A stretch of 64,000 bases of DNA from an uncultured archaeon (lineage in GTDB: Archaea > Thermoproteota > Bathyarchaeia > Bathyarchaeales > Bathycorpusculaceae): NCBI GenBank assembly GCA_963782915.1, contig CAWALK010000001.1, positions 160,001 through 224,000 on the forward strand, written 5' to 3'. The position numbers and the translations under genes were made by a program. This document shows positions 1-64,000 of this stretch, in pieces (positions within the stretch are counted from its first letter, which is position 1; the number at the start of each line of letters is the position of its first letter). Below the pieces are notes generated by a model. That model did not search any database. It had not been told where the DNA came from and worked only from the letters and a program-made list of their open reading frames with translations.

Positions 1-192
1 TTACGGAATGAGGGTGGCAAGGTTTCGGGTGGGCCTGGGCATTTCACTTGGGATGACGCAAAAGAAAAGGAGTCAATCCAAAAAGTGGCAGCCCTAGACT
101 TCACTGTTATGTTGCCGGGGCATACGCAACCGCTTATTGGCAACGCTTCAGGGGCAGTGAAAGCTTTTGTTGAGGCTTCAAATAAAGCCTGA
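1..192 (+). CDS. MBL-fold metallo-hydrolase, C-terminal fragment (runs off window start)
   Basis: Frame 1 reads ...ESIQKVAALDFTVMLPGHTQPL...*, resembling the C-terminal 'LPGHG.P' motif of MBL-fold hydrolases. Confidence 0.6.
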   Translation, partial: LRNEGGKVSGGPGHFTWDDAKEKESIQKVAALDFTVMLPGHTQPLIGNASGAVKAFVEASNKA

Positions 193-268
193 TTTTTAGT
201 GTTGGGATTTGGCTAAAGTATTTTAACAAAGCCCATGTATTTTGAGGCAGCAACCAAAATAGAGTAGG

Positions 269-820
269 ATGTTTGCGGTGCCTTTCCAAAGTGCAGTCGA
301 ATATGTTATGGGCAGGTTTATTCGGTTATTAACAAAGCTGCCCTTGCAGAGGCTGGTTTCTTTGGTGGCTCAGGAACAATCTTTTTTGGATTATTTTAGG
401 GGTTTTGAGAATAATGCGGCTGTGCGGGGAATATTTGGAGCGCAAACCGAGGAAGTTCTCAAAAACCTCAAAGTGGATTTCATCTGGTTTGGCTACATGG
501 GCGTAAGCGACAGTAACGGGCACCTGCTTGTGAACAAGCGTTACTTAGCTAACGGAAGCAGAGAAGACATTTACCTTGACATCATCCATGAACTCTGCCA
601 TGTAAAACAGCATCTGGAAGGCAGAGATCTCTTCGATCCACGCTATGACTATGTTGATAGGCCAACGGAAATCGAAGCTTATCGTTACGCCGTGCAGGAA
701 GCCAAACGCATCGGGGTAAGCGACTCATATATTCGTCTTTACCTTAAGGCGGGGCCGATTGGCACTGTTGCTTTGGAGAAGCTGATTAGGAACATGGGTG
801 TAACTCTTGAGGTATCTTGA
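269..820 (+). CDS. Hypothetical protein with HExxH zincin-like motif
   Basis: IIHELCHVKQ plus downstream EIEAY; true start may be later. Confidence 0.55.
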   Translation: MFAVPFQSAVEYVMGRFIRLLTKLPLQRLVSLVAQEQSFLDYFRGFENNAAVRGIFGAQTEEVLKNLKVDFIWFGYMGVSDSNGHLLVNKRYLANGSREDIYLDIIHELCHVKQHLEGRDLFDPRYDYVDRPTEIEAYRYAVQEAKRIGVSDSYIRLYLKAGPIGTVALEKLIRNMGVTLEVS

Positions 821-828
821 TTTGTTTT

Positions 829-1767
829 CTAGCTTGTTTGGGTTGCATTTACCTCAATGTCAAAGCTATAAGTGAAGCTATAGGTCGGGGTTCCACTGGG
901 AACATTACTCGATTGGCTTAAAACCACTTGCAAGCCCAAGTACATGTATTGCCCGGGTGTAACTGGGTTTTGATTAGCCACGTTGCCATTTCCATACCAG
1001 TTATTACTGTAAGGGGCATAGGTTGCTGGCGGCATCGGAAAGAATACGAGCCCTATTGAGAGGTTTGACGGTGCGTTGACGTTTTTGAGTGTAGCATTGA
1101 CTGTTATAGCGGTGTCTCCGTCGTTTCTCAGAACCACAACGTTTGTTGTGGGTGCAAACAGGCTCCCGTAATTGGATACTGAATGCCGTATTCCTCCTAT
1201 GTTTAGGTACATTCCACCGTTGACATAGCCCGCGCAGTTTGAGCTGCTATCCGGAAAAGCGGTGCCGTTGGTGAACCACAACGAAAACTTGGGTGCTGCT
1301 GAGGTCTGTGTTGGCGTAACATCTGGTTGGGCAACCGACACTTCAACTAGGCAAGCGATCAGCAATCCCCCAATAACCATCATGTTTACTGCGGATTTTA
1401 ACTTGCCCCCGCTGGCCTTCTTGAGGGCTACTGTAATGGCTGGTAGCAGGATAAACAATGCTAAAACTATGGTTAGCCCTGAAAGTTCAGGTATCTCGGG
1501 GCTGGGTGTTGCGGTTGGGGTTGTTGTTGATGGGGTCATTGTCGGCGTTGGATTTATTGTTGTGAGATCTGGGGTTGGTGTTGACTGAGGCGTTATGGTG
1601 GGAGTTGGAGTTGCCGTTGGCGAAGAAATCGGTGTTAACGTAGCTGGAGTGTAGGTGGCTTCTATGTGAATCCGTTGTGTGCTGGTTGCGGCGGCAAATA
1701 CGCTGGGAATAGCTAAACCCGTGATTAAGATGGTTATTATGAGCAAAAGCTTCTTTTGCACACCCAT
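829..1767 (-). CDS. Secreted/membrane protein with Pro/Thr linker, internal IPE-TM-KK segment and C-terminal beta-sandwich domain
   Basis: Signal peptide, PT-rich linker, IPELSGLTIVLALFILLPAITVALKK, second hydrophobic segment, C-terminal YSFDIEVNATQ. Confidence 0.7.
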   Translation of the reverse strand: MGVQKKLLLIITILITGLAIPSVFAAATSTQRIHIEATYTPATLTPISSPTATPTPTITPQSTPTPDLTTINPTPTMTPSTTTPTATPSPEIPELSGLTIVLALFILLPAITVALKKASGGKLKSAVNMMVIGGLLIACLVEVSVAQPDVTPTQTSAAPKFSLWFTNGTAFPDSSSNCAGYVNGGMYLNIGGIRHSVSNYGSLFAPTTNVVVLRNDGDTAITVNATLKNVNAPSNLSIGLVFFPMPPATYAPYSNNWYGNGNVANQNPVTPGQYMYLGLQVVLSQSSNVPSGTPTYSFTYSFDIEVNATQTS

Positions 1768-1903
1768 TCACCAGCTAAAAAGTCGATAAAGCCTTAGAAG
1801 TGCTTGGGCGATTTAAACTAAATGACAACCTATGGCAGCCTCAAGATAGCCCAAAAATGGCTCAAGGGAACTGTTTTTGCTGCTTCCTGAACTGCCGCGG
1901 TGG

Positions 1904-2158
1904 TTACTTGTATTTAGTTTTAAAGAGTAACATTGTGGCTGCCTGCACGAAAACCAGCGAATTCGCCGCTATAATCGATACATCATTCATGAATACTCCA
2001 TAGACTGCCCATAAAGTAACTGAACCGCATTGGAGCGTGAACATGCCAACTGAGATGTCTTTGGCTGATTTTGTCTTCCAAACCCGCCTCAGCTGAGGTA
2101 GTAGGGCAATTGTGGTTAAGAAGGCAGCAAGTAATCCGATTATTGTGATATATTCCAT
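1904..2158 (-). CDS. SemiSWEET / PQ-loop family transporter
   Basis: 84 aa, 3 TM segments, LTTIALLPQ...KSAKDIS signature. Confidence 0.9.
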   Translation of the reverse strand: MEYITIIGLLAAFLTTIALLPQLRRVWKTKSAKDISVGMFTLQCGSVTLWAVYGVFMNDVSIIAANSLVFVQAATMLLFKTKYK

Positions 2159-2396
2159 TTTGAATCAGTCCAATGGACTTTGCACGATTATTTTTGAATC
2201 TTTCGTTGTGGTTCGAAAATAATTGTGGAAAATTAGTATTCTAAACATTTAGGGCTAACTTTAATGGCAAAGTATCGCTCTGTATCGTTAAAAAAGTTAT
2301 TGAAAACAAGGCCTTTCCAGCCGGAGCGTTACAGCGAAAAAATGTGTTACCGCCTCCTTTCGAGAATGCAAAACATTATATGCAAACAGACCCAAA

Positions 2397-2780
2397 GTGC
2401 TGGGGATGAACCCCGAAGACAATCAAGCACCAAACAGCCATAACGGATTATCAATCGAGGAAATAGAAAAAAGAATAGTCAAAGAGTTCCTTGATATAAT
2501 TATTCTATGTGAATTAAAAGCGCACAGTGAATTGACGGGTTATGATCTTGCACTCATGGAGCATGAGAAATTTGGGATTTCATTGAGTCCAGGCACCGTA
2601 TATGCGACTATGTATAGTATGGAGCGCAAGGGCTTGATTTGTGGGCACTCAAACGCAAAGAAAACAACCTACGTTCTCACCGAAAAGGGTGAAGCCTCTC
2701 TGGGTAACATTGGAAAGTCCAGCGAGCGTCTCGTCGATTTTATGAAATGCATCTTTTCAGTTTTTAACAAGTCATCCTGA
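2397..2780 (+). CDS. PadR-family transcriptional regulator
   Basis: GYDL...SPGTVYATMYSMERKGLI...YVLTEKG winged-helix motif. Confidence 0.85.
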   Translation: MLGMNPEDNQAPNSHNGLSIEEIEKRIVKEFLDIIILCELKAHSELTGYDLALMEHEKFGISLSPGTVYATMYSMERKGLICGHSNAKKTTYVLTEKGEASLGNIGKSSERLVDFMKCIFSVFNKSS

Positions 2781-2878
2781 TAATTTTAACCCGTTATGGG
2801 AAACCTTAACGTCAAACTTGGACATAACAGCTGACTTAGTGATGAATTGTACGATTAAAAAGGAACCACCCGAAGGTG

Positions 2879-3048
2879 TGGTGGGGCCGGCCGGATTTGA
2901 ACCGACGACCTTTACCCAACAGTGGCGCAAGGCCAATGTTTACGGGTTTCTTCATGACCGCTCCAGAGATTCGTCATCCCTTTCGGTCAGCAAACCCATT
3001 AGTTCGCTTTCTGGAGCCCGTCGTCATACCTGTCTAGACTACGACCCC
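2879..3048 (-). tRNA. trnW: tRNA-Trp(CCA) with two introns (37/38 intron ~2948-3010; variable-loop intron ~2911-2940); 3' CCA encoded
   Basis: Acceptor GGGGTCG/CGGCCCC-ACCA, anticodon stem ACGGG/CCCGT around CT-CCA-G|A, T arm GTCGG-TTCAAAT-CCGGC; a cloverleaf forms only after removing two inserts. Confidence 0.9.
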
Positions 3049-3140
3049 ACCGTGTCTAGGCGTAATGCATATTGTGAGCGGGCATCAATAAAAATATTTA
3101 TGCCCGAAAAGGTCACTACATACGAGCTTGCCCAATCATG

Positions 3141-4427
3141 CTATAGTTTAGACAAGCGAATCGATAGTAGCGGCACAATCATTTCTTCCGCAGTCATCCC
3201 ACCATGCGCTCCCAACTGCGGGCTCTGCCTATCATCCTCAAAAAAAGGATAATCCAGTAAACTATCACTATTGCTCAAAACGGCAAGGTCACCCAGTTTC
3301 TCCCTAAGCCCCTCATTACTTATTGGCTCCCCAAATATGCCTTCACGGATTAATTGTTCCGTAGAAAAAAGCTTAAAACCAGAGGGTCCCTGCTCGAAAG
3401 CACTTTGAAATTCACTTGTTCGGTTGGGTTTGCAGTACAGGTAAGTTGCTCTGCCATCGCCTACTGGCGGTAATATTAGATGCTGCATTAACTCAGGCAT
3501 ATCTTTTAGGTACAATGGCTGCTTGGCTTCCGAAATGCCATGATCGGAAACTATGACAAGTAGCGTTTCTTCCTTTGTTTGCTCTGGGATATTGTTTATG
3601 AATTCTTTGAGGCTATGTTCGATGGTAGCTATTTCGAAGGTTGTTTCTTTGGAGTACGCTCCATATTTGTGTGCAAGGTTATCTACGCCGCTATAGTAGA
3701 CGACTGATAGGCTTGGGCCTGGTTCCATTAAGGCGGTTATGGTGTGAGTCCACATGTCAGAACTCAAATAGTATGGTATCAGTTTTGTGTCTCGGTGGGT
3801 AATTTGGGATAAGCCGCTGCCTATGATTCTGGCTTGTGTAATGATTTGGGTTTTTACTCCGTTTTGCCCTATGATTGGCAGTAAACGCTGTAGGTTTTGC
3901 GTGTAATCTTTTGCTAACTCAACTTTGGCGCTATAGCCGTATATTGGTTTCATGTCTAGCGTGTTGTAGATTAAGCCATACTTCTTCGAGTACATGTGGT
4001 AGCCGATAATCTGGTGTTGAGCTGGCGATAAACCCGTAAATACGCTAGTTAGGGCGGTTGCGGTGGTTGATGGAAAAACCGTTGTCATAGGTTTTAGGAC
4101 ACCTTTCTCAGTCAACTCAGCAAAAGTCCCACTGCGGTTACCGATATGATGTAGCAGTCGATTATAGCCTAAACCATCAAAAATGACTAAAACAACTTTC
4201 CGTATTCCCTCTAATTCTGCTAAGCAATCTTCTGGGGAAGTGGCGCACTTAAGGTCACCTATACCAAATACAGCGCCGATTTGGGGAAGTATATTCTTCA
4301 GGTTTAGCCCTTCATAGTCGGGGCGAACGAAGTCGCCTGAGAATGTTTGCTGCTTTATGAGATTGAGCGATTGCTCCCTAAAATCGTTGATATTCAAGAA
4401 AATCCCTTCTAATAGAGCTGATACCAC
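3141..4427 (-). CDS. Alkaline phosphatase superfamily (nucleotide pyrophosphatase/phosphodiesterase) protein
   Basis: FDGLG, FPSTT, D..AH.YG, SDHG, GAHGG motifs. Confidence 0.9.
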   Translation of the reverse strand: MVSALLEGIFLNINDFREQSLNLIKQQTFSGDFVRPDYEGLNLKNILPQIGAVFGIGDLKCATSPEDCLAELEGIRKVVLVIFDGLGYNRLLHHIGNRSGTFAELTEKGVLKPMTTVFPSTTATALTSVFTGLSPAQHQIIGYHMYSKKYGLIYNTLDMKPIYGYSAKVELAKDYTQNLQRLLPIIGQNGVKTQIITQARIIGSGLSQITHRDTKLIPYYLSSDMWTHTITALMEPGPSLSVVYYSGVDNLAHKYGAYSKETTFEIATIEHSLKEFINNIPEQTKEETLLVIVSDHGISEAKQPLYLKDMPELMQHLILPPVGDGRATYLYCKPNRTSEFQSAFEQGPSGFKLFSTEQLIREGIFGEPISNEGLREKLGDLAVLSNSDSLLDYPFFEDDRQSPQLGAHGGMTAEEMIVPLLSIRLSKL

Positions 4428-4620
4428 CTGGAAATTAGCGTAGTTTTATGGTATCTAAAAAATCAACAGTTGACAGTCCTATTTTAAGCTGAGCTGAGTT
4501 CAGATGTTTCTAAGGTTTTAACAGTTTGCTCGTTAGAGAGTAATTTGTCTAAGTCTGTAGAATCGTTTGAAAAGTCTGCGATTAGATTTTTAAAAAAATT
4601 AAAAGGGTTAAAACTGGTTT

Positions 4621-5751
4621 TTACCAGTTGAAGAACCATGTTCGCATGTTGAAGAAGTTCCAGTTGAACATTCCCCACCAGTTGTATCGGTGTATGTATG
4701 TCGGTGCTGGGCTTGTTGGCTCTGTTGGTGCTTGGGTTGGTGTTGTTGTTTGTGTAGGTGCTGGAGTTTGAGTTGGGTCGGTTGTTGGGTTAGACGGTGT
4801 AGCTGGTGCAGATGGAATTGTTGGTGCTGTTGGTATCTGGGTTGGTGTAGTTGTTGGTTCTGGGGTTGGGTCTGCTGTTGGGGTTGGTGTTGGTACTACG
4901 GTTGGAGTTGGTGTTTGTGTTGGTGTTACGGTTGGGGTTGGTGTTATGATTGGTGTTGGAGTAGGGGTTGCTGTTGGGGTAGGTGTTGGAACGACTGTTG
5001 GTGTTGGAGTTGCGACTGGTGTTGGAGTTGGTGTTACTGTTGGGGCTGGTGTTCCGACGCCATTGCTTGAAACTACTACGTTGGAGATTTTCCAGTTGAT
5101 GTCTGCTTGGTGGTTGCAGGTAACGTCAAAGACGATTTGTCCTACGTGTCCAAGGGTAACTCCCCAGTTTCGCATGTCTACTTCATAGTGTTGGGTGCTT
5201 CCGTCGCTTGGGCCAACCATTATGTTCCATGCGCCGTCAGGAGACTTTATTGTTCCAACGCCGTATGTCACTTTAGCTGGCTGGTTGTATGTTTGTGCGA
5301 AGTATGTGTCTGCTACTTCTTCGCCGTAGCCTGGGTTCCATCCGCTGGTTGTATCAACTAAGCCAACGTGGATTTGCATAACTTTGTCTGCCCAAATGTC
5401 AAAGCTCAGTATTGGAGTGCTTTGTAGGTTCCATCCGCCGCCTTGTGCGTCCCATTCGCAGTATCCTCTAAAGATTTCTGCAGGAAGTCTGCAGTTGTCT
5501 ACGTTCGTTACGCCGCTAGCGCTAACGCCTGATTCAGTGTGGGATATGGCATAGGGGCCCATGTCTCCAGTGTTGTAGTGGGCTTGGCATATCCATGCAC
5601 CACCTGCTAAACTCCCAGTTGCAGCTGCTGCTGGTTGTGCTATCATTGCTATCATGCTGATGATGAATAATGCGCTGATTGCTATTCCAAGGGGTTTAGA
5701 GATTTTTTTTAGCTGTAGTGAGTGAAGTTTTCCAAAGATTCTTGTATTCAC
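4621..5751 (-). CDS. Secreted protein with long Pro/Thr repeat stalk and Trp/Phe/Asn-rich C-terminal tail
   Basis: Signal peptide (AQPAAA), beta-rich domain, (TPTPT)n linker, tail HRYNWWGMFNWNFFNMRTWFFNW. Confidence 0.75.
   Translation of the reverse strand: MNTRIFGKLHSLQLKKISKPLGIAISALFIISMIAMIAQPAAAATGSLAGGAWICQAHYNTGDMGPYAISHTESGVSASGVTNVDNCRLPAEIFRGYCEWDAQGGGWNLQSTPILSFDIWADKVMQIHVGLVDTTSGWNPGYGEEVADTYFAQTYNQPAKVTYGVGTIKSPDGAWNIMVGPSDGSTQHYEVDMRNWGVTLGHVGQIVFDVTCNHQADINWKISNVVVSSNGVGTPAPTVTPTPTPVATPTPTVVPTPTPTATPTPTPIITPTPTVTPTQTPTPTVVPTPTPTADPTPEPTTTPTQIPTAPTIPSAPATPSNPTTDPTQTPAPTQTTTPTQAPTEPTSPAPTYIHRYNWWGMFNWNFFNMRTWFFNW
4700..5050 (-). repeat. Low-complexity coding tandem repeat (TPTPT[V/A]x units)
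   Basis: Repeated GTTGG(T/A/G)GTTGG units encoding a Pro/Thr linker. Confidence 0.8.
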
Positions 5752-5866
5752 TTTTTTCTCTCTTCCTGAATTTTCTTTAGTTTCCTATCGGTAGAATCAA
5801 TTTTATTCGTTTTTGAAAAATGCAGTGCGCTATCTTGTCAAGTCGAGTGCTTGGTCTATTATTTTA

Positions 5867-5883
5867 TGCGAAGTAGACTTAAC
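5867..5883. promoter_or_regulatory. Putative operator TGCGAAGTAGACTTAAC (copy 1)
   Basis: Identical 17-mer at 46524-46540; palindromic core AAGT-AG-ACTT. Confidence 0.45.
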
Positions 5884-6356
5884 AAACTTGGCGAACATCA
5901 ACTATACCCCGACAAGGGCAGAACAAACGAATAATCACTCATTAATAGCAAAAAAGTGCGCGTAATGTTTGTTATAGCACCAAAATCGAGCTAAACCGTG
6001 ATATAAACCGAGGTTCTACACGCAAATATTTTCCTGCAAACGGATCATTTCTCGAAACTTGACAAAATAGCCGTTACATAATCTTTCTTCCCAGCAATTC
6101 AATAATGCACCCAAATTGCCCGTTGTGATGATAGACCTCATGCGGCTTCCACATAAGGTTAATCCGGCCCAAAACAAGGGGAGAGCGGTATCAACTAAGA
6201 GGCGTGTTGTTACCAATTAGCTTACTCAAAGTCATTGACTAAACCTCTGCAAACGTACACTTATATCAAGCAGTACTCAACAAACGTTGCTAACACACAA
6301 CGCCGATTCAATGGTTGCACGCTGCTTTGGCCTCTTCAAACTGCAACTGCCCAGTC

Positions 6357-6392
6357 TATAAATAAGGGAGGGGGTAGGTGGGCAGAGCAACA
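6357..6392 (+). repeat. Dispersed repeat A, copy 1 (TATAAATAAGGGAGGGGGTAGGTG)
   Basis: 24/24 identical to the reverse complement of 9485-9508. Confidence 0.8.
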
Positions 6393-6627
6393 AAGCTCAC
6401 ACACCATCGCTTTAGCCAAGGTGAGGTCTTCTGTGAGGGGTCACGCGGTCTTCAACACGGTCCATATACGGTTACTGGTGTCCCGCCGCATATGCAACCG
6501 AAATAACGCTCAAAACCATCCTTCACATTTGCATCCAATGTCCAAAAGCACCATACAAACGGTTGTTTCCAAGAATTGGTTCAGCTAAAAACATAACGCT
6601 TATATGGAATAGATTAACAGTAGAGGT

Positions 6628-6752
6628 AGGTTTGCCGGTCAAAGGGCACGGGTTCCACCTGATCCCATACCGAACTCAGAAGTTAAACCGTGTTCCGTTC
6701 CCAGCTGTAGTGTGGTCTTAGGCCACGTGAACCTGGGAAAGCTGGCAGCCTA
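6628..6752 (+). rRNA. rrf: 5S rRNA (stand-alone)
   Basis: CCACCTGATCCCATACCGAACTCAGAAGTTAAACC core; 5' GGTTTGCCGG pairs with 3' CTGGCAGCC; TATA-like CTTATAT about 25 nt upstream. Confidence 0.9.
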
Positions 6753-6821
6753 CTTCTTTAAGTCAATTCTTACTCAGATTTGGCATATCCTTATAAATGA
6801 CTTTCAATAGTTTTTGGAGAA

Positions 6822-7943
6822 GTGGTGTTTACATTGAGCTTGATTCCAGGAACAGACTCTATAAGCCAAATAATCAGCTTACTAACCTATGCATTCTTCA
6901 TAGTGTTCATCTTCTACGGCCAACGCATACAGATGTATATCATGGTCCGAGAAGTAGAAAACTCTCTACATAAACTACGGATCATAAAAGACGAGGGCAG
7001 AAAAACTGCTATAGAAGCCATAAAAGAAATCGGCAAACCAACCGCAGACCCCTCCGTACGCGTCGACCGCTATCTAGATTACTTTACAATCGGGCCCCAA
7101 GGCATGGATCCACAGGGCATAGTCTACAAACTAGACCACATTCTAGATACAAGAGATGAACGTCTAAAAGAAGAAATAAAATTAATGGCGCCATCAGTGG
7201 CAGGCAACGATGTCCAAGTTAATAACTTGGAAAATACACTCGAAGCCGCAATGGCGCTCAACTACATCTACAAAGTGGTACGTCACTACTACATCCAAGG
7301 CAAGAAAACTTTGAGCCTCTACGTAATCATGCAGTTGCAAATGATTTTGCCCATGGTTATGAAGGAAGCAGAAGCCTATGGCAGCGCACTCAAAGCTTTC
7401 TCCTATGGTCAACCCATCGGAGACAGTGTTGGGCCACTCATAGCCTCAAAGATGATGCATGGATACGAAGTCCGCAAGGTACCAAAAGACTGCGTCGTAG
7501 CTTCAGTTCCATTCGAAGGACGCACCGCACTTATCCTCAAAGCTGAGGGTCCAGGCGGAAACGTCGGCAAACCAGGAGACGCCATCGAAGCAGTCATCGA
7601 AGAACAACAAGGCAAAATCGCCTGCTTAATCATGATTGACGCAGGACTCAAATTAGAAGGCGAATTAGTCGGTGAAGTCTCAGAAGGCATCGGCTCAGCA
7701 ATCGGCGGACCAGGCGTAGACGCATACAAAATAGAAGAGAAAATCACCAAATACAAAATACGCAACTATGCAGTCATCGTCAAAGAAGACATCGGCGACG
7801 CAGTTTCACCAATGCGCAAAGAAATCAACGATGCAGTCGACAAAGTCATCGAACGCGTCAGAGACGTCGTGAAGGAACGCACCAAAGAAGGCGACACAGT
7901 GCTAATCGTCGGAGTCGGCAACAGCATCGGAGTGGGACAATAA
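6822..7943 (+). CDS. DUF1512 family protein
   Basis: N-terminal TM, PIGDSVGPL, KAEGPGG.VG.PG, MIDAGLKLEGE, GVGNSIGVGQ C-terminus. Confidence 0.85.
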   Translation: MVFTLSLIPGTDSISQIISLLTYAFFIVFIFYGQRIQMYIMVREVENSLHKLRIIKDEGRKTAIEAIKEIGKPTADPSVRVDRYLDYFTIGPQGMDPQGIVYKLDHILDTRDERLKEEIKLMAPSVAGNDVQVNNLENTLEAAMALNYIYKVVRHYYIQGKKTLSLYVIMQLQMILPMVMKEAEAYGSALKAFSYGQPIGDSVGPLIASKMMHGYEVRKVPKDCVVASVPFEGRTALILKAEGPGGNVGKPGDAIEAVIEEQQGKIACLIMIDAGLKLEGELVGEVSEGIGSAIGGPGVDAYKIEEKITKYKIRNYAVIVKEDIGDAVSPMRKEINDAVDKVIERVRDVVKERTKEGDTVLIVGVGNSIGVGQ

Positions 7944-8384
7944 ATGAGGTTACACAAAATGGCTCAACAACAAACCAAAACATCCGCAAGCAACAAAATC
8001 AGCACATACCTAAATCTCATAGTGCTCGTGGTATTGGCGCTCTCAGTGGTATCACTGGTCGTAGCAGTCGACACTTACCTGGCAAACGACCTTATAGCCG
8101 CGGGTTTATTCGCGGGTATAGGCGCCATCGCCATGGCAATGAGTATATTCCTGCTCTACCAATCAAGGAGGCAAGCAACAGAAGTGAAACTTGACATACC
8201 CAAAGTAATGACCACCATCGAATGCCAAAACAAAGGATGCGCAAACAAAACAATACGGGAATTCCAACGCGGCGACTATGTATTCAAAGATGTCGATGTT
8301 GCATGCGGTAAATGCGGCGGCAAACAGATGGTAACAGCCATCTACAAAGAAGTTAAAGAAAAAGAAAAAACCTATGCCGTTTAG
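7944..8384 (+). CDS. Membrane protein with C-terminal zinc ribbon
   Basis: 2 TM segments, TTIEC...C...REFQRGDYVFK...CGKC; abuts the DUF1512 gene. Confidence 0.75.
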   Translation: MRLHKMAQQQTKTSASNKISTYLNLIVLVVLALSVVSLVVAVDTYLANDLIAAGLFAGIGAIAMAMSIFLLYQSRRQATEVKLDIPKVMTTIECQNKGCANKTIREFQRGDYVFKDVDVACGKCGGKQMVTAIYKEVKEKEKTYAV

Positions 8385-8385
8385 G

Positions 8386-9288
8386 CTAGGTTAAAACTTC
8401 ACAACCATTTTCTTTTATTAGTAACGTATGCTCGACTTGAGCTACGGGTTTTTTGCTTACTTCAACAAAAACTGGGTAAGCCATTATCGATTTTGTTTTT
8501 AGCAGTTCCTTAAAAGCTGCACTATGTTGTTCTATTGGTAAGACGCCGATTGTCCATCGTTCCGCGAATGGTAATGTGCGGAAGTTGGTTTCGATGTATT
8601 TGGCAAGTTTTTTGGCTGAATCGGTCTTTAATGACTTAGCTTTTAGGAGGCGGTAGATGGTGCATTGTGTGGTGTCATCAACCATGCCAATTGCGTTTGG
8701 CAATGTAACGAAGGGTTCGACTGCGTAGACTCCGCCGGTTTCCACTTTGTGTGGGTTGAATCCTGAAACGCTGGGGATCGAGGTTCCGGCGTGGATGAGG
8801 TATCTGCCGACGCTGTGTCCGGTGAGGTTGCTAATCGGTTTGAATCCGCGGTTTTTTATGGTTTTTTCTACCAATGCGCCGATGTCGCCTACTTGCATGT
8901 CGCCATGGATATTGTCGATGACTGTTTTAAGCGCTAATTCAGCTGTGGCCGTCATGGCTTTTCCTTCTGGATTAAACGGTGCAGTGAATGCTGTGTCGGT
9001 GACGTATCCGTCAACTTGTACGCCGATGTCAACTTTAACGGTTGAACCAGCTGGAATAGTGGATTTGTCGCCCGGAACCGCGGTGTAGTGTGCGGTGACT
9101 TCATCGATGCTCACGTTAACGGGAAACGCGGGTTTGCCGCCTTTTGCTCGGATGAGTCCCTCAGCTTTCTCGCAAACATCGATTATCTGCATGTTTTCTT
9201 TAACGTAGCTGCGCATTTCCTCGCGTGTTTCACGCAGGATTTTGCCTGATAAATGGAATTTTTCGAGTTCTTCTTTATCGTATGGCAT
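8386..9288 (-). CDS. map: Methionine aminopeptidase, type II
   Basis: AFPVNVS, AHYT, KVDIGVQVDG...DTA, NLTGH, IHAG, AVEPF, QVEHT; start taken at MPYDKEE. Confidence 0.95.
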   Translation of the reverse strand: MPYDKEELEKFHLSGKILRETREEMRSYVKENMQIIDVCEKAEGLIRAKGGKPAFPVNVSIDEVTAHYTAVPGDKSTIPAGSTVKVDIGVQVDGYVTDTAFTAPFNPEGKAMTATAELALKTVIDNIHGDMQVGDIGALVEKTIKNRGFKPISNLTGHSVGRYLIHAGTSIPSVSGFNPHKVETGGVYAVEPFVTLPNAIGMVDDTTQCTIYRLLKAKSLKTDSAKKLAKYIETNFRTLPFAERWTIGVLPIEQHSAAFKELLKTKSIMAYPVFVEVSKKPVAQVEHTLLIKENGCEVLT

Positions 9289-9469
9289 TGTGTGTTCACT
9301 GTTGATAGTTTGGTTAATGCTCTGGATGCTTAAATGCATAACCACAAACTTGTTTGGGTCGGTTGCTTTTTTTATTATTGGTTGTTGCTGTGGACCCCTC
9401 TTATTTCACCATCAACAAGTGGGTTTGACTGGCGGCTGTATTTTGATATCTGCGTCTGTGTGGGTGGAC

Positions 9470-9510
9470 CTACCTACCTCAGAGCACCTACCCCCTCCCT
9501 TATTTATAGG
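9470..9510 (-). repeat. Dispersed repeat A, copy 2
   Basis: 34/34 identical to 26663-26696 (CTACCTACCTCAGAGCACCTACCCCCTCCCTTAT). Confidence 0.85.
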
Positions 9511-9682
9511 CTCAACAACTGTATGAATGAGCCAGCTTAAGGGCGGCATTTGTCATTTGGCGGCTGCGGGGTTTATGCGGTTGCAGGCTAATTTGAGGGG
9601 TTCATAGACAACTGCACCGAGACCCCTGCGATTCCGTGTACCAGCAGATGCTTATTGCTCTGCCAACATACCCCCCACATGT

Positions 9683-9810
9683 AGTCGATAGAATTGGTTT
9701 GTTGCTTGTTTTTCTATAGTTGTTCTTGCCGAAAACCGCCTATACACAACAACCAACAGGCTTGTGAAGAACGTGGCGTTTTGCGTTTGGTTTGGGTTGC
9801 TGGCTGGTTG
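9683..9810. repeat. Dispersed repeat B, copy 1 (~130 bp)
   Basis: Shares AAAACCGCCTATACACAACAAC and flanking blocks with 26482-26620. Confidence 0.8.
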
Positions 9811-9930
9811 TGCAAACAGCCACAAGCTCTGCCACCAGAAATTTTGATCGAATAGTTATTTTCAGCAGATTAGTCGCATTTTGGGTATGTTTAAAAATTG
9901 CTCTTAGCTTTTTATTTAGGTTGATTTTTA

Positions 9931-10602
9931 ATGGAAAAAATGAAGCGGGCTGTAAAGATCACCGCAGTTTTCCTTGCCATAATGCTTGTTGTGCTAATTT
10001 TCGTAGTTCTCCTATTTGTAAATCCACCGCCCAAAACGCTCTACCCAGGGGAAGTTCGCAATTACCAAGGAGGTAACCTTTCCTCTATCGCTGATGTCCA
10101 AGAAAACGCCATCAAAGGCACCCAGTACCTAAACAACTCTAACTATCGCCTGCAAATAACGGGGCTCGTAAACAAAACCGTAGAGTATACTTATGATGAA
10201 ATTGTGAATGGCTTCCAGAAATACCAAAAAGTCGTAACCCTCTATTGCGTTGAGGGCTGGAGCGCAAAAATCCTCTGGGAAGGCTTCCTCGTAACTGATT
10301 TAATCAAAGAAGCGGGGGTAAACTCCAGCGCTGTTGGCGTGATTTTTTATGCATCTGATGGCTACTCAACCGCGTTGCCCCTTAGTTACATCTCAAACAG
10401 TAGCATTATAATCGCTTACAAAATGAATGGGTTAGTCATGCCAGTTGACCGGGGTTACCCCTTCGAGTTAGTGGCAGAGAGCCAATACGGCTACAAATGG
10501 ATCAAGTGGATAACAAAAATCGAGTTAACCGACAACCCCAACTATCTGGGTTACTGGGAAAGCCGAGGTTTACCCAACAATGCAACCCTTCGAAATCCAT
10601 AA
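9931..10602 (+). CDS. Molybdopterin-dependent oxidoreductase (sulfite oxidase/YuiH-like), membrane-anchored
   Basis: TLYCVEGWS, WEG, DGYST.LP, RGYP, YGYKWIKWI, GYWE.RG. Confidence 0.9.
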   Translation: MEKMKRAVKITAVFLAIMLVVLIFVVLLFVNPPPKTLYPGEVRNYQGGNLSSIADVQENAIKGTQYLNNSNYRLQITGLVNKTVEYTYDEIVNGFQKYQKVVTLYCVEGWSAKILWEGFLVTDLIKEAGVNSSAVGVIFYASDGYSTALPLSYISNSSIIIAYKMNGLVMPVDRGYPFELVAESQYGYKWIKWITKIELTDNPNYLGYWESRGLPNNATLRNP

Positions 10603-10609
10603 GCTGCCT

Positions 10610-10994
10610 TTATTGTGTTGGGATTGTTTGCCAAAGCCCCAGAACGTTGCCTTCAGAATCTTTGAAGTACGCGGTTATTCCCATGTTTGGGACTTCCATT
10701 TTCCCCTGCACTATTTTGCCGCCTAAACTTTCAATCTTCTTCAAAGCTTCATCAATGTCTTCTACACTAATCGTTAATACGGGGCATTTAATTTCTTCAC
10801 TGCGTTGCATCATGCCGCCGTTTATGGCGCCGTGTTCTTTGGGCATGCCATCTTCGTCAAGCTCAACAGTGCTCAACAGAGTATATTCAAGCTGTGGGAC
10901 AGGGGTAATGATCCAGCCGAATCCTTGTTGATAAAATTTTTGGGCTCTCTTGTAGATTGTCTACTGGTATTTCGAAATGAATTACTTTATCCAA
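10610..10994 (-). CDS. VOC/glyoxalase family protein (frameshift near 10950)
   Basis: MDKVIHFEIPVDNL / RAQKFY..FGW...GAINGG...AYFKDSEGNVLGLWQ. Confidence 0.85.
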
Positions 10995-11070
10995 AAAAGC
11001 ATCTCCTAAGATGCTCAAGTAGGCTTGTGGTATAAACGATTGTGACTGTAGACAGTTAGTAACAGGTGCC

Positions 11071-11481
11071 TTAGCCTAAGAATTTCTTTCTGACATGGGG
11101 TTGAAGCAAGTAAACGATGACGATTATGCTGTAGGCTATTTCGGTGGCTGCTGGGAACTTTGGTATTCCTGGAACGCTTGGCAAATCCAGAACCGTTAAG
11201 GAATCGGCAGCAATAACAAATATGGAAACCAAGATTGTGCCTATCCACCCCGCTTTTTTGCCCCGCCAAATGAAGATGGCAAAGACTAGCGTTAACGCAC
11301 CGAACGCTATAGTGTAGAAGTCATAGGCTGCGGTGGCTGGAAGGGCAGAAAAGTTTTCGAACACCAAAAGCAACAAACCAGAAAAGAGGTGGATGGCGCC
11401 GATGAGTACCTGTAAACCAGTTAGGATGGCGATGCCTAAACTTCTGCCCCCAAAAGTTGGAAGTTTAGGTTTATTACTCAA
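11071..11481 (-). CDS. Hypothetical membrane protein (4 TM)
   Basis: Hydrophobic segments; YLLQPHVRKKF C-terminus; overlaps the corA stop by 4 nt. Confidence 0.7.
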   Translation of the reverse strand: MSNKPKLPTFGGRSLGIAILTGLQVLIGAIHLFSGLLLLVFENFSALPATAAYDFYTIAFGALTLVFAIFIWRGKKAGWIGTILVSIFVIAADSLTVLDLPSVPGIPKFPAATEIAYSIIVIVYLLQPHVRKKFLG

Positions 11482-12446
11482 GCATTTTGCCTCAGGGCAG
11501 TTTTAGTGTTGAGCCATTTCTTGCGCCATAACCAAACAAACGGCAGAATAATCGAAGCCGCAAGTGCAGCAGCGACTACATAGATGTTGGTGCCGCCGAA
11601 TTGGGAAATGCCAAAGAAGGTTGCGATGGTGTTGGGGAAAGAAGTGACTGTGGTTACGATGGTTAGGTAGAATATGACGATGGTTAAGCTGTTGATTGAG
11701 AAATTGATTTTATTCGATGTTGCAGATAAGTGCACGTTTATGGCGTCTGAGAGAATTTCGCGGTAAGTATCTACGATATCTATTTGGCGTGTTAAATCTT
11801 CATGGGTTGTGTCGAATAACGCGCGGGCTTTTGCTGCCATGCAATTGTCTTCGCATTTGTGCAGGTTAAAAACTATGCCGCGCTCATACCATAGGAACTT
11901 GTTAAAGCTAATCATGTTTGATTTTAAGGTAAAGATTTTCCTTAGCGTCTCAGGGCTGCTTTTTTCAACCACTTCCTCTTCAATTTCAGAGGTGAGGTCC
12001 TCAAGTTTTTCTAAGTGAACATAGTGGCTAGCTATTATTTCATCGATAATATAGTAGGTTACTTGTGAGGGTGGATCAATCTTGGTTTTGCTCATTCGTT
12101 CCTTAGCGATATTGATTATGTGCTGGACTTCTTTTGGGGCTACTGTTACTAAGAAGTCTTTTGAGAACGCCATGACTACGGGGAACGCTTTTTTGGTCGA
12201 AATTACATCCTGCATTATAACGAAATAGATTATTCCGAAGCCCATTTCTAAGCGTAAATCAACGATGTTTTCGCGGGGTAAACGCAGAAAGCTAATTGGT
12301 AACTGTGTGGCGTTTGAGACGGCTTGTAATTCGTCTTCTGTTGGGTCAACGAGTTCCAGCCAAACATTTTGCAGGGGCCATGTTTGTAGCTCTTGGGGCT
12401 GGATGAAGTTTTCGCTGTTGTTGCCCAATTGGACGAGTCGAATCAT
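11478..12446 (-). CDS. CorA-family divalent cation transporter
   Basis: WLELVDPT, soluble N-domain, two C-terminal TMs; the GMN motif reads GIS. Confidence 0.85.
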   Translation of the reverse strand: MIRLVQLGNNSENFIQPQELQTWPLQNVWLELVDPTEDELQAVSNATQLPISFLRLPRENIVDLRLEMGFGIIYFVIMQDVISTKKAFPVVMAFSKDFLVTVAPKEVQHIINIAKERMSKTKIDPPSQVTYYIIDEIIASHYVHLEKLEDLTSEIEEEVVEKSSPETLRKIFTLKSNMISFNKFLWYERGIVFNLHKCEDNCMAAKARALFDTTHEDLTRQIDIVDTYREILSDAINVHLSATSNKINFSINSLTIVIFYLTIVTTVTSFPNTIATFFGISQFGGTNIYVVAAALAASIILPFVWLWRKKWLNTKTALRQNA

Positions 12447-12533
12447 GAGTATTCAAGGATTTGGCTGCACCATATTAGAGTTGCGGATTATACGCTTGGT
12501 TAACCTATAAATAGGCTAACTTGCCTTGAAATA

Positions 12534-12746
12534 TTGAAGAGAGGAACTTTTTTGGATTACAAATCAATAACCGTAGCATCTTGCTGGTTAGCAGTCGCAG
12601 TTATCTCCGCTGTTTACATGATAGTATTTGGCAGCCAAATCGGCGACGTACTCTTTGGAGTGTTTTTGCCCGTTGGATTGCTCGTTTTTATTGCCGTCGC
12701 AGTCACGGTTTATGTAACCTCCAAACCGAATCAAACACAAACCTAA
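12534..12746 (+). CDS. Small 2-TM hypothetical protein
   Basis: Two hydrophobic helices; fills the gap before the Fpg-like gene. Confidence 0.6.
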   Translation: MKRGTFLDYKSITVASCWLAVAVISAVYMIVFGSQIGDVLFGVFLPVGLLVFIAVAVTVYVTSKPNQTQT

Positions 12747-12771
12747 GATACACCCTAAACGCATCTGCATA

Positions 12772-13622
12772 ATGGTGTTTGATTTGAGTGTTGAGTTGCC
12801 CGAAGCATACATACTCTCAAAACAGATGAATACAGAACTCGCTGGAAAACAGGTTGCTACATGTAACCTTCAGAACCTCGGCAACTACCAAAAGTTAGGC
12901 TTCATCAACATGTACCTCAGTGACTTTGAAAGATTATGCAAGCACATCATTGAAGCTGTGGTTTCCCGAGGCAACACCATACGCATCAAACTTGACGGCG
13001 AAGTGAATCTGTTGCTTGCGCCTGAATACGGCGGAGTAATCCGTTACCACCCCCAAGGCAGCGCTGTATCCCCAAAGTATCACCTAAAACTTGGTTTCAC
13101 CGATGAATCCGCCTTGACCGTTACATTGACGGGTATGGGGATTATACAGGCATTAACAGATGAAGAACTACCGCACAGCTATATATACCGCCGAGACTTC
13201 TCCGCAACCGCTTCTCCAGTTGAGGAGGTTTCACTTTTGAGCGGTTCTCAAAGGAAATCGCTGGCAGAAACGTCAACCTGAAAACCGTTCTGGTTGGCAA
13301 AGACGCCGTTGTAGTGGGGCTTGGCAACGCTGCTTTCCAAGACATAATCTACAGAGCGCACCTGCATCCCAAACGCAAAGCCTCAGAGTTGAACGCCGCT
13401 GAGCAGCAGGCACTCTTTGAAGCCATACAATACATTGTTAAGCAAAGAATTAATTCTGGGGGCAAGAACCAGTTTGTCGACTTATACGGCAAACAGGGCA
13501 GCTACACTCCAGCTATGGGGCCGAACATGAAGGGCCAAATCTGCACCACATGCGGCTCAGAAGTGGCGAAACTAAGTTTTGGCGGCGGACAAATCTACCT
13601 ATGCCCCGAATGCCAGAAGTAA
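12772..13622 (+). CDS. Fpg/Nei-family DNA glycosylase (frameshift near 13230)
   Basis: ELPEA N-terminus, GLGN...DI...A.LHP (H2TH), C-terminal CTTCG...CPECQ zinc finger. Confidence 0.85.
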
Positions 13623-13703
13623 CCTTTTCCCAAGAGCTATCTGGTAAGTGATTGTACCTCAAGCCCTTTATCTATAGCAGACGTCAGGACTTGCGGGATA
13701 TGG

Positions 13704-15203
13704 ATGAAGAAAAGTAACCTTTACGCTTTGGCAGCGATTCTAATCGTTTTTGTTGCGGTTTCAGCTTTTGCTGCCATAGTAGGCTATGGTTTGTCGTCTC
13801 GTTCGGATGGTGTTGCCGCTAAGAAACCCTTCTACCTTGGAGTCACTTACTGTGGAGAATCCGTTGACGGCGCATGTCAATTAATCGATAGAGTAAAAAT
13901 TTATACTAATCTGTTTTTGGTACAGTCAAACTATTTACAATCAAACCTCGATGAATTAGAGACAATTTGCGATTATGCAGTTAACTCGGGGTTAGATATC
14001 ATCGTCTACTCTAGTTCTTATCAAATTCAAAAAGCAAATCTTTCGGTCTTGCTTACGGACTTGCAGTCGCGTTGGGGCAGCCACTTCTTAGGAGTGTATT
14101 ACAATGACGAACCAGGCGGTAAAATGCTTGAGGCGCAAGTAGAAATGGGTAATATTACTAAGTATGAAGGTGGCGGAGTAAAAAGAATTGACTCAAATAC
14201 CGATACTTATGGATCAGAAACCAGTTTTAGCAAGTCAGGAACTATAACCGTTAGCACTTATAATCGCTTGCAAACAGAAACAAATTATACGGATAACTCT
14301 ACAACTACTATCTATTTTATCAACGGAACAATCGCATATCAAACAAACAACTCAACTTACATTTATACCGAAAATGGAACGGAAACCAGTTTCCAAATGA
14401 ATTCGCTAATATTTCAGCAGGATGGAACCGTACAAGACAAAAACGGCCAAGCCGTAACCGACCAAGGAAACATCACTAGGTTCGCACCCTACCAGCAACT
14501 CTGGGATTCCCGACCCCTACAAACCTATGACGACGCTGCAGTAGCATATGTCAATAATCTACAGGACACCGTTAGTTGGGTACATAACCAATCCTCTGTT
14601 ATGGTTTTCACTTCTGACTATGGCCTCTACTGGTTTGACTATAAGGGCGGCTACGATACAGTGTTCGCAGAGTTAGGCCCAACAGGCAACCCCGAACAGG
14701 AAATAGCGATAGTCCGCGGAGCAGCAAATATGCAAAACAAGACCTGGGGTACGATGCTAACTTGGCCAAACAGCACAACCCCATCGCTCCTTAGCGGCGA
14801 CGAAATGTACGAGAACCTTAAACTTAGTTATGAAAGCGGCGCGGACTATGCGGTAGTATTCAATTATGCACCCAACAGCAACGGCACAGGACTCTTGCAA
14901 GATGAACATTACACGGCTATCGAGCGGTTCTGGACTGAAGTAGTTAAAAACCCCACCACAACCAACAACATAACAATACAAGATGCGCTGGTTCTCCCCA
15001 CCAATTACGGTTGGGGCATGCGACACATAAACGATACCATATGGGGCATATGGCAACCTGACAACAATTCATCTCAGATCTGGAGCGCCATTCAAAATAC
15101 CTTAGAAAGTAAAGCGGGCAAACTTGACATAGTTTACGACGATCCATTGTACCTCGTAGAAGGCAAGTACCCACATATTCATTACTGGAATATCACTGGA
15201 TAG
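13704..15203 (+). CDS. Secreted hypothetical protein, possibly glycoside-hydrolase-like TIM barrel
   Basis: Signal anchor, GVYYNDEPGG, TSDYGLYWFDY.GGYD.VFAE, YGWGMR motifs. Confidence 0.7.
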   Translation: MKKSNLYALAAILIVFVAVSAFAAIVGYGLSSRSDGVAAKKPFYLGVTYCGESVDGACQLIDRVKIYTNLFLVQSNYLQSNLDELETICDYAVNSGLDIIVYSSSYQIQKANLSVLLTDLQSRWGSHFLGVYYNDEPGGKMLEAQVEMGNITKYEGGGVKRIDSNTDTYGSETSFSKSGTITVSTYNRLQTETNYTDNSTTTIYFINGTIAYQTNNSTYIYTENGTETSFQMNSLIFQQDGTVQDKNGQAVTDQGNITRFAPYQQLWDSRPLQTYDDAAVAYVNNLQDTVSWVHNQSSVMVFTSDYGLYWFDYKGGYDTVFAELGPTGNPEQEIAIVRGAANMQNKTWGTMLTWPNSTTPSLLSGDEMYENLKLSYESGADYAVVFNYAPNSNGTGLLQDEHYTAIERFWTEVVKNPTTTNNITIQDALVLPTNYGWGMRHINDTIWGIWQPDNNSSQIWSAIQNTLESKAGKLDIVYDDPLYLVEGKYPHIHYWNITG

Positions 15204-15283
15204 CGAGATTTGAAACATTAAGTTTTAAAAGGAAGACCCGTAAACTATTCAGTCAGGTTCAATTAACCCCGTGTTGTGGTCGA

Positions 15284-15718
15284 ATGGGAATAAAACTATC
15301 AAAATCCGATAAAGCATTCATATCCGAATTACCAGTTGGCAGATTAGCAACAGCAACCGAAGACTGCGAACCAGTCGTACGGCCTGTTTGGCCAGTCTTC
15401 GACGGTGTATACTTCTACATTGCATCCGACCCAGACACCCCCAAACTGGAACACATCGAAGCAAACCCGCAGGTTTCACTGGTTATCGATGACTATGACA
15501 GAGCCAACTGGTCCAACATTAAAGGCATCCGCGTCCAAGGCGAAGCAGAACTCATGTGGAACGGCGAAGAATACCGCTATGCCCATGAACTCCTCAAAGA
15601 AAAGTTCCCCGAATACCAAACTGAGGACGGCGGCTGGAAAGAAGGCGACCTTCCAATAATCAAGGTTACCCCCACAAGCTTCTACAAATGGTCTTCCGGT
15701 AGCAACTGGAAAAAATAA
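15284..15718 (+). CDS. Pyridoxamine 5'-phosphate oxidase (PPOX/FMN- or F420-binding) family protein
   Basis: GRLATA...P.V.PVW...K...I.ANPQVSLVIDDY. Confidence 0.85.
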   Translation: MGIKLSKSDKAFISELPVGRLATATEDCEPVVRPVWPVFDGVYFYIASDPDTPKLEHIEANPQVSLVIDDYDRANWSNIKGIRVQGEAELMWNGEEYRYAHELLKEKFPEYQTEDGGWKEGDLPIIKVTPTSFYKWSSGSNWKK

Positions 15719-16084
15719 ATCCAAAGAAGCATGTTTGGACCCTAATGGATGCTCATTGCAGCATCTATTGAGGGGTGGTGCCCTTGGCGTTTTTAAGCCA
15801 AACCAAACCATTTTTTTGCCTTTAAAACTTGGAGATATAGTTTATCTTATATGTACTTTCTATCCGAATAGAGTATGGGTTGAGTATTTTGACTGCTGAT
15901 GCAACCAGAGTAAAGAAGCCTAAACTGCCAAAGAAGCGTTTACTGAAAAAAGTTCAGCAAAAATAAACCCTCTTTGAGCACCCGTGATTACACGCTAACT
16001 AATCTATAGCAAACCTGCTGAGCGCTTAAATAGAAGATAAAACAAAAAAAGAAAATTAAAATTTTGGGAAAACAAAAAACAAGA

Positions 16085-16606
16085 TTACTGTGGCTTCGAC
16101 GAAGCCAGATACTTGAGGTGGAACGGTTTGATGACTATTCCGCCTTTAAGGTCAGCATTGAAGGTTTGGCTTTCAACAACCCAGTCAGATAGCTCTGAAT
16201 CGTGTGCTCTGATAAAGTCTGCAAAGCTTGTAAAGTTCTCGTGCAGTGAAATGCAAACTGCATCCCAACCCATACCTCTGCCGTCCATGACGAGGATAAC
16301 GTTGGTTTGCTTCATGTACCATTCTTTCATCTTCTGTAATGCCTGAGTCTTCTCGTCGCCTGTTTCACACTTTAGTTTACTTTTAACAAAGGTTATGGCT
16401 GCAATCTCAAACCCGATTTGGCCGAATTTGGGAATAACAGTGTATCCTTCGATAAAGTTTTCTTCAAGCATGGCACGTCTTCGAGTTACGGTAGGCTGAG
16501 AGACACCTAAGGCTTTGGCTAGTTGTCGATCGCTTCTGTGAGAGTCCTTCATGAGCTCGAACAGAATCTTGTAGTCAATTGGTTTTAGCTCTTTCATAGC
16601 ATTCAA
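16085..16606 (-). CDS. Lrp/AsnC-family transcriptional regulator
   Basis: DYKILFEL.KDSHRSDRQLAK.LGVSQPTVTRR HTH. Confidence 0.9.
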   Translation of the reverse strand: MNAMKELKPIDYKILFELMKDSHRSDRQLAKALGVSQPTVTRRRAMLEENFIEGYTVIPKFGQIGFEIAAITFVKSKLKCETGDEKTQALQKMKEWYMKQTNVILVMDGRGMGWDAVCISLHENFTSFADFIRAHDSELSDWVVESQTFNADLKGGIVIKPFHLKYLASSKPQ

Positions 16607-16775
16607 CTCATGAATATTTTTTTATTCAATAGCATTTTTTGCCATACTATATAAACTTACATGTTTAATAATCAAAATTTCCACCCTATTATATCGGGTA
16701 GAAGTAACAGATACTCTTAAGTTAAAAAAAACCTTTAAGGATTGCGGAGGGCAAAAAATAACGACTATTCAAATT

Positions 16776-18120
16776 TTGAATAATATTGAATCAGAAATCA
16801 CTACTTTCCTTTCAAATCTAATTCGGATTAACACCACTAATCCACCTGGAAATGAAACCGATGCAGCAAGCTTCATAGCGCAGTATCTAGCCAGAGACGG
16901 CTTCACATGTGAGGTCTTGGAGTCCGCACCGGGCAGAGGCAGCGTTATAACACGGCTAAAGGGTTCAGGAGAAAAACCAAACCTGCTCTTGCTCTCCCAC
17001 TTAGACGTTGTTGCTGCAAATCCGGCGGAGTGGTCAGTTGACCCATTTGCGGGCACAGTTAAAGACGGCTACGTCTACGGACGAGGCGCATACGACATGA
17101 AAGGTATGCTCGCCGTAGAATTATTCACCCTAAAACTCCTGAAACAAAACAACATCCCCCTAAAAGGCGACATAGTCTTGGCTGCAACCGCTGATGAAGA
17201 GAAAGGTGGCGAAGAAGGCGCAGGATACATACTGCGAAAGCACAAAGACAAAGTTTGGTGCCCATATGTACTAAACGAAGGCGGCGGATTAGCCATTCCA
17301 CAAAAAAACGGCAACGTTTACCCAGTGCAAACCGCAGAAAAAGGTATCCTCTGGTTCAAAATAAAAGCCAAAGGCACCCCTGGACACGGCTCAACACCGA
17401 ACACCGCTGACAACGCAATTCTGCGAATAAACAAAGTCATAGCCAAACTTGACAGTTATAAACCAGCAACGGTGTATGTGCCGACCCTAAAGGAATTCTT
17501 ATCAGAAATCGCCAGAATAAACCCAGACCTCAAAGCAGACTTCACAAACTTGCTGAACAACTCCAAATAAAGCGAACGAAATACTCGACGAATTAGCAAA
17601 GAAAGACAAAGCCCTCGCAGAAGAAATCAGACCCAGAACAAAAACCACCATAACACCAACCATTATCCGCGGCGGAATCAAAGAAAACATAATACCCTCC
17701 GAATGCGAAGCAACCTTCGATTGCCGAGTACTGCCCGGCCAAAGCGTAAACGACACACTTGAAACCATCAAAGGTTTGCTTAAAGATGTGGGCTATGACA
17801 AGTTAAGCTTCGAAATAATACAGATACACGACGGCAACGAATCCACAACCAAAACACCCCTCTACAGTGCCATCACGGACGTTCTACGCGAAGTAGAGCC
17901 TAACTGCGGCGTAACTCCAGCGATGACAACAGGCGGCACCGATTCACGCTTCTTCAGAGAAACAGGCAGCATATGCTACGGTTTCCACCCAATGCGCCCA
18001 GATGAACCCAACGATTTACTGGAAAAACGCATGCACGGCATCGATGAACGCATAACAATCGAGAATCTCGTTTGGGGCACAAGCGTCTTCTATGAAGCCG
18101 TTAAAAGATTCATGACTTAG
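16776..18120 (+). CDS. M20/M25/M40 family metallopeptidase (frameshift near 17563)
   Basis: SHLDVV, GRGAYDMK, DEEKGG, NEGG, GHGS; second frame continues GGIKENIIP...GGTDSR...HGIDERI. Confidence 0.9.
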
Positions 18121-18219
18121 AACCAAAGCTTTGTCCAGCTTTGGACCATTCATTTTTTATTATCAACCATACATCTCTATTACTCTATCAGGCAAACGCC
18201 TGCTGGAGCGATACATAGA

Positions 18220-18762
18220 ATGTTTAGCGGAACCGCATTAGTAGGCAAAGAAGCACCCAACCTAAACCCATCCAAAACAGTCGGTTTAATCTCCGATACG
18301 CATGTCCCCAAAAGAGCCCATTGTCTACCACACAGAGTGCTAGAAATTTTCCAAAACGTAGATTACATCATCCATGCAGGCGACTTAGTGGAGTTGGCAG
18401 TTGTTGACGAACTAGAAACGATCGCTCCAGTACTGGCAGTGCACGGCAACATGGATGGCATGGATATCGTAGGAGCGCTTCCAAGGCTAAACTCCTTGAA
18501 GGTGTTTGATTGGAAAATCGGTGTCATGCATGACCCAGACATCAATTTTGGCTTCAACAAGATGCGTGAACTTGTTAAGGAACAGGGATTCAACGTCTTC
18601 GTTTATGGCCATACGCATGTAGCGAACATTAAGTGGGAAGGTAAAACCCTCTACATCAACCCTGGCAGCGCCACTGTACCCTCTTCACCCCTGAGCAAGC
18701 CATCTGTGGGTATGCTTAAAATCACAAAAGAAACTATTGTACCGGAAATAATTGATTTCTAA
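18220..18762 (+). CDS. Metallophosphoesterase (YfcE/MJ0936 family)
   Basis: SDTH, HAGD, GNMD, GHTH, NPGS. Confidence 0.92.
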   Translation: MFSGTALVGKEAPNLNPSKTVGLISDTHVPKRAHCLPHRVLEIFQNVDYIIHAGDLVELAVVDELETIAPVLAVHGNMDGMDIVGALPRLNSLKVFDWKIGVMHDPDINFGFNKMRELVKEQGFNVFVYGHTHVANIKWEGKTLYINPGSATVPSSPLSKPSVGMLKITKETIVPEIIDF

Positions 18763-19209
18763 CTAAAGCAGCGCTGGTCCATAGAAGATTGCGAAGAGAA
18801 CGATTCCTAAGATCAAAGAGAAAACCCAAATGCCAAGTGTAGGCAGCATCCAATTTTTTCGGCCAATGCAGCCTGCAAAGTTTTTTCTAAACCGCCAAAG
18901 CCCAGCAAGCAGGGCTGCTAACGCCACCGCTATGCTTCCAGTGATTGCATGGATTAAAATTACCGCTGAAAGCAAAGTGAATGGCGCGAGAATATTTGGA
19001 AGCAGTGCAATAACCAAGGATGGAACCATAATAGCGAAGATTAACGCGAAATGCAGTATTGTTGCTACAACCATGACGATGCCGTGTCGCATGAATTTTA
19101 GTTTACTTTTTAAATAATAACCGTAAAAAAGCAGAACCAGCACTGCCAGCTGCACTATTAAACTTGTCAGGCCTATAAGCGTAAAAAAATCCAAAGATGC
19201 CATAATCAA
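18763..19209 (-). CDS. DUF420-like 4-TM membrane protein
   Basis: Four TMs with His residues (HGIVM, LH, IHAITG). Confidence 0.65.
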   Translation of the reverse strand: MIMASLDFFTLIGLTSLIVQLAVLVLLFYGYYLKSKLKFMRHGIVMVVATILHFALIFAIMVPSLVIALLPNILAPFTLLSAVILIHAITGSIAVALAALLAGLWRFRKNFAGCIGRKNWMLPTLGIWVFSLILGIVLFAIFYGPALL

Positions 19210-19329
19210 ACAAGTGAAAGTTTACCATTTTAAGCTTTACTTTCACTCACCCCTCCCCTCCGTCTCGGAGTCGCTTCTGCATGCCGCTTAAAAGCAAAAA
19301 ACGCTACACCGCTACTTTGATGATCAAAC

Positions 19330-19467
19330 ATGGAACATTGTAAGAACCCATGGAAAGATGCCTGCGCTAGTGAGGACATCAAACTCTATATCCAAATAAA
19401 AGGTGAAAACTTGCCCATTTGCCAGCAGTGCTGGAGCAAAATCGCTGATCAAGAGGCGGAATGGTGA
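19330..19467 (+). CDS. Small zinc-finger-like protein (45 aa, not in ORF track)
   Basis: MEHCKNPWKDAC...LPICQQCWSKIADQEAEW*; stop lies 1 nt before the next ATG. Confidence 0.7.
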   Translation: MEHCKNPWKDACASEDIKLYIQIKGENLPICQQCWSKIADQEAEW

Positions 19468-19468
19468 A

Positions 19469-19690
19469 ATGGAGAGCTTCAGCGCCAACAGCGCAAAATC
19501 CTACATCGGAAGAAACGTCAACCTTCACCTAAAAGACGGTGCAGTAATAGTAAACGTGCAACTGACAAAACTACGCAAATGTGCCGGAAAAAACAACAAC
19601 CAAATCGAGTACAGCCTAGGACGCAGAGCCACCCGCATACCGCTTAGAAGCATCGCATACGCTGAAATGTTAAACGCCAATATCCTGTAA
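19469..19690 (+). CDS. Small Sm/SH3-like hypothetical protein
   Basis: YIGRNVNLHLKDGAVIVNV...RIPLRSI beta pattern. Confidence 0.6.
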   Translation: MESFSANSAKSYIGRNVNLHLKDGAVIVNVQLTKLRKCAGKNNNQIEYSLGRRATRIPLRSIAYAEMLNANIL

Positions 19691-19754
19691 AAATCCAGTT
19701 TAATAATAAAAGACCGAGTAAATGCAGAAATAGAGCCAATATAATTCTCCGTTT

Positions 19755-20150
19755 ATGGATTGCTCAAACTGTGGCGTATGCTGTACCGAAACAGAGATGC
19801 TGCTCTCAAAAAAAGACATCAAACGCTTAGAAGATAGAGGGTATAGCCAAAACCAGTTTGTACGCTATGATACACATGGATATGCCACGCTTAAGAATCG
19901 TGAGGGTTACTGCGTGTTCTATGACCTTACCAAGCGCCAATGCAGCGAATATGAAAATCGGCCGTCGGGTTGCAGAGTTTACCCCGTTATCGTTGATGAA
20001 GAGAAAGGGATCGTTTTAGATACTATCTGCGAGTCAAGAAATACCATTACTGAGCAGGAAAAACATCTTAAGGGCAAACGTGTAGTGCATCTTTTAGAAG
20101 TGATTGATGCTGAGGCGCTTGCGCGTCGCTCTGGAAAGTTGAAGGGTTAG
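19755..20150 (+). CDS. YkgJ-family cysteine cluster protein
   Basis: CSNCGVCC, CVFYD....CSEYENRP.GCRVYP. Confidence 0.9.
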   Translation: MDCSNCGVCCTETEMLLSKKDIKRLEDRGYSQNQFVRYDTHGYATLKNREGYCVFYDLTKRQCSEYENRPSGCRVYPVIVDEEKGIVLDTICESRNTITEQEKHLKGKRVVHLLEVIDAEALARRSGKLKG

Positions 20151-20327
20151 TTTTAGGTTATTTTTTGGTTGTTTTGCTTGTTTGCATTGGCAGCAAATAA
20201 CTTTGTCCCTGTTTGCTTCGGCTTCTTGCTTGGGGATTAGGCTTGTTTGAATTAGTTTGCCGCAGCTGTCACAGATAACTTGGACTTCGGCTACGCGGCT
20301 GTTGCTCTGGATTATCCTAACAGGCAA
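20094..20327 (-). CDS. Small zinc-finger hypothetical protein
   Basis: CDSC...CCQC; starts 2 nt after the upstream small gene. Confidence 0.55.
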   Translation of the reverse strand: MPVRIIQSNSRVAEVQVICDSCGKLIQTSLIPKQEAEANRDKVICCQCKQAKQPKNNLKLTLQLSRATRKRLSINHF

Positions 20328-20329
20328 AG

Positions 20330-20476
20330 TTAGGGTCCTTCCTTTGTGCGTTTATCAGTTGCCACTAAGTATTCTATGTATTCTTTGATTGTGCATCCTT
20401 TTTCTTTGGCTCTTAATTTCATTTCCTGATGCACGCTCTCAGTTACGGTTAAGCATTTGTATCCTTTTCTGGGCAA
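20330..20476 (-). CDS. Small ribbon-helix-helix-like protein
   Basis: TTG start; MPRKGYKCLTVTESVHQEMKLRAKEKGCTIKEYIEYLV. Confidence 0.65.
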   Translation of the reverse strand: MPRKGYKCLTVTESVHQEMKLRAKEKGCTIKEYIEYLVATDKRTKEGP

Positions 20477-20630
20477 GCACGCTTCTCCTCGGGGGCTATC
20501 TCGCTCCGTACAGTACGGTACTATTGTGGATATAAAATTAACGGTAAAAAACGGCGACCGCAAATAGTGTGAAAAGTTTTTAAACCTTAAATAAACGAGC
20601 ACGCGGTTACTATCTTTAGAGGGGAACCGA

Positions 20631-20843
20631 ACGCCGAAAAAAGGCTACAAAACAATCACTGTAAAGACTGAAGTTTATGATTACTTCTTCCACGAATGGC
20701 TCAAAGTGAAAGAAGAATATACCATAACACATGGCATCCGAAGCTTCTCAGCCTACATCACCTACCGCTTAGCACAGCTGATAAGCCAAGACACCAATCA
20801 AAAGAGTAAAAATTCTGTATCTACAACTTTAAATAAGCCCTAA
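20631..20843 (+). CDS. Small ribbon-helix-helix-like protein with apparent ACG start (not in ORF track)
   Basis: (M)PKKGYKTITVKTEVYDYFF...GIRSFSAYITYRLAQLI; GAGGGG upstream; in-frame TAA at 20592. Confidence 0.6.
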   Translation, partial: TPKKGYKTITVKTEVYDYFFHEWLKVKEEYTITHGIRSFSAYITYRLAQLISQDTNQKSKNSVSTTLNKP

Positions 20844-20867
20844 GCTGACTTGTAGAGGGTAATAGTC

Positions 20868-21872
20868 ATGCCATGTTCAGTAATCGTCGGCGCCTTCTGG
20901 GGAGACGAAGGCAAAGGAAAAATAATCTCATATTTAGCACTCAAAGATAACCTTGATTTTTGTGTCAGAACAGGCTCAGTGAATGCAGCCCACACCGTTT
21001 GGTATGAAGGCAAAAAATATGCCCTCCACATGGTGCCAGCAGCATTCCTCAACCCAAAGACACGACTACTCATCTCAGCCGGCGCCAACGTCCACATTGG
21101 ACAATTCCAAAAAGAAATGGAACTAACACAAGTTGACGCCAAACGCATGGGTATCGATCAGAACGCCTCAATTATCGAGCAGAAACACAGCGACCAAGAC
21201 AAAGCCTCTGCATTCAACAAAGGCATAGGCACCACCGGATGGGGCGTCGGTCCAGCCATTGAGGACCGCGTAAGACGCACCGCCAAACTCGCAAAAGACA
21301 TGCCCGAACTCAAACAGTTCCTCTGCGATGGAATCCAAGAGGTCAACGACGGCTTAGACGAAGGCAAAAGCGTAATCTTGGAGGGCACACAGGGCTTCAT
21401 GTTATCACTATTCCTGAGTGGTGGCTACCCATATGTCACCGGCAGAGACACCGGCGCATCCGCCATAGCCTCCGAAGCAGGCGTAGGACCCACCAGAGTC
21501 GACGACGTCATAGTTGTCTACAAATCATTCATCACCCGCGTCGGCGCAGGACCATTACCCGGCGAAATCACCAAAGAAGAAGCCCAGAAACGCGGTTGGT
21601 TCGAAGTTGCCGCAGGCACAGGACGCGACCGCCGCTCAGCACCATTCGATTTCGACTTAGCTAAAAAAACCGCTAAAATCAACGGTGCCACACAAGGTGC
21701 AATGACAAAACTCGACGTAATCTTCCCAGCATGCAAGGGCTCACGCAAATTCGCTGACATGCCAAAAGAAGCTAAAGAATTCATAAAAGAAGTAGAAAAA
21801 CGCACAGGCATACCCATCACTTTAATCGGAACTGGTCCTGAAGCGTTAGATATCATCGACCGCCGAGCATAG
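20868..21872 (+). CDS. purA: Adenylosuccinate synthetase (short archaeal type)
   Basis: WGDEGKGK, NAAHT, IGTTG.GVGP, EGTQG, YPYVT, TRVGAGP. Confidence 0.97.
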   Translation: MPCSVIVGAFWGDEGKGKIISYLALKDNLDFCVRTGSVNAAHTVWYEGKKYALHMVPAAFLNPKTRLLISAGANVHIGQFQKEMELTQVDAKRMGIDQNASIIEQKHSDQDKASAFNKGIGTTGWGVGPAIEDRVRRTAKLAKDMPELKQFLCDGIQEVNDGLDEGKSVILEGTQGFMLSLFLSGGYPYVTGRDTGASAIASEAGVGPTRVDDVIVVYKSFITRVGAGPLPGEITKEEAQKRGWFEVAAGTGRDRRSAPFDFDLAKKTAKINGATQGAMTKLDVIFPACKGSRKFADMPKEAKEFIKEVEKRTGIPITLIGTGPEALDIIDRRA

Positions 21873-21919
21873 GAACTTTTATTTCCTATCTCCTTTATCC
21901 TGTTTTAAGGCATGACTCT

Positions 21920-23056
21920 ATGTTAACGTCTGAACGTGCTACCAAAGCTCAAGCTAGCATTCTTATCCTATTGTTTGTGGCGGGATTGCTGGTTGGCGGA
22001 TTGCTCATATTCTACATGAATTATCGACAGGTATACAGTCTTAACACGCAAGTTCAACAGCTACAGAATCAAGTGGATAGCCTCCAGGGCTTCCAGAATG
22101 CTACCTACCAGAACATCACTATTTTGCAGAATGGCACTTCAATTGCAGAGTTATATGATAACGTGAGAGATTCAGTCGTGCTCATCCAGGGCGTAACAAG
22201 CAACGGTGGGGTACAGGGTTCAGGTTTCATCTATAACTTCGCAAACCGATATGTTGTATTAACGAATTATCACGTAGTCGAAGGCACAACCTCGCTAAGT
22301 GTCACTTTCTCCGATGGCAAAGGCTATGCAGCCACCATCTTGGGCACTGACCCCTACTCAGATTTAGCCGTTCTCTCAGTAAGCGGTAACCACGAATTAA
22401 AACCGGTAACAATCGTTAGCTCATCATCATTAACCGTGGGTGAACCCGTAATCGCAATCGGAAACCCCTATGGACTCGTCGGCTCCATGACAACCGGCGT
22501 CGTCAGCGCAGTAGGAAGAAGCATAACCGAAGACACTGCAGGCGGATACTCCATCGCCAATGTAATCCAAACAAGCACACCCATCAACCCCGGCAACTCA
22601 GGAGGATTACTCCTAAACTCCATGGGCAACGTAGTGGGCATAACAACCGCAATTGTTAGCGAATCACAGGGCTTAGGATTCGCCATTCCATCCAACGCCA
22701 TCTTACGTGAAATCTCTTCACTGATCAGTTCAGGCACCTACAAGGGGCACTCATACTTGGGCGTAACAGGAACAGACATGAGTTACAGTTTAGCCCAAGA
22801 AAGCGGCACCCCCGACTATACCTATGGCTGGAAAATCGCCACCATAACTCGCGGTGGACCAAGCGACGGCAAACTAACCGTAGACGATATAATAATTTCA
22901 ATGGACAATCAAACTATCCGCAACAACGATGACTTAGCAAGCTACCTCGAAGAACACACCCAACCAGGCGACACCTTAAGCTTAATGGTGGTTAGAAACA
23001 ATTCGCCAATACATGTAGAGTTGACTTTGGGCACTCGACCCGCCCCATCTACCTAA
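21920..23056 (+). CDS. HtrA/DegP-like trypsin serine protease with PDZ domain
   Basis: GSGF, TNYHVV, DLAVL, INPGNSGG, C-terminal PDZ. Confidence 0.93.
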   Translation: MLTSERATKAQASILILLFVAGLLVGGLLIFYMNYRQVYSLNTQVQQLQNQVDSLQGFQNATYQNITILQNGTSIAELYDNVRDSVVLIQGVTSNGGVQGSGFIYNFANRYVVLTNYHVVEGTTSLSVTFSDGKGYAATILGTDPYSDLAVLSVSGNHELKPVTIVSSSSLTVGEPVIAIGNPYGLVGSMTTGVVSAVGRSITEDTAGGYSIANVIQTSTPINPGNSGGLLLNSMGNVVGITTAIVSESQGLGFAIPSNAILREISSLISSGTYKGHSYLGVTGTDMSYSLAQESGTPDYTYGWKIATITRGGPSDGKLTVDDIIISMDNQTIRNNDDLASYLEEHTQPGDTLSLMVVRNNSPIHVELTLGTRPAPST

Positions 23057-23220
23057 GTTAGCGCTTTTTTGCTATCTTTTTTCTTTATTTTTATCGAGCG
23101 CAATCCACTCAGGGTTCATGGAAAGGTAGATATTAAGCGCCTGCCACTGCAACAGTTGACTTACGCTTAGTCAAAAGCTATGCGTTGCGCTTAAAGAGCA
23201 GTCAAGGAGGGGAACATTGG

Positions 23221-24894
23221 ATGGATGAACTACAGGGCGTACTTAAAGGACACAAGATTGCCTATTTCTCGATGGAAGTAGGTTTAACCAATTCAATTCC
23301 AACCTACGCCGGCGGTTTAGGTACCTTAGCAGGCGACGCCATCCGATCCAGCGCAGACTTAACAATTCCCCTAGTCGCAGTCACATTAATCAGCAAACGT
23401 AATTATTTTAGGCAAAAACTCGATGCAAACGGTAGACAGACCGAATTACCGAATGAGTGGGCACCAGAAAAACAGATGACCCTTTTGCCCAACGAAGTAA
23501 ACGTGCAGATTGAAGGACGAACAGTAAAAGTCAAAGCTTGGCTCTACAAGTACCAAAGCATCGCCGGCGGAGTCGTCCCAGTAATATTCTTAGACACAGA
23601 CTTCGATACTAATGCCCCTCAGGACCGTGAAATCTCGTTTTACCTCTACGGCGGCGATGAACGCTACCGCCTAAAACAGGAAGCCATATTGGGTTTTGGC
23701 GGCGTACGCATGCTCGACGCCCTCGGGTTTAGCGTTAGAAAGTATCACATGAATGAGGGTCACTCGAGCTTTTTAGCAGTTGAACTCATGCGCAAATACG
23801 CCATGGATGAAGAAAAAGTCAAAGAACTCTGCGTCTTCACCACTCATACCCCAGTTGAGGCTGGGCATGACAAATTCAGCTATGACTTAATCCGTGAAGT
23901 GCTGGAAACCGTCGATTTAAGTGTACTCAAGGATTATGGCGGCGAAGAACAACTAAACATGACCTGCCTAGCACTTAACCTAAGCAACTACGTCAACGGC
24001 GTAGCTAAACGGCACCAAGAAATCTCCAAAAAAATGTTCGCTGGATACGAAATTCACGCAGTAACCAATGGTGTCCACTCTTACACTTGGACTGGTGAGA
24101 GGTTCCGTAAACTTTTCGATAAGTACCTGCCGGGCTGGGCAATAGAACCAGAACTTCTTGCAAAGGTTGATTTGGTTCCTGACGGCGAAATCTGGCAAGC
24201 TCATCAACAACAAAAACAAACCCTAATCGACTATGCCAACAAAGCCAGAAACGCCAACCTCGACCCCGAAGTATTCACCTTAGGCTTCGCACGACGCTCA
24301 ACCGAATACAAACGGGCAACTTTACTATTCTCCAATCTTGACAGATTGCGTTCGATTAGCCGCAAAACAAAAATGCAGGCAATATATGCGGGCAAAGCGC
24401 ATCCACGAGATGAAGGCGGCAAAAAACTCATCGAACAAATCTACAGCTATGCCCAGCAACTAAAAGGCGACATCGAAATCGTTTATCTAGAAAACTATGA
24501 CATGGATATCGCTGCTAAGATGGTTGGTGGAGTTGATGTCTGGCTCAATACACCTCTGCGTCCCATGGAGGCTTCAGGCACTAGCGGAATGAAGGCAGCG
24601 CATAATGGCGTCATGAACTTCAGTGTATTGGATGGCTGGTGGATTGAAGGTTGGATAGAAAACTTAACTGGTTGGGCAATCGGACCTCACCCAGACGAAA
24701 TTCTCGACGATGCTGCCTGTTTTAGAAAAGAACTCGAAGACCTATACAATAAACTTGAATACGTTATAACGCCAGCTTTCTATGACCGCCGTGACGAATG
24801 GATTTGGCTAATGAAGAACTCCATAGGTAAAGTCGCTTACTACTTTAACAGCCACAGAATGATGCGGCGGTATGTAACCGAAGCTTACCTCTAA
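23221..24894 (+). CDS. glgP: Alpha-glucan (glycogen/maltodextrin) phosphorylase
   Basis: AYFSME, YAGGLG.LAGD, HMNEGH, TNGVH, EASGTSGMK. Confidence 0.95.
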   Translation: MDELQGVLKGHKIAYFSMEVGLTNSIPTYAGGLGTLAGDAIRSSADLTIPLVAVTLISKRNYFRQKLDANGRQTELPNEWAPEKQMTLLPNEVNVQIEGRTVKVKAWLYKYQSIAGGVVPVIFLDTDFDTNAPQDREISFYLYGGDERYRLKQEAILGFGGVRMLDALGFSVRKYHMNEGHSSFLAVELMRKYAMDEEKVKELCVFTTHTPVEAGHDKFSYDLIREVLETVDLSVLKDYGGEEQLNMTCLALNLSNYVNGVAKRHQEISKKMFAGYEIHAVTNGVHSYTWTGERFRKLFDKYLPGWAIEPELLAKVDLVPDGEIWQAHQQQKQTLIDYANKARNANLDPEVFTLGFARRSTEYKRATLLFSNLDRLRSISRKTKMQAIYAGKAHPRDEGGKKLIEQIYSYAQQLKGDIEIVYLENYDMDIAAKMVGGVDVWLNTPLRPMEASGTSGMKAAHNGVMNFSVLDGWWIEGWIENLTGWAIGPHPDEILDDAACFRKELEDLYNKLEYVITPAFYDRRDEWIWLMKNSIGKVAYYFNSHRMMRRYVTEAYL

Positions 24895-24980
24895 GTAAGC
24901 GGTTGAAATTAACAGTTAATAACTCCAAATAGCTTCTCTATTTAGCGGATTTTTCCCTCTTCTATCCCTGAGTTGATTTT

Positions 24981-26426
24981 TTGGAGTACAAATGGTTAGC
25001 TTTAACCGTTACTACCATCGGCGTTTTAATGGTTGGCATAGACACACGAATAGTCATAATCGGGTTGCCACAGGTTTCCGCGCAGCTGGGCGCCGATATT
25101 GAACAGGCCATTTGGATAACACAGGCTTACACATTAACCAACACTTTGATGTTATCGCTGATTGGTAGGTTGGGGGATATTTTTGGCAGAGTTAAAATAT
25201 ACATGTACGGCTTTGCCATATTCACCATCGGCTCCGCTTTAACTAGCATTGGCACCAACCCGACGGAGGTTATCTTTTTTAGGGGTGTACAGGGTATTGG
25301 GGCAGCGTTAGTATTCACTAACAGCATCGCAATTTTAACTGATTCAGCGCCAAGGCGGCAACTCGGCTTGTTTTTGGGTATAAACCAAATTGCATTCCGC
25401 GCTGGCGCACTCCTGGGTTTAACCCTTAGCGGTTTGATCCTGTCTTTTCTGGATTGGCGGGCATTGTTCTACATCAATATACCCATCGGCATCTTCGGCA
25501 CGCTTTGGGCAAGGCACACACTAAAAGAGACTGCATTGCTGGATAAGAATCGGCAAATCGACTGGATAGGATTCGTGCTGTTCACTGCTTTCCTGTTTTG
25601 CCTCATGGTTGGCTTAACCTTCGCTGCTTATGGCTCAAGCGGATTAACCTATGCATATGTTCTTTTAGCGGCTTCAGTTGTATTCATAGTTGTTTTTTTG
25701 GCGTATGAACGAAAAGCCAAGTATCCACTGATTTACCTGAGGGTTTTTCGAATCCGCCAAGTTTCAGGCGGCTTATTCGCCCTGCTCTTTAACATCATCA
25801 CATGGACAGCTGTTTTGCTGTTGCTGAGCTTGCAGTTTCAGTTGGTCAACGGCGAAAGCCCCTTGGAGGCGGGTCTGCGAATTTTGCCCTTCGAAATCGC
25901 TTTTTTAGCCATCGGACCATTAAGCGGCAGATTAGCAGACAAATATGGGCAATCACAATTCGTAATCACAGGCTTAATCCTAAGCACCATAGCGCTTTTC
26001 CTGTTTTCAACCACCGACCAAACAACGCCTTATTCGATTTTAAGCATCTATATGGTTATGCTGGGTTTGGGCACAGGTTTGTTTGTTGCGCCTAACCTGC
26101 GGGCAGTAATGAGTTCGGTTCCAACAGAGCGGCATGGTGTCGGCTCAGCGCTGTTTACGCTCTTCTTGAACATTGGTTTAACCGTGAGCCTCAACTTAAC
26201 GGTACTTATAATGTCGCTGACTGCACCCTATGACCTCATAACGCAGATTATCGGCGCTGTTAATCCCCAGAGTATCTCTGCTGCGGGGAGAACGCTCTTT
26301 GTTGATAGCCTCAAAAACACCTATTTTGCGTTTGCCATCATTAACGCCTTTGCGCTTGTTCCAGCGATTATCGGAGGCAGAATTAAAAGGCAAGATGACA
26401 GCGGCGAACCGACGGCAGCAGGGTAA
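24981..26426 (+). CDS. MFS transporter (DHA2/EmrB-like, 14 TM)
   Basis: GRLGDIFGR, WRALFYINIPIG. Confidence 0.92.
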   Translation: MEYKWLALTVTTIGVLMVGIDTRIVIIGLPQVSAQLGADIEQAIWITQAYTLTNTLMLSLIGRLGDIFGRVKIYMYGFAIFTIGSALTSIGTNPTEVIFFRGVQGIGAALVFTNSIAILTDSAPRRQLGLFLGINQIAFRAGALLGLTLSGLILSFLDWRALFYINIPIGIFGTLWARHTLKETALLDKNRQIDWIGFVLFTAFLFCLMVGLTFAAYGSSGLTYAYVLLAASVVFIVVFLAYERKAKYPLIYLRVFRIRQVSGGLFALLFNIITWTAVLLLLSLQFQLVNGESPLEAGLRILPFEIAFLAIGPLSGRLADKYGQSQFVITGLILSTIALFLFSTTDQTTPYSILSIYMVMLGLGTGLFVAPNLRAVMSSVPTERHGVGSALFTLFLNIGLTVSLNLTVLIMSLTAPYDLITQIIGAVNPQSISAAGRTLFVDSLKNTYFAFAIINAFALVPAIIGGRIKRQDDSGEPTAAG

Positions 26427-26481
26427 ATCAACTGAGACATATTTCCTTTATATGAAAAGAAGGTCGAATTGGCTGCTATAC

Positions 26482-26620
26482 AGTCGATCAAAATCTGGTT
26501 GAGTTCTTGTTTTTCTTTAGTTGTTGTTGCTAAAAACCGCCTATACACAACAACAACCAGCGGCGTTTGGGGGCGGTTGTGTTTTGGGTTCTGCGTTTGG
26601 ATTGGGTTGCTGGTTGGTTG
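26482..26620. repeat. Dispersed repeat B, copy 2
   Basis: Colinear similarity to 9683-9810. Confidence 0.8.
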
Positions 26621-26662
26621 CGGAGTTTTTTGCAAGCAGAACTGAAGCTATGTTGGAACCTG

Positions 26663-26702
26663 CTACCTACCTCAGAGCACCTACCCCCTCCCTTATATAA
26701 AG
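26663..26702 (-). repeat. Dispersed repeat A, copy 3
   Basis: 34-bp identity to 9470-9503; lies between convergent genes. Confidence 0.85.
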
Positions 26703-26777
26703 AGCCAAAAGCCAACATTACAGGAGAGTCTGCTGCTCATTTTCTTGGTTTTGATTTGTGTGGCTACGGCTTGAAAT

Positions 26778-28079
26778 TTATTTTCTCGAAAAATCAAAAT
26801 AAGTAGCATTAAGAAAAGCTGTCGGTTTTTCTTGTTTTTTTGAAAAGACGTAAATAGCTACTATCAAAACTGTAATAACTCCCACGACGAGCCACAGCAG
26901 CATTAAGGGCACCCCAACAGGTGGTGTCGGAGTGGGTCCTATTGTTGATGCAAATCCCGAAGTAGTGGCATACATCAACGGAACAACGCGATCACCCACG
27001 TTTACGGGTTGACCCCGATAAATAATATGTGGATTACCGTCGGAGTCTACGACCATTGGGCCGGCGCTAGTTGTATGTGAATCTATTGTTTGGCTGCTCC
27101 ATACGGTGCCATTCCACTCAGAGTACACTAAATCGCCTATCGAAGAATCGGAACCCCGAAGGTGATAGTTGATATGAGGGTTATCATGCGAATCTAAAGC
27201 CAAGTAACCAGCACTAAAATCTCCGTTTGTATCCGAGGGGATTACTTGACTGCCCCAGGCAGTGCCGTTCCAACTGGCATAGTAAAGAACATAGTCATTG
27301 GTCCTATTTGTTGCTCCTTTCATCAAATAGGTAAAGTGGGGAAAACCATTCGAGTCTAACACCAAATTTTCGTTTCCGTGCACGTTTGTAACTACAGTTT
27401 GAACGTTCCACGATGAATTGTTCAAAGTAGCATATTTTATTGTCGGTTGACGTATTCCCCGATTCATAACCATAAAGTATCTGAGGTGAGCCCTGTGTGT
27501 CTAATGCCAAATAAACATCAAAAATTAGTTCTGAGGTGTTATCGACTGTTTGGATATTCCACGCTGACCCCGTCCCACACAGCGTATTTTAGTATTAGCG
27601 GGTACTGATGGACCATTCGTAGTGTATGCAACATGAGGGTTGCCAGCTGAATCGAGTGCAAGTGAGCCATCTATTCCCTCATCATCTATTAATTGGGTAT
27701 AAGTCAGTATTGATCCAGGTGTCCAAGTTGCATATCTAAGACCCATAGCGTTTGAACGATATATTATGTGTGGGTTGTTGTTGGTGTCTAGCTTGAAATC
27801 TTGCAGGAAGACACCTTTTGTAACGGTTTGGTGGTCCCAAGAAGATCCTGTCCATGTTGAATAGATTAAATCTACTGGGCTTCGGTAATTGCCGTTTTCG
27901 TATTCGCCATAGAGTACATGAAGATTACCTGCTGAATCAATGGCGATTTCCCCGACGCCAGCGCCGTTTTTGGTTAGAGTCTGGTTGTCCCAAGCATACC
28001 CAGCATTAACCGATTGAGCGCCCAATAATATGGCAAATAGGATTAACAAAATTAATGAAGTAACTTTGTAACAACCCAA
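26778..28079 (-). CDS. Secreted beta-propeller (BNR-like repeat) protein with C-terminal TM anchor, split by 2 frameshifts
   Basis: Repeated 'LALDS.GNPHI.Y...L.YA.W.G..W' units across three ORF fragments. Confidence 0.8.
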
Positions 28080-28223
28080 TTAATGACACCCATTTAATTG
28101 CAATAGCGCATCCTATGGGTAATATAATTTTCTAAAACCAGCAAAATTTCAAAGCTCTTGAGAAAAGAGAGCGTTTCTAAAAGCATGCCTGCTGCGGATT
28201 GGGTGGTTTTGTCGGTTTGATAA

Positions 28224-28976
28224 TTAAGCCTGTGGTTTTGAAGAATTGTTTTTGTTCATCCAGTCATGCGCAAAAACTTCCGCTTCGCCGCTCTCAACAG
28301 CCCCCACAATCAATTTAGCAACGAATTCAGCGGAATCCGCTTTTGCATAAGCTTGCTGCCCCTCAAAAGTTTCCTCCTGAGTTTCAACGCCTGCGTCTTT
28401 GATGGTGTTCTTCTCAAAATCCGTCAAGGTAATGTAGGGGTAAACTACGGTGACGGCTATGTTGTCATCTTTTAGCTCTTCTCTTGCGGTTAAGCTAAGT
28501 TGCGCCAACGCCGCCTTCAACGCAGAATACGCTCCCATATCGGGCAGCTGCATAAGCGCCGTTCCCGAACTGACATTAACGATTGCGCCGCCGCCCTGCA
28601 TACGCATCACAGGAACCACCTCTTTTAAGGCTACCACTGGACCCACAACATCCAAATCAAACAGGTACTGAAACGCACACAAGTTTGTTTTCTCCACTGG
28701 CGCATCATATCCTTGCCCCGCATTGTTAACTAAAATATCGATTCGCCCAAAGTGCCCAAGTACCGCTTTAACCATCCCAACAATTTCGTCTGGCTTGGAG
28801 ATATCCGTCGGAAATGCTACCGCTTCGGGTAGTTCTTTTGCGAGTTTCTCAAGTTTATCTTTTGAGCGGGCAACCAACGCAAGCTTCACGCCCTTGCTGG
28901 ATAAGAGTTTGGCAGTGGCATACCCGATGCCTGACGATGCGCCCGTAACTACAGCGACTTTTGCTTTAACATCCAT
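28224..28976 (-). CDS. Short-chain dehydrogenase/reductase
   Basis: TGASSGIG, NNAG, YSALK. Confidence 0.93.
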   Translation of the reverse strand: MDVKAKVAVVTGASSGIGYATAKLLSSKGVKLALVARSKDKLEKLAKELPEAVAFPTDISKPDEIVGMVKAVLGHFGRIDILVNNAGQGYDAPVEKTNLCAFQYLFDLDVVGPVVALKEVVPVMRMQGGGAIVNVSSGTALMQLPDMGAYSALKAALAQLSLTAREELKDDNIAVTVVYPYITLTDFEKNTIKDAGVETQEETFEGQQAYAKADSAEFVAKLIVGAVESGEAEVFAHDWMNKNNSSKPQA

Positions 28977-28984
28977 AAAAATCG

Positions 28985-29558
28985 CTAGTCAATCCGCTTA
29001 AGCACTACTGCAGGGCGTTTTGGCGGTGCCTCAGGGAAGCTCTTGGTGTAACCAAAGACTATGGCTGCATGGATTTCATGATCGTTGGGAACGCCGAGTT
29101 CAACTTTTATTTTTGGGTCATTCGCAATTCCAACCGCCGTACCAATCCAGCAGCTGCCAATGCCCAGCGAATAGGCTGCAAGCATCATATTCTGCGCTGC
29201 CATGGAACAATCATACACTGCATAAGGCGATTTGACGCCGCTTACAAAAACTAACAGGGGTGCATTGTAGAAGATGTTGTAGTTGGGGTCGGATAACCGC
29301 TTTTTTAATCCCATTAAGCCTTCGTCGCCGACATCTGGCAGCATGTGGAGCAACGCGGGTTTTGCTGTGTCTGAGAGTTGCTTCATGGCTTCTTTGTTGG
29401 TTATTAAGTGAATTTCCAAGGTTGAATGTTGATGGCGGATGGTGCATAAGTTGCTGCTTCCAGCAACGTTTGGATTGCTGATTCAGGAATGAGGTTTTTC
29501 TTCAAAACTTCGGATAGCTCGTCTAGATTTTATAGCCTGAATAACTGGATTTGAGCAT
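28985..29558 (-). CDS. Nitroreductase family protein (about 3 frameshifts in the 5' part)
   Basis: SRRAIRSF, APSAINIQPWKF, AAQNMMLAA.SLGIGSCWIG. Confidence 0.85.
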
Positions 29559-29621
29559 AAAAAAATTCCTCAACATTAGAGGAAGATTGGTGATTTATAA
29601 AAACGATTCTGCTCACCGCGT

Positions 29622-30032
29622 TCAAGCAACTTTTTGCTGGGCAGTAACCAGATAAGCTGGCAGACTCTCGATGCATTGAACCTCATGACCCACCAAAGCC
29701 CTTAACTCACGTCGAAACCTAACGTTTACTTTGATTTTTGCTCTCTCCAAATCACGGTGCAACCGTTCCGTGCCTTCCCTGCCTCTACGGTCAAAATCCA
29801 ACAGCAAAATAACTTCGCGGGCACCAAGATTTTCTATTTCTGTAGTGGCTTCCAAAAAAGATTTACCGCCTGTCTTCACAGTCACCACGGTGCCAGTTAT
29901 GCCGAGTTCTTCAAGGGCTTGGGCGTCTTTTTTGCCCTCAACAACTATGGGTTTGCCCTTCGCTGACTCCTCAGCCAATTTGGCTATAATTAGCTCAATC
30001 TTTTCTAGGCGGTCTTTTAGGTGCGTGGACAA
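29622..30032 (-). CDS. Small Toprim-domain protein (RNase M5/primase-like)
   Basis: IVVEGKKD, LLDFDRRG. Confidence 0.88.
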   Translation of the reverse strand: MSTHLKDRLEKIELIIAKLAEESAKGKPIVVEGKKDAQALEELGITGTVVTVKTGGKSFLEATTEIENLGAREVILLLDFDRRGREGTERLHRDLERAKIKVNVRFRRELRALVGHEVQCIESLPAYLVTAQQKVA

Positions 30033-30037
30033 GGAGT

Positions 30038-31127
30038 TTACCTTGTAATTTTAGCTTGACGCACCGTCTCCAAGCAATCAGCTGCTTCCTTGTTGTTAGC
30101 GAAGTATCGGCGGACTGGCTCCAAAATCTCCCCAAGCGAGGTGGCGACGCCGCTTTTAAGATCCATCGGATGCAGTTTACCCTCAACATAGCATGCTTCG
30201 AGTTCTTGGAAGCTATGGAATTCTACGTTGCCGCCGAATTTAGCTGGACGCTCGATTTTGAGGCAGTCTTTTTCGCGGAAGACAATGTATTTGCAGATGT
30301 CCATTATAGGATTGTACTTGACGGTTTTTTCGGGGCAGAACGATTTTGATAGTTTCTGCTTGATTTCTTCAGGTGTGTCGTAGATGAAGATGCATGTGTC
30401 AGGTTTGCTCTTTGACATTTTAGCTGATGCTATGGCTTCGCGTTCTTGACCTTCAGGAATAGGCCAAACAGCGGGTTTCGCTAAGTCCTTGAAGCAGGTG
30501 ATGGTGGATGCAGACGGGTTTCCAGTAACCGATTTTTTCGCCGATTTCTCTGGCAACCATGTTTGCTTTGCGCTGGTCCATGCCGAGTTGGCACATTTTA
30601 ACGTTCATTTCGAATATGTCCGCGACCTGCATGGGTGTGTAGAGGTAGTCGCTGACGTAGTGGGCTTCGCCTTCTTTTCTTCCAGCAATCTCAAGTGTGC
30701 GGGTGGTTCGGGCGATGGTGAGTTCTTTGGCTATGGCCATTGTTTTTGCCCAGTAAGCCAAATCATTGTATAACTCGTCTGAGTAGATGAATTCTACTTT
30801 GTCCGCTGGGACGCCTAGTGCGATCCAGCTGTGGCGGAAAAGGTCGGCTGCTTTGCGGATAAGTGCGAGGTCTCCGCCGAGTTTATTGTTCAAGTAAGCG
30901 TGCCATGTGGCTAGGAACACTTTGAAGCGTATGCCTGCTTCTGTGAAGTCTTTCATTTTGTAAGCGCAGATAACGCCAGTGCCTAAATGTACGAGTCCTG
31001 AGGGTTCAAAACCGTTGTAGGCGATTGGGTGCTCCTCAGTTTCTAGTAGTGCTCGTAGGTCTTCTTGGGTTACGACTTCTTCGGTTGGCAGTCTGCAGAT
31101 GAGCTCGATTTTTCTTTCGATGTCCAC
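30038..31127 (-). CDS. tyrS: Tyrosine--tRNA ligase (frameshift near 30483)
   Basis: YNGFEPSG.VHLG, Y.PMQVADI, GMDQRK, KMSKS, LHPMDLK. Confidence 0.95.
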
Positions 31128-31200
31128 TATTATTCCAGCTTTCTCTTGATTATTAGCCTTTAATGCTATTGTTGAACTTAAGAATTTAGAGTTAATTTTC

Positions 31201-31406
31201 GCGGGCGGATTGTCTCCCGACGTAACCTAACACTTTACCTCATAGCTGAGCGTCGCTTTAAGCTTGGTAAAGCTCTCTCGGCGCAGGAATTTATGCCCGT
31301 GCCCACCGTGTCCCTTGTTTGGGTGAACCCTTCGTCACTGCTAAGCAAGCGTAAGAGCTTGCAACTCTGTTGGGTCCGTCGTCAAGGGTGGAATTAGCCA
31401 GTGGGG
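31201..31406 (+). ncRNA. Putative structured ncRNA with blocks apparently antisense to 23S rRNA domain V
   Basis: GC-rich non-coding island; stems GCGGGC/GCCCGT, CGACG/CGTCG, CTCA/TGAG, GCTTTA/TAAAGC, CCCAC/GTGGG, CCCTTG/CAAGGG, GCAAGC/GCTTGC; TATA-like CTTAAG about 24 nt upstream. Confidence 0.6.
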
Positions 31407-31588
31407 AAATGTATATGCTAAACCAGTAAAGTTAAGCATTCCTATTCAAAGACTGCTTTTTTCTAAAATGCCCCGGCAAACCTTCACCCTTTGCAAGAGC
31501 TTCTCTAGATTCATACGGTTGTAGGCAACAATCATTTTCCTGTTTTTTATCCATAACGATTATACGTTAAAGGCAAAACAAAGATTGG

Positions 31589-32329
31589 ATGGCAACACTA
31601 AGCAAAGCCTCCTTCTGCTTCACAGTTGGCTTGGTTATCTTAATCGCTATACAAGTTATTGCACAAACCCCTATAATCGAATCTTCCCAGCCTACTCAAA
31701 ATTACATACAACCAATCGCCAACAACCAAATAGTTCTAGACGCAGCCAAACACGATGCGTTCAACTGCTACAACACCAACGGAACCGCGCCTGCCATAAA
31801 CGGCAATTCAGCACTCTTCTATGGCGCCAACACAACCAACACTTACTCCGATATAGTATCACAGACCACCGTAAAAGCCGATAAATCGCTCGTACTAGAA
31901 GCCCAAATAACCGCAAATGTAACCTGCTTTTCGGATAGTGGTGAGGACCAGTTTGCAGTTTTCGCCACAGACGACATAACCAACTACAAATCAGACGAAT
32001 TCGGGTTTGCTATGCCAGAAACAGGAAATATCTGGTACGCTTACATCCAATCGCCCAAAATTTTGGGTTTTTTTGTTTGGCAGCCTCTAAACATTCCCGA
32101 TCCCTTGGAGCCGCATAACTTCAAAGCTGTTTACTCAAGCCGTGGCTTATGGCACATGGTTAATTTCTTCGTTGACGGAAAACTACTTTGGAGTACTTCT
32201 TACCCAGATGTTTCTGGAAAAGAGTTTCATATGGTTCTTACGTCGCATAAGGTAAGCGCTGAAAACTTCGACTTAAGCCTGAACCAAATTGAAGTTAAAA
32301 ACGCCCTCTTAAGCGACGAAATAGAATAA
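31589..32329 (+). CDS. Secreted hypothetical protein (ConA/LamG-like beta sandwich)
   Basis: Signal peptide; HNFKAVY...VNFFVDGKL pattern. Confidence 0.6.
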   Translation: MATLSKASFCFTVGLVILIAIQVIAQTPIIESSQPTQNYIQPIANNQIVLDAAKHDAFNCYNTNGTAPAINGNSALFYGANTTNTYSDIVSQTTVKADKSLVLEAQITANVTCFSDSGEDQFAVFATDDITNYKSDEFGFAMPETGNIWYAYIQSPKILGFFVWQPLNIPDPLEPHNFKAVYSSRGLWHMVNFFVDGKLLWSTSYPDVSGKEFHMVLTSHKVSAENFDLSLNQIEVKNALLSDEIE

Positions 32330-32363
32330 GAAAAAATTACCTAAACAGCGCTTTTCGTTAGCA

Positions 32364-33363
32364 TTATTTGACTATATTCTGCGGTTTACCATCAACAAAG
32401 GCTTTAATGTTCTCCAACGTCACCTCGACAAGCCTGTGCAGCGACTCCTGACTACTAAACGCACAATGCGGCGTAATAATTACATTCTTCAACCGCAACA
32501 GAATATGCGACCGCAACATCGTCGCCAACCTCTCCCGTGGCACATTATCCAAAAGCAACTGAGCCTCCTCCCGAATCAAGGCTTCCTCCTCCAAAACATC
32601 CAACCCCGCACCCCTGAGCCGCCCATTCATCAACGCCTCCGTCAACGCCTGAGAATCAATCAAGCCACCCCGCGCAGTATTAATGACGACAGCGCCCTGC
32701 TTCATAGAAGCGATAGTGTCTCTATTGAGGAAATGAAATGTCTCATCAGTCAATGGCAAATGAAGGGACACTATATCTGATTGCTTTAGCAATTCCTGCC
32801 AATCGACGTATTGGAACCCTAATGTTTCAGCTGATTTTTTGTTTGGGTACTTATCGTATGCTATCACCTTCATTTTGAAGCCTTTTGCGATCTCTATTAC
32901 TTTGGTGCCGATGCGTCCAGTGCCTAAGACGCCTAAGGTTTTGCCGTTTAAGTCAAAGCCGCTGACATCTTCACAGGTGAAGTCGCCTTGGCGAGTGCGC
33001 TCGTAGGAGTCATGGATGCCTCTTGAGAAGGAAAGAATCAATGCGAAAGTATGTTCAGCGACAGCTGGTTTCTCCGTAAACTGGCACGTTGCATACGGTG
33101 ATATCGTGCTCTTTGCATGCGGCTATGTCGATGTGGTCGTATCCTGTGGAGCGTGTGGTTATCAAGCGGGCTTTGGCAAGCTGGTTTATGAGTTGCCCAT
33201 TGAGGTTTGAGTAGATGGAGACTGAAATTACGTCTGCATCGAGTGCTTGGGCGATGTTGCGTTCGTCAAGTGGTTCAGTAAACAGATGGACCTCAAAACC
33301 TTCTAGGTCGCCTAGCAAGTAGGGTTGTTCCCAGTCTTGGACTTCAAAAAAAGCTGCCTTCAA
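32364..33363 (-). CDS. D-2-hydroxyacid dehydrogenase (D-lactate dehydrogenase-like; frameshift near 33065)
   Basis: TRSTGYDHID, GTGRIG, INTARG, LDVLEEE, TPHCAF. Confidence 0.9.
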
Positions 33364-33521
33364 AAACTTCAACCTCAGAAACACTAGGATAATCAATGAT
33401 ATTTCAGTAAGTTAAGGAATTTGGCGAGAAACCATTTTCGCTGGGCTGTGGCAGATTAAAAGTCGTTTGGCTTATTCAAGACCATATTGTTTGCTAGCCA
33501 GACGTATTATCGTACCATCGC

Positions 33522-35606
33522 ATGTGTATATTTATAAATACAACTTGGTCGAATCAGGAGCAAAAGGTTGGTATCCGCCTCGTGTCAAAATCAAATAATC
33601 TAATTTATATTTCACTCGTTTTAGTGCTGGTTCTTTCAGTTGCCTCAGCAGCATTCTTCGCCCCAAAAATCAACAATACCCAAGATAACTACAAAGAAGC
33701 AATTGTTACTGCCCGAACCGAAATGTGGCAGAGTATAAACTCTGGGCAAATCGGCAGCGGCGCAATTGCCATAATGGACAACGGAAAAATCGTGTATTCT
33801 GAAGGCTTCGGCATGGCTGACAGGGAAAACAGCACCCCAGTGACCTCCAACACACTATTTAACATCGGCTCAATCAGCAAAACTTTCTGCGCCACAGCCA
33901 TCATGGTTTTGGTGGATGACGGCAAAGTCAAACTTGACGATAACGTTACCAATTATTTGCCGGATTTCACGATGGCAGACCCCAGATACAAGGATATCAC
34001 CGTTAGAATGCTATTAGACCACACCAGCGGGCTACCGGGCACTACCTGGTCAAACAGCATCGGATACGAATACAACGTTAACTATTACCAAGAGGTTCTT
34101 TCCAGCCTGTCTCAAGCGCATCTAAAAGCTGCACCAGGAGAAGCGGCACCCTACACCAACGACGCCTTCACATTAGCAGAGATGATTGTTGCCAGAGTTA
34201 GCGGCGAGAGCTACATCGATTTCCTTTCACAACGAGTCTTCCAGCCTCTTTCACTTGACTATACGGGTCTTAGCGTCGGCGAACAAACCAGCCACACCAT
34301 AGCCCAATACTACTCATCCAGTAGCGGATTAAAGGACCAGCCGCAGGTCGTCTCGATATTAGGCGCTGGCGGATTAGCCTCCACACCAAACGACTTAGTC
34401 CGGTTCGCTGATTCCTTCTCCAGCGGCGGACAACACATACTTTCTCAAGCCTCCCTAGATGAGATGATGAAAGCTCAGCCCTCAGCCTTCGCAGTTCGCG
34501 CTATGAGCCAAATTGGGGTTAACCCTGAATGGCAGTATGGACTCGGCTTGGATTTCGCTGGACTTCCAGTTTATCATCAAATTGGCATAGACGTGTTCGG
34601 AAAAGGAGGCGACGTTGAGGATTACCATGGAAGCTTAATTTCATCTTCCAACCAACGGCTTTCTGTGGCTGTGCTCGTATCGGGACTCATGAATAAAGGA
34701 ACCGACATCGCTTTCCACGTTTTTGACGCTGTCCTACAGGAGAAAGGGCTAATGCAAAAACCAGATGTGCCTATCGCTACTCCATCAACCGAACCAATTC
34801 CGGCACAATACGCCTCGTTTGAAGGGTACTATTCCCCCAAATACCAGTTTTCATTTGACTTCACCGCAAATGTCTGCTTCATGTCATCCCTTGGCACCAC
34901 CGGAACATGGAGTGCACCCTATCCACTTGCTTACCGAGACGGCTACTTCGACGCTGGAACTACACACATCTCATTTGCAACAGTGGATGGGCAAAACTAC
35001 ATGTTAATGTCCGTGGACTGCAACACCGCATACATCGTTGGAGGACAACAACTAAAACAGTTGGATAACCCTTTGAGCCTAGGAGTTGACATCAACGGCG
35101 CGGTGTGGCTTAGGCGAAACGTTGCACCCTACGAAGCAGTAACGACCCTTGCTCCCCCATACATTGTTGTTTCCGCAACCACCGATGGATTGCCCGGTTA
35201 TGTGGGTTTCAACGGCATCAAAGTGGTCGACTCTTTGGATCACGCAGGCATGCCGGCAGGCACGGTCCGAGACCAAACAGAACTGACGCTACTTAATCGG
35301 GATGGGCAAGTTTGGGTACAAGCCTCCGACGCTATCTATAGCCCAATCTCCGACGCCAAACTATTGAACAAAGGAACAAACTCCGTCACTATCGGCAGCG
35401 AAGGATACAACGAATGGTTCGTAGCCACAAGCGGTGCAGTTTTGAGCTTTCAAGTGCCCGCAAAGGACAAAGCAACTGTTTTTGCGCCAGACGGTTCACC
35501 TTTCTATGATAGTGCAACATTCACTGGCGAGGTGTATGTGCCGCAGGGTTGCTTTGTAATGCTAGCGGGGCAACCGGGAGACGTTTTGGGTGTATCCTCA
35601 AAATGA
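33522..35606 (+). CDS. Serine hydrolase, beta-lactamase class C / PBP family, secreted
   Basis: F.IGSISK (SxxK), LLDHTSG, YTN, GKGG. Confidence 0.9.
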   Translation: MCIFINTTWSNQEQKVGIRLVSKSNNLIYISLVLVLVLSVASAAFFAPKINNTQDNYKEAIVTARTEMWQSINSGQIGSGAIAIMDNGKIVYSEGFGMADRENSTPVTSNTLFNIGSISKTFCATAIMVLVDDGKVKLDDNVTNYLPDFTMADPRYKDITVRMLLDHTSGLPGTTWSNSIGYEYNVNYYQEVLSSLSQAHLKAAPGEAAPYTNDAFTLAEMIVARVSGESYIDFLSQRVFQPLSLDYTGLSVGEQTSHTIAQYYSSSSGLKDQPQVVSILGAGGLASTPNDLVRFADSFSSGGQHILSQASLDEMMKAQPSAFAVRAMSQIGVNPEWQYGLGLDFAGLPVYHQIGIDVFGKGGDVEDYHGSLISSSNQRLSVAVLVSGLMNKGTDIAFHVFDAVLQEKGLMQKPDVPIATPSTEPIPAQYASFEGYYSPKYQFSFDFTANVCFMSSLGTTGTWSAPYPLAYRDGYFDAGTTHISFATVDGQNYMLMSVDCNTAYIVGGQQLKQLDNPLSLGVDINGAVWLRRNVAPYEAVTTLAPPYIVVSATTDGLPGYVGFNGIKVVDSLDHAGMPAGTVRDQTELTLLNRDGQVWVQASDAIYSPISDAKLLNKGTNSVTIGSEGYNEWFVATSGAVLSFQVPAKDKATVFAPDGSPFYDSATFTGEVYVPQGCFVMLAGQPGDVLGVSSK

Positions 35607-35726
35607 GGTCTTGACCGCAAACGCCCTTAATATCTTAAACGAAATAGTGGTGAGCACTTACAAGCTCACCTCACTATCAAGCCCTGAATTAAAAACCTCT
35701 TTTTATAAAATTAAATGAAGAATTCG

Positions 35727-35803
35727 TGGGGCCGGGGCCGAGATTTGAACTCGGGCGAAAGGCTCCACAGGCCTCTATGCTGCCAAGCTACACCACCCCG
35801 GCC
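35727..35803 (-). tRNA. trnH: tRNA-His(GTG), with G-1 and CCA encoded
   Basis: G-GCCGGGG...GAGGC-CTGTGGA-GCCTT...CCGAG-TTCAAAT-CTCGG-CCCCGGC-C-CCA. Confidence 0.95.
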
Positions 35804-36097
35804 GCTCTATCTGCTTGCCTGCGTTTTTCGGTCGCCTTTTTCGTGTAGCGCTATGATTGAGTGACAAACCCCTTATTTTCGCTTTCGGAAAATTTCTTCG
35901 ATAACTCATCAAAAATGGCGTCAGCCGCTCAATTTGTTCTCCCTTGACGGTTAACTCCTTAAAAGTAGCTTCGGTTGCTGCATTAATCTGAGTGTAATTG
36001 CGTGTTTTGAGCTTTGTCTAAAATGTTTGTTACACACGCAGAGCTATCCCAACCAAACACTCTCTTTTAAGAAAAACAATGCTTGAGTTGAAAAACA

Positions 36098-36298
36098 ATG
36101 GCTGGCAAAATCAAACAAATGTTAGATAAACTCATCGAAACAAGGAGCAAAGGAATCCCCACTCTGGTAAACACCACCAAAGCAAAACTGCAACTAAAAG
36201 GCATCGACTACCGAGCTTACACCGCAACCTCACCCGACGACCCAGCGATGATAAACAAAATAATTGAAGTAGCCAAAGAAATGGGTATCACCATATAG
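36098..36298 (+). CDS. Small hypothetical protein upstream of the FIST gene
   Basis: 66-aa ORF with good codon usage, 13 nt before the FIST gene. Confidence 0.75.
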   Translation: MAGKIKQMLDKLIETRSKGIPTLVNTTKAKLQLKGIDYRAYTATSPDDPAMINKIIEVAKEMGITI

Positions 36299-36311
36299 GA
36301 GAAACAAAAAC

Positions 36312-37415
36312 ATGACAGCAAAAACAGCATACTCCATTAAAGAGAACATAACACAAAATATCCAAGAAATCAGCACTCAACTTGGCACATCTGCCCCCAC
36401 ATTGCTGCTTTTCTTTGCCTCAACAAAATATGACTTAGCCAAATTGGGGCAAGAACTCCAAAAAACCTATCCCAAAACAAAAATCCTCGGATGCTCCACC
36501 GCCGGCGAGTTAGTTACGGGCAAAATGCTCAAGAACTCCGTCGTTGCTATGGCTTTCGACAAAGACTCCATATCCGACCTCGATGTAGCGGTTGCTGAAA
36601 ACATAAAAACAGAAAACAACCTTAAAGCCGCTTTTAGCCAATTCGAAAAGCACTATAAACAAAAAATTAGCAGCCTAAACATCGACCAATACGTCGGCAT
36701 AATCCTCATCGACGGCTTAAGTGGCCAAGAAGAAAAAGTCATGGATACCATTGGCAACTTGACAGATATCACTTTTATCGGGGGCTCAGCTGGTGACGAC
36801 TTGAAATTCAAGTCTACTCAAATCTATGCAAACGGAGCAGTCCACAGCAACGCAGCAGTCTTAGCGCTTCTAAAACCAACAAAAGGTTATGATATCATTA
36901 AAACTCAAAGCTTCAAAGCTCTTCCTAAGAAACTCGTCGCCAGCAAAGTAGATGAAGCCAAACGTGAAGTTCTCTGCTTTAACCAAATGCCCGCAGTTGA
37001 AGCTTACGCAAAAGCCACCAAAACCACCCCTGCAACCGTACAAACAGTGTTCATGAAAAACCCAGTTGGATTAATGGTTAACGGTGAACCATACGTTCGC
37101 AGTCCTCAACAAATCAAAGGCGACAGTATAGTGTTCTACTGTAACATCAAAGAGGGCACCGAATTAACATTGCTTGAATCCACCGATATCATCGCTGACA
37201 CACAGAAGGATCTAAAACAAAAGATTGCAACCGAGAAACCGGCAGGTATTATCAACTTCCACTGTATACTGCGCACTCTTGAGCTTGAAGAGAAAAAACA
37301 AACGGAAGCTTACGGAAAAATATTCGCTGATCTTCCAACCGTTGGCTTTAGCACCTATGGCGAACAGTATCTGGGCCACATAAACCAAACCTCAACCATA
37401 CTTATCATAAAATAG
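36312..37415 (+). CDS. FIST N/C domain protein (stand-alone sensor)
   Basis: GCSTAGE, GGSAGDD, CILR, GFSTYGEQ...HINQT. Confidence 0.9.
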   Translation: MTAKTAYSIKENITQNIQEISTQLGTSAPTLLLFFASTKYDLAKLGQELQKTYPKTKILGCSTAGELVTGKMLKNSVVAMAFDKDSISDLDVAVAENIKTENNLKAAFSQFEKHYKQKISSLNIDQYVGIILIDGLSGQEEKVMDTIGNLTDITFIGGSAGDDLKFKSTQIYANGAVHSNAAVLALLKPTKGYDIIKTQSFKALPKKLVASKVDEAKREVLCFNQMPAVEAYAKATKTTPATVQTVFMKNPVGLMVNGEPYVRSPQQIKGDSIVFYCNIKEGTELTLLESTDIIADTQKDLKQKIATEKPAGIINFHCILRTLELEEKKQTEAYGKIFADLPTVGFSTYGEQYLGHINQTSTILIIK

Positions 37416-37605
37416 CCCTTTTTCTTCCGTCATTTCTTTTTTTTCTGCTTCTTAACTTAATAAAACTGCTGAAGTGCTCTGAGACGTCTTTGTTTGCTAA
37501 AGTAGTTAAGTAGTTAACCCCTCTTTTGGCATATGTATTTATACCGAAAAGCGTTCAATTTGGGAATTAGTTTATTAACGAAAAGCGCCAAGCGGTTAAG
37601 CTAAC

Positions 37606-38777
37606 ATGCGACGTGCACCAACACAACTCTTCGGTCCAGTATGCAAAAACCCTGCTTTGCTCATGAGTTTTGGCAGAGGTGCCTATCGGCAATTCGTCAA
37701 ATGCAAACTGGACTACGGCAAAGAGGATGGTAGCAGTTCTTCTCTTTGGCTTTTGAGTTTAAGGATTACTCATCGCTGTAATCACCGATGTGCAATCTGT
37801 GCGCAATGGGGCGAAAACGGTTACAACGCAAGAGGCGATACCCCAAAAGTTACCGGTGAAGTTCCCCCAGAGGTTTATCGTAGAGTTATCGATGAGGTGG
37901 CGCCAAAAAAAGTTCACGTTTACATAACCGGCGGGCGAACCCTTCCTTTACGAACCGCTTGTGCCCTTGGTTAATTATATGAAGGAGAAGGGGTTGACTG
38001 TTCAAATCGTTACCAACGGCGTCGGATTGGAAAAGAATGCCGAAACCATTGTCGATAATGGTTGGGATATGATTTGTGTCTCCTTTGATGGTCCCAAGGG
38101 AGGTTCATGATAAATGCCGAGGCGTTCAGGGTGCATTGGATGCTGCGATCAAAGGAATGTCTGAGATACAGCGGTTAAAGGCGCTCAAGAACAAGAAAAA
38201 ACCAGCCCTCTTTGTGTTAACTACGATTTCTAAGAATAATCAGGATATGCTGCTTGAAACCGTTAAGGAAGCTGAGAAAATACAGCCTGACGGCATGATA
38301 GTGTACTATTCATGGTTCACTAAAGAATGGATTGGGCAGAAGCACACTGAGATTGTGAATGAAAAACTGGGCGTAACACCCTTTGCATGGAAAGGCTATG
38401 TTCGGGATACCTCAACGTTGGATATTGACAGAATCGCACAAGAGATACATGAAATTAAGTCTCAGAAATTCAAGATGCCCATCGTTTTTGTGCCTGACCT
38501 AAACCCTGAAGACATTCGAACATACTATACCCACCCAGAAGACTTCTTCGGGTACAAAAAATGCATCTCCCCCTGGTTCCAACTCGACGTTATGCCAAAC
38601 GGCGATACAGTTACCTGTCGTGATTTCCCAGATTTCGTAACCGGAAACATTAAAGAATCAACCATCCAAGAAATATATAACGGCGAGAGGCACCGGCAAT
38701 TCAGGCGGGCGCTGAGAAGCTGCGAAAATGGAGTTTTTCCGATATGTTCACGTTGCTGCGGATTAATGGGTTACTAA
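37606..38777 (+). CDS. Radical SAM / SPASM-domain protein (frameshift near 37936)
   Basis: CNHRCAIC, TGG(E)P, TNG; C-terminal C..PW...PNGD...C...GNI...CSRCC. Confidence 0.88.
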
Positions 38778-38832
38778 CGGATTCATATGCCAAGAATTCC
38801 TGTGGCGCTACGGTTAGCTGTAAATTTGGAAA

Positions 38833-39597
38833 ATGCTGGTGATTGGTATGGAACCCATTGATGTTGCTATCTTAACTTTGAATAGCGAACGTAAACTGCG
38901 GCAATGCCTAAACTCGGTTTACGCTTATGTGCCGGTTAAACGGTTACTTGTCGTCGATGGTTTCTCATCCGATGGCACGTTAGCTATTTTTGGGGAGTTC
39001 CAAGCGAAATACGGCAATGTCGTCATTGTTCAAGAGAAGGGAACTCGCGGTAGCGCAAGACAAACCGCCATTGAGATGGTGCAGACGGAATGGTTCCTGT
39101 TCGTAGACAGCGATGTTGTGCTCTGCAAGGACTGGTTTACCCAAGCCGAAAAGCTATTGCGGGATGATGTGGGTGCGGTTTGGGGTATTGAAATCTGGTC
39201 CGTTCTAAGGAACTCCAAGATTCTTCCGATTTTTGAAAGAATGACGCTGAAGATTTTTGAGAAACGCGGCGGAACCCATGATTTGCTGGTTAGGCACAAA
39301 TCAGTTGATGGCATCAAGATACCTTTTAAGTTGCACACATACGAGGATGGATACATTAAAAATTGGATTGAGCATAACGGCTACAAAGTGCTAGGCGTTT
39401 ACGAGCCTTACTGTATGCATTATCGCCCCGAAAGCACCTGGAATGTACAGACAAACATAGGCTTCATGGTAAGCGACCTCAAGTATGCTATCCGGCGTCC
39501 AATGCTTCTGCTCTCTTATGCGTTCTATTCGGGGATTGTTGTGGTGCAGATTTTTATGAATAAGCAAAAGCAAAACCGAACGAAAAGAGTCAGATAA
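38833..39597 (+). CDS. Glycosyltransferase family 2
   Basis: VVDGFSSDGT, FVDSD, ED. Confidence 0.9.
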   Translation: MLVIGMEPIDVAILTLNSERKLRQCLNSVYAYVPVKRLLVVDGFSSDGTLAIFGEFQAKYGNVVIVQEKGTRGSARQTAIEMVQTEWFLFVDSDVVLCKDWFTQAEKLLRDDVGAVWGIEIWSVLRNSKILPIFERMTLKIFEKRGGTHDLLVRHKSVDGIKIPFKLHTYEDGYIKNWIEHNGYKVLGVYEPYCMHYRPESTWNVQTNIGFMVSDLKYAIRRPMLLLSYAFYSGIVVVQIFMNKQKQNRTKRVR

Positions 39598-39625
39598 ACC
39601 CAGTTAGCATCACCTGTGAAAAGGC

Positions 39626-39663
39626 GCTGTTGCTCTTGGTGACTCCCCTCCCCTTATTTAAAG
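39626..39663 (-). repeat. Dispersed repeat A, degenerate copy 4
   Basis: Reverse complement TTTAAATAAGGGGAGGGGAG...AGAGCAAC. Confidence 0.55.
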
Positions 39664-39692
39664 CAGCGAATTCTTTTTTGCTAAAGGCTTAA

Positions 39693-40622
39693 GTGCTGAC
39701 ATGGCAGTGTAGCTTCATCGGTGTGCACTTGGATAAAAACGACGTAATACTCTGCCAGCTCCTGCTTGCAAACTCCAGAACCTCCTATAGGGAACTAGCC
39801 GAAAAACTGGATTTATCGATAACCGCAGTGCACAACCGTATCCAATCGATGACTGAGGCAGGTATAATTCGCCGATACAACACAACCATTAGCTTAATTG
39901 CCAAACCCGCCATCCACATCTTAATCTACGGAACCTCAAAAACCACCTCCGTTAACACTATAAAACCTAAATTAGCTGCACAGGGCTCAATCTACTGGTT
40001 AGCCGTTGCAGGCGGAAACATTCTCTACATAGGCGCTTATCTACGAGATATTGCCGAGTTAGATGATTTAGTGAGTTTTGTTAGACAAACTGCTGAGATG
40101 CCTGAACCAACCGTGGGCATAACAACCTCGCCCATACCCCCTGGCATGAAAACGATGATTGTTAAAACAAAACTTTCCGACTTAGACTACAAAATACTTA
40201 GGGCACTAAAAGATGACTCACGCAAAGCCACCTCAGACATCGCCCAAGAAGTCGGAGTCTCAGCCAAAACAGTCAGCCACAGACTCGCCTACATGACCAA
40301 AAACTATCTAGTACAGTTCTCAATCGATTGGTACCCTGACGCTTCCAACGATATCTTGAGCGTATTCCACGTTAACCTAAAAAGTGACGCCAACCCCAAC
40401 TCAGTTAACCAAATTTTACAGAACCACTACCCCAATACCCTCTTCTACTGGGGCTTCAGCAACCTCCCAAACAGTTACTTCTTCATGGTTTGGACCCCAA
40501 CAAGCAAAGAACTAAAAGACGTCCGAGAAAAAATCGAGCAGGACCCAGCCGTCCAATTCGTTTCACCCAACGTCGTCTACACAGGCTACATATTTCCGAC
40601 CTGGCGAGACCAAATACCCTAA
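39693..40622 (+). CDS. Lrp/AsnC-family regulator with duplicated HTH
   Basis: Two 'LD..IL..L..DSR.....IA..LG.S' units. Confidence 0.88.
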   Translation: MLTWQCSFIGVHLDKNDVILCQLLLANSRTSYRELAEKLDLSITAVHNRIQSMTEAGIIRRYNTTISLIAKPAIHILIYGTSKTTSVNTIKPKLAAQGSIYWLAVAGGNILYIGAYLRDIAELDDLVSFVRQTAEMPEPTVGITTSPIPPGMKTMIVKTKLSDLDYKILRALKDDSRKATSDIAQEVGVSAKTVSHRLAYMTKNYLVQFSIDWYPDASNDILSVFHVNLKSDANPNSVNQILQNHYPNTLFYWGFSNLPNSYFFMVWTPTSKELKDVREKIEQDPAVQFVSPNVVYTGYIFPTWRDQIP

Positions 40623-40658
40623 GAGCCCTTAGCAGCGCCGAAAAAATCCAGTAAAAAG

Positions 40659-41339
40659 TTATGGCGTTATGTACTCTATTGCTATGTTGCCGTTTCCGGA
40701 CATAAGCGCCAAGGTGAGGTTGCCTTCTCCATCGGAGGTAGCGCCCTTGAGTCGGGTTGTTGTTTCAGTATCTGCGTCTAATGGGATTCCTTGATGGGTA
40801 ATGTTCCCGTTCACGGTTGTGGCGGTTACTTGGAAGAGCGTGTTCTGTGTTAAGCCGATATTAACGTTACCGTTGCCGGTTATGGCGTTTATTTCGTTGC
40901 TGTTGCTGCCTTGGGTATCTATGTTGCCGTTGGTGGTGGTGAGGGTCAAATTGTATTTGCTATTGTTTGGCAGGTTGACTATGAGGCTTGCCTTATAATT
41001 TACGCCTTGATTGATTTGAAGAGCAGCGCTGGTTACTATGGTCGTTACGTTGTCGCTTTTGGTCTCGTTTGTAGAAGTTTTAATATCCTTCAGGTATCCA
41101 TAGGGCGCTGTAACATTATACATGACTTCGATTTGGCTGCCCGTTGTTGAATGGATTTCTATGTCACCGTTAAAAGTGGCTGCTTGAATCACAACGTTTT
41201 CCTTGGGGGTATACGTTGTTTTGTCTTCTCGGTGTTCCATAGGCGCCATAGCGTTTTGTATGACTGCGAAGGCGCAGACTGTTAGTATCGCTGATATCAG
41301 AACTAATGCAAGTATGATGCTTTTGGTTGATTTCTTCAC
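40659..41339 (-). CDS. DUF4097-like beta-strand repeat (adhesin-like) protein
   Basis: Signal anchor; repeated T.NGNI motifs. Confidence 0.8.
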   Translation of the reverse strand: MKKSTKSIILALVLISAILTVCAFAVIQNAMAPMEHREDKTTYTPKENVVIQAATFNGDIEIHSTTGSQIEVMYNVTAPYGYLKDIKTSTNETKSDNVTTIVTSAALQINQGVNYKASLIVNLPNNSKYNLTLTTTNGNIDTQGSNSNEINAITGNGNVNIGLTQNTLFQVTATTVNGNITHQGIPLDADTETTTRLKGATSDGEGNLTLALMSGNGNIAIEYITP

Positions 41340-41605
41340 TTAATTCTTCCTAAGGTGTTCTGTTTAGCTCTTTGAACGGTTTGGCTGTTTTAAAATCTTC
41401 CCTATAAACCGCCGTACATGTCCATTTTTTAACCTTCAGTAGTTGAAAAGGGAACTTTTCTGTTGACTATGTGCCGTTTTGTTTACTTAGCGGTAAACGT
41501 GAAACTAAATTCCTAAACGCCTTTCGCTATTGAGGTACGTAACAATGTTTCGTGGTTACTTAAATGAAAAATCAAATCTAACAAGTACTCAAGAGAGGAA
41601 GAAAA

Positions 41606-42352
41606 TTGACTGAACCAGCCATAAAAATTAGCAACCTTACCAAAAAATTCGAGGACAAACTAGCACTCGACGACCTAACACTTGAAATCCAAAAAGGTGA
41701 ACTCTTTGGGTTACTGGGACCCAACGGCGCAGGCAAAACCACCGCCATAAGCATACTCTGCGGACTCATAAAGCCCACAAGCGGAACAGCCCAAATCAAC
41801 GGTTGTGACGTACAAAAAGATGTGCAGAAGGTTAAGGAGCAAATCGGCGTTTGCATCCAAGAAACCGCAATTTACCCATACCTAAACGGCAAAGAAAACC
41901 TAGAGTTATTCGGCAAACTCTACGGCATGGACGCTAAGGCAATCAAAGAAAGAAGCAAACTATTGTTAACCAAAGTAGGGCTCACTGAAGATGCAAAGAG
42001 ATTAACATCAAAATATAGCGGCGGCATGAAGCGCCGATTAAGCTTAGCCCTTGCGCTGATCCATGACCCGCAAATCGCCTTTTTGGATGAACCCACCGTT
42101 GCATTGGATCCGCAGTCTCGCCATGCAGTTTGGGACCTTATAAAAGAACAGAAAACCCGCGGCAAAACCATCATTCTCACAACCCATCACATGGAGGAAG
42201 CAGAGGAACTCTGCGACCGAGTCGGCATAATCGACCACGGAAAACTCATCGCTTTGGGCACCCCTAAAGAACTCATCGCTAAAAACCACGTCAAAAACCT
42301 TGAAGAAGTCTTCATCCAGTTGACCGGTAGAAACATGCGGGAGGAACTCTAA
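41606..42352 (+). CDS. ABC transporter ATP-binding protein (DrrA-like)
   Basis: GPNGAGKT, YSGGM, LDEPT, TTH. Confidence 0.95.
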   Translation: MTEPAIKISNLTKKFEDKLALDDLTLEIQKGELFGLLGPNGAGKTTAISILCGLIKPTSGTAQINGCDVQKDVQKVKEQIGVCIQETAIYPYLNGKENLELFGKLYGMDAKAIKERSKLLLTKVGLTEDAKRLTSKYSGGMKRRLSLALALIHDPQIAFLDEPTVALDPQSRHAVWDLIKEQKTRGKTIILTTHHMEEAEELCDRVGIIDHGKLIALGTPKELIAKNHVKNLEEVFIQLTGRNMREEL

Positions 42353-43507
42353 TGAACATTCAAAGAGTCTTCGCATTAACCAAGAAAGAACTCAAAAAAA
42401 CTGTTCGAGAACCCGCAGCTTTGTTCATGATTTTCCTGTTCCCAGTAGTGTTTGTGCTTGCGTTTGGCTTATCCTTTGGCGGCGTCGGCGGCGGTACACC
42501 GGCGAATTATCAGGTTGGCGTCGTCAACCTTGACGGGGGCAATCAGCAGTGGTCTACTGTTTTCATCGATAATTTGTCAGGAACACAAATAGTAACCATC
42601 AGCACCTACACTGACAACGCTACAGCGCAGGCTGATTTAAGCCAAGGCAAAATGCAGGCATTAATCCTGGTTCCCAGCAGTCTTTAGTGACAGCATAAAC
42701 AGTTACACCGCTTCACCCGCTGATGGAAGCCAATGGACTAACAGCACAATTCAAGTGTACTTAGACAAAGGCTCGTTGATTGCAACACAAGCGGTTCCGC
42801 CAATCATCCAGCAAGTACTCTCAGGAATAGTTAACCAAAACCAGCAAGCACCCCAAAGCCCAATACAGCTACAAACCGCCTCGCTCGAAGTAAAACAGAC
42901 ATCAACCTTCGACTACTTTGCACCCGGCATGTTCACGTTTGCATCGATCTTCATGATAATGATAGTTGCCCAATCTTTCGCTACCGACAGAGAAAACGGA
43001 ATGATGAAACGCATCCGCATAACCCCAATTACACCCTCAGAGTTCATGACAGCCCAAGTTGCTTCTTACTTAGTAATCGCCATAATCCAATCCATAATAA
43101 TGTTCGCAATGACCTATGGTTTAGGCTTTAAACCAAACATTGGCATACCCGACTATGCATTCGCCTTCATACTGGTACTGGTATTCTCGCTATCCAACAT
43201 AGGTTTTGGCTTAATCACTGCTACAATCGCAAAATCTTCAGGTGCCGCCACAGGGTTGAGTTTCCTGTTTCTGCTGCCTCAAATGTTCCTCGGTACATTT
43301 GTCGGTGCATCACTATCCGGTGCAGCACAGGTCGCTGGTAAAGCGGTTCCAAGCTACTACGTCACAGACGCCCTCACATCAGTGTTCCTCCGAGGCGCAA
43401 GCTTAGCAAGCGTAACGGTGCTATTGGATTTCGCAGTCGTATGCGCATCATGCATCGGCATCTTGGCAGTCGGCATAGTGCTCTACGCTAAATACTACAA
43501 AGTCTAA
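42352..43507 (+). CDS. ABC-2 type permease (frameshift near 42682)
   Basis: KELKK..REP, DRENG.MKR, multiple TMs. Confidence 0.9.
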
Positions 43508-43584
43508 ACCCACCCCTTTTTCTTCTTTTTTTGTGATTATCTTTAAGGGCACCTTTTTTCATATCCTTGGACGGCTGATTAGAT

Positions 43585-44211
43585 TTGACTGATGCTTGGC
43601 GAGAACCCTACCACGTAGTAATCGAAATCGAAAACAAAGAATGCAAAATGGTCGAAAAACTCGCATCACTCGGTTTTAAACATCTTAAAGTTGTAGATGT
43701 ACGAAGCTCCAGCACGGGTTCCGTACGCCACCTCATGGATGTAGGCGAAGACCAAGCCAAAAAAGTACCCAAAGAACTCTCAGCCCCCGGACATGTCGAA
43801 GGCAAATCCGCGGTTTGGCTGGAAAGCAAAGGCTGCGGCGTATGCAACACCATCCTTGGGCATGACGCTTTTCTGGTATCAGGCAAGAGCATGCAGGACA
43901 ACATCATATCCTACAGTTTCATGGTGCCCACCCACGATGCTTATCGGGGTATTATTGAGGATTTGGAGAAAGCGGGTTACAAGGTGAATGTGCGTAAGGT
44001 GGGTAAGTTTGAGCAGCAGATTGGGGTTTTAACTGAGAATCAGGAGCGGATTTTTTGGTTGGCGTTGAAGAGTGGGTTTTTTGATTATCCCAGGCAGGTT
44101 GGGTTGGCTGAGTTGTCTTCTAAGTTGGGGGTTAGTCCTGCGACGCTTTCGGAGATTATGCGGCGGGGTACAAGGCGGCTGCTTGAGCACTATTTTAAGC
44201 GTGAACTCTAA
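43585..44211 (+). CDS. Bat-like (HTH_10) transcriptional regulator
   Basis: LTENQ....LA...GFFDYPR...L.EL...LGVS..TLSE..RRG. Confidence 0.9.
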   Translation: MTDAWREPYHVVIEIENKECKMVEKLASLGFKHLKVVDVRSSSTGSVRHLMDVGEDQAKKVPKELSAPGHVEGKSAVWLESKGCGVCNTILGHDAFLVSGKSMQDNIISYSFMVPTHDAYRGIIEDLEKAGYKVNVRKVGKFEQQIGVLTENQERIFWLALKSGFFDYPRQVGLAELSSKLGVSPATLSEIMRRGTRRLLEHYFKREL

Positions 44212-44277
44212 TTCTCTATTTGGGCTATGTTGGAGACCCAACTTCTTTGTGTTTTATTCTACAATATTCTTAGCAAC

Positions 44278-44945
44278 TTAGAGTTCCGACTTCAACTCTG
44301 CATAAATTGAATCAGCAATTATCTGGGCACCATGGCCGTTTGGATGAACCCCATCCGTAAAATAGTCCGAGTGATCCAGTAGCGGCGTATTAGCGTCTAT
44401 GAGGTGTACGCCTGTCTGGTTAGCTACGGTTTGGATGCTGGGCAAAATAGTTTCTACGAGAATGCTGTTTTTCAGCGGTAGGGTGTTGTCGAAGATTGGT
44501 GGAGGCTGCACTATCCATATTTTTGGGTTGCTTGGGAGCGATTGGAATGCAGTTATCAGCGTAACATAATCCGAAATATACTCTGAAGCTGACTCGTTTA
44601 AGTCCTTGTTTGCATCGTTAGTGCCCAACATGATGATTACTATGGTTGGTTGGAATTCTTTGGCGAGGTTAAATGCGGAGGAGTTCATGTATGGGTTGCC
44701 CATGTTTATGGATACGGTTGTTCCGCCGACGCCGAAGTCTCCTATAACGTAGTCGGGTCCTAAGTGGCTCCAGAGGTCAAGGGTGTATTCGGTGCCTCTT
44801 GTTATGCTATCGCCAACACAAGCCACTCGAATGGGCACATTTGGTTGCGGTTTTAGGTGTTGATCTGAAGCACATATGCTTCTGCGCCTGCTAAAACGAT
44901 TAGAACAGCGATTGCAACAGACAGCAGCTTAATTGTGCGGTTCAT
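44278..44945 (-). CDS. SGNH/GDSL hydrolase, secreted (frameshift near 44865)
   Basis: GDSIT, G, LGTND, DGVHP; signal peptide lies in the adjacent frame from ATG 44945. Confidence 0.9.
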
Positions 44946-45091
44946 GACTCCTCAATGTAGTAGCTTTGCACTTTTAAGCATTAAAAAAGACAGCGCAAAA
45001 AGTACCTCTCCATCCATGATTCAAGTACCAGTTTTACGTAAATAACTTAATATCACCCGACTATGACTTAAAGCCAATAAAAACGTTAAAG

Positions 45092-45112
45092 ACTAAACAT
45101 TCTATGTTTAGT
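45092..45112. promoter_or_regulatory. Perfect inverted repeat ACTAAACAT-N3-ATGTTTAGT in a divergent promoter region
   Basis: 9-bp arms between the SGNH and beta-CASP genes. Confidence 0.5.
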
Positions 45113-45187
45113 TTGTCTTAAGGTTGGATTCATTTAACCGATTTTACCAAGACTATACGTTTCTAACAATAACGGACTGAACCATAC

Positions 45188-46444
45188 TTGAAAATTGAAG
45201 TGCTCGGAGGAGCTAGAGAAGTAGGAGGCTCCTGCATATCAGTCGAAACCGACTCCGCAAAGGTCGCGCTAGACTACGGTACAAAACTCGAAGAAGAAAT
45301 GAAAAAATTACCCAAAGATTTCGACGCCGTAGTAATCAGCCACGCCCACCTAGACCACACCGGCAGTCTCTTGAGCTTATGCAAAAATAACAGCCCAACA
45401 ATAATCGGCTCAGACATCACACGCGAAGTCACAGTAGACCTTCTCCATGACATGGTGAAAATCCAGAATGAGAAAGGCATCTTTGACTTCGACGACAGCA
45501 CCGCTGAAAAGGTTGGCGCATGCTGGTGGAACAGAGACTCAGTTGCTCTACCCGGCTTAAGCATAAAGTTGCAATCTGCCGGTCACGTTGCAGGCGCAAA
45601 AATCACCAGCATAGAATCAGAAAATAAAAGAATCCTCTACACAGGCGACATCTGCATGCACGACACCGAAATCCTGCAGGGCTGCCGACTTGAAACACTC
45701 CCCAAAAAACCGGACGTACTAATCACTGAATCAACTTATGGCGGCAAAGTCAGGTTACCCAGAGAGGAACTGGTTAACCAATTCATGCAGCAACTCCACG
45801 TTACCATGAAACGGGGCGGAAACGTCTTGATTCCCACCTTTGCCTTCCACCGTAGCCAAGAAATGGCCAAGCGAATCGACAGTGCCATGCAAGCCGGAAT
45901 ACTGCCACGCTACAACGTGTACACAATCTCCAATTTAGCCCACAGAATAAACGGCTACTTCAACAAAAACAAATTCCTATTCACAAAAGAAATCAAAGCG
46001 CAAAAGCAACCCTTTACATACCGCTACGTCAGGCACCTCTACAGAACCCAACAGATAGAATCACCCGCCATCGTCATCTGCACCTCAGGATTTGGCCACG
46101 CAGGCGCAAGCTTACGACTACTCACAGAGTGGGCAGAAAACAAAGACAACTCCATAATCTTAACCTCAGGATACCTCCCACCAGACAGCCCCCTAAAACA
46201 GGCCAAAGAGGAACACTTCTTCAAAACAGATGAAGGCTCCTTCGAGGTCAACGCCGAAGTAAAACAGATCGAACTCTCAGGACACGCCGACCAAACTGAA
46301 CTGGTCCAGATGGTGAGCAAACTAAAGCCAAAACGTACAGTGCTCGTCCACGGCGACCTCGAACAGGCAGAACTGCTTTCCGAGAAAATCGGCGAAATGA
46401 CCGATGTGTGCATCCCAGAAAGGGATGACGTAATAGACGTTTAA
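45188..46444 (+). CDS. MBL-fold beta-CASP ribonuclease (aCPSF2-like)
   Basis: GGAREVG.SC, HAHLDH, GH, YTGD, ESTYG, SGHAD, VHG. Confidence 0.9.
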   Translation: MKIEVLGGAREVGGSCISVETDSAKVALDYGTKLEEEMKKLPKDFDAVVISHAHLDHTGSLLSLCKNNSPTIIGSDITREVTVDLLHDMVKIQNEKGIFDFDDSTAEKVGACWWNRDSVALPGLSIKLQSAGHVAGAKITSIESENKRILYTGDICMHDTEILQGCRLETLPKKPDVLITESTYGGKVRLPREELVNQFMQQLHVTMKRGGNVLIPTFAFHRSQEMAKRIDSAMQAGILPRYNVYTISNLAHRINGYFNKNKFLFTKEIKAQKQPFTYRYVRHLYRTQQIESPAIVICTSGFGHAGASLRLLTEWAENKDNSIILTSGYLPPDSPLKQAKEEHFFKTDEGSFEVNAEVKQIELSGHADQTELVQMVSKLKPKRTVLVHGDLEQAELLSEKIGEMTDVCIPERDDVIDV

Positions 46445-46523
46445 GGCCCTGAGTGCCTGTCTATTTTCCTTTTTCCGTACTAAACACGGCATAGTATGGG
46501 GTTTGTTAATTTTTGTTCACCTT

Positions 46524-46540
46524 TGCGAAGTAGACTTAAC
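46524..46540. promoter_or_regulatory. Putative operator TGCGAAGTAGACTTAAC (copy 2)
   Basis: Identical to 5867-5883. Confidence 0.45.
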
Positions 46541-46656
46541 CAAGTTTGCCCTCTCCACTTTGCAAGTTTGCGAAGCCCTGAATGCTAAATAGCGAATTTT
46601 GCTTTCTAAAAACCGTTAACTATCCAGTTGTTAGCGTTAACTAATGTGAGACCCAG

Positions 46657-46893
46657 ATGACTCAAGAAAAACCAGTAACTATGCAATCAAAAGCTAACAA
46701 GAAAATGCCAGTCTTCACCTGTTCATGTGGCGCAAAGATACTGATTGTTCCCGATTTACGTGAGATGACTAAAGCGATAAAAGCTCATGAACTCGAACAT
46801 AGAATGTTAACTGGCAAGCATATGTCAGAAGATGCGATAGCGGAGCAGATCATTATGGTTTTAGGTGAGCATTTCAGGGGATCCGTTGCCTAG
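46657..46893 (+). CDS. Small C2H2-like zinc-binding hypothetical protein
   Basis: CSCG.KILIVPDL.EM..AI..H...H. Confidence 0.65.
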   Translation: MTQEKPVTMQSKANKKMPVFTCSCGAKILIVPDLREMTKAIKAHELEHRMLTGKHMSEDAIAEQIIMVLGEHFRGSVA

Positions 46894-46902
46894 TTTTTGT
46901 GT

Positions 46903-48174
46903 TTACCCTTTTTTGTATCTTAAAAGCGCTGCAAAGCCTCCCAGCGCCGTTAACTGGTCTTTTTCTTTTGAAGCAGACGAAATCACTTCAACAGCCGAAT
47001 CTTTTTGCGCTGCCAAATCCTCAAGGGCATCCACAATATCCCTCTCTCTAAACTCATAGGAGACGGCACCGCATTTTTCGCATGGCACCTTCGTCATTTC
47101 CTCTGCGGCTTTAGCTTTCGATTGGGTGATGGCTTTTTTTGGGTAGCCACAGTTTCTGCATACCGCAACTACCTCAACCACATCTGTGTCATCCGTTACC
47201 AGTGCGACTTGCACTTCTCCTCGGCTTAGCGCATCTAAAACAGAGTCTAAACCATACGTAGCTAAACCATTCTGTTTAGCCAACTCCACTGAGAGTCGCT
47301 CGATGAGTTTTTTCTCTTCAGGCCCACACATATTACTCAATAACTCGGTTGATTTGGCGTAAATCTCTCTAAGCGCCGCCTTATCTGCCGATTGAGTATC
47401 GACGACGTTTAGAAGCATGTTACTTAACTCGTAATGCAGGAATTCGCCCTTCAGAAAATCATTCTTTGTTTGCCCCGGGCCACCCGCTATCAAAACGTTA
47501 ACGTGGTTTTCAAGAAAAGCCTTGGCTGCGTGTTCTGCGATTCTGTGGAAGAAGTAGGTGAGTTCCATGTCGCGTTCTCTCTCATATCGCCTCTGGCTTT
47601 GACCGCCCTTCCCCGTTTTCCCAGGAACCCCCGAGGAGATGGTTTCGATTGATTCTACCTGTTCGCCCCTGAGGAGCCCAAAGCTTGCCTGTTTAGCGTC
47701 TAGGGCGAGGACGCCGACGATTTTCGGGTCTCTTAGCATCTCTCTTAGCGGTTCTAAATGGAAATGGTCATCTGCAAAGTAGCGGTAAGCCGTGATTGGT
47801 TCGGGTGGGATTAACTCCTCAACTCCTAATGACTCTTTTTCTGTTCCCTCAGCGGCGTAGGTTCCGGCGAACAGGGCTAATCCATTCTCTGAGATTTCCT
47901 TGTGCTGCTTAAGTTGCTGTACTACAATTTTTAAGGTATCTTGAAGCTGTTGCTTTTCCCTCTCAGATTCTGAGGTGGCACATTCAGATTCCTTCTTTAT
48001 TGCGGCGATTACTTGCTCCAGTGCCGTTTTTGGTTGCAGGTATAGTGAGATGAAATCTTTGGTTTTGCTTTCCTTGTCTGAGAGGTATGCTATGCGTTTG
48101 CGGAGTTTATGCTGCTTAACGGAGTGGGTGGATGCTATTTGACATGAATAAAAACGGGTATTTTCGGTTGTCAA
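46903..48174 (-). CDS. Peptide chain release factor aRF1 paralog (GGQ intact, NIKS absent)
   Basis: ISLY, NGLALF, PPEPI, VPGK.GKGGQSQRRYER, GPG.TK, zinc-ribbon insert, LGGFAALLRY. Confidence 0.88.
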   Translation of the reverse strand: MTTENTRFYSCQIASTHSVKQHKLRKRIAYLSDKESKTKDFISLYLQPKTALEQVIAAIKKESECATSESEREKQQLQDTLKIVVQQLKQHKEISENGLALFAGTYAAEGTEKESLGVEELIPPEPITAYRYFADDHFHLEPLREMLRDPKIVGVLALDAKQASFGLLRGEQVESIETISSGVPGKTGKGGQSQRRYERERDMELTYFFHRIAEHAAKAFLENHVNVLIAGGPGQTKNDFLKGEFLHYELSNMLLNVVDTQSADKAALREIYAKSTELLSNMCGPEEKKLIERLSVELAKQNGLATYGLDSVLDALSRGEVQVALVTDDTDVVEVVAVCRNCGYPKKAITQSKAKAAEEMTKVPCEKCGAVSYEFRERDIVDALEDLAAQKDSAVEVISSASKEKDQLTALGGFAALLRYKKG

Positions 48175-48198
48175 AAATTTTCACCAAAATTAGTTTTA

Positions 48199-48284
48199 TG
48201 GTTCAGGCGGTTGATTCGAACCTACGAACCTCTGCAGGATAGGTCCTGAAGCCTACGCCTTTGACCTGGCTCGGCGACCCCTGC
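48199..48284 (-). pseudogene. Degenerate tRNA-Leu-like element
   Basis: Intact 5' half GCAGGGGTCGCCGAGCCAGGTCAAAGGCG, long variable arm, TTCGAAT, ends in ACCA; anticodon arm one nt short; 3' strands of T stem and acceptor mismatched. Confidence 0.75.
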
Positions 48285-48411
48285 ACACATCGTTTGCTCT
48301 ATTAAAAATAATTCAGACTGATAAATATATGCCGTTTAGCATTCGGTATCTTCTCGGTTATTAAAGCTTAAATCGCTATCTCGCCAGCTATAATGGTAAG
48401 GATGCATTGTT

Positions 48412-49011
48412 ATGGCTCTTGGCTGGAAGGATTGGAGTAAAAAAGACTTAATCTACGGCATAATTGTACCCGTCATCGTTGTTTTAGTAATCGTGGGTTT
48501 CTCAAAAATCCCCTCACTCGTCGGTTACACCTCCGATAGTGCTGGATTAGTAATCGGCATAACCATGATGCTCCTCGAGTTAACGCTTATCGTCGTGGTT
48601 CCGTTGATGCTTGGGTTAATCTGGAACAGCTGGGCAGGCGGCGCATCAGGCTTCATAATGGGTGCTTTCTATGCCCAGTACTGGTCCAGCAGCTTCCATG
48701 GCATCGCCGGTTCAGGCACAGTCCTAATCGCCTACATCTTAAGTGCAATGCTAATCGGTTACATGGCTGGCGCATTGAATAAGCGCTCGGAGGACTTCCG
48801 CAGAATGCTCATCTCAGGCGTAATCGCAACAACAATCGGCGGTATAATGCTCTTTGGCATCTTTCAGCTCTCAACAGCCAACGTGGTAACTGGTATAGAT
48901 GGGTTGGCATTGACACTGCTGCCACGGATAGCCTGCGGAGCAATAATTGCTGCTATCGCGAAGGTGTTCCACTGGTACGGAATGGGCATTAAAGAAAAAA
49001 CAAATCAATAA
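48412..49011 (+). CDS. Hypothetical membrane protein (about 6 TM, ECF S-component-like)
   Basis: Hydrophobicity pattern; GL.W..WAGG..GF..G. Confidence 0.65.
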   Translation: MALGWKDWSKKDLIYGIIVPVIVVLVIVGFSKIPSLVGYTSDSAGLVIGITMMLLELTLIVVVPLMLGLIWNSWAGGASGFIMGAFYAQYWSSSFHGIAGSGTVLIAYILSAMLIGYMAGALNKRSEDFRRMLISGVIATTIGGIMLFGIFQLSTANVVTGIDGLALTLLPRIACGAIIAAIAKVFHWYGMGIKEKTNQ

Positions 49012-49043
49012 CTTTCTTTTCTTAATTACTGAGGCGACTTGAG

Positions 49044-49205
49044 ATGGGTCACCCTGTTTGTGAAAGAAAAAAGTGCATAAACTGGAAAAAGGGGCAATGT
49101 TCCCTACTTGACCCTGAAAGGGCTGGAGAAGACTGCCTCGATTTCGAGGACGCAATGGATTTTCTGCGACTAAAAGCAGACGCAATAAGGGGAACCTTAG
49201 GCTAA
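49044..49205 (+). CDS. Small 4-Cys protein (53 aa, not in ORF track)
   Basis: MGHPVCERKKCINWKKGQCSLLDPERAGEDCLDFEDAMDFLRLKADAIRGTLG*; GAGG upstream. Confidence 0.55.
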   Translation: MGHPVCERKKCINWKKGQCSLLDPERAGEDCLDFEDAMDFLRLKADAIRGTLG

Positions 49206-49605
49206 ACTGTCTAAGAGTTCCTGTACTCTTCGTTCGATGTCATCCCTGATTTCCCGTACTTTCTCGACTGGTTTGCCTTTGGGGTCTTCAAGCGCCCAAT
49301 CCACCACTGGTACAAAAAACGGGCCGGGACAAATACCCTGAGCACTGCAACCCATGGTAACCACCAAATCCGCATCCGCTCGCCATCTTGGCAGTAATCA
49401 ACTTGGGTTTATTTGCGGAAATGTCGATGCCCCGCTCTTTCATAGCTTCAACCACGACGGGGTTAACTGTTTCTGCGGGTTTGTTGCCAGCGCTGGATGC
49501 ATTGATTTTGCCTTCTCCGTATTTTTTGGCAAACGCTTCGGCCATCTGGCTTCTGCCAGCATTTTCTATGCAGACAAAAAGGATTTTCTTCAATATAATC
49601 GCCAT
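49197..49605 (-). CDS. arsC: Arsenate reductase ArsC (LMW-PTP fold; frameshift near 49380)
   Basis: FVCIENAGRSQMAE, TMGC...CP, DWALEDPKG..VREIRDDI. Confidence 0.9.
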
Positions 49606-49606
49606 A

Positions 49607-49892
49607 TTACTCTTTTGTTTTTTTAAGTTTATCAATTATTGTCTGCGTTTGCTCTTCGTCTGGATGCGATATGGCTCCTGCTGGGCAGATGTCTTCGCAT
49701 CCTCTGCAGAATACGACACATCGGTTGGGGTTGACTATGGTTTTTTTCTTGCCGTCGATAGTTTCTGTTTTGAAGGCTTTCATGTGACAGAATTCTACGC
49801 ATTTGCCGCATGTTGTGCATTTGGTGTAGTCTATTTTTGGGTCCCAGGGAATTTTGCTGCGGGGGATTCCTTGGTATTCTTTTTCTGACCAT
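49607..49892 (-). CDS. 4Fe-4S dicluster ferredoxin (extra G right after the ATG)
   Basis: Shifted frame reads SEKEYQGIPRSKIPWDPKIDYTKCTTCGKCVEFC...CVVFCRGCEDICPAGAI. Confidence 0.85.
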
Positions 49893-49929
49893 TGGGGTTT
49901 CTCCTCTTATCGTTGTTTAATAATTAAAA

Positions 49930-49955
49930 TATAACAACTTTTAAATATTGTTATA
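49930..49955. promoter_or_regulatory. Putative ArsR operator TATAACAA-N10-TTGTTATA enclosing a TATA box
   Basis: 8-bp perfect inverted repeat around TTTTAAATA, between the divergent ars transcription units. Confidence 0.65.
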
Positions 49956-49970
49956 GATAATCTGGGTTAC

Positions 49971-50298
49971 ATGCCCAATAACCCGGAAAACAGCAACCGA
50001 TTCAAATCAACAGTTTTCCACGCCCTCTCCGACCCAATACGACTCGAAATAGTATCCTACTTACGCGACGGCGAAAAATGCGTCTGCGAAATCGTCCCCC
50101 ACCTCAACCTAATCCAGCCACTCGTCTCTCGCCACCTAAAAATCCTAAAGGACGCAGGAATAGTACAGATGCCGAAAAGACGGAACCAAACGCATGTACT
50201 CCATCGTTGACCAAAAAATATTCAAAATCATTGATGCATTAACCCCTGAACTGGTCGGTGCCCTTACAAAAGAGGCTTACCAAAACGCATTCTGCTAG
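49971..50298 (+). CDS. arsR: ArsR/SmtB repressor (frameshift near 50167)
   Basis: FHALSDPIRLEI, EKCVCEI, SRHLKILK.AG. Confidence 0.9.
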
Positions 50299-50310
50299 GC
50301 GAAGTGTATC

Positions 50311-51387
50311 TTGGAAACAAAACAAGAGCACGTAAAGAAAGAATTATCCTTAGGACTTTGGGAAAAGTACCTGACCGTCTGGATAGCAATCTGCATAGTT
50401 GTCGGTTTACTCGTTGGAAGATTTATTCCTGAATTTGGGCATTTTATGGATTCATTAAAGTATGCCCAATTATCCATACCGATTGGCATATTGCTTTTCT
50501 TCATGATGTATCCAACAGTGGTCGGAATACAGTTTGGCGACGTAAAAAAAGCGGTTAAAAATCCTAAACCCCTTATTGTAACTGTAATTGCTAACTGGCT
50601 AATTGCTCCGCCGCTCATGACGCTTTTGGCAAACGTCTTTTTCCCTGGAAACCCACAATTCATGGCAGGTCTAATCCTTCTGGGCTTGTCCCCTTGTACA
50701 GCGATGGTTATGTGGTGGATGTTTCTTGCCCGAGGCGACATGGCACAAGGACTCATTAACACAGCCGTCAACGCTTTGCTCATGCTTGCGCTCTATGCGC
50801 CTTTGGCAGCCATCTACTTGGGCGTAAGCAGCATACCTGTTCCATGGGACTTAATCGCCATCAGTGTTCTTGTGTTCATTGCACTTCCAGTTGGAGCAGG
50901 GGCGTTGTCTCGGCGGATAGTTATAAAAAAGAAAGGGGTTGAATGGTTCAAAGACAAATTCAATCCAGTGGTGGGCAAAATCTCCATCGTTGCACTGTTG
51001 TTGACTTTGATTGTGCTGTTCTCGTTTGAGGGGCAAACAATCCTCAATAACCCGCTTCTGGTCGGCTACCTTGCAGTACCCCTCCTGATACACTACGCCA
51101 TAATGATAGCATGGACCTATCCCCTCGGCTACTTCTTAGGCTGGAAATACGAGAGCGCCATCGACACAACCATCATCGGTGCCAGCAGCCATTTTGAAGT
51201 AGCCATTGCAGTAGCAGTCACACTCTTTGGCATAGGGTCGGGTGCAGCATTAGCTACAGTTATTGGTCCACTCTTAGAGGTGCCGCTTATGCTATTGCTG
51301 GTAAAGCTTGGTTTACGCACAAGAAAGCACTTCCCAAGAAAGAAAAAGGGCACCATAACAAATCAGAATAATGAGGAAGCAAAATGA
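50311..51387 (+). CDS. acr3: ACR3-family arsenite efflux transporter
   Basis: [41 protein letters not shown]. Confidence 0.95.
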
Positions 51388-52145
51388 AAAACACAAATGA
51401 TGAAGTAAAGAAAACAGTCAAAAAAGCATACTCCAAAATAGCCACCAACAGCAACTCCTGCTGCTGTCAATGCGGCTGCGGAACCCTCGATGAGAAAACC
51501 AAAAAGAAAGTATCCAAAAGCATAGGGTACTCCGAAGAAGAAATCAACGCCGTCCCCGAAGCTAACCTTGGGCTTGGCTGCGGCAACCCCACCGCTTTTA
51601 GCAGCATCAAAGAAGGCAACACGGTGCTTGATCTTGGAAGCGGCGCAGGTTTTGACTGTTTCTTAGCCTCCAAAAAAGTGGGCAAAACAGGCAAAGTCAT
51701 CGGCTTAGACATGACCGAGGAAATGATAGCTAAAGCCAGAAGCCTCGCCAAAGAACACGGCTACACAAACGTTGAATTCAGGTTAGGTGACATCGAAAAG
51801 ATGCCCCTTGAGGATGGCTCCGTTGATGTCATCATCAGTAACTGCGTCATCAACCTCGCACCAAACAAGTCCGCTGTCTTCAAAGAAGCCTACCGCGTGC
51901 TCAAGAGCGGCGGCAAAATGTATGTCTCAGACATAGTTTTGCTTGGGAAGCTAACAGAGGAGCAATTGAATGATGAGGACCTGCTTTCCGGCTGTGTTGC
52001 TGGTGCCCTGCAAAAAGACGACTACATCGGCAAGATAGAGCAGGCAGGCTTTAAAGTCAACATTCTGGGCGAGGATAAGGAAATCAGCAAAACCCAGTAC
52101 AGTGGGTTAGCGCTTGAGAGCATAAAAATCGAGGCTCAAAAATAG
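51384..52145 (+). CDS. arsM: Arsenite S-adenosylmethyltransferase
   Basis: N-terminal Cys cluster, [30 protein letters not shown]. Confidence 0.93.
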
Positions 52146-52152
52146 AGGGATA

Positions 52153-53429
52153 ATGATGCGAAAAAATCTAGTTAGCGTTATTTTGTTGGCTCTTTTGGTC
52201 TTCCCATTAATATCAGCTGTGGGGACAGTAGCTGCCTCTTCAGATGATTGGACAATGTTCCGCCATGACCCAACTCACACAGGCACTTCATCCACAGCCC
52301 CCGCAACAACCAGTAGTTTGCTTTGGAATTTTACAACTGGCGCTCCAATGGGTGCATCCGCCGCAATCCTCGATGGCAAAGTATATGTGCCCTCAAACGA
52401 CGGCACCGTCTACTGCCTAAACGCGGCAGACGGATCTCAAGTTTGGGCTTACACAACTCCCTCGAAAGGCGCAATCAGCTCCTCCATCGCCATCGCAGAC
52501 GGCCATGCCTACTTCGGAAGCTACGACTCAAACGTGTACTGTTTAGACATCGCAAGCGGCGCAAAAGTTTGGACCTATAAAACTGGCAACAGCATACAAT
52601 CTTCCCCAGCAGTCGCAGATGGCCACGTCTATGTTGGTTCATGGGATGGTAACCTCTACTGCCTCGACGCTTCAAGCGGCAACAAGGTATGGAACTATAC
52701 AACGGGCGGCCTGGTAGACTCTTCTCCAGCGGTTGTAGACGGTCATGTGTATTTTGGGTCGGCTGATAAGAACGTGTACTGCCTTGATGCAACAACGGGC
52801 GCAAAAGTTTGGAGTTATGCAACTGGAGCTACGATACAGTCCTCACCCGCAGTCGTCGATGGCTATGTCTACATTGGCTCGCAAGATAACAACGTCTACT
52901 GCCTCAACGCAGCTACTGGCGAGAAAGTCTGGAATTTTCAAGAACAGGGCTTAGTTGATTCTTCCCCATGCAGTCGCCAACGGGTTTGTCTACATTGGTT
53001 CAGGTGTCCTTGACAGTAGCGCAGACAAGAACGTTTACTGCCTAAACGCAACTACAGGCTCAAAAAGTTTGGAGCTACGAAACATATGACGGCATCTACT
53101 CCTCTCCCGCGGTCGCTGGCAACTACGTTTACGTGGGCGGCTGGGATGGAAACCTCTACTGCCTAAACGCCTCAAGCGGTGAAAGTTTGTGGTCTTACAC
53201 AACTAAGGATAACATCAGCGCTTCCCCGGCAATTTCCGGAGGCGTTGTCTACATTACTTCTTGGGACCGCAACGTTTACGCTTTAGGCGCTTCGCAGGCA
53301 ACAAATCAACCGGTTGTTGGTATGGACTCTTGGGTACTTGTTGTAATAGCGGTAGTCATTGTTGTGGTTGTCGCAGCTTTGATTGTGATTTTGCGGGGAA
53401 AATCGCGCTCTAAGAAGTTTAGAAAATAA
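52153..53429 (+). CDS. PQQ-like (BamB-type) beta-propeller protein with C-terminal TM anchor (2 frameshifts near 52970-53070)
   Basis: WTMFRHD..HTG and about 8 repeats of SSPAV.DG.VY.GS.D.NVYCL.A.TG.KVW.Y. Confidence 0.9.
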
Positions 53430-53529
53430 GTTATTCCCTTATCTTTTCTCTTTTTTTAAACTGTTTTTAGTAAGCATATATATTATATAGTTAAAAATAA
53501 TTAGTATAATCAAAAAGAAATTAGTATAG

Positions 53530-53841
53530 TTGGAAAGAAATCTTATGCCTGATTTCCAAGAGCCAAAAAAAGAAGTCACAGTCGGCGGCGAAGAAGCACT
53601 AAAAGTTGCAGACGCACTCACCGCAACAACCATGAAAATGCTCAAGTTGCTTTGGATTGAACCTCTGGATGTTTCCACAATAGGCAAAAAACTGGGTTTC
53701 AGCCAAGCTTATATCAGCGAGCAAGTGAAGATTCTTGAAGAGCTAAAACTTCTTAATGTAACTTATCTACCCGGCAAGAGGGGTATCAGAAAGGTTTGCT
53801 CGCCAGCGGTTGAAAAGGTAACTTTGCTTATCAAAGAATAA
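53530..53841 (+). CDS. ArsR-like winged-helix regulator
   Basis: LDVSTI.KKLG.SQAYISEQVK.LE.L.L. Confidence 0.8.
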   Translation: MERNLMPDFQEPKKEVTVGGEEALKVADALTATTMKMLKLLWIEPLDVSTIGKKLGFSQAYISEQVKILEELKLLNVTYLPGKRGIRKVCSPAVEKVTLLIKE

Positions 53842-54031
53842 ATGAAATAATACTGATTGTCTTTCATCCGTTTTCTCCTCTTTATTCTTAGAACATTCCC
53901 TATTTGGGTGATAGAAACGCATGTATGGGTATATCCATATTTGTATCGGTAAATAGGAATATTTATATCTAAAAAGCCATGCAAACAGGCAGAGGATACA
54001 CAAAAAAGGGGTAACCGGGAGGGGAAACAAC

Positions 54032-55354
54032 ATGGCTCAACTAGATCCAGTACTACAAGCCGTCCTAACCATATGCATACTAGTTTTCGCAGCAAAAATT
54101 CTAGGCGAAATCTTTTCCTGGCGAAAAATCCCCTCAGTACTAGGCGAATTAATCGCCGGCATGATTCTGGGACCCTACGCCATAGGCTCCATATTAATCA
54201 TCAATGGCGTGCAATTCATCCAAATAAACGAAATAGTACTGGCCTTTGGTGAAATAGGCGGCATACTCATCCTCTTCGCGGCCGGCTTAGAAATGACATT
54301 CCAAGATTTCCGAAAAGTAGGCACCGCCGGCTTCGTAATTGGAACATGCGGTGTTATCGTTCCTTTCATCATGGGTTACGGATTATCGTTTCTATTCGGG
54401 TACGGCACCATTGTCGGTCTAGTTGTTGGCGCTGCACTCGTAGCTACAAGCATATCGATTACCTCGCTGGTTTTAATGGAACTCAATAAAACAAGAGCGC
54501 CTGAAGCGCGCATGATGATAAGCGCCGCCGTAGTAGACGACGTCTTAGGCCTAGCAATTTTAGGCGTAATCGTCTCATTCATAACATCTTCAACAGCTAT
54601 CACTGCACTTGGCGTAGTGGAAGTTATTGCATGGTCTCTTGCCTTATGGCTTGGCATCACCATCCTCTTAGCCGTCATCTTGCCAAGAATAGTAAATTTT
54701 GTATCTAAAGGAAAATCAGAAGGCCCACTTGAAGCAACAGCCACAGCCGCATGCTTCGGCGCATCAGCCCTAGCCGCACTACTTGGCCTATCAGCTATCG
54801 TTGGCGCTTTCGCTGCAGGCATGGCAATTGCGAGCTCCCACACGATAGAGAAGATACGCGACTACATCAAAAAAATAAGCTCAATATTCTCTCCAGTATT
54901 CTTTGCGTTGGCTGGTGCCCAATTTAACATTCAAAGCTTCGTTACAACAGATTGGATGTTCTATCTCTTCTTTATAGCTCTGGTAATAGTGGCTGTTGTG
55001 AGCAAATTCATCGGCTGCGGATTACCTGCTGGCTTCTTCTTAAAGAATAGATCTAAAGGGACCAAAGTTGGCTATGGCATGATTTCACGCGGAGAAGTAG
55101 GACTTATAGTGGCTGGAGTAGCTATCTCTGCAGGAGCAATCAGTCAGAACGTTTACTCAGCAATATTGGGCATGATCATAATCACAACTATCTTAGCACC
55201 AATACTGCTCAAAAAAGCCTATGATAAGGAACCCGCTGAAGAAGAGCAAGCCAATACTGCTCCAGATAATAGGGATGCACCTGACTTTATCCCAACCTAC
55301 CCTTTAGGAATAAGCGGTACCCCTACGACGGGTTGCGAAAAGAATAAGTGCTGA
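54032..55354 (+). CDS. Cation:proton antiporter (CPA2, NapA-like)
   Basis: P.VLGEL.AG.ILGP, ATSI.IT, AAVVDD, SRGEVGL. Confidence 0.92.
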   Translation: MAQLDPVLQAVLTICILVFAAKILGEIFSWRKIPSVLGELIAGMILGPYAIGSILIINGVQFIQINEIVLAFGEIGGILILFAAGLEMTFQDFRKVGTAGFVIGTCGVIVPFIMGYGLSFLFGYGTIVGLVVGAALVATSISITSLVLMELNKTRAPEARMMISAAVVDDVLGLAILGVIVSFITSSTAITALGVVEVIAWSLALWLGITILLAVILPRIVNFVSKGKSEGPLEATATAACFGASALAALLGLSAIVGAFAAGMAIASSHTIEKIRDYIKKISSIFSPVFFALAGAQFNIQSFVTTDWMFYLFFIALVIVAVVSKFIGCGLPAGFFLKNRSKGTKVGYGMISRGEVGLIVAGVAISAGAISQNVYSAILGMIIITTILAPILLKKAYDKEPAEEEQANTAPDNRDAPDFIPTYPLGISGTPTTGCEKNKC

Positions 55355-55416
55355 CAGCTTTTAACAACTAATGGCATTCCTAAAGAATGCACTGTTTGTT
55401 TTAAGGAGGCGATAGT

Positions 55417-56451
55417 TTGGCAGAAGTATTTTCTAGCTTCATCGTTAACATACTCATCATTGCTGTCTCCTTTGTCGTGCTAAACTTTGCCAGCAACATC
55501 GTCATCAACAACGCCGTCAAAGTTGCATCTATAACCCGTTTAGGAAAGACTGCTGTTGGTTTTAGCATAATTGCTTTTTCAACTTCGCTTCCAGAGTTGA
55601 CTGTAGCTTTTATTGCAGCGTTTTCTGGTGGTGCAGCGCTTTCTGTCGGTAACGTTTTGGGTTCAAATATAGTTAATATTTCGGTAATTGTGGGGTTAGC
55701 CGCTTTTCTAGTGTATTTTCAATGTCGACGAAGAGCTAAACGTGCCAAAGCGCCGCCACCAACTGAGTGTAATATTGTCCCTGCATTTGCCAAATCAGAA
55801 CTAAGCAGCATCTACTTTGGGCTCTTTATTTCATCGATTATACCTATTGTTTTGATTTTTATCTCGGCTGCGGCGTGGATTGTAGGTTTAGTTTTAATCG
55901 GCATCTTCATCGGTTACATGTATCAGCTCTCCAAAGTGCGGATGCCTGAAGAAAACAACGGCGGCGTTACCGCACAGGAAAAAGGCAGACTAAACAGGTA
56001 CCTCCTCTTCACCATTGCTGGTGCTCTTGGCGTGGTTGTAAGCGCCTATTTCTTGGTTGAATCCGCCGTCGCTATTGCCCAAGTAGCGGGGCTTTCGCAG
56101 CAAGTGATTGGCGCAACCATAATAGCCATTGGAACCAGTTTGCCCGAATTGACCTTGGATTTAAAAGCTATGCTTCATGGGCATGCGGGGCTTGCGTTCG
56201 GCGACATTATCGGTAGCAGTTTTGTTAATATTACCTTGATTTTGGGGGTTACGCTTTTTGTTCCTGCACTTGTTGGTTCGCCCGTGGTTTTGGTGGCGGA
56301 TGTTTTCCAGAACCTTGTGCTGTTTTCTATTGTGGTTAATTTGCTTTTTTGGTATTTTCTTACGAGGGGTCAGATTGGGAAGAGGGAAGGGGCTGTTTTT
56401 TTGGTTATTTATGCGCTTTTTATTTTGACGACTATTGGGTCAGTCAGTTGA
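55417..56451 (+). CDS. Sodium:calcium antiporter (YrbG-like)
   Basis: Two alpha repeats: STSLPEL...GNVLGSN and GTSLPEL...GDIIGS. Confidence 0.92.
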   Translation: MAEVFSSFIVNILIIAVSFVVLNFASNIVINNAVKVASITRLGKTAVGFSIIAFSTSLPELTVAFIAAFSGGAALSVGNVLGSNIVNISVIVGLAAFLVYFQCRRRAKRAKAPPPTECNIVPAFAKSELSSIYFGLFISSIIPIVLIFISAAAWIVGLVLIGIFIGYMYQLSKVRMPEENNGGVTAQEKGRLNRYLLFTIAGALGVVVSAYFLVESAVAIAQVAGLSQQVIGATIIAIGTSLPELTLDLKAMLHGHAGLAFGDIIGSSFVNITLILGVTLFVPALVGSPVVLVADVFQNLVLFSIVVNLLFWYFLTRGQIGKREGAVFLVIYALFILTTIGSVS

Positions 56452-56627
56452 AAATAAACCCGAAAAGCCTATGCTTTGGTTACTGTGCAGCGTAAAACCC
56501 TGTTATGCCCAGCTTGACTGCTGCAAATGTACACTTAAAACAAGCCCTATCCAGCAACCATTCAAAGAAACATGCAGCACTCAATGAATGCAGCGTTCCA
56601 AAACAAGCGAATAAACAAACGTCCAGC

Positions 56628-56662
56628 CTATAAATAAGGGAGGGGGCCTATCTCAGAGCAGC
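56628..56662 (+). repeat. Dispersed repeat A, copy 5
   Basis: CTATAAATAAGGGAGGGGG...CTCAGAGCA between convergent genes. Confidence 0.75.
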
Positions 56663-56691
56663 TCAAGCCTCTGTTTTCGCGGCATGGATTG

Positions 56692-57588
56692 TTAAAACAG
56701 CGGGTTAATCTTAAGCAAACTACTGAGCATCAAAGCCAACGTAAACACAATCGCCACAATCACAAAGTCTTTGGCTAACACTTCACCGAGTTTTAGAAGC
56801 TTCGTGTTATCGGCGCTGTCATCTCTAAAGAGCGTATTTCTCTTCTGGACTAAGCGCAAGGTGATGAAGCTTGCCAATGCAGTTAAGGCTGCATAGTAAA
56901 CAAGCGGCAAATTAAACAATACACCAACGAGCACCATTAATGGAATCATGATGTAGCCCATCGCAACCGTGAAGAGCAAGCCACGGCGGAAACCCAGAAT
57001 AATCGGCAACGTCCTCGAACCACTGTTAAAGTCTGAGGCGTAATCAGCTAAGTCTTCCCAGAGGCTGTTAATGGCTGTGGTTACACCGATAAGCAAAGCT
57101 AATGTGACAACGTTGATTGAGAATGCGCTAAAGAATGCCGCGATAATCATGATTGGCACCGCGCCGACGGTAAAGTTAACAATCGGTTTATACGGTGTTT
57201 TTCGCAGTCGGAAAGGCGGCACAGAGTAAACTACGCCGAAGAATAAGCCCAAACCCACAAACAACACCACATACGGCATCAAAGTTAAGGCTCCAAGCGC
57301 CAAAGACAACGCAGTAAACCCAACCGCAATCAACAATCCAGCTTTGCCCAAGCGCTTCGTAAACTTCGCCCGCAGAGGATCCGAGAGCACATCCAAGTCT
57401 ACGTCGCAGAGGTTATTCATTGCATCCACGGCGCTCCAAACACAGAAAACAATAGCGCCCAAAAACAGTGCGGTTGGCCATGCAAAGGCTTCGCCTGCAA
57501 GAAAGGTTGCGCCGATTGAAATCATGAAAAGCATGAGTCCGCGTTCGACGGATATGAACTGGGCGAAGCCCCTGATGTTCGAAAGCAT
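56692..57588 (-). CDS. UbiA-family prenyltransferase
   Basis: NNLCDVDLD, YSVPPFRL, DLADYASD...RTLP; multi-TM. Confidence 0.88.
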   Translation of the reverse strand: MLSNIRGFAQFISVERGLMLFMISIGATFLAGEAFAWPTALFLGAIVFCVWSAVDAMNNLCDVDLDVLSDPLRAKFTKRLGKAGLLIAVGFTALSLALGALTLMPYVVLFVGLGLFFGVVYSVPPFRLRKTPYKPIVNFTVGAVPIMIIAAFFSAFSINVVTLALLIGVTTAINSLWEDLADYASDFNSGSRTLPIILGFRRGLLFTVAMGYIMIPLMVLVGVLFNLPLVYYAALTALASFITLRLVQKRNTLFRDDSADNTKLLKLGEVLAKDFVIVAIVFTLALMLSSLLKINPLF

Positions 57589-57789
57589 ACCCACGTAGGC
57601 TAGATGACCATTCTTAAGGTTTCCCCAACATTGAACCCAAAAAGCCCTGAAAAGATTTCTGCTCAATTTGGCTTGCTTGCTCTATATGCATGCTTTGGCT
57701 ATGTACGTAGTTGTCTTCGCTTTTTAGCAAAGGTTATTTGGCAAAAACTCTTTTATGTTATTAGAAGCGGCTTTTGTTTGTAAGGGAGA

Positions 57790-58986
57790 TTGTTTGCTTT
57801 GGACTTTGACCAGAGAGGATTCGCTAAAATTCACGATTTCAGCATGAACTTTGAAGCCATGAATAGTAGGCTTAGGGATTTATCAGAAAAGTATCCTTCA
57901 GGTGTGATCATTCCGATAATCGAAGCTGACCTCAAAGGTCAAGTGCTCGTAAACATAGTGAATGAATTAAATGAATGCGATTACCTAAAAAAAGTGTACA
58001 TTGCACTTGCTACTAAAAACCCCCAAATCTACCAAGAAGCAATGCATGTTTTCGATACCTTCGAGGTTCCTCACGAGGTCATCTGGTGTAACAACCCCAA
58101 GATTGATGGGGTGCTAGAAGAGCTTAAACAAAAAGGCTTAGACGTTACTGACTTCAATGGGAAAGGCCGCGACGTCTGGATGGCTATGGGCATCGCCTCT
58201 TTAGATTTACACGCATTCGTTGTTCATGACGCTGACATCCTAAATTATACACGCATGTTACCCACAAAAATGCTCTATCCAGTCATTGAACCCCGACTTG
58301 ACTTTTTCTTCTCCAAAGGCTACTATGCAAGAATTAACATAGAAAAACGCAGAATGTACGGTCGAATCACTCGACTCTTCATGAGCCCTATCCTGCAAGC
58401 GATGGAAGAAAAACTGGGATACAATTCCAAGTTCGTAAGATACCTACAAACGTTTAGCTACCCCATGTCAGGAGAAATCGCGATCTACAGTGACTTAGCC
58501 ATGCGCCTACGTATACCCTGCGATTGGGGCTTCGAAGTAGGTTTGCTGGCTGAACTCTACCGCAGAGCCTCATACGAATACATCTGTGAAGTTGACTTGG
58601 GCTTCTACGATCACAAACACAAAGAAGTCATAGGAAATGAATTAGTCAAAACAGCCCAAGACAGCCTGATAACTTTGCTGCGCACATTAACGGAGATAGA
58701 TGGGATTGAAGTTTCCGAGCCTTTCTTGCGGAGTCTCCAAATAATGTACCGTAAAATGGCGCAAGACAAAATTCGACAGTACCACGCCGACGCCATGTGC
58801 AACAATTTGGATTACGACCGTCATCAAGAAGAATCCAGCGTTGATACTCTATCTCAAGCCATTATGGCTGCAGGAAAAAAGTATCTCGAGAATCCAGCTA
58901 AAACCCAGATGCCTGATTGGTTACGTGCCAACGCGGCGATGCCTGATATTAGAGAACGCTTACGGGACGCTGCAATCGAAAAGTGA
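57790..58986 (+). CDS. gpgS: Glucosyl-3-phosphoglycerate synthase-like glycosyltransferase
   Basis: MDF.Q...HD N-terminus, GKGRDVW, HDADI, KGYYAR, GRITRLF, DWG.EVG, YDHKH. Confidence 0.8.
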   Translation: MFALDFDQRGFAKIHDFSMNFEAMNSRLRDLSEKYPSGVIIPIIEADLKGQVLVNIVNELNECDYLKKVYIALATKNPQIYQEAMHVFDTFEVPHEVIWCNNPKIDGVLEELKQKGLDVTDFNGKGRDVWMAMGIASLDLHAFVVHDADILNYTRMLPTKMLYPVIEPRLDFFFSKGYYARINIEKRRMYGRITRLFMSPILQAMEEKLGYNSKFVRYLQTFSYPMSGEIAIYSDLAMRLRIPCDWGFEVGLLAELYRRASYEYICEVDLGFYDHKHKEVIGNELVKTAQDSLITLLRTLTEIDGIEVSEPFLRSLQIMYRKMAQDKIRQYHADAMCNNLDYDRHQEESSVDTLSQAIMAAGKKYLENPAKTQMPDWLRANAAMPDIRERLRDAAIEK

Positions 58987-59750
58987 GAACTAAAACCGTC
59001 ATCTTCTCTGACATCGATGGAACATTCCTCGATGAGCAATACAGTTATGCCTCTACTAAACCGATAGTTGATAAACTGCTTGCGTTGGGCACATCCATCG
59101 TGTTCAACAGCAGTAAAACAAAAGCAGAGATAGAATTCTATCGCAAAGCAATCGGTTTAGCTGAGCCCTTCATCTCGGAAAACGGAGCAGCCATATTCAT
59201 CCCCAAAAACTACTTCCCCTTTACATATCCATGCAACCAAACAGATGGCTATTGCGTAATCGAGTGGGGCATACCCTACAAGGAATTACGGGTCAAGCTA
59301 AACATAATCAAAGAGAAAACGGGGGCAAAAATCGTGGGATTCGGAGACATGACCCCAGAGGAGCTAGCCGAGGATACAGGTTTGCCGCTGCATTTGGCGC
59401 TGTTAGCCAAAGAACGTGACTATGACGAACCTTTCAGAATTTTAGAAGGCGATAAATTCGCTGTTCTACAGGCAATAGCTGATGAAGGTCTACATTGCGT
59501 ATTGGGCGGCGGCAGGTATTTCCATCTAACAGGAGCCAACGACAAAGGTGCAGCCACCACCATTCTAAGCAGCCTCTACAGTCGCGCCTTCGATAAGGTT
59601 GAAACGTATGCGGTGGGTGACGGACCTAACGATTTGCCTATGCTAAAAGTGGTCGATAAACCGTTTTTTATAGAAAAGGGTGAGGAGAATTCGCGGGTTA
59701 ATGCTTGGCTGGCTATTCTGCGGGATGTCTGTGGTAAAGTTATGGTTTAG
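58983..59750 (+). CDS. Mannosyl/glucosyl-3-phosphoglycerate phosphatase (HAD-IIB)
   Basis: SDIDGT, SSKT.AE, ENG, R.YDEPF, GGR..H, GDGPND; overlaps the gpgS stop. Confidence 0.9.
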   Translation: MRTKTVIFSDIDGTFLDEQYSYASTKPIVDKLLALGTSIVFNSSKTKAEIEFYRKAIGLAEPFISENGAAIFIPKNYFPFTYPCNQTDGYCVIEWGIPYKELRVKLNIIKEKTGAKIVGFGDMTPEELAEDTGLPLHLALLAKERDYDEPFRILEGDKFAVLQAIADEGLHCVLGGGRYFHLTGANDKGAATTILSSLYSRAFDKVETYAVGDGPNDLPMLKVVDKPFFIEKGEENSRVNAWLAILRDVCGKVMV

Positions 59751-61014
59751 GGTTTGACTTTTGCCGCTTCCAGTTCTCTTTAAGGCAGCTATCAATAATG
59801 TCAACACTAAAATTAGGATTATAGGACCCGTGGTTGTTGGGACCTCTGGGATTACTGTGGCTGTTAGTTTGTAGATTTTGCCGTCGTAAGCACTGAAGTA
59901 GAGTTCATTGTTTTGGTCTGTGCCAAATGAAGCGATGTTTAAGCCAGAATCCACAAGCAACACATTATTTGCTTCACTGCCGTTATAGCGTAACGCCCAG
60001 ATTCTGCCTGAACCATAATCGCCATAAACATAAGCGCCAACAAGACTGGGCAAAGCCTTGCCATGATAAACGTAGCCGCCGATAACTGCGTTGCCCAAGG
60101 TCATGGGTATAATTCCATATGGGCAAAGTGAGCCCCGTCTGGTTGCAGCCACTCGGCGGGTTATAGCAGAGTGTGCCCTCCATGGTGTTCCAGCCATAGT
60201 TTTTGCCCTTTTCAACTAAATCGATTTCTTCCACTCTGTCCTGCCCCACATCACCAACCCACAACGCGCCAGTTGCTGAGTCGAAGCTGAAGCGCCAAGG
60301 ATTGCGAAAGCCATAGGCATAGATTTCCTCACGGTACCCCGCAGTGTTGCCCGCAAAGGGGTTGTCAGCTGGGATGCTATAGTTGCGTCCGTTAGATTGC
60401 GTGTTTACGTCGATTCGCAGTATTTTGCCCAGTAGCGTGGAGGGGTTTTGTCCGTTGCCGTTGGGGTCGCCTTCTGAGCCGCCGTCGCCTACACCAATGT
60501 AGAGGTACCCGTCTGGTCCGAATGCTAATTGTCCGCCCTTGTGGTTGCTGAAGGGTTGGCTTATTTCAAGTATGACTTGTTGGCTGTTTGAGTCGGCAAC
60601 GTTAGCATCGTTGGTGCTAACAGAGAAACGTGCGATTACGGTGCGCCTCGGATTATCAGCCACATAATCCACATAGAAGTAGCCATTTTGGCTATAATTT
60701 GGGTGGAATGCTAAACCTAAAAGCCCCTGTTCGCCGCCATAAAGCACCCGACTGCTAATATCCAAAAATACGCTTGAGGCAGATGCGTTTTGGGTGTTGT
60801 TGAAAACCTTGATTACGCCTGCCTGCTCAATTACAAAAAGTCTGTTGCTGTTGGTGGGGTCTGGGAATATGCCGTCTGGCTGGTTAAAAGTCAAATTTGG
60901 AAATGCCACTGTAACTGAGTAGGCGCTTGAGTTTTGAGCACTAACATTTCCAGTAGCTAAGATGAGCAATACACATAGGGTTGCTGCAAAAGAAAGCTGC
61001 CTTATAGAATTCAA
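59643..61014 (-). CDS. PQQ-dependent sugar dehydrogenase (GSDH family) with PEF-CTERM-like tail (frameshift near 60095; 3' end uncertain)
   Basis: EQGLLGLAFHP, NHKGG.L.FGPDG.LY...GDGG, G.RNPWR, NYGW; tail VIPE-TM-KR. Confidence 0.88.
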
Positions 61015-61093
61015 TCTTATTCAAAATATAATAATTAATAAGAGAAATTAAGTTCATGCAGTAGGTACACTACAGCATCAACCCGAAAACTGA

Positions 61094-61501
61094 TTAATGG
61101 CTGACTTCTGCGGTTTCTTCCCTATTCTTGAGCTTCTCTTCGAGAAGAACCAGCAGTTCCTGAGGCTTCACTGGCTTAACCAAATAAGCATCAGCCCCTT
61201 CATCAAGCGCCTTAACACCCGTCTCCAAAGACGGAAAACCCGTAATCATAATTTTAACGGTGTGCTGAAGTTGCTTTTTGAGTTTCGCAAGCAAATCAGT
61301 GCCATCCATATCAGGTAGCCTAATGTCAACAAGCGCTAAGTCATAGTGGCGATTCTCCGTTTTTTCCATAGCTTCCTTTCCTGTTTCGGCTGTGTCTATC
61401 TCGTAGCCGCTTTTCTGGAGAATACGCGTGAAGGTGCGAAGGATCGATTTATCGTCGTCTACAACTAATATGGTTTTTTTCGATTCTGCCACTTCTAACA
61501 T
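61094..61501 (-). CDS. Single-domain response regulator
   Basis: ILVVDDD, D(IRLPDMDG), ITG, YLVKP. Confidence 0.93.
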   Translation of the reverse strand: MLEVAESKKTILVVDDDKSILRTFTRILQKSGYEIDTAETGKEAMEKTENRHYDLALVDIRLPDMDGTDLLAKLKKQLQHTVKIMITGFPSLETGVKALDEGADAYLVKPVKPQELLVLLEEKLKNREETAEVSH

Positions 61502-61794
61502 TCCCTTCCTCTTTATAATTGGCTTCTCGACAAACTCGAAGGCTGCCGATGTGCCGATATTTTCTTTGTCAACCAAACAATTGCCACACCAATTGGATAT
61601 GACAAAGAACTCTTTAACTCCTGTTTCGCCAATCCTAACAATGATTTTCGAGATTAATAAACGCTATCCCCTCTGCTAAAAAGCATTTAATCGCCTGCAC
61701 TGCCAAAATTGACAAGAATACGCTAACTTGCATGTTGACAATAAGAATATTAAACCCAAAAACGTTGAGTTAATGTAGGTTTTGACACTCAGAA

Positions 61795-63261
61795 ATGATG
61801 TCCACTGGTTCTTCGTCTTTTTCTTATAGAATAGCCCCTGAAGTTCCTCCCAGCTACTACGAAAAACTATTCGACTTCATATACACCCAGTATCTGATAC
61901 CTCAAAAGCAGCGGTTCACCGATATTGTCAGGGAATCCAATAGCCAAGGTGAACGATTAACCTATGTAGTCACCGATACACAGGGAAATCGCCTCATTAA
62001 TATGGAAGTTAAAAGCGGCACACCCTTTGAACTGCAAATTAATCCGTTAAGCTCTGTTGCTTCCCACACAGCCGTTGAAGAAGCCAAACAGGACATCTTA
62101 ATCGCCATGCAAATCTTCTCTCAAAACGCCAAAAACGCAACAGTCTATTTTGCTTGGCGGGAAGGCGAACAAGTTGTTCCGGAAGCCTACACTAAACCGG
62201 CGAAATCATTCAATCGGCTGTTTCTTGAAACTCAAATTCTCTTTTTCATCGTTTTTATCGTTTTTGGCATGTTCATATTCATAACTATATCCACAACACT
62301 TCCTGATGCCTTCTGGGTTGCACCACTGATCTTGATTGGTATCCAGTTTGGCTTCGTCTTTTATTCTAACAAGTTTATTGGGCGTAGCGCAGACTGGCAT
62401 ATAACCGAAGCAAACCCCACTATCCATCTGCTCGAATATTACTTGCCGGTAAGTGAGAAAAACGATTTTAACAAAAGCTACCCACGAGAGACACTGATTG
62501 CGATAAAGAAGGAAATCTATGATGAAATCATCGCTAAAAAAGGCGAAGTTGACATTGAATCCGCACAGAAAGTCTTCCTAAAATATGGCGTACCCTGCGA
62601 GCTGCAGAATCTTAAAGCAAAAAAAATCAACGTATATGAAATCGTAAAAAAGATCGCTGACCGATTCCATTTCCCAATGCCTGAAGTCGTTGTTTCCAAC
62701 ACTATGGTGCCTAATGCGGCTGCTTCCGGTCCAAGCCCCAAACGTGGATTAGTGCTCATTACCACGGGGATTCTGGTGCAGCTTAACGAGAATGAATTGA
62801 TGGGTGTTTTAGGACACGAGTTTGGGCACCTCAAAGGACGCGACCCACTCATACTCTACGGATTAGTATCGGCAGAATTTCTCTTCCGCTTCTACGTATT
62901 GTTCCCGCTGTTTCCGCTGATTTTCTCTTCATTCCTCTTCTTCGCTTACTTCTGGGCAGTGATGGTTGTCATATTCTTCATCGCCAAATTCTTTGAAGCC
63001 CGCGCCGACTTAGTATCCGCCATGGTCATAGGTAACCCGCAGATTTTAGCAGGGTCGCTTGAAAAAATCGGGTTCCAACGCCTACTCTACGAGCGGACGC
63101 CTTCCTATCGGATTCAGGAATGGCTGGGTTTGGATCCGCATCCACCCATCTATTTCAGGGTAAACCGTCTAGAGAACCTTTCACCGGGGATAATTCGGCA
63201 TCCACTGATCCAATCCATCAAAGATGTTACCCGTGGCTTCATTGCTACCCTTAAAACTTAG
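61795..63261 (+). CDS. M48 (HtpX-like) metalloprotease with N-terminal extension
   Basis: PNAAA.G, GHEFGH, EARAD, HPP...R. Confidence 0.9.
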   Translation: MMSTGSSSFSYRIAPEVPPSYYEKLFDFIYTQYLIPQKQRFTDIVRESNSQGERLTYVVTDTQGNRLINMEVKSGTPFELQINPLSSVASHTAVEEAKQDILIAMQIFSQNAKNATVYFAWREGEQVVPEAYTKPAKSFNRLFLETQILFFIVFIVFGMFIFITISTTLPDAFWVAPLILIGIQFGFVFYSNKFIGRSADWHITEANPTIHLLEYYLPVSEKNDFNKSYPRETLIAIKKEIYDEIIAKKGEVDIESAQKVFLKYGVPCELQNLKAKKINVYEIVKKIADRFHFPMPEVVVSNTMVPNAAASGPSPKRGLVLITTGILVQLNENELMGVLGHEFGHLKGRDPLILYGLVSAEFLFRFYVLFPLFPLIFSSFLFFAYFWAVMVVIFFIAKFFEARADLVSAMVIGNPQILAGSLEKIGFQRLLYERTPSYRIQEWLGLDPHPPIYFRVNRLENLSPGIIRHPLIQSIKDVTRGFIATLKT

Positions 63262-63408
63262 CAGTGATTTTGGGTAACCTTTATTGGCGTCTTTTTGATA
63301 ATCGCTTTAAGGGATGCGAGTAGAGCGCTTCTATCCCCAAAAACATAGTTTTGAATGCAAAGAATAATAAAGCATGCATGATAGCCATAACACGTGAGGC
63401 AAAAAAGG

Positions 63409-64000
63409 TTGAAACTACTCTTTGTCGCAATCGACGGCATGGGCGATTTGCCAATCGAAGCCTTAGGTAACAAAACAACCCTTGAAGCAGCAAAAACCCC
63501 CAACTTGGACTCTTTAGCCGAGAAGGGAAAAACAGGTTTAATGTACACTGTTGAAAAGGGTGTTGCTCCTGAGAGTGATGTTGCAGTTATTTCTCTTTTA
63601 GGATATGACCCCTTCAAGTACAGCACTGGCAGAGGCGTCATCGAAGTTGCTGGTGTAGGATTAAAAATGAAAGACGGCGACTTAGCTCTACGATGCAACT
63701 TTGCCACACTTGGTGAAGGCAAAAACATTTTGGACCGCCGAGTCGCACGCAGCCTCACAACAGAAGAAGCAACAATATTAACTAATGCCGTTAACAAAGA
63801 AGTCACTTTAACCTCGTATCCAGCAACGTTTGAATTCAAAAATACGCTGGGTCACAGAGCCGTATTGCTTATCCGAAGCAAAGATAAGCCATTATCCAGC
63901 CAAATAACCAACAGCGACCCCGCATATGCAATAATCAACGGAATCGGGGTAGCCCAAACTAACGTTGAAATGGTTCTAAAAACCTGTGAACCCATGGATA
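63409..64000 (+). CDS. apgM: 2,3-BPG-independent phosphoglycerate mutase (archaeal), runs off window end
   Basis: (M)KLLFVAIDGMGDLP...TTLEAAKTPNLD...APESDVA...GYDP...GRG.IE...RCNFAT. Confidence 0.9.
   Translation, partial: MKLLFVAIDGMGDLPIEALGNKTTLEAAKTPNLDSLAEKGKTGLMYTVEKGVAPESDVAVISLLGYDPFKYSTGRGVIEVAGVGLKMKDGDLALRCNFATLGEGKNILDRRVARSLTTEEATILTNAVNKEVTLTSYPATFEFKNTLGHRAVLLIRSKDKPLSSQITNSDPAYAIINGIGVAQTNVEMVLKTCEPMD

Follow-up and report, generated by a model that had tools for sequence, protein, structure and literature searches.

A conserved minus-strand RNA beside tyrS in Bathyarchaeia is probably a double-hairpin box H/ACA guide of the sR-h45 type

Introduction

What occupies the 460-nt intergenic gap between a minus-strand tyrS gene (tyrosyl-tRNA synthetase; 30038-31127) and a plus-strand gene (31589-32329) in the 64,000-nt stretch of DNA analyzed here (the window), which belongs to an archaeal assembly of 3.28 Mb in 25 contigs? 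An earlier note on this DNA had pointed to a GC-rich, ORF-free island in the gap and had proposed that its plus strand encodes a two-domain RNA antisense to the peptidyl-transferase center (PTC) of 23S rRNA, acting as a multisite guide or assembly chaperone. The island is indeed free of open reading frames, as none of ≥40 amino acids overlaps 31128-31431. Its GC content (0.54 to 0.55 over 31200-31400) stands out against the adjacent intergenic DNA (0.30 to 0.40), although not against neighboring coding DNA, which is similar to the element.

Archaeal box H/ACA RNAs are represented in Rfam by families such as HgcE/F/G. Within the literature collection that we searched, no published H/ACA RNA from Bathyarchaeia was found, and a query combining Bathyarchaeota with Cbf5 returned unrelated work only. 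Here, we describe the element as a minus-strand RNA of ~215 nt (31197-31411) that, on the basis of a covariance model and its homologs, we annotate as a double-hairpin, H/ACA-like guide sRNA gene. We consider it likely that the RNA is a box H/ACA guide of the sR-h45 type with two guide hairpins.

Results

The element is widespread in Bathyarchaeia and has no counterpart in Rfam.

Rfam searches of the window identified a 5S rRNA and a tRNA-His, both outside the element, whereas nothing credible, and no H/ACA family, was found in 31000-31650 at the gathering threshold or at E values up to 10; the element thus has no match to a known family. Since the 23S rRNA, 16S rRNA, RNase P RNA, and SRP RNA of the host genome were all located on other contigs, the element is none of these, and RNase P and SRP RNA are additionally rejected by the lack of an Rfam match at the element. 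A tRNA with introns was likewise rejected, as ARAGORN found none here and, by eye, the ends are noncomplementary and a T-arm is absent; the tRNA-Tyr genes of the genome lie on contigs C2 and C17. A box C/D sRNA was rejected given the lack of an Rfam match and the absence, by eye, of terminal C and D boxes.

Conservation in relatives, which the earlier note had anticipated, was borne out by three kinds of search. By DNA search, 28 of 41 related genomes, the window's own included, carry the element; within the genus, it was present in 19 of 24 genomes, and among those from other families of the order, in 8 of 16. A degenerate pattern derived from the conserved blocks matched at least 120 records in a species-level genome collection, nearly all of them Bathyarchaeia/Bathyarchaeota; the few under bacterial names are probably misbinned contigs. 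Covariance model R1 matched the element itself over its full length with 213.9 bits on the minus strand (contig C1, 191197-191411). When 151 genomes of the class (Bathyarchaeia according to their record titles) were sampled, the model recovered the gene in 131, and among the 95 high-quality genomes, it did so in 83; it can be used to annotate the gene. Outside the class, R1 gave weaker matches, which came from 37 of the 131 genomes that represent other classes of the same phylum. These were often two adjacent hairpin matches, and they retain GACGGA, ACCCA, GAGAGAG, UGUUAG, and ACA while the stems differ.

Covariation supports two closed domains, each containing a stem-loop.

Since alignment columns were gappy, RNAalifold gave poor consensus structures on MAFFT alignments, and it was replaced by a consensus structure that was drawn by hand on the alignment and then tested on 101 homologs aligned with the covariance model. 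In this alignment, which favors the structure because it was fitted to the model, standard pairs occupied 87.6% of cells, versus 36 to 47% when pairing partners were slid by 1 to 3 columns. Changes on both sides were seen in 38 of the 51 pairs, and none of 500 column shuffles equaled any of the observed measures. Despite the model-fitted alignment, the helices are secure in view of the controls with slid partners and the large number of double changes.

The two closed domains recognized by the earlier note were upheld, its CCCAC/GTGGG and GCGGGC/GCCCG closures being helices 1 and 7 of our structure, both of which include pairs changed on both sides in the 101 homologs. All features below are on the minus strand. 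Domain 1 is closed by outer helix P1 (helix 1), in which the 5' strand CCCACU (31400-31405) pairs with GGUGGG (31302-31307) after the first ACA; all six of its pairs have changed on both sides, and 91% of cells are paired. Domain 2 is closed by outer helix P5 (helix 7), formed by CGGGC (31295-31299) and GCCCG (31202-31206), the latter followed by the tail CGAAA; here, 96% of cells are paired and two pairs have changed on both sides.

Within domain 1, stem-loop 1 (SL1; 31312-31388, helices 2 to 6) has a lower stem (31383-31388 with 31312-31317) in which five of six pairs change on both sides, a 5' pocket strand (31374-31382) with the invariant block GACGGAC at 31374-31380, a K-turn motif recognized by its sequence signature (GA at 31366-31367 and, at 31335-31339, a 3-nt bulge followed by GA), an apical stem, and a 3' pocket strand (31318-31328) that includes the invariant block ACCCA (31320-31324). 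The invariant blocks of SL1 are conserved in 99 to 101 of the 101 sequences. ACA box 1 (31309-31311) lies directly 3' of the lower stem, and its A, C, and A are each present in 101 of 101 homologs.

Stem-loop 2 (SL2; 31215-31288, helices 8 to 10, with six of seven and six of eight pairs changed on both sides) repeats this layout in domain 2. Its covarying lower stem (31282-31288 with 31215-31222) leads into a 5' pocket strand (31273-31281) that carries invariant GAGAGA at 31274-31279 (100 to 101 of 101 sequences), followed by a covarying upper stem (31266-31273 with 31232-31239), a K-turn motif, again a sequence signature (AA at 31264-31265 and a UAU bulge plus GA at 31240-31244), and the 3' pocket strand GUUAGGUUA (31223-31231). 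ACA box 2 (31211-31213) is located one base past the lower stem; it reads A in 86, C in 69 (A in 30), and A in 79 of the 101 homologs, i.e., ANA overall, one or two bases past the stem. In many lineages, a third motif, a K-loop hairpin, is found at the 5' end of the RNA.

The RNA is read from the minus strand.

The earlier note had taken the plus strand to be the RNA, and the base pairs contradict this. In a 27-sequence alignment, the paired columns contain 152 G-U cells in the minus-strand sense versus 47 A-C cells; since the latter are the would-be G-U pairs of a plus-strand RNA, this points to the minus strand. Moreover, conserved G-U pairs occur at several positions of the minus-strand structure (GU in 87, 76, and 79 of the 101 sequences, for instance), and these would be A-C mismatches in a plus-strand RNA. 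The BRE/TATA-like motif upstream of the RNA is also on the minus strand. Folding energies relative to shuffled sequences differed weakly between the strands (z of -1.77 for the minus strand versus -0.80 for the plus strand), and the minimum free energy fold of the minus strand reproduced the same helices as the consensus structure.

Both hairpins carry features of box H/ACA guide RNAs.

The H/ACA hairpin architecture, consisting of a lower stem, a large internal loop, and an upper stem, was found twice, with both stems covarying across the 101 sequences; the lower stems of both hairpins are 6 to 7 bp. In SL1 and SL2 alike, an ACA/ANA box is single stranded 3' of the lower stem. The earlier note had considered an ACA box to be lacking, and yet two such triplets follow right after the two lower stems. 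An odd feature is that a strand of an enclosing helix follows each ACA; in the literature that we examined, no H/ACA RNA was found in which helices enclose hairpin and ACA in this manner.

Both hairpins also carry the K-turn signature, namely, on one strand, GA immediately 5' to the apical stem and, on the other, a 3-nt bulge followed by GA. As a sequence signature, this comprises GA in 90 of 101 and 101 of 101 homologs in SL1 and, in SL2, a G in 101, an A in 90, and the partner A in 101 of the 101 homologs, while the second K-turn pair of the window's own SL2 is A-A. Both hairpins are therefore predicted to form K-turns. Counted by hand, 10 stacked layers (8 bp and 2 non-Watson-Crick pairs) separate the pocket from the G-A pairs in SL2, which falls within the published range of 8 to 11 layers (~10) for archaeal H/ACA RNAs in the available portion of PMC4652768. 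In SL1, the hand count varies with the closing pair (12, 10, or 8), according to how much of the lower part of the upper stem (helix 3), whose "pairs" are invariant and noncovarying, is taken as pocket.

Across the whole RNA, the longest stretches of invariant sequence (GACGGAC, ACCCA, and GAGAGA, plus GUU-G) all fall inside the two internal loops. Invariant loops bounded by covarying stems are what would be expected of guides to invariant rRNA. Genes for the partner proteins were found in the genome, with matches to Nop10 (85.3 bits) and Gar1 (38.4 bits) and a TruB_N/Cbf5-like ORF of 344 amino acids (61.8 bits). Given the ACA boxes and the K-turn motifs, the element fits the known box H/ACA class rather than a new kind of PTC-gripping or PTC-mimic RNA as the earlier note had it. 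It looks like an addition to this class, as a family absent from Rfam, and is no new principle.

The invariant loop blocks match two sites in 23S rRNA.

Targets were sought as reverse complements of the invariant loop blocks in the organism's own rRNAs. The SL1 blocks match the large-subunit (LSU) rRNA at 2701-2715, UGGGU[UUAGA]CCGUC, with complementarity to 2701-2705 and 2711-2715, and the SL2 blocks match LSU 2029-2044, UAAC[UCUGAC]UCUCUC, with complementarity to 2029-2032 and 2039-2044. By position in the rRNA, the former is the strand that connects helices 90 and 93, while the latter is the helix-69 loop, whose two flanks are paired; the correspondence of the matched sites to E. coli numbering is presumed. 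Random block pairs found any site in 619 and 576 of 20,000 trials (~3%), and permuted block pairs did so in 674 and 601 of 20,000 (~3%). The SL1 blocks also match 16S rRNA (SSU 1386), where the gap is without U. The idea of a guide to several functional centers of 23S rRNA thus survives from the earlier note, albeit on the opposite strand, with other pairings than those listed, and not as a new PTC-gripping kind of RNA.

The predicted sites depart from canonical H/ACA targets in some respects. They leave 5 to 6 rRNA bases unpaired, versus the canonical 2, and an extended 5' pairing of SL1 requires an invariant A-A mismatch. By hand count, the spacing from the last pairing base to the ACA is 13 to 14 nt in SL1, near the n+15 (±1) rule, and about 16 to 18 nt in SL2 using the invariant GUUA, or 14 to 15 nt in the alternative GGUUAC register. 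In one relative (G016), the guide has an A where a G would pair with an rRNA C, with the rRNA unchanged; this A position is probably an internal closing pair. The 23S target region was assembled in one of five chosen relatives, where it is identical to that of the window's genome.

Unrestricted bipartite scans covering the organism's own 16S, 23S, and 5S rRNAs and pre-tRNA-Tyr were not significant. In a strict scan with a 2-nt gap, 103 and 104 of 300 shuffled guides were as good, and when mismatches were allowed, 53 and 72 of 100 shuffles were as good. A flexible-gap scan ranked the PTC site first for SL1, yet 19 of 60 shuffles scored as high; for SL2, it placed the helix-69 site joint second with three others (27, against a top score of 29), a top that 53 of 60 shuffles reached. 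A genome-wide regular-expression scan for targets yielded low-complexity matches only. The block-based support comes from blocks picked by conservation, plus agreement with the known targets of sR-h45; this agreement is not a blind prediction because the comparison with the sR-h45 targets was made after the matches had been seen.

Since the Sulfolobus H/ACA RNA sR115, which guides Ψ35 of tRNA-Tyr (available portions of PMC11077068 and PMC2651775), links H/ACA RNAs to tyrosine decoding, and since tyrS adjoins the element, pre-tRNA-Tyr, which contains an intron, was also tried as a target. It was not supported: unlike what is described for sR115, a bipartite match of the element to tRNA-Tyr was absent among the top matches, and RNAduplex gave short palindromic pairings only, in runs without a shuffle comparison. 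The host of the element does belong to the same phylum-level group as Sulfolobus.

The RNA appears to have its own promoter and lies upstream of tyrS.

A BRE/TATA-like motif, GGAATGCTTAACTTT, is located on the minus strand at 31428-31442, ~21 nt upstream of the 5' stem (CCCCAC), and is read as the promoter motif of the sRNA. By eye, most of the 70 oriented homologous loci listed have a similar motif, AAC[A/G]TTTAAYT, equally far upstream. The T-run near 31456 noted earlier lies upstream of this promoter motif. Between the sRNA and tyrS, a second BRE/TATA-like motif on the minus strand, AAATTCTTAAGTT (31174-31186), is read as the putative tyrS promoter, and its U-run may also terminate the sRNA. 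The TATA-like CTTAAG that the earlier note had assigned to the element sits in this putative tyrS promoter. A motif like CGAAACAACTTTTAAGTT is present after the 3' end of the sRNA, 37 to 50 nt before the tyrS start, in nearly all of 34 loci listed.

The downstream neighbor was identified as tyrS by ORFs, tblastn, and synteny. In the window, it occupies two frames with a break near 30482; tblastn with an intact 362-amino-acid relative recovered both frames, which overlap at residues 212 to 217. Of the 120 Bathyarchaeia loci among the matches listed, 80 have tyrS downstream on the same strand and none has it in the other orientation; in some others, it is 0.8 to 5.8 kb away, and in 21 loci with adequate flanks, it was not found. 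Among distinct relatives' loci containing tyrS, it is downstream on the same strand in 13 of 14 and divergent in one (L012). The RNA is thus upstream of tyrS in most listed loci, while in a minority tyrS is missing or distant. pheT is often found upstream of the RNA. We read the RNA as a separate gene, its linkage to tyrS being unexplained.

Parts of the stretch were found in 16 RNA-library runs. Over 31000-31600, metatranscriptome contigs of 165 to 215 nt from four runs of four studies cover 31202-31390 only, and one stops at 31204 with adapter sequence immediately adjoining. These contigs are strandless, carry no level of expression, may reflect DNA carryover, and do not make uncovered parts evidence of absence; within these bounds, they hint at a discrete small RNA.

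Discussion

The closest parallel to the element is sR-h45 of Haloferax volcanii. In the available portion of its description (PMC7075261), sR-h45 is a double-hairpin H/ACA RNA of ~200 nt with K-turn G-A pairs and ANA/ACA boxes. Its SL1 makes Ψ2605, the third U of a UUU located between helices 90 and 93, with a spacing of 15, while its SL2 makes both Ψ1940 and Ψ1942 in helix 69, leaving UNUN unpaired, with spacings of 17 and 19; its linker of 56 bases may form a pseudoknot. Compared with this description, the element has its targets in the same order (the PTC site first, helix 69 second), a similar size, and, in the GUUA register, the same combination of a typical spacing in SL1 and a long one in SL2. 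It differs in leaving 5 to 6 target bases unpaired where 2 to 4 are described for sR-h45, in having, instead of a 56-base linker, a further covarying helix around each hairpin and its ACA, and in the phylum of its host. A literature search for the neighbors of sR-h45, HVO_2651 and HVO_2652, returned nothing beyond PMC7075261.

Other archaeal H/ACA RNAs share the general plan. In the accessible part of PMC4652768, Pyrococcus H/ACA sRNAs are canonical, with one to three hairpins and lower stems of 8 to 9 bp, while the Pyrobaculum H/ACA(-like) RNAs sR201 and sR202 have lower stems of 5 to 6 bp. As far as that text allows a comparison, the element resembles both groups in having a lower stem, a pocket, an upper stem bearing a K-turn signature, an ANA box, and ~10 layers. 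Its short lower stems are like those of sR201 and sR202, whereas they are shorter than those of the Pyrococcus sRNAs, relative to which the enclosing helices are extra.

Given these features, we propose that the element is the Bathyarchaeia counterpart of sR-h45. In this model, a stand-alone sRNA of ~215 nt would be transcribed off the minus strand from its own BRE/TATA promoter, and each hairpin would bind L7Ae at the K-turn and Cbf5-Nop10-Gar1 at the lower stem and ACA box. In hairpin 1, ACCCA would pair with LSU 2701-2705 and GACGG with LSU 2711-2715, on either side of the UUU that lies between helices 90 and 93, such that U2706 or U2707 would be presented for conversion to pseudouridine. 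In hairpin 2, GUUA would pair with LSU 2029-2032 and GAGAGA with LSU 2039-2044, on both flanks of the helix-69 loop, such that U2033 and/or U2035 would be presented. Whereas the conservation, strand, secondary structure, motifs, and complementarity of the RNA and the presence of the protein genes are direct observations, we infer from them that the proteins bind, that pseudouridylation takes place, and which uridines are the exact targets.

In favor of the proposal that the plus strand is antisense to PTC segments of 23S rRNA, or that the locus is a PTC mimic or the decayed remnant of a 23S gene, is a superficial likeness of the minus strand around 31206-31229 to a 23S motif. This segment, said to pair with helix 93, is in fact a covarying stem plus ACA box, and its sequence varies among species. 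The earlier note had held that duplex energies no better than those of shuffled sequence would refute its proposal, and for the plus strand this is what was found: the best 24-nt duplex with domain V was -28.1 kcal/mol, versus -28.8 ± 2.4 kcal/mol for mononucleotide shuffles, 35 of 60 of which were as good or better, and the whole 23S rRNA likewise gave no excess. None of the four plus-strand pairings listed there rose above chance. In addition, blastn against the organism's own 23S rRNA gave at best 14 nt (E value of 0.7), outside the PTC and without significance, which also argues against a decayed fragment. With the G-U pairs and the promoter motif indicating the minus strand as well, we regard all three forms of this proposal as extremely unlikely. 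A cis-acting tyrS leader, whether it senses tRNA-Tyr or tyrosine, is analogous to a T-box, or serves as an operator that TyrRS or L7Ae binds to control tyrS expression, would explain why the RNA so often precedes tyrS on the same strand in the listed and the distinct relatives' loci, including lineages whose TyrRS sequences are only 42 to 48% identical, and why the start codon often follows after a gap of 50 to 75 nt. However, the strongly conserved BRE/TATA-like motif that separates the RNA from the start codon suggests that tyrS has its own promoter, and the loci with tyrS missing, distant, or divergent do not fit a leader. Furthermore, the RNA-library contigs end within the element, none continuing into tyrS; neither a conserved Tyr codon nor a tRNA-end-binding motif was seen by eye; and the RNAduplex pairings with pre-tRNA-Tyr were of the short palindromic sort. 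A leader role is therefore quite improbable.

Alternatively, the element could be a K-turn RNP RNA of another, undescribed function, such as a ribosome-assembly chaperone that acts as a noncatalytic clamp on helix 69 and the PTC strand or an H/ACA-like RNA with non-rRNA targets. The unpaired target loops of 5 to 6 nt, the nonsignificant general target scans, the covarying closing helices P1 and P5, and the 5' K-loop hairpin of many lineages would all be compatible with such an RNA. Nevertheless, all defining H/ACA features occur twice (the K-turns by sequence), both matched sites are those of sR-h45, which, in the part of PMC7075261 available, is also atypical at helix 69, and a simpler reading exists; another function thus seems unlikely. 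The enclosing helices, the 5- to 6-nt loops, the 5' K-loop, and a location between pheT and tyrS that recurs across the class also led us to consider that the RNA might act as an assembly clamp that joins, in nascent 23S rRNA, helix 69 to the PTC strand, or that its synthesis or termination might be coupled to tyrS expression, although we hold either with little confidence.

Taken together, these results add a new, unannotated RNA family for Bathyarchaeia, an abundant uncultured lineage of sediment and soil. Read as a box H/ACA guide, the family predicts positions of pseudouridine in the 23S rRNA of these archaea. If its homology with sR-h45 is true, a double guide to the PTC and helix 69 would be common to distant archaeal phyla and would therefore be old.

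Gene order and sequence motifs around the sRNA

In the window, tyrS is followed on its 3' side by a gene of the minus strand (positions 29622-30032); across the window and the homologous loci, its product has 136 to 145 amino acids and begins (M/L)STHLK. Nine of the 10 loci examined have this gene next after tyrS, so the order pheT, sRNA, tyrS, (M/L)STHLK gene constitutes a conserved block.

Between the sRNA and tyrS, the motif CGAAACAACTTTTAAGTT lies 3' of the sRNA in the window (positions 31174-31186) and at homologous loci, and it is kept across lineages in which TyrRS identity falls to 42 to 48%. This conservation is greater than we would have expected for a plain promoter, and the motif may have a second role as the terminator of the sRNA.

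In many Bathyarchaeia lineages, although not in that of the window, a short additional hairpin with the pattern GGCGAUGA-N-GAGCC is present on the 5' side of the sRNA. In the oriented loci (L037 to L106), it lies ~30 to 60 nt upstream of the 5' stem of the sRNA, and it resembles a K-loop, which would be a third L7Ae-type site.

The tyrS gene itself (positions 30038-31127, minus strand) is split into two overlapping frames that break near position 30482, where comparison with an intact relative of 362 amino acids indicates apparently one base too many at the point at which relatives read LLQGLAKPA. The tyrS gene of a 97% identical relative (L047) is likewise fragmented. The split may be an indel error of the assembly, mark tyrS as a pseudogene, or be a genuine frameshift.

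sRNA copies and contig titles

In some genomes the sRNA is present twice, with the copies spaced a few kilobases apart at L089 and L118 and on separate contigs in genomes G015 and G121. The archaeal sRNA was also present on contigs with the titles Acidiferrales, Acidoferrum, and Clostridia (loci L046, L096, and L112), the L046 contig carrying tyrS as well; these are probably mis-binned Bathyarchaeia contigs.

Other RNA genes of the same genome

Infernal (E values up to 0.01) gave 50 tRNA matches in the window's own genome, 49 of them above the family cutoff, versus 24 tRNAs reported by ARAGORN. Neither of its two tRNA-Tyr (GUA) genes was found by ARAGORN; these near-identical genes of 152 nt (C2:5536-5687 and C17:27047-27198) each contain an intervening sequence of ~75 nt. 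The solitary 5S rRNA gene (window positions 6631-6750, plus strand) is unlinked to the 16S and 23S rRNA genes (contigs C20 and C12, respectively). Besides the real RNase P RNA gene on contig C15, a second, weak match to this RNA occurs at C25:81043-81180 (33.7 bits, under the cutoff).
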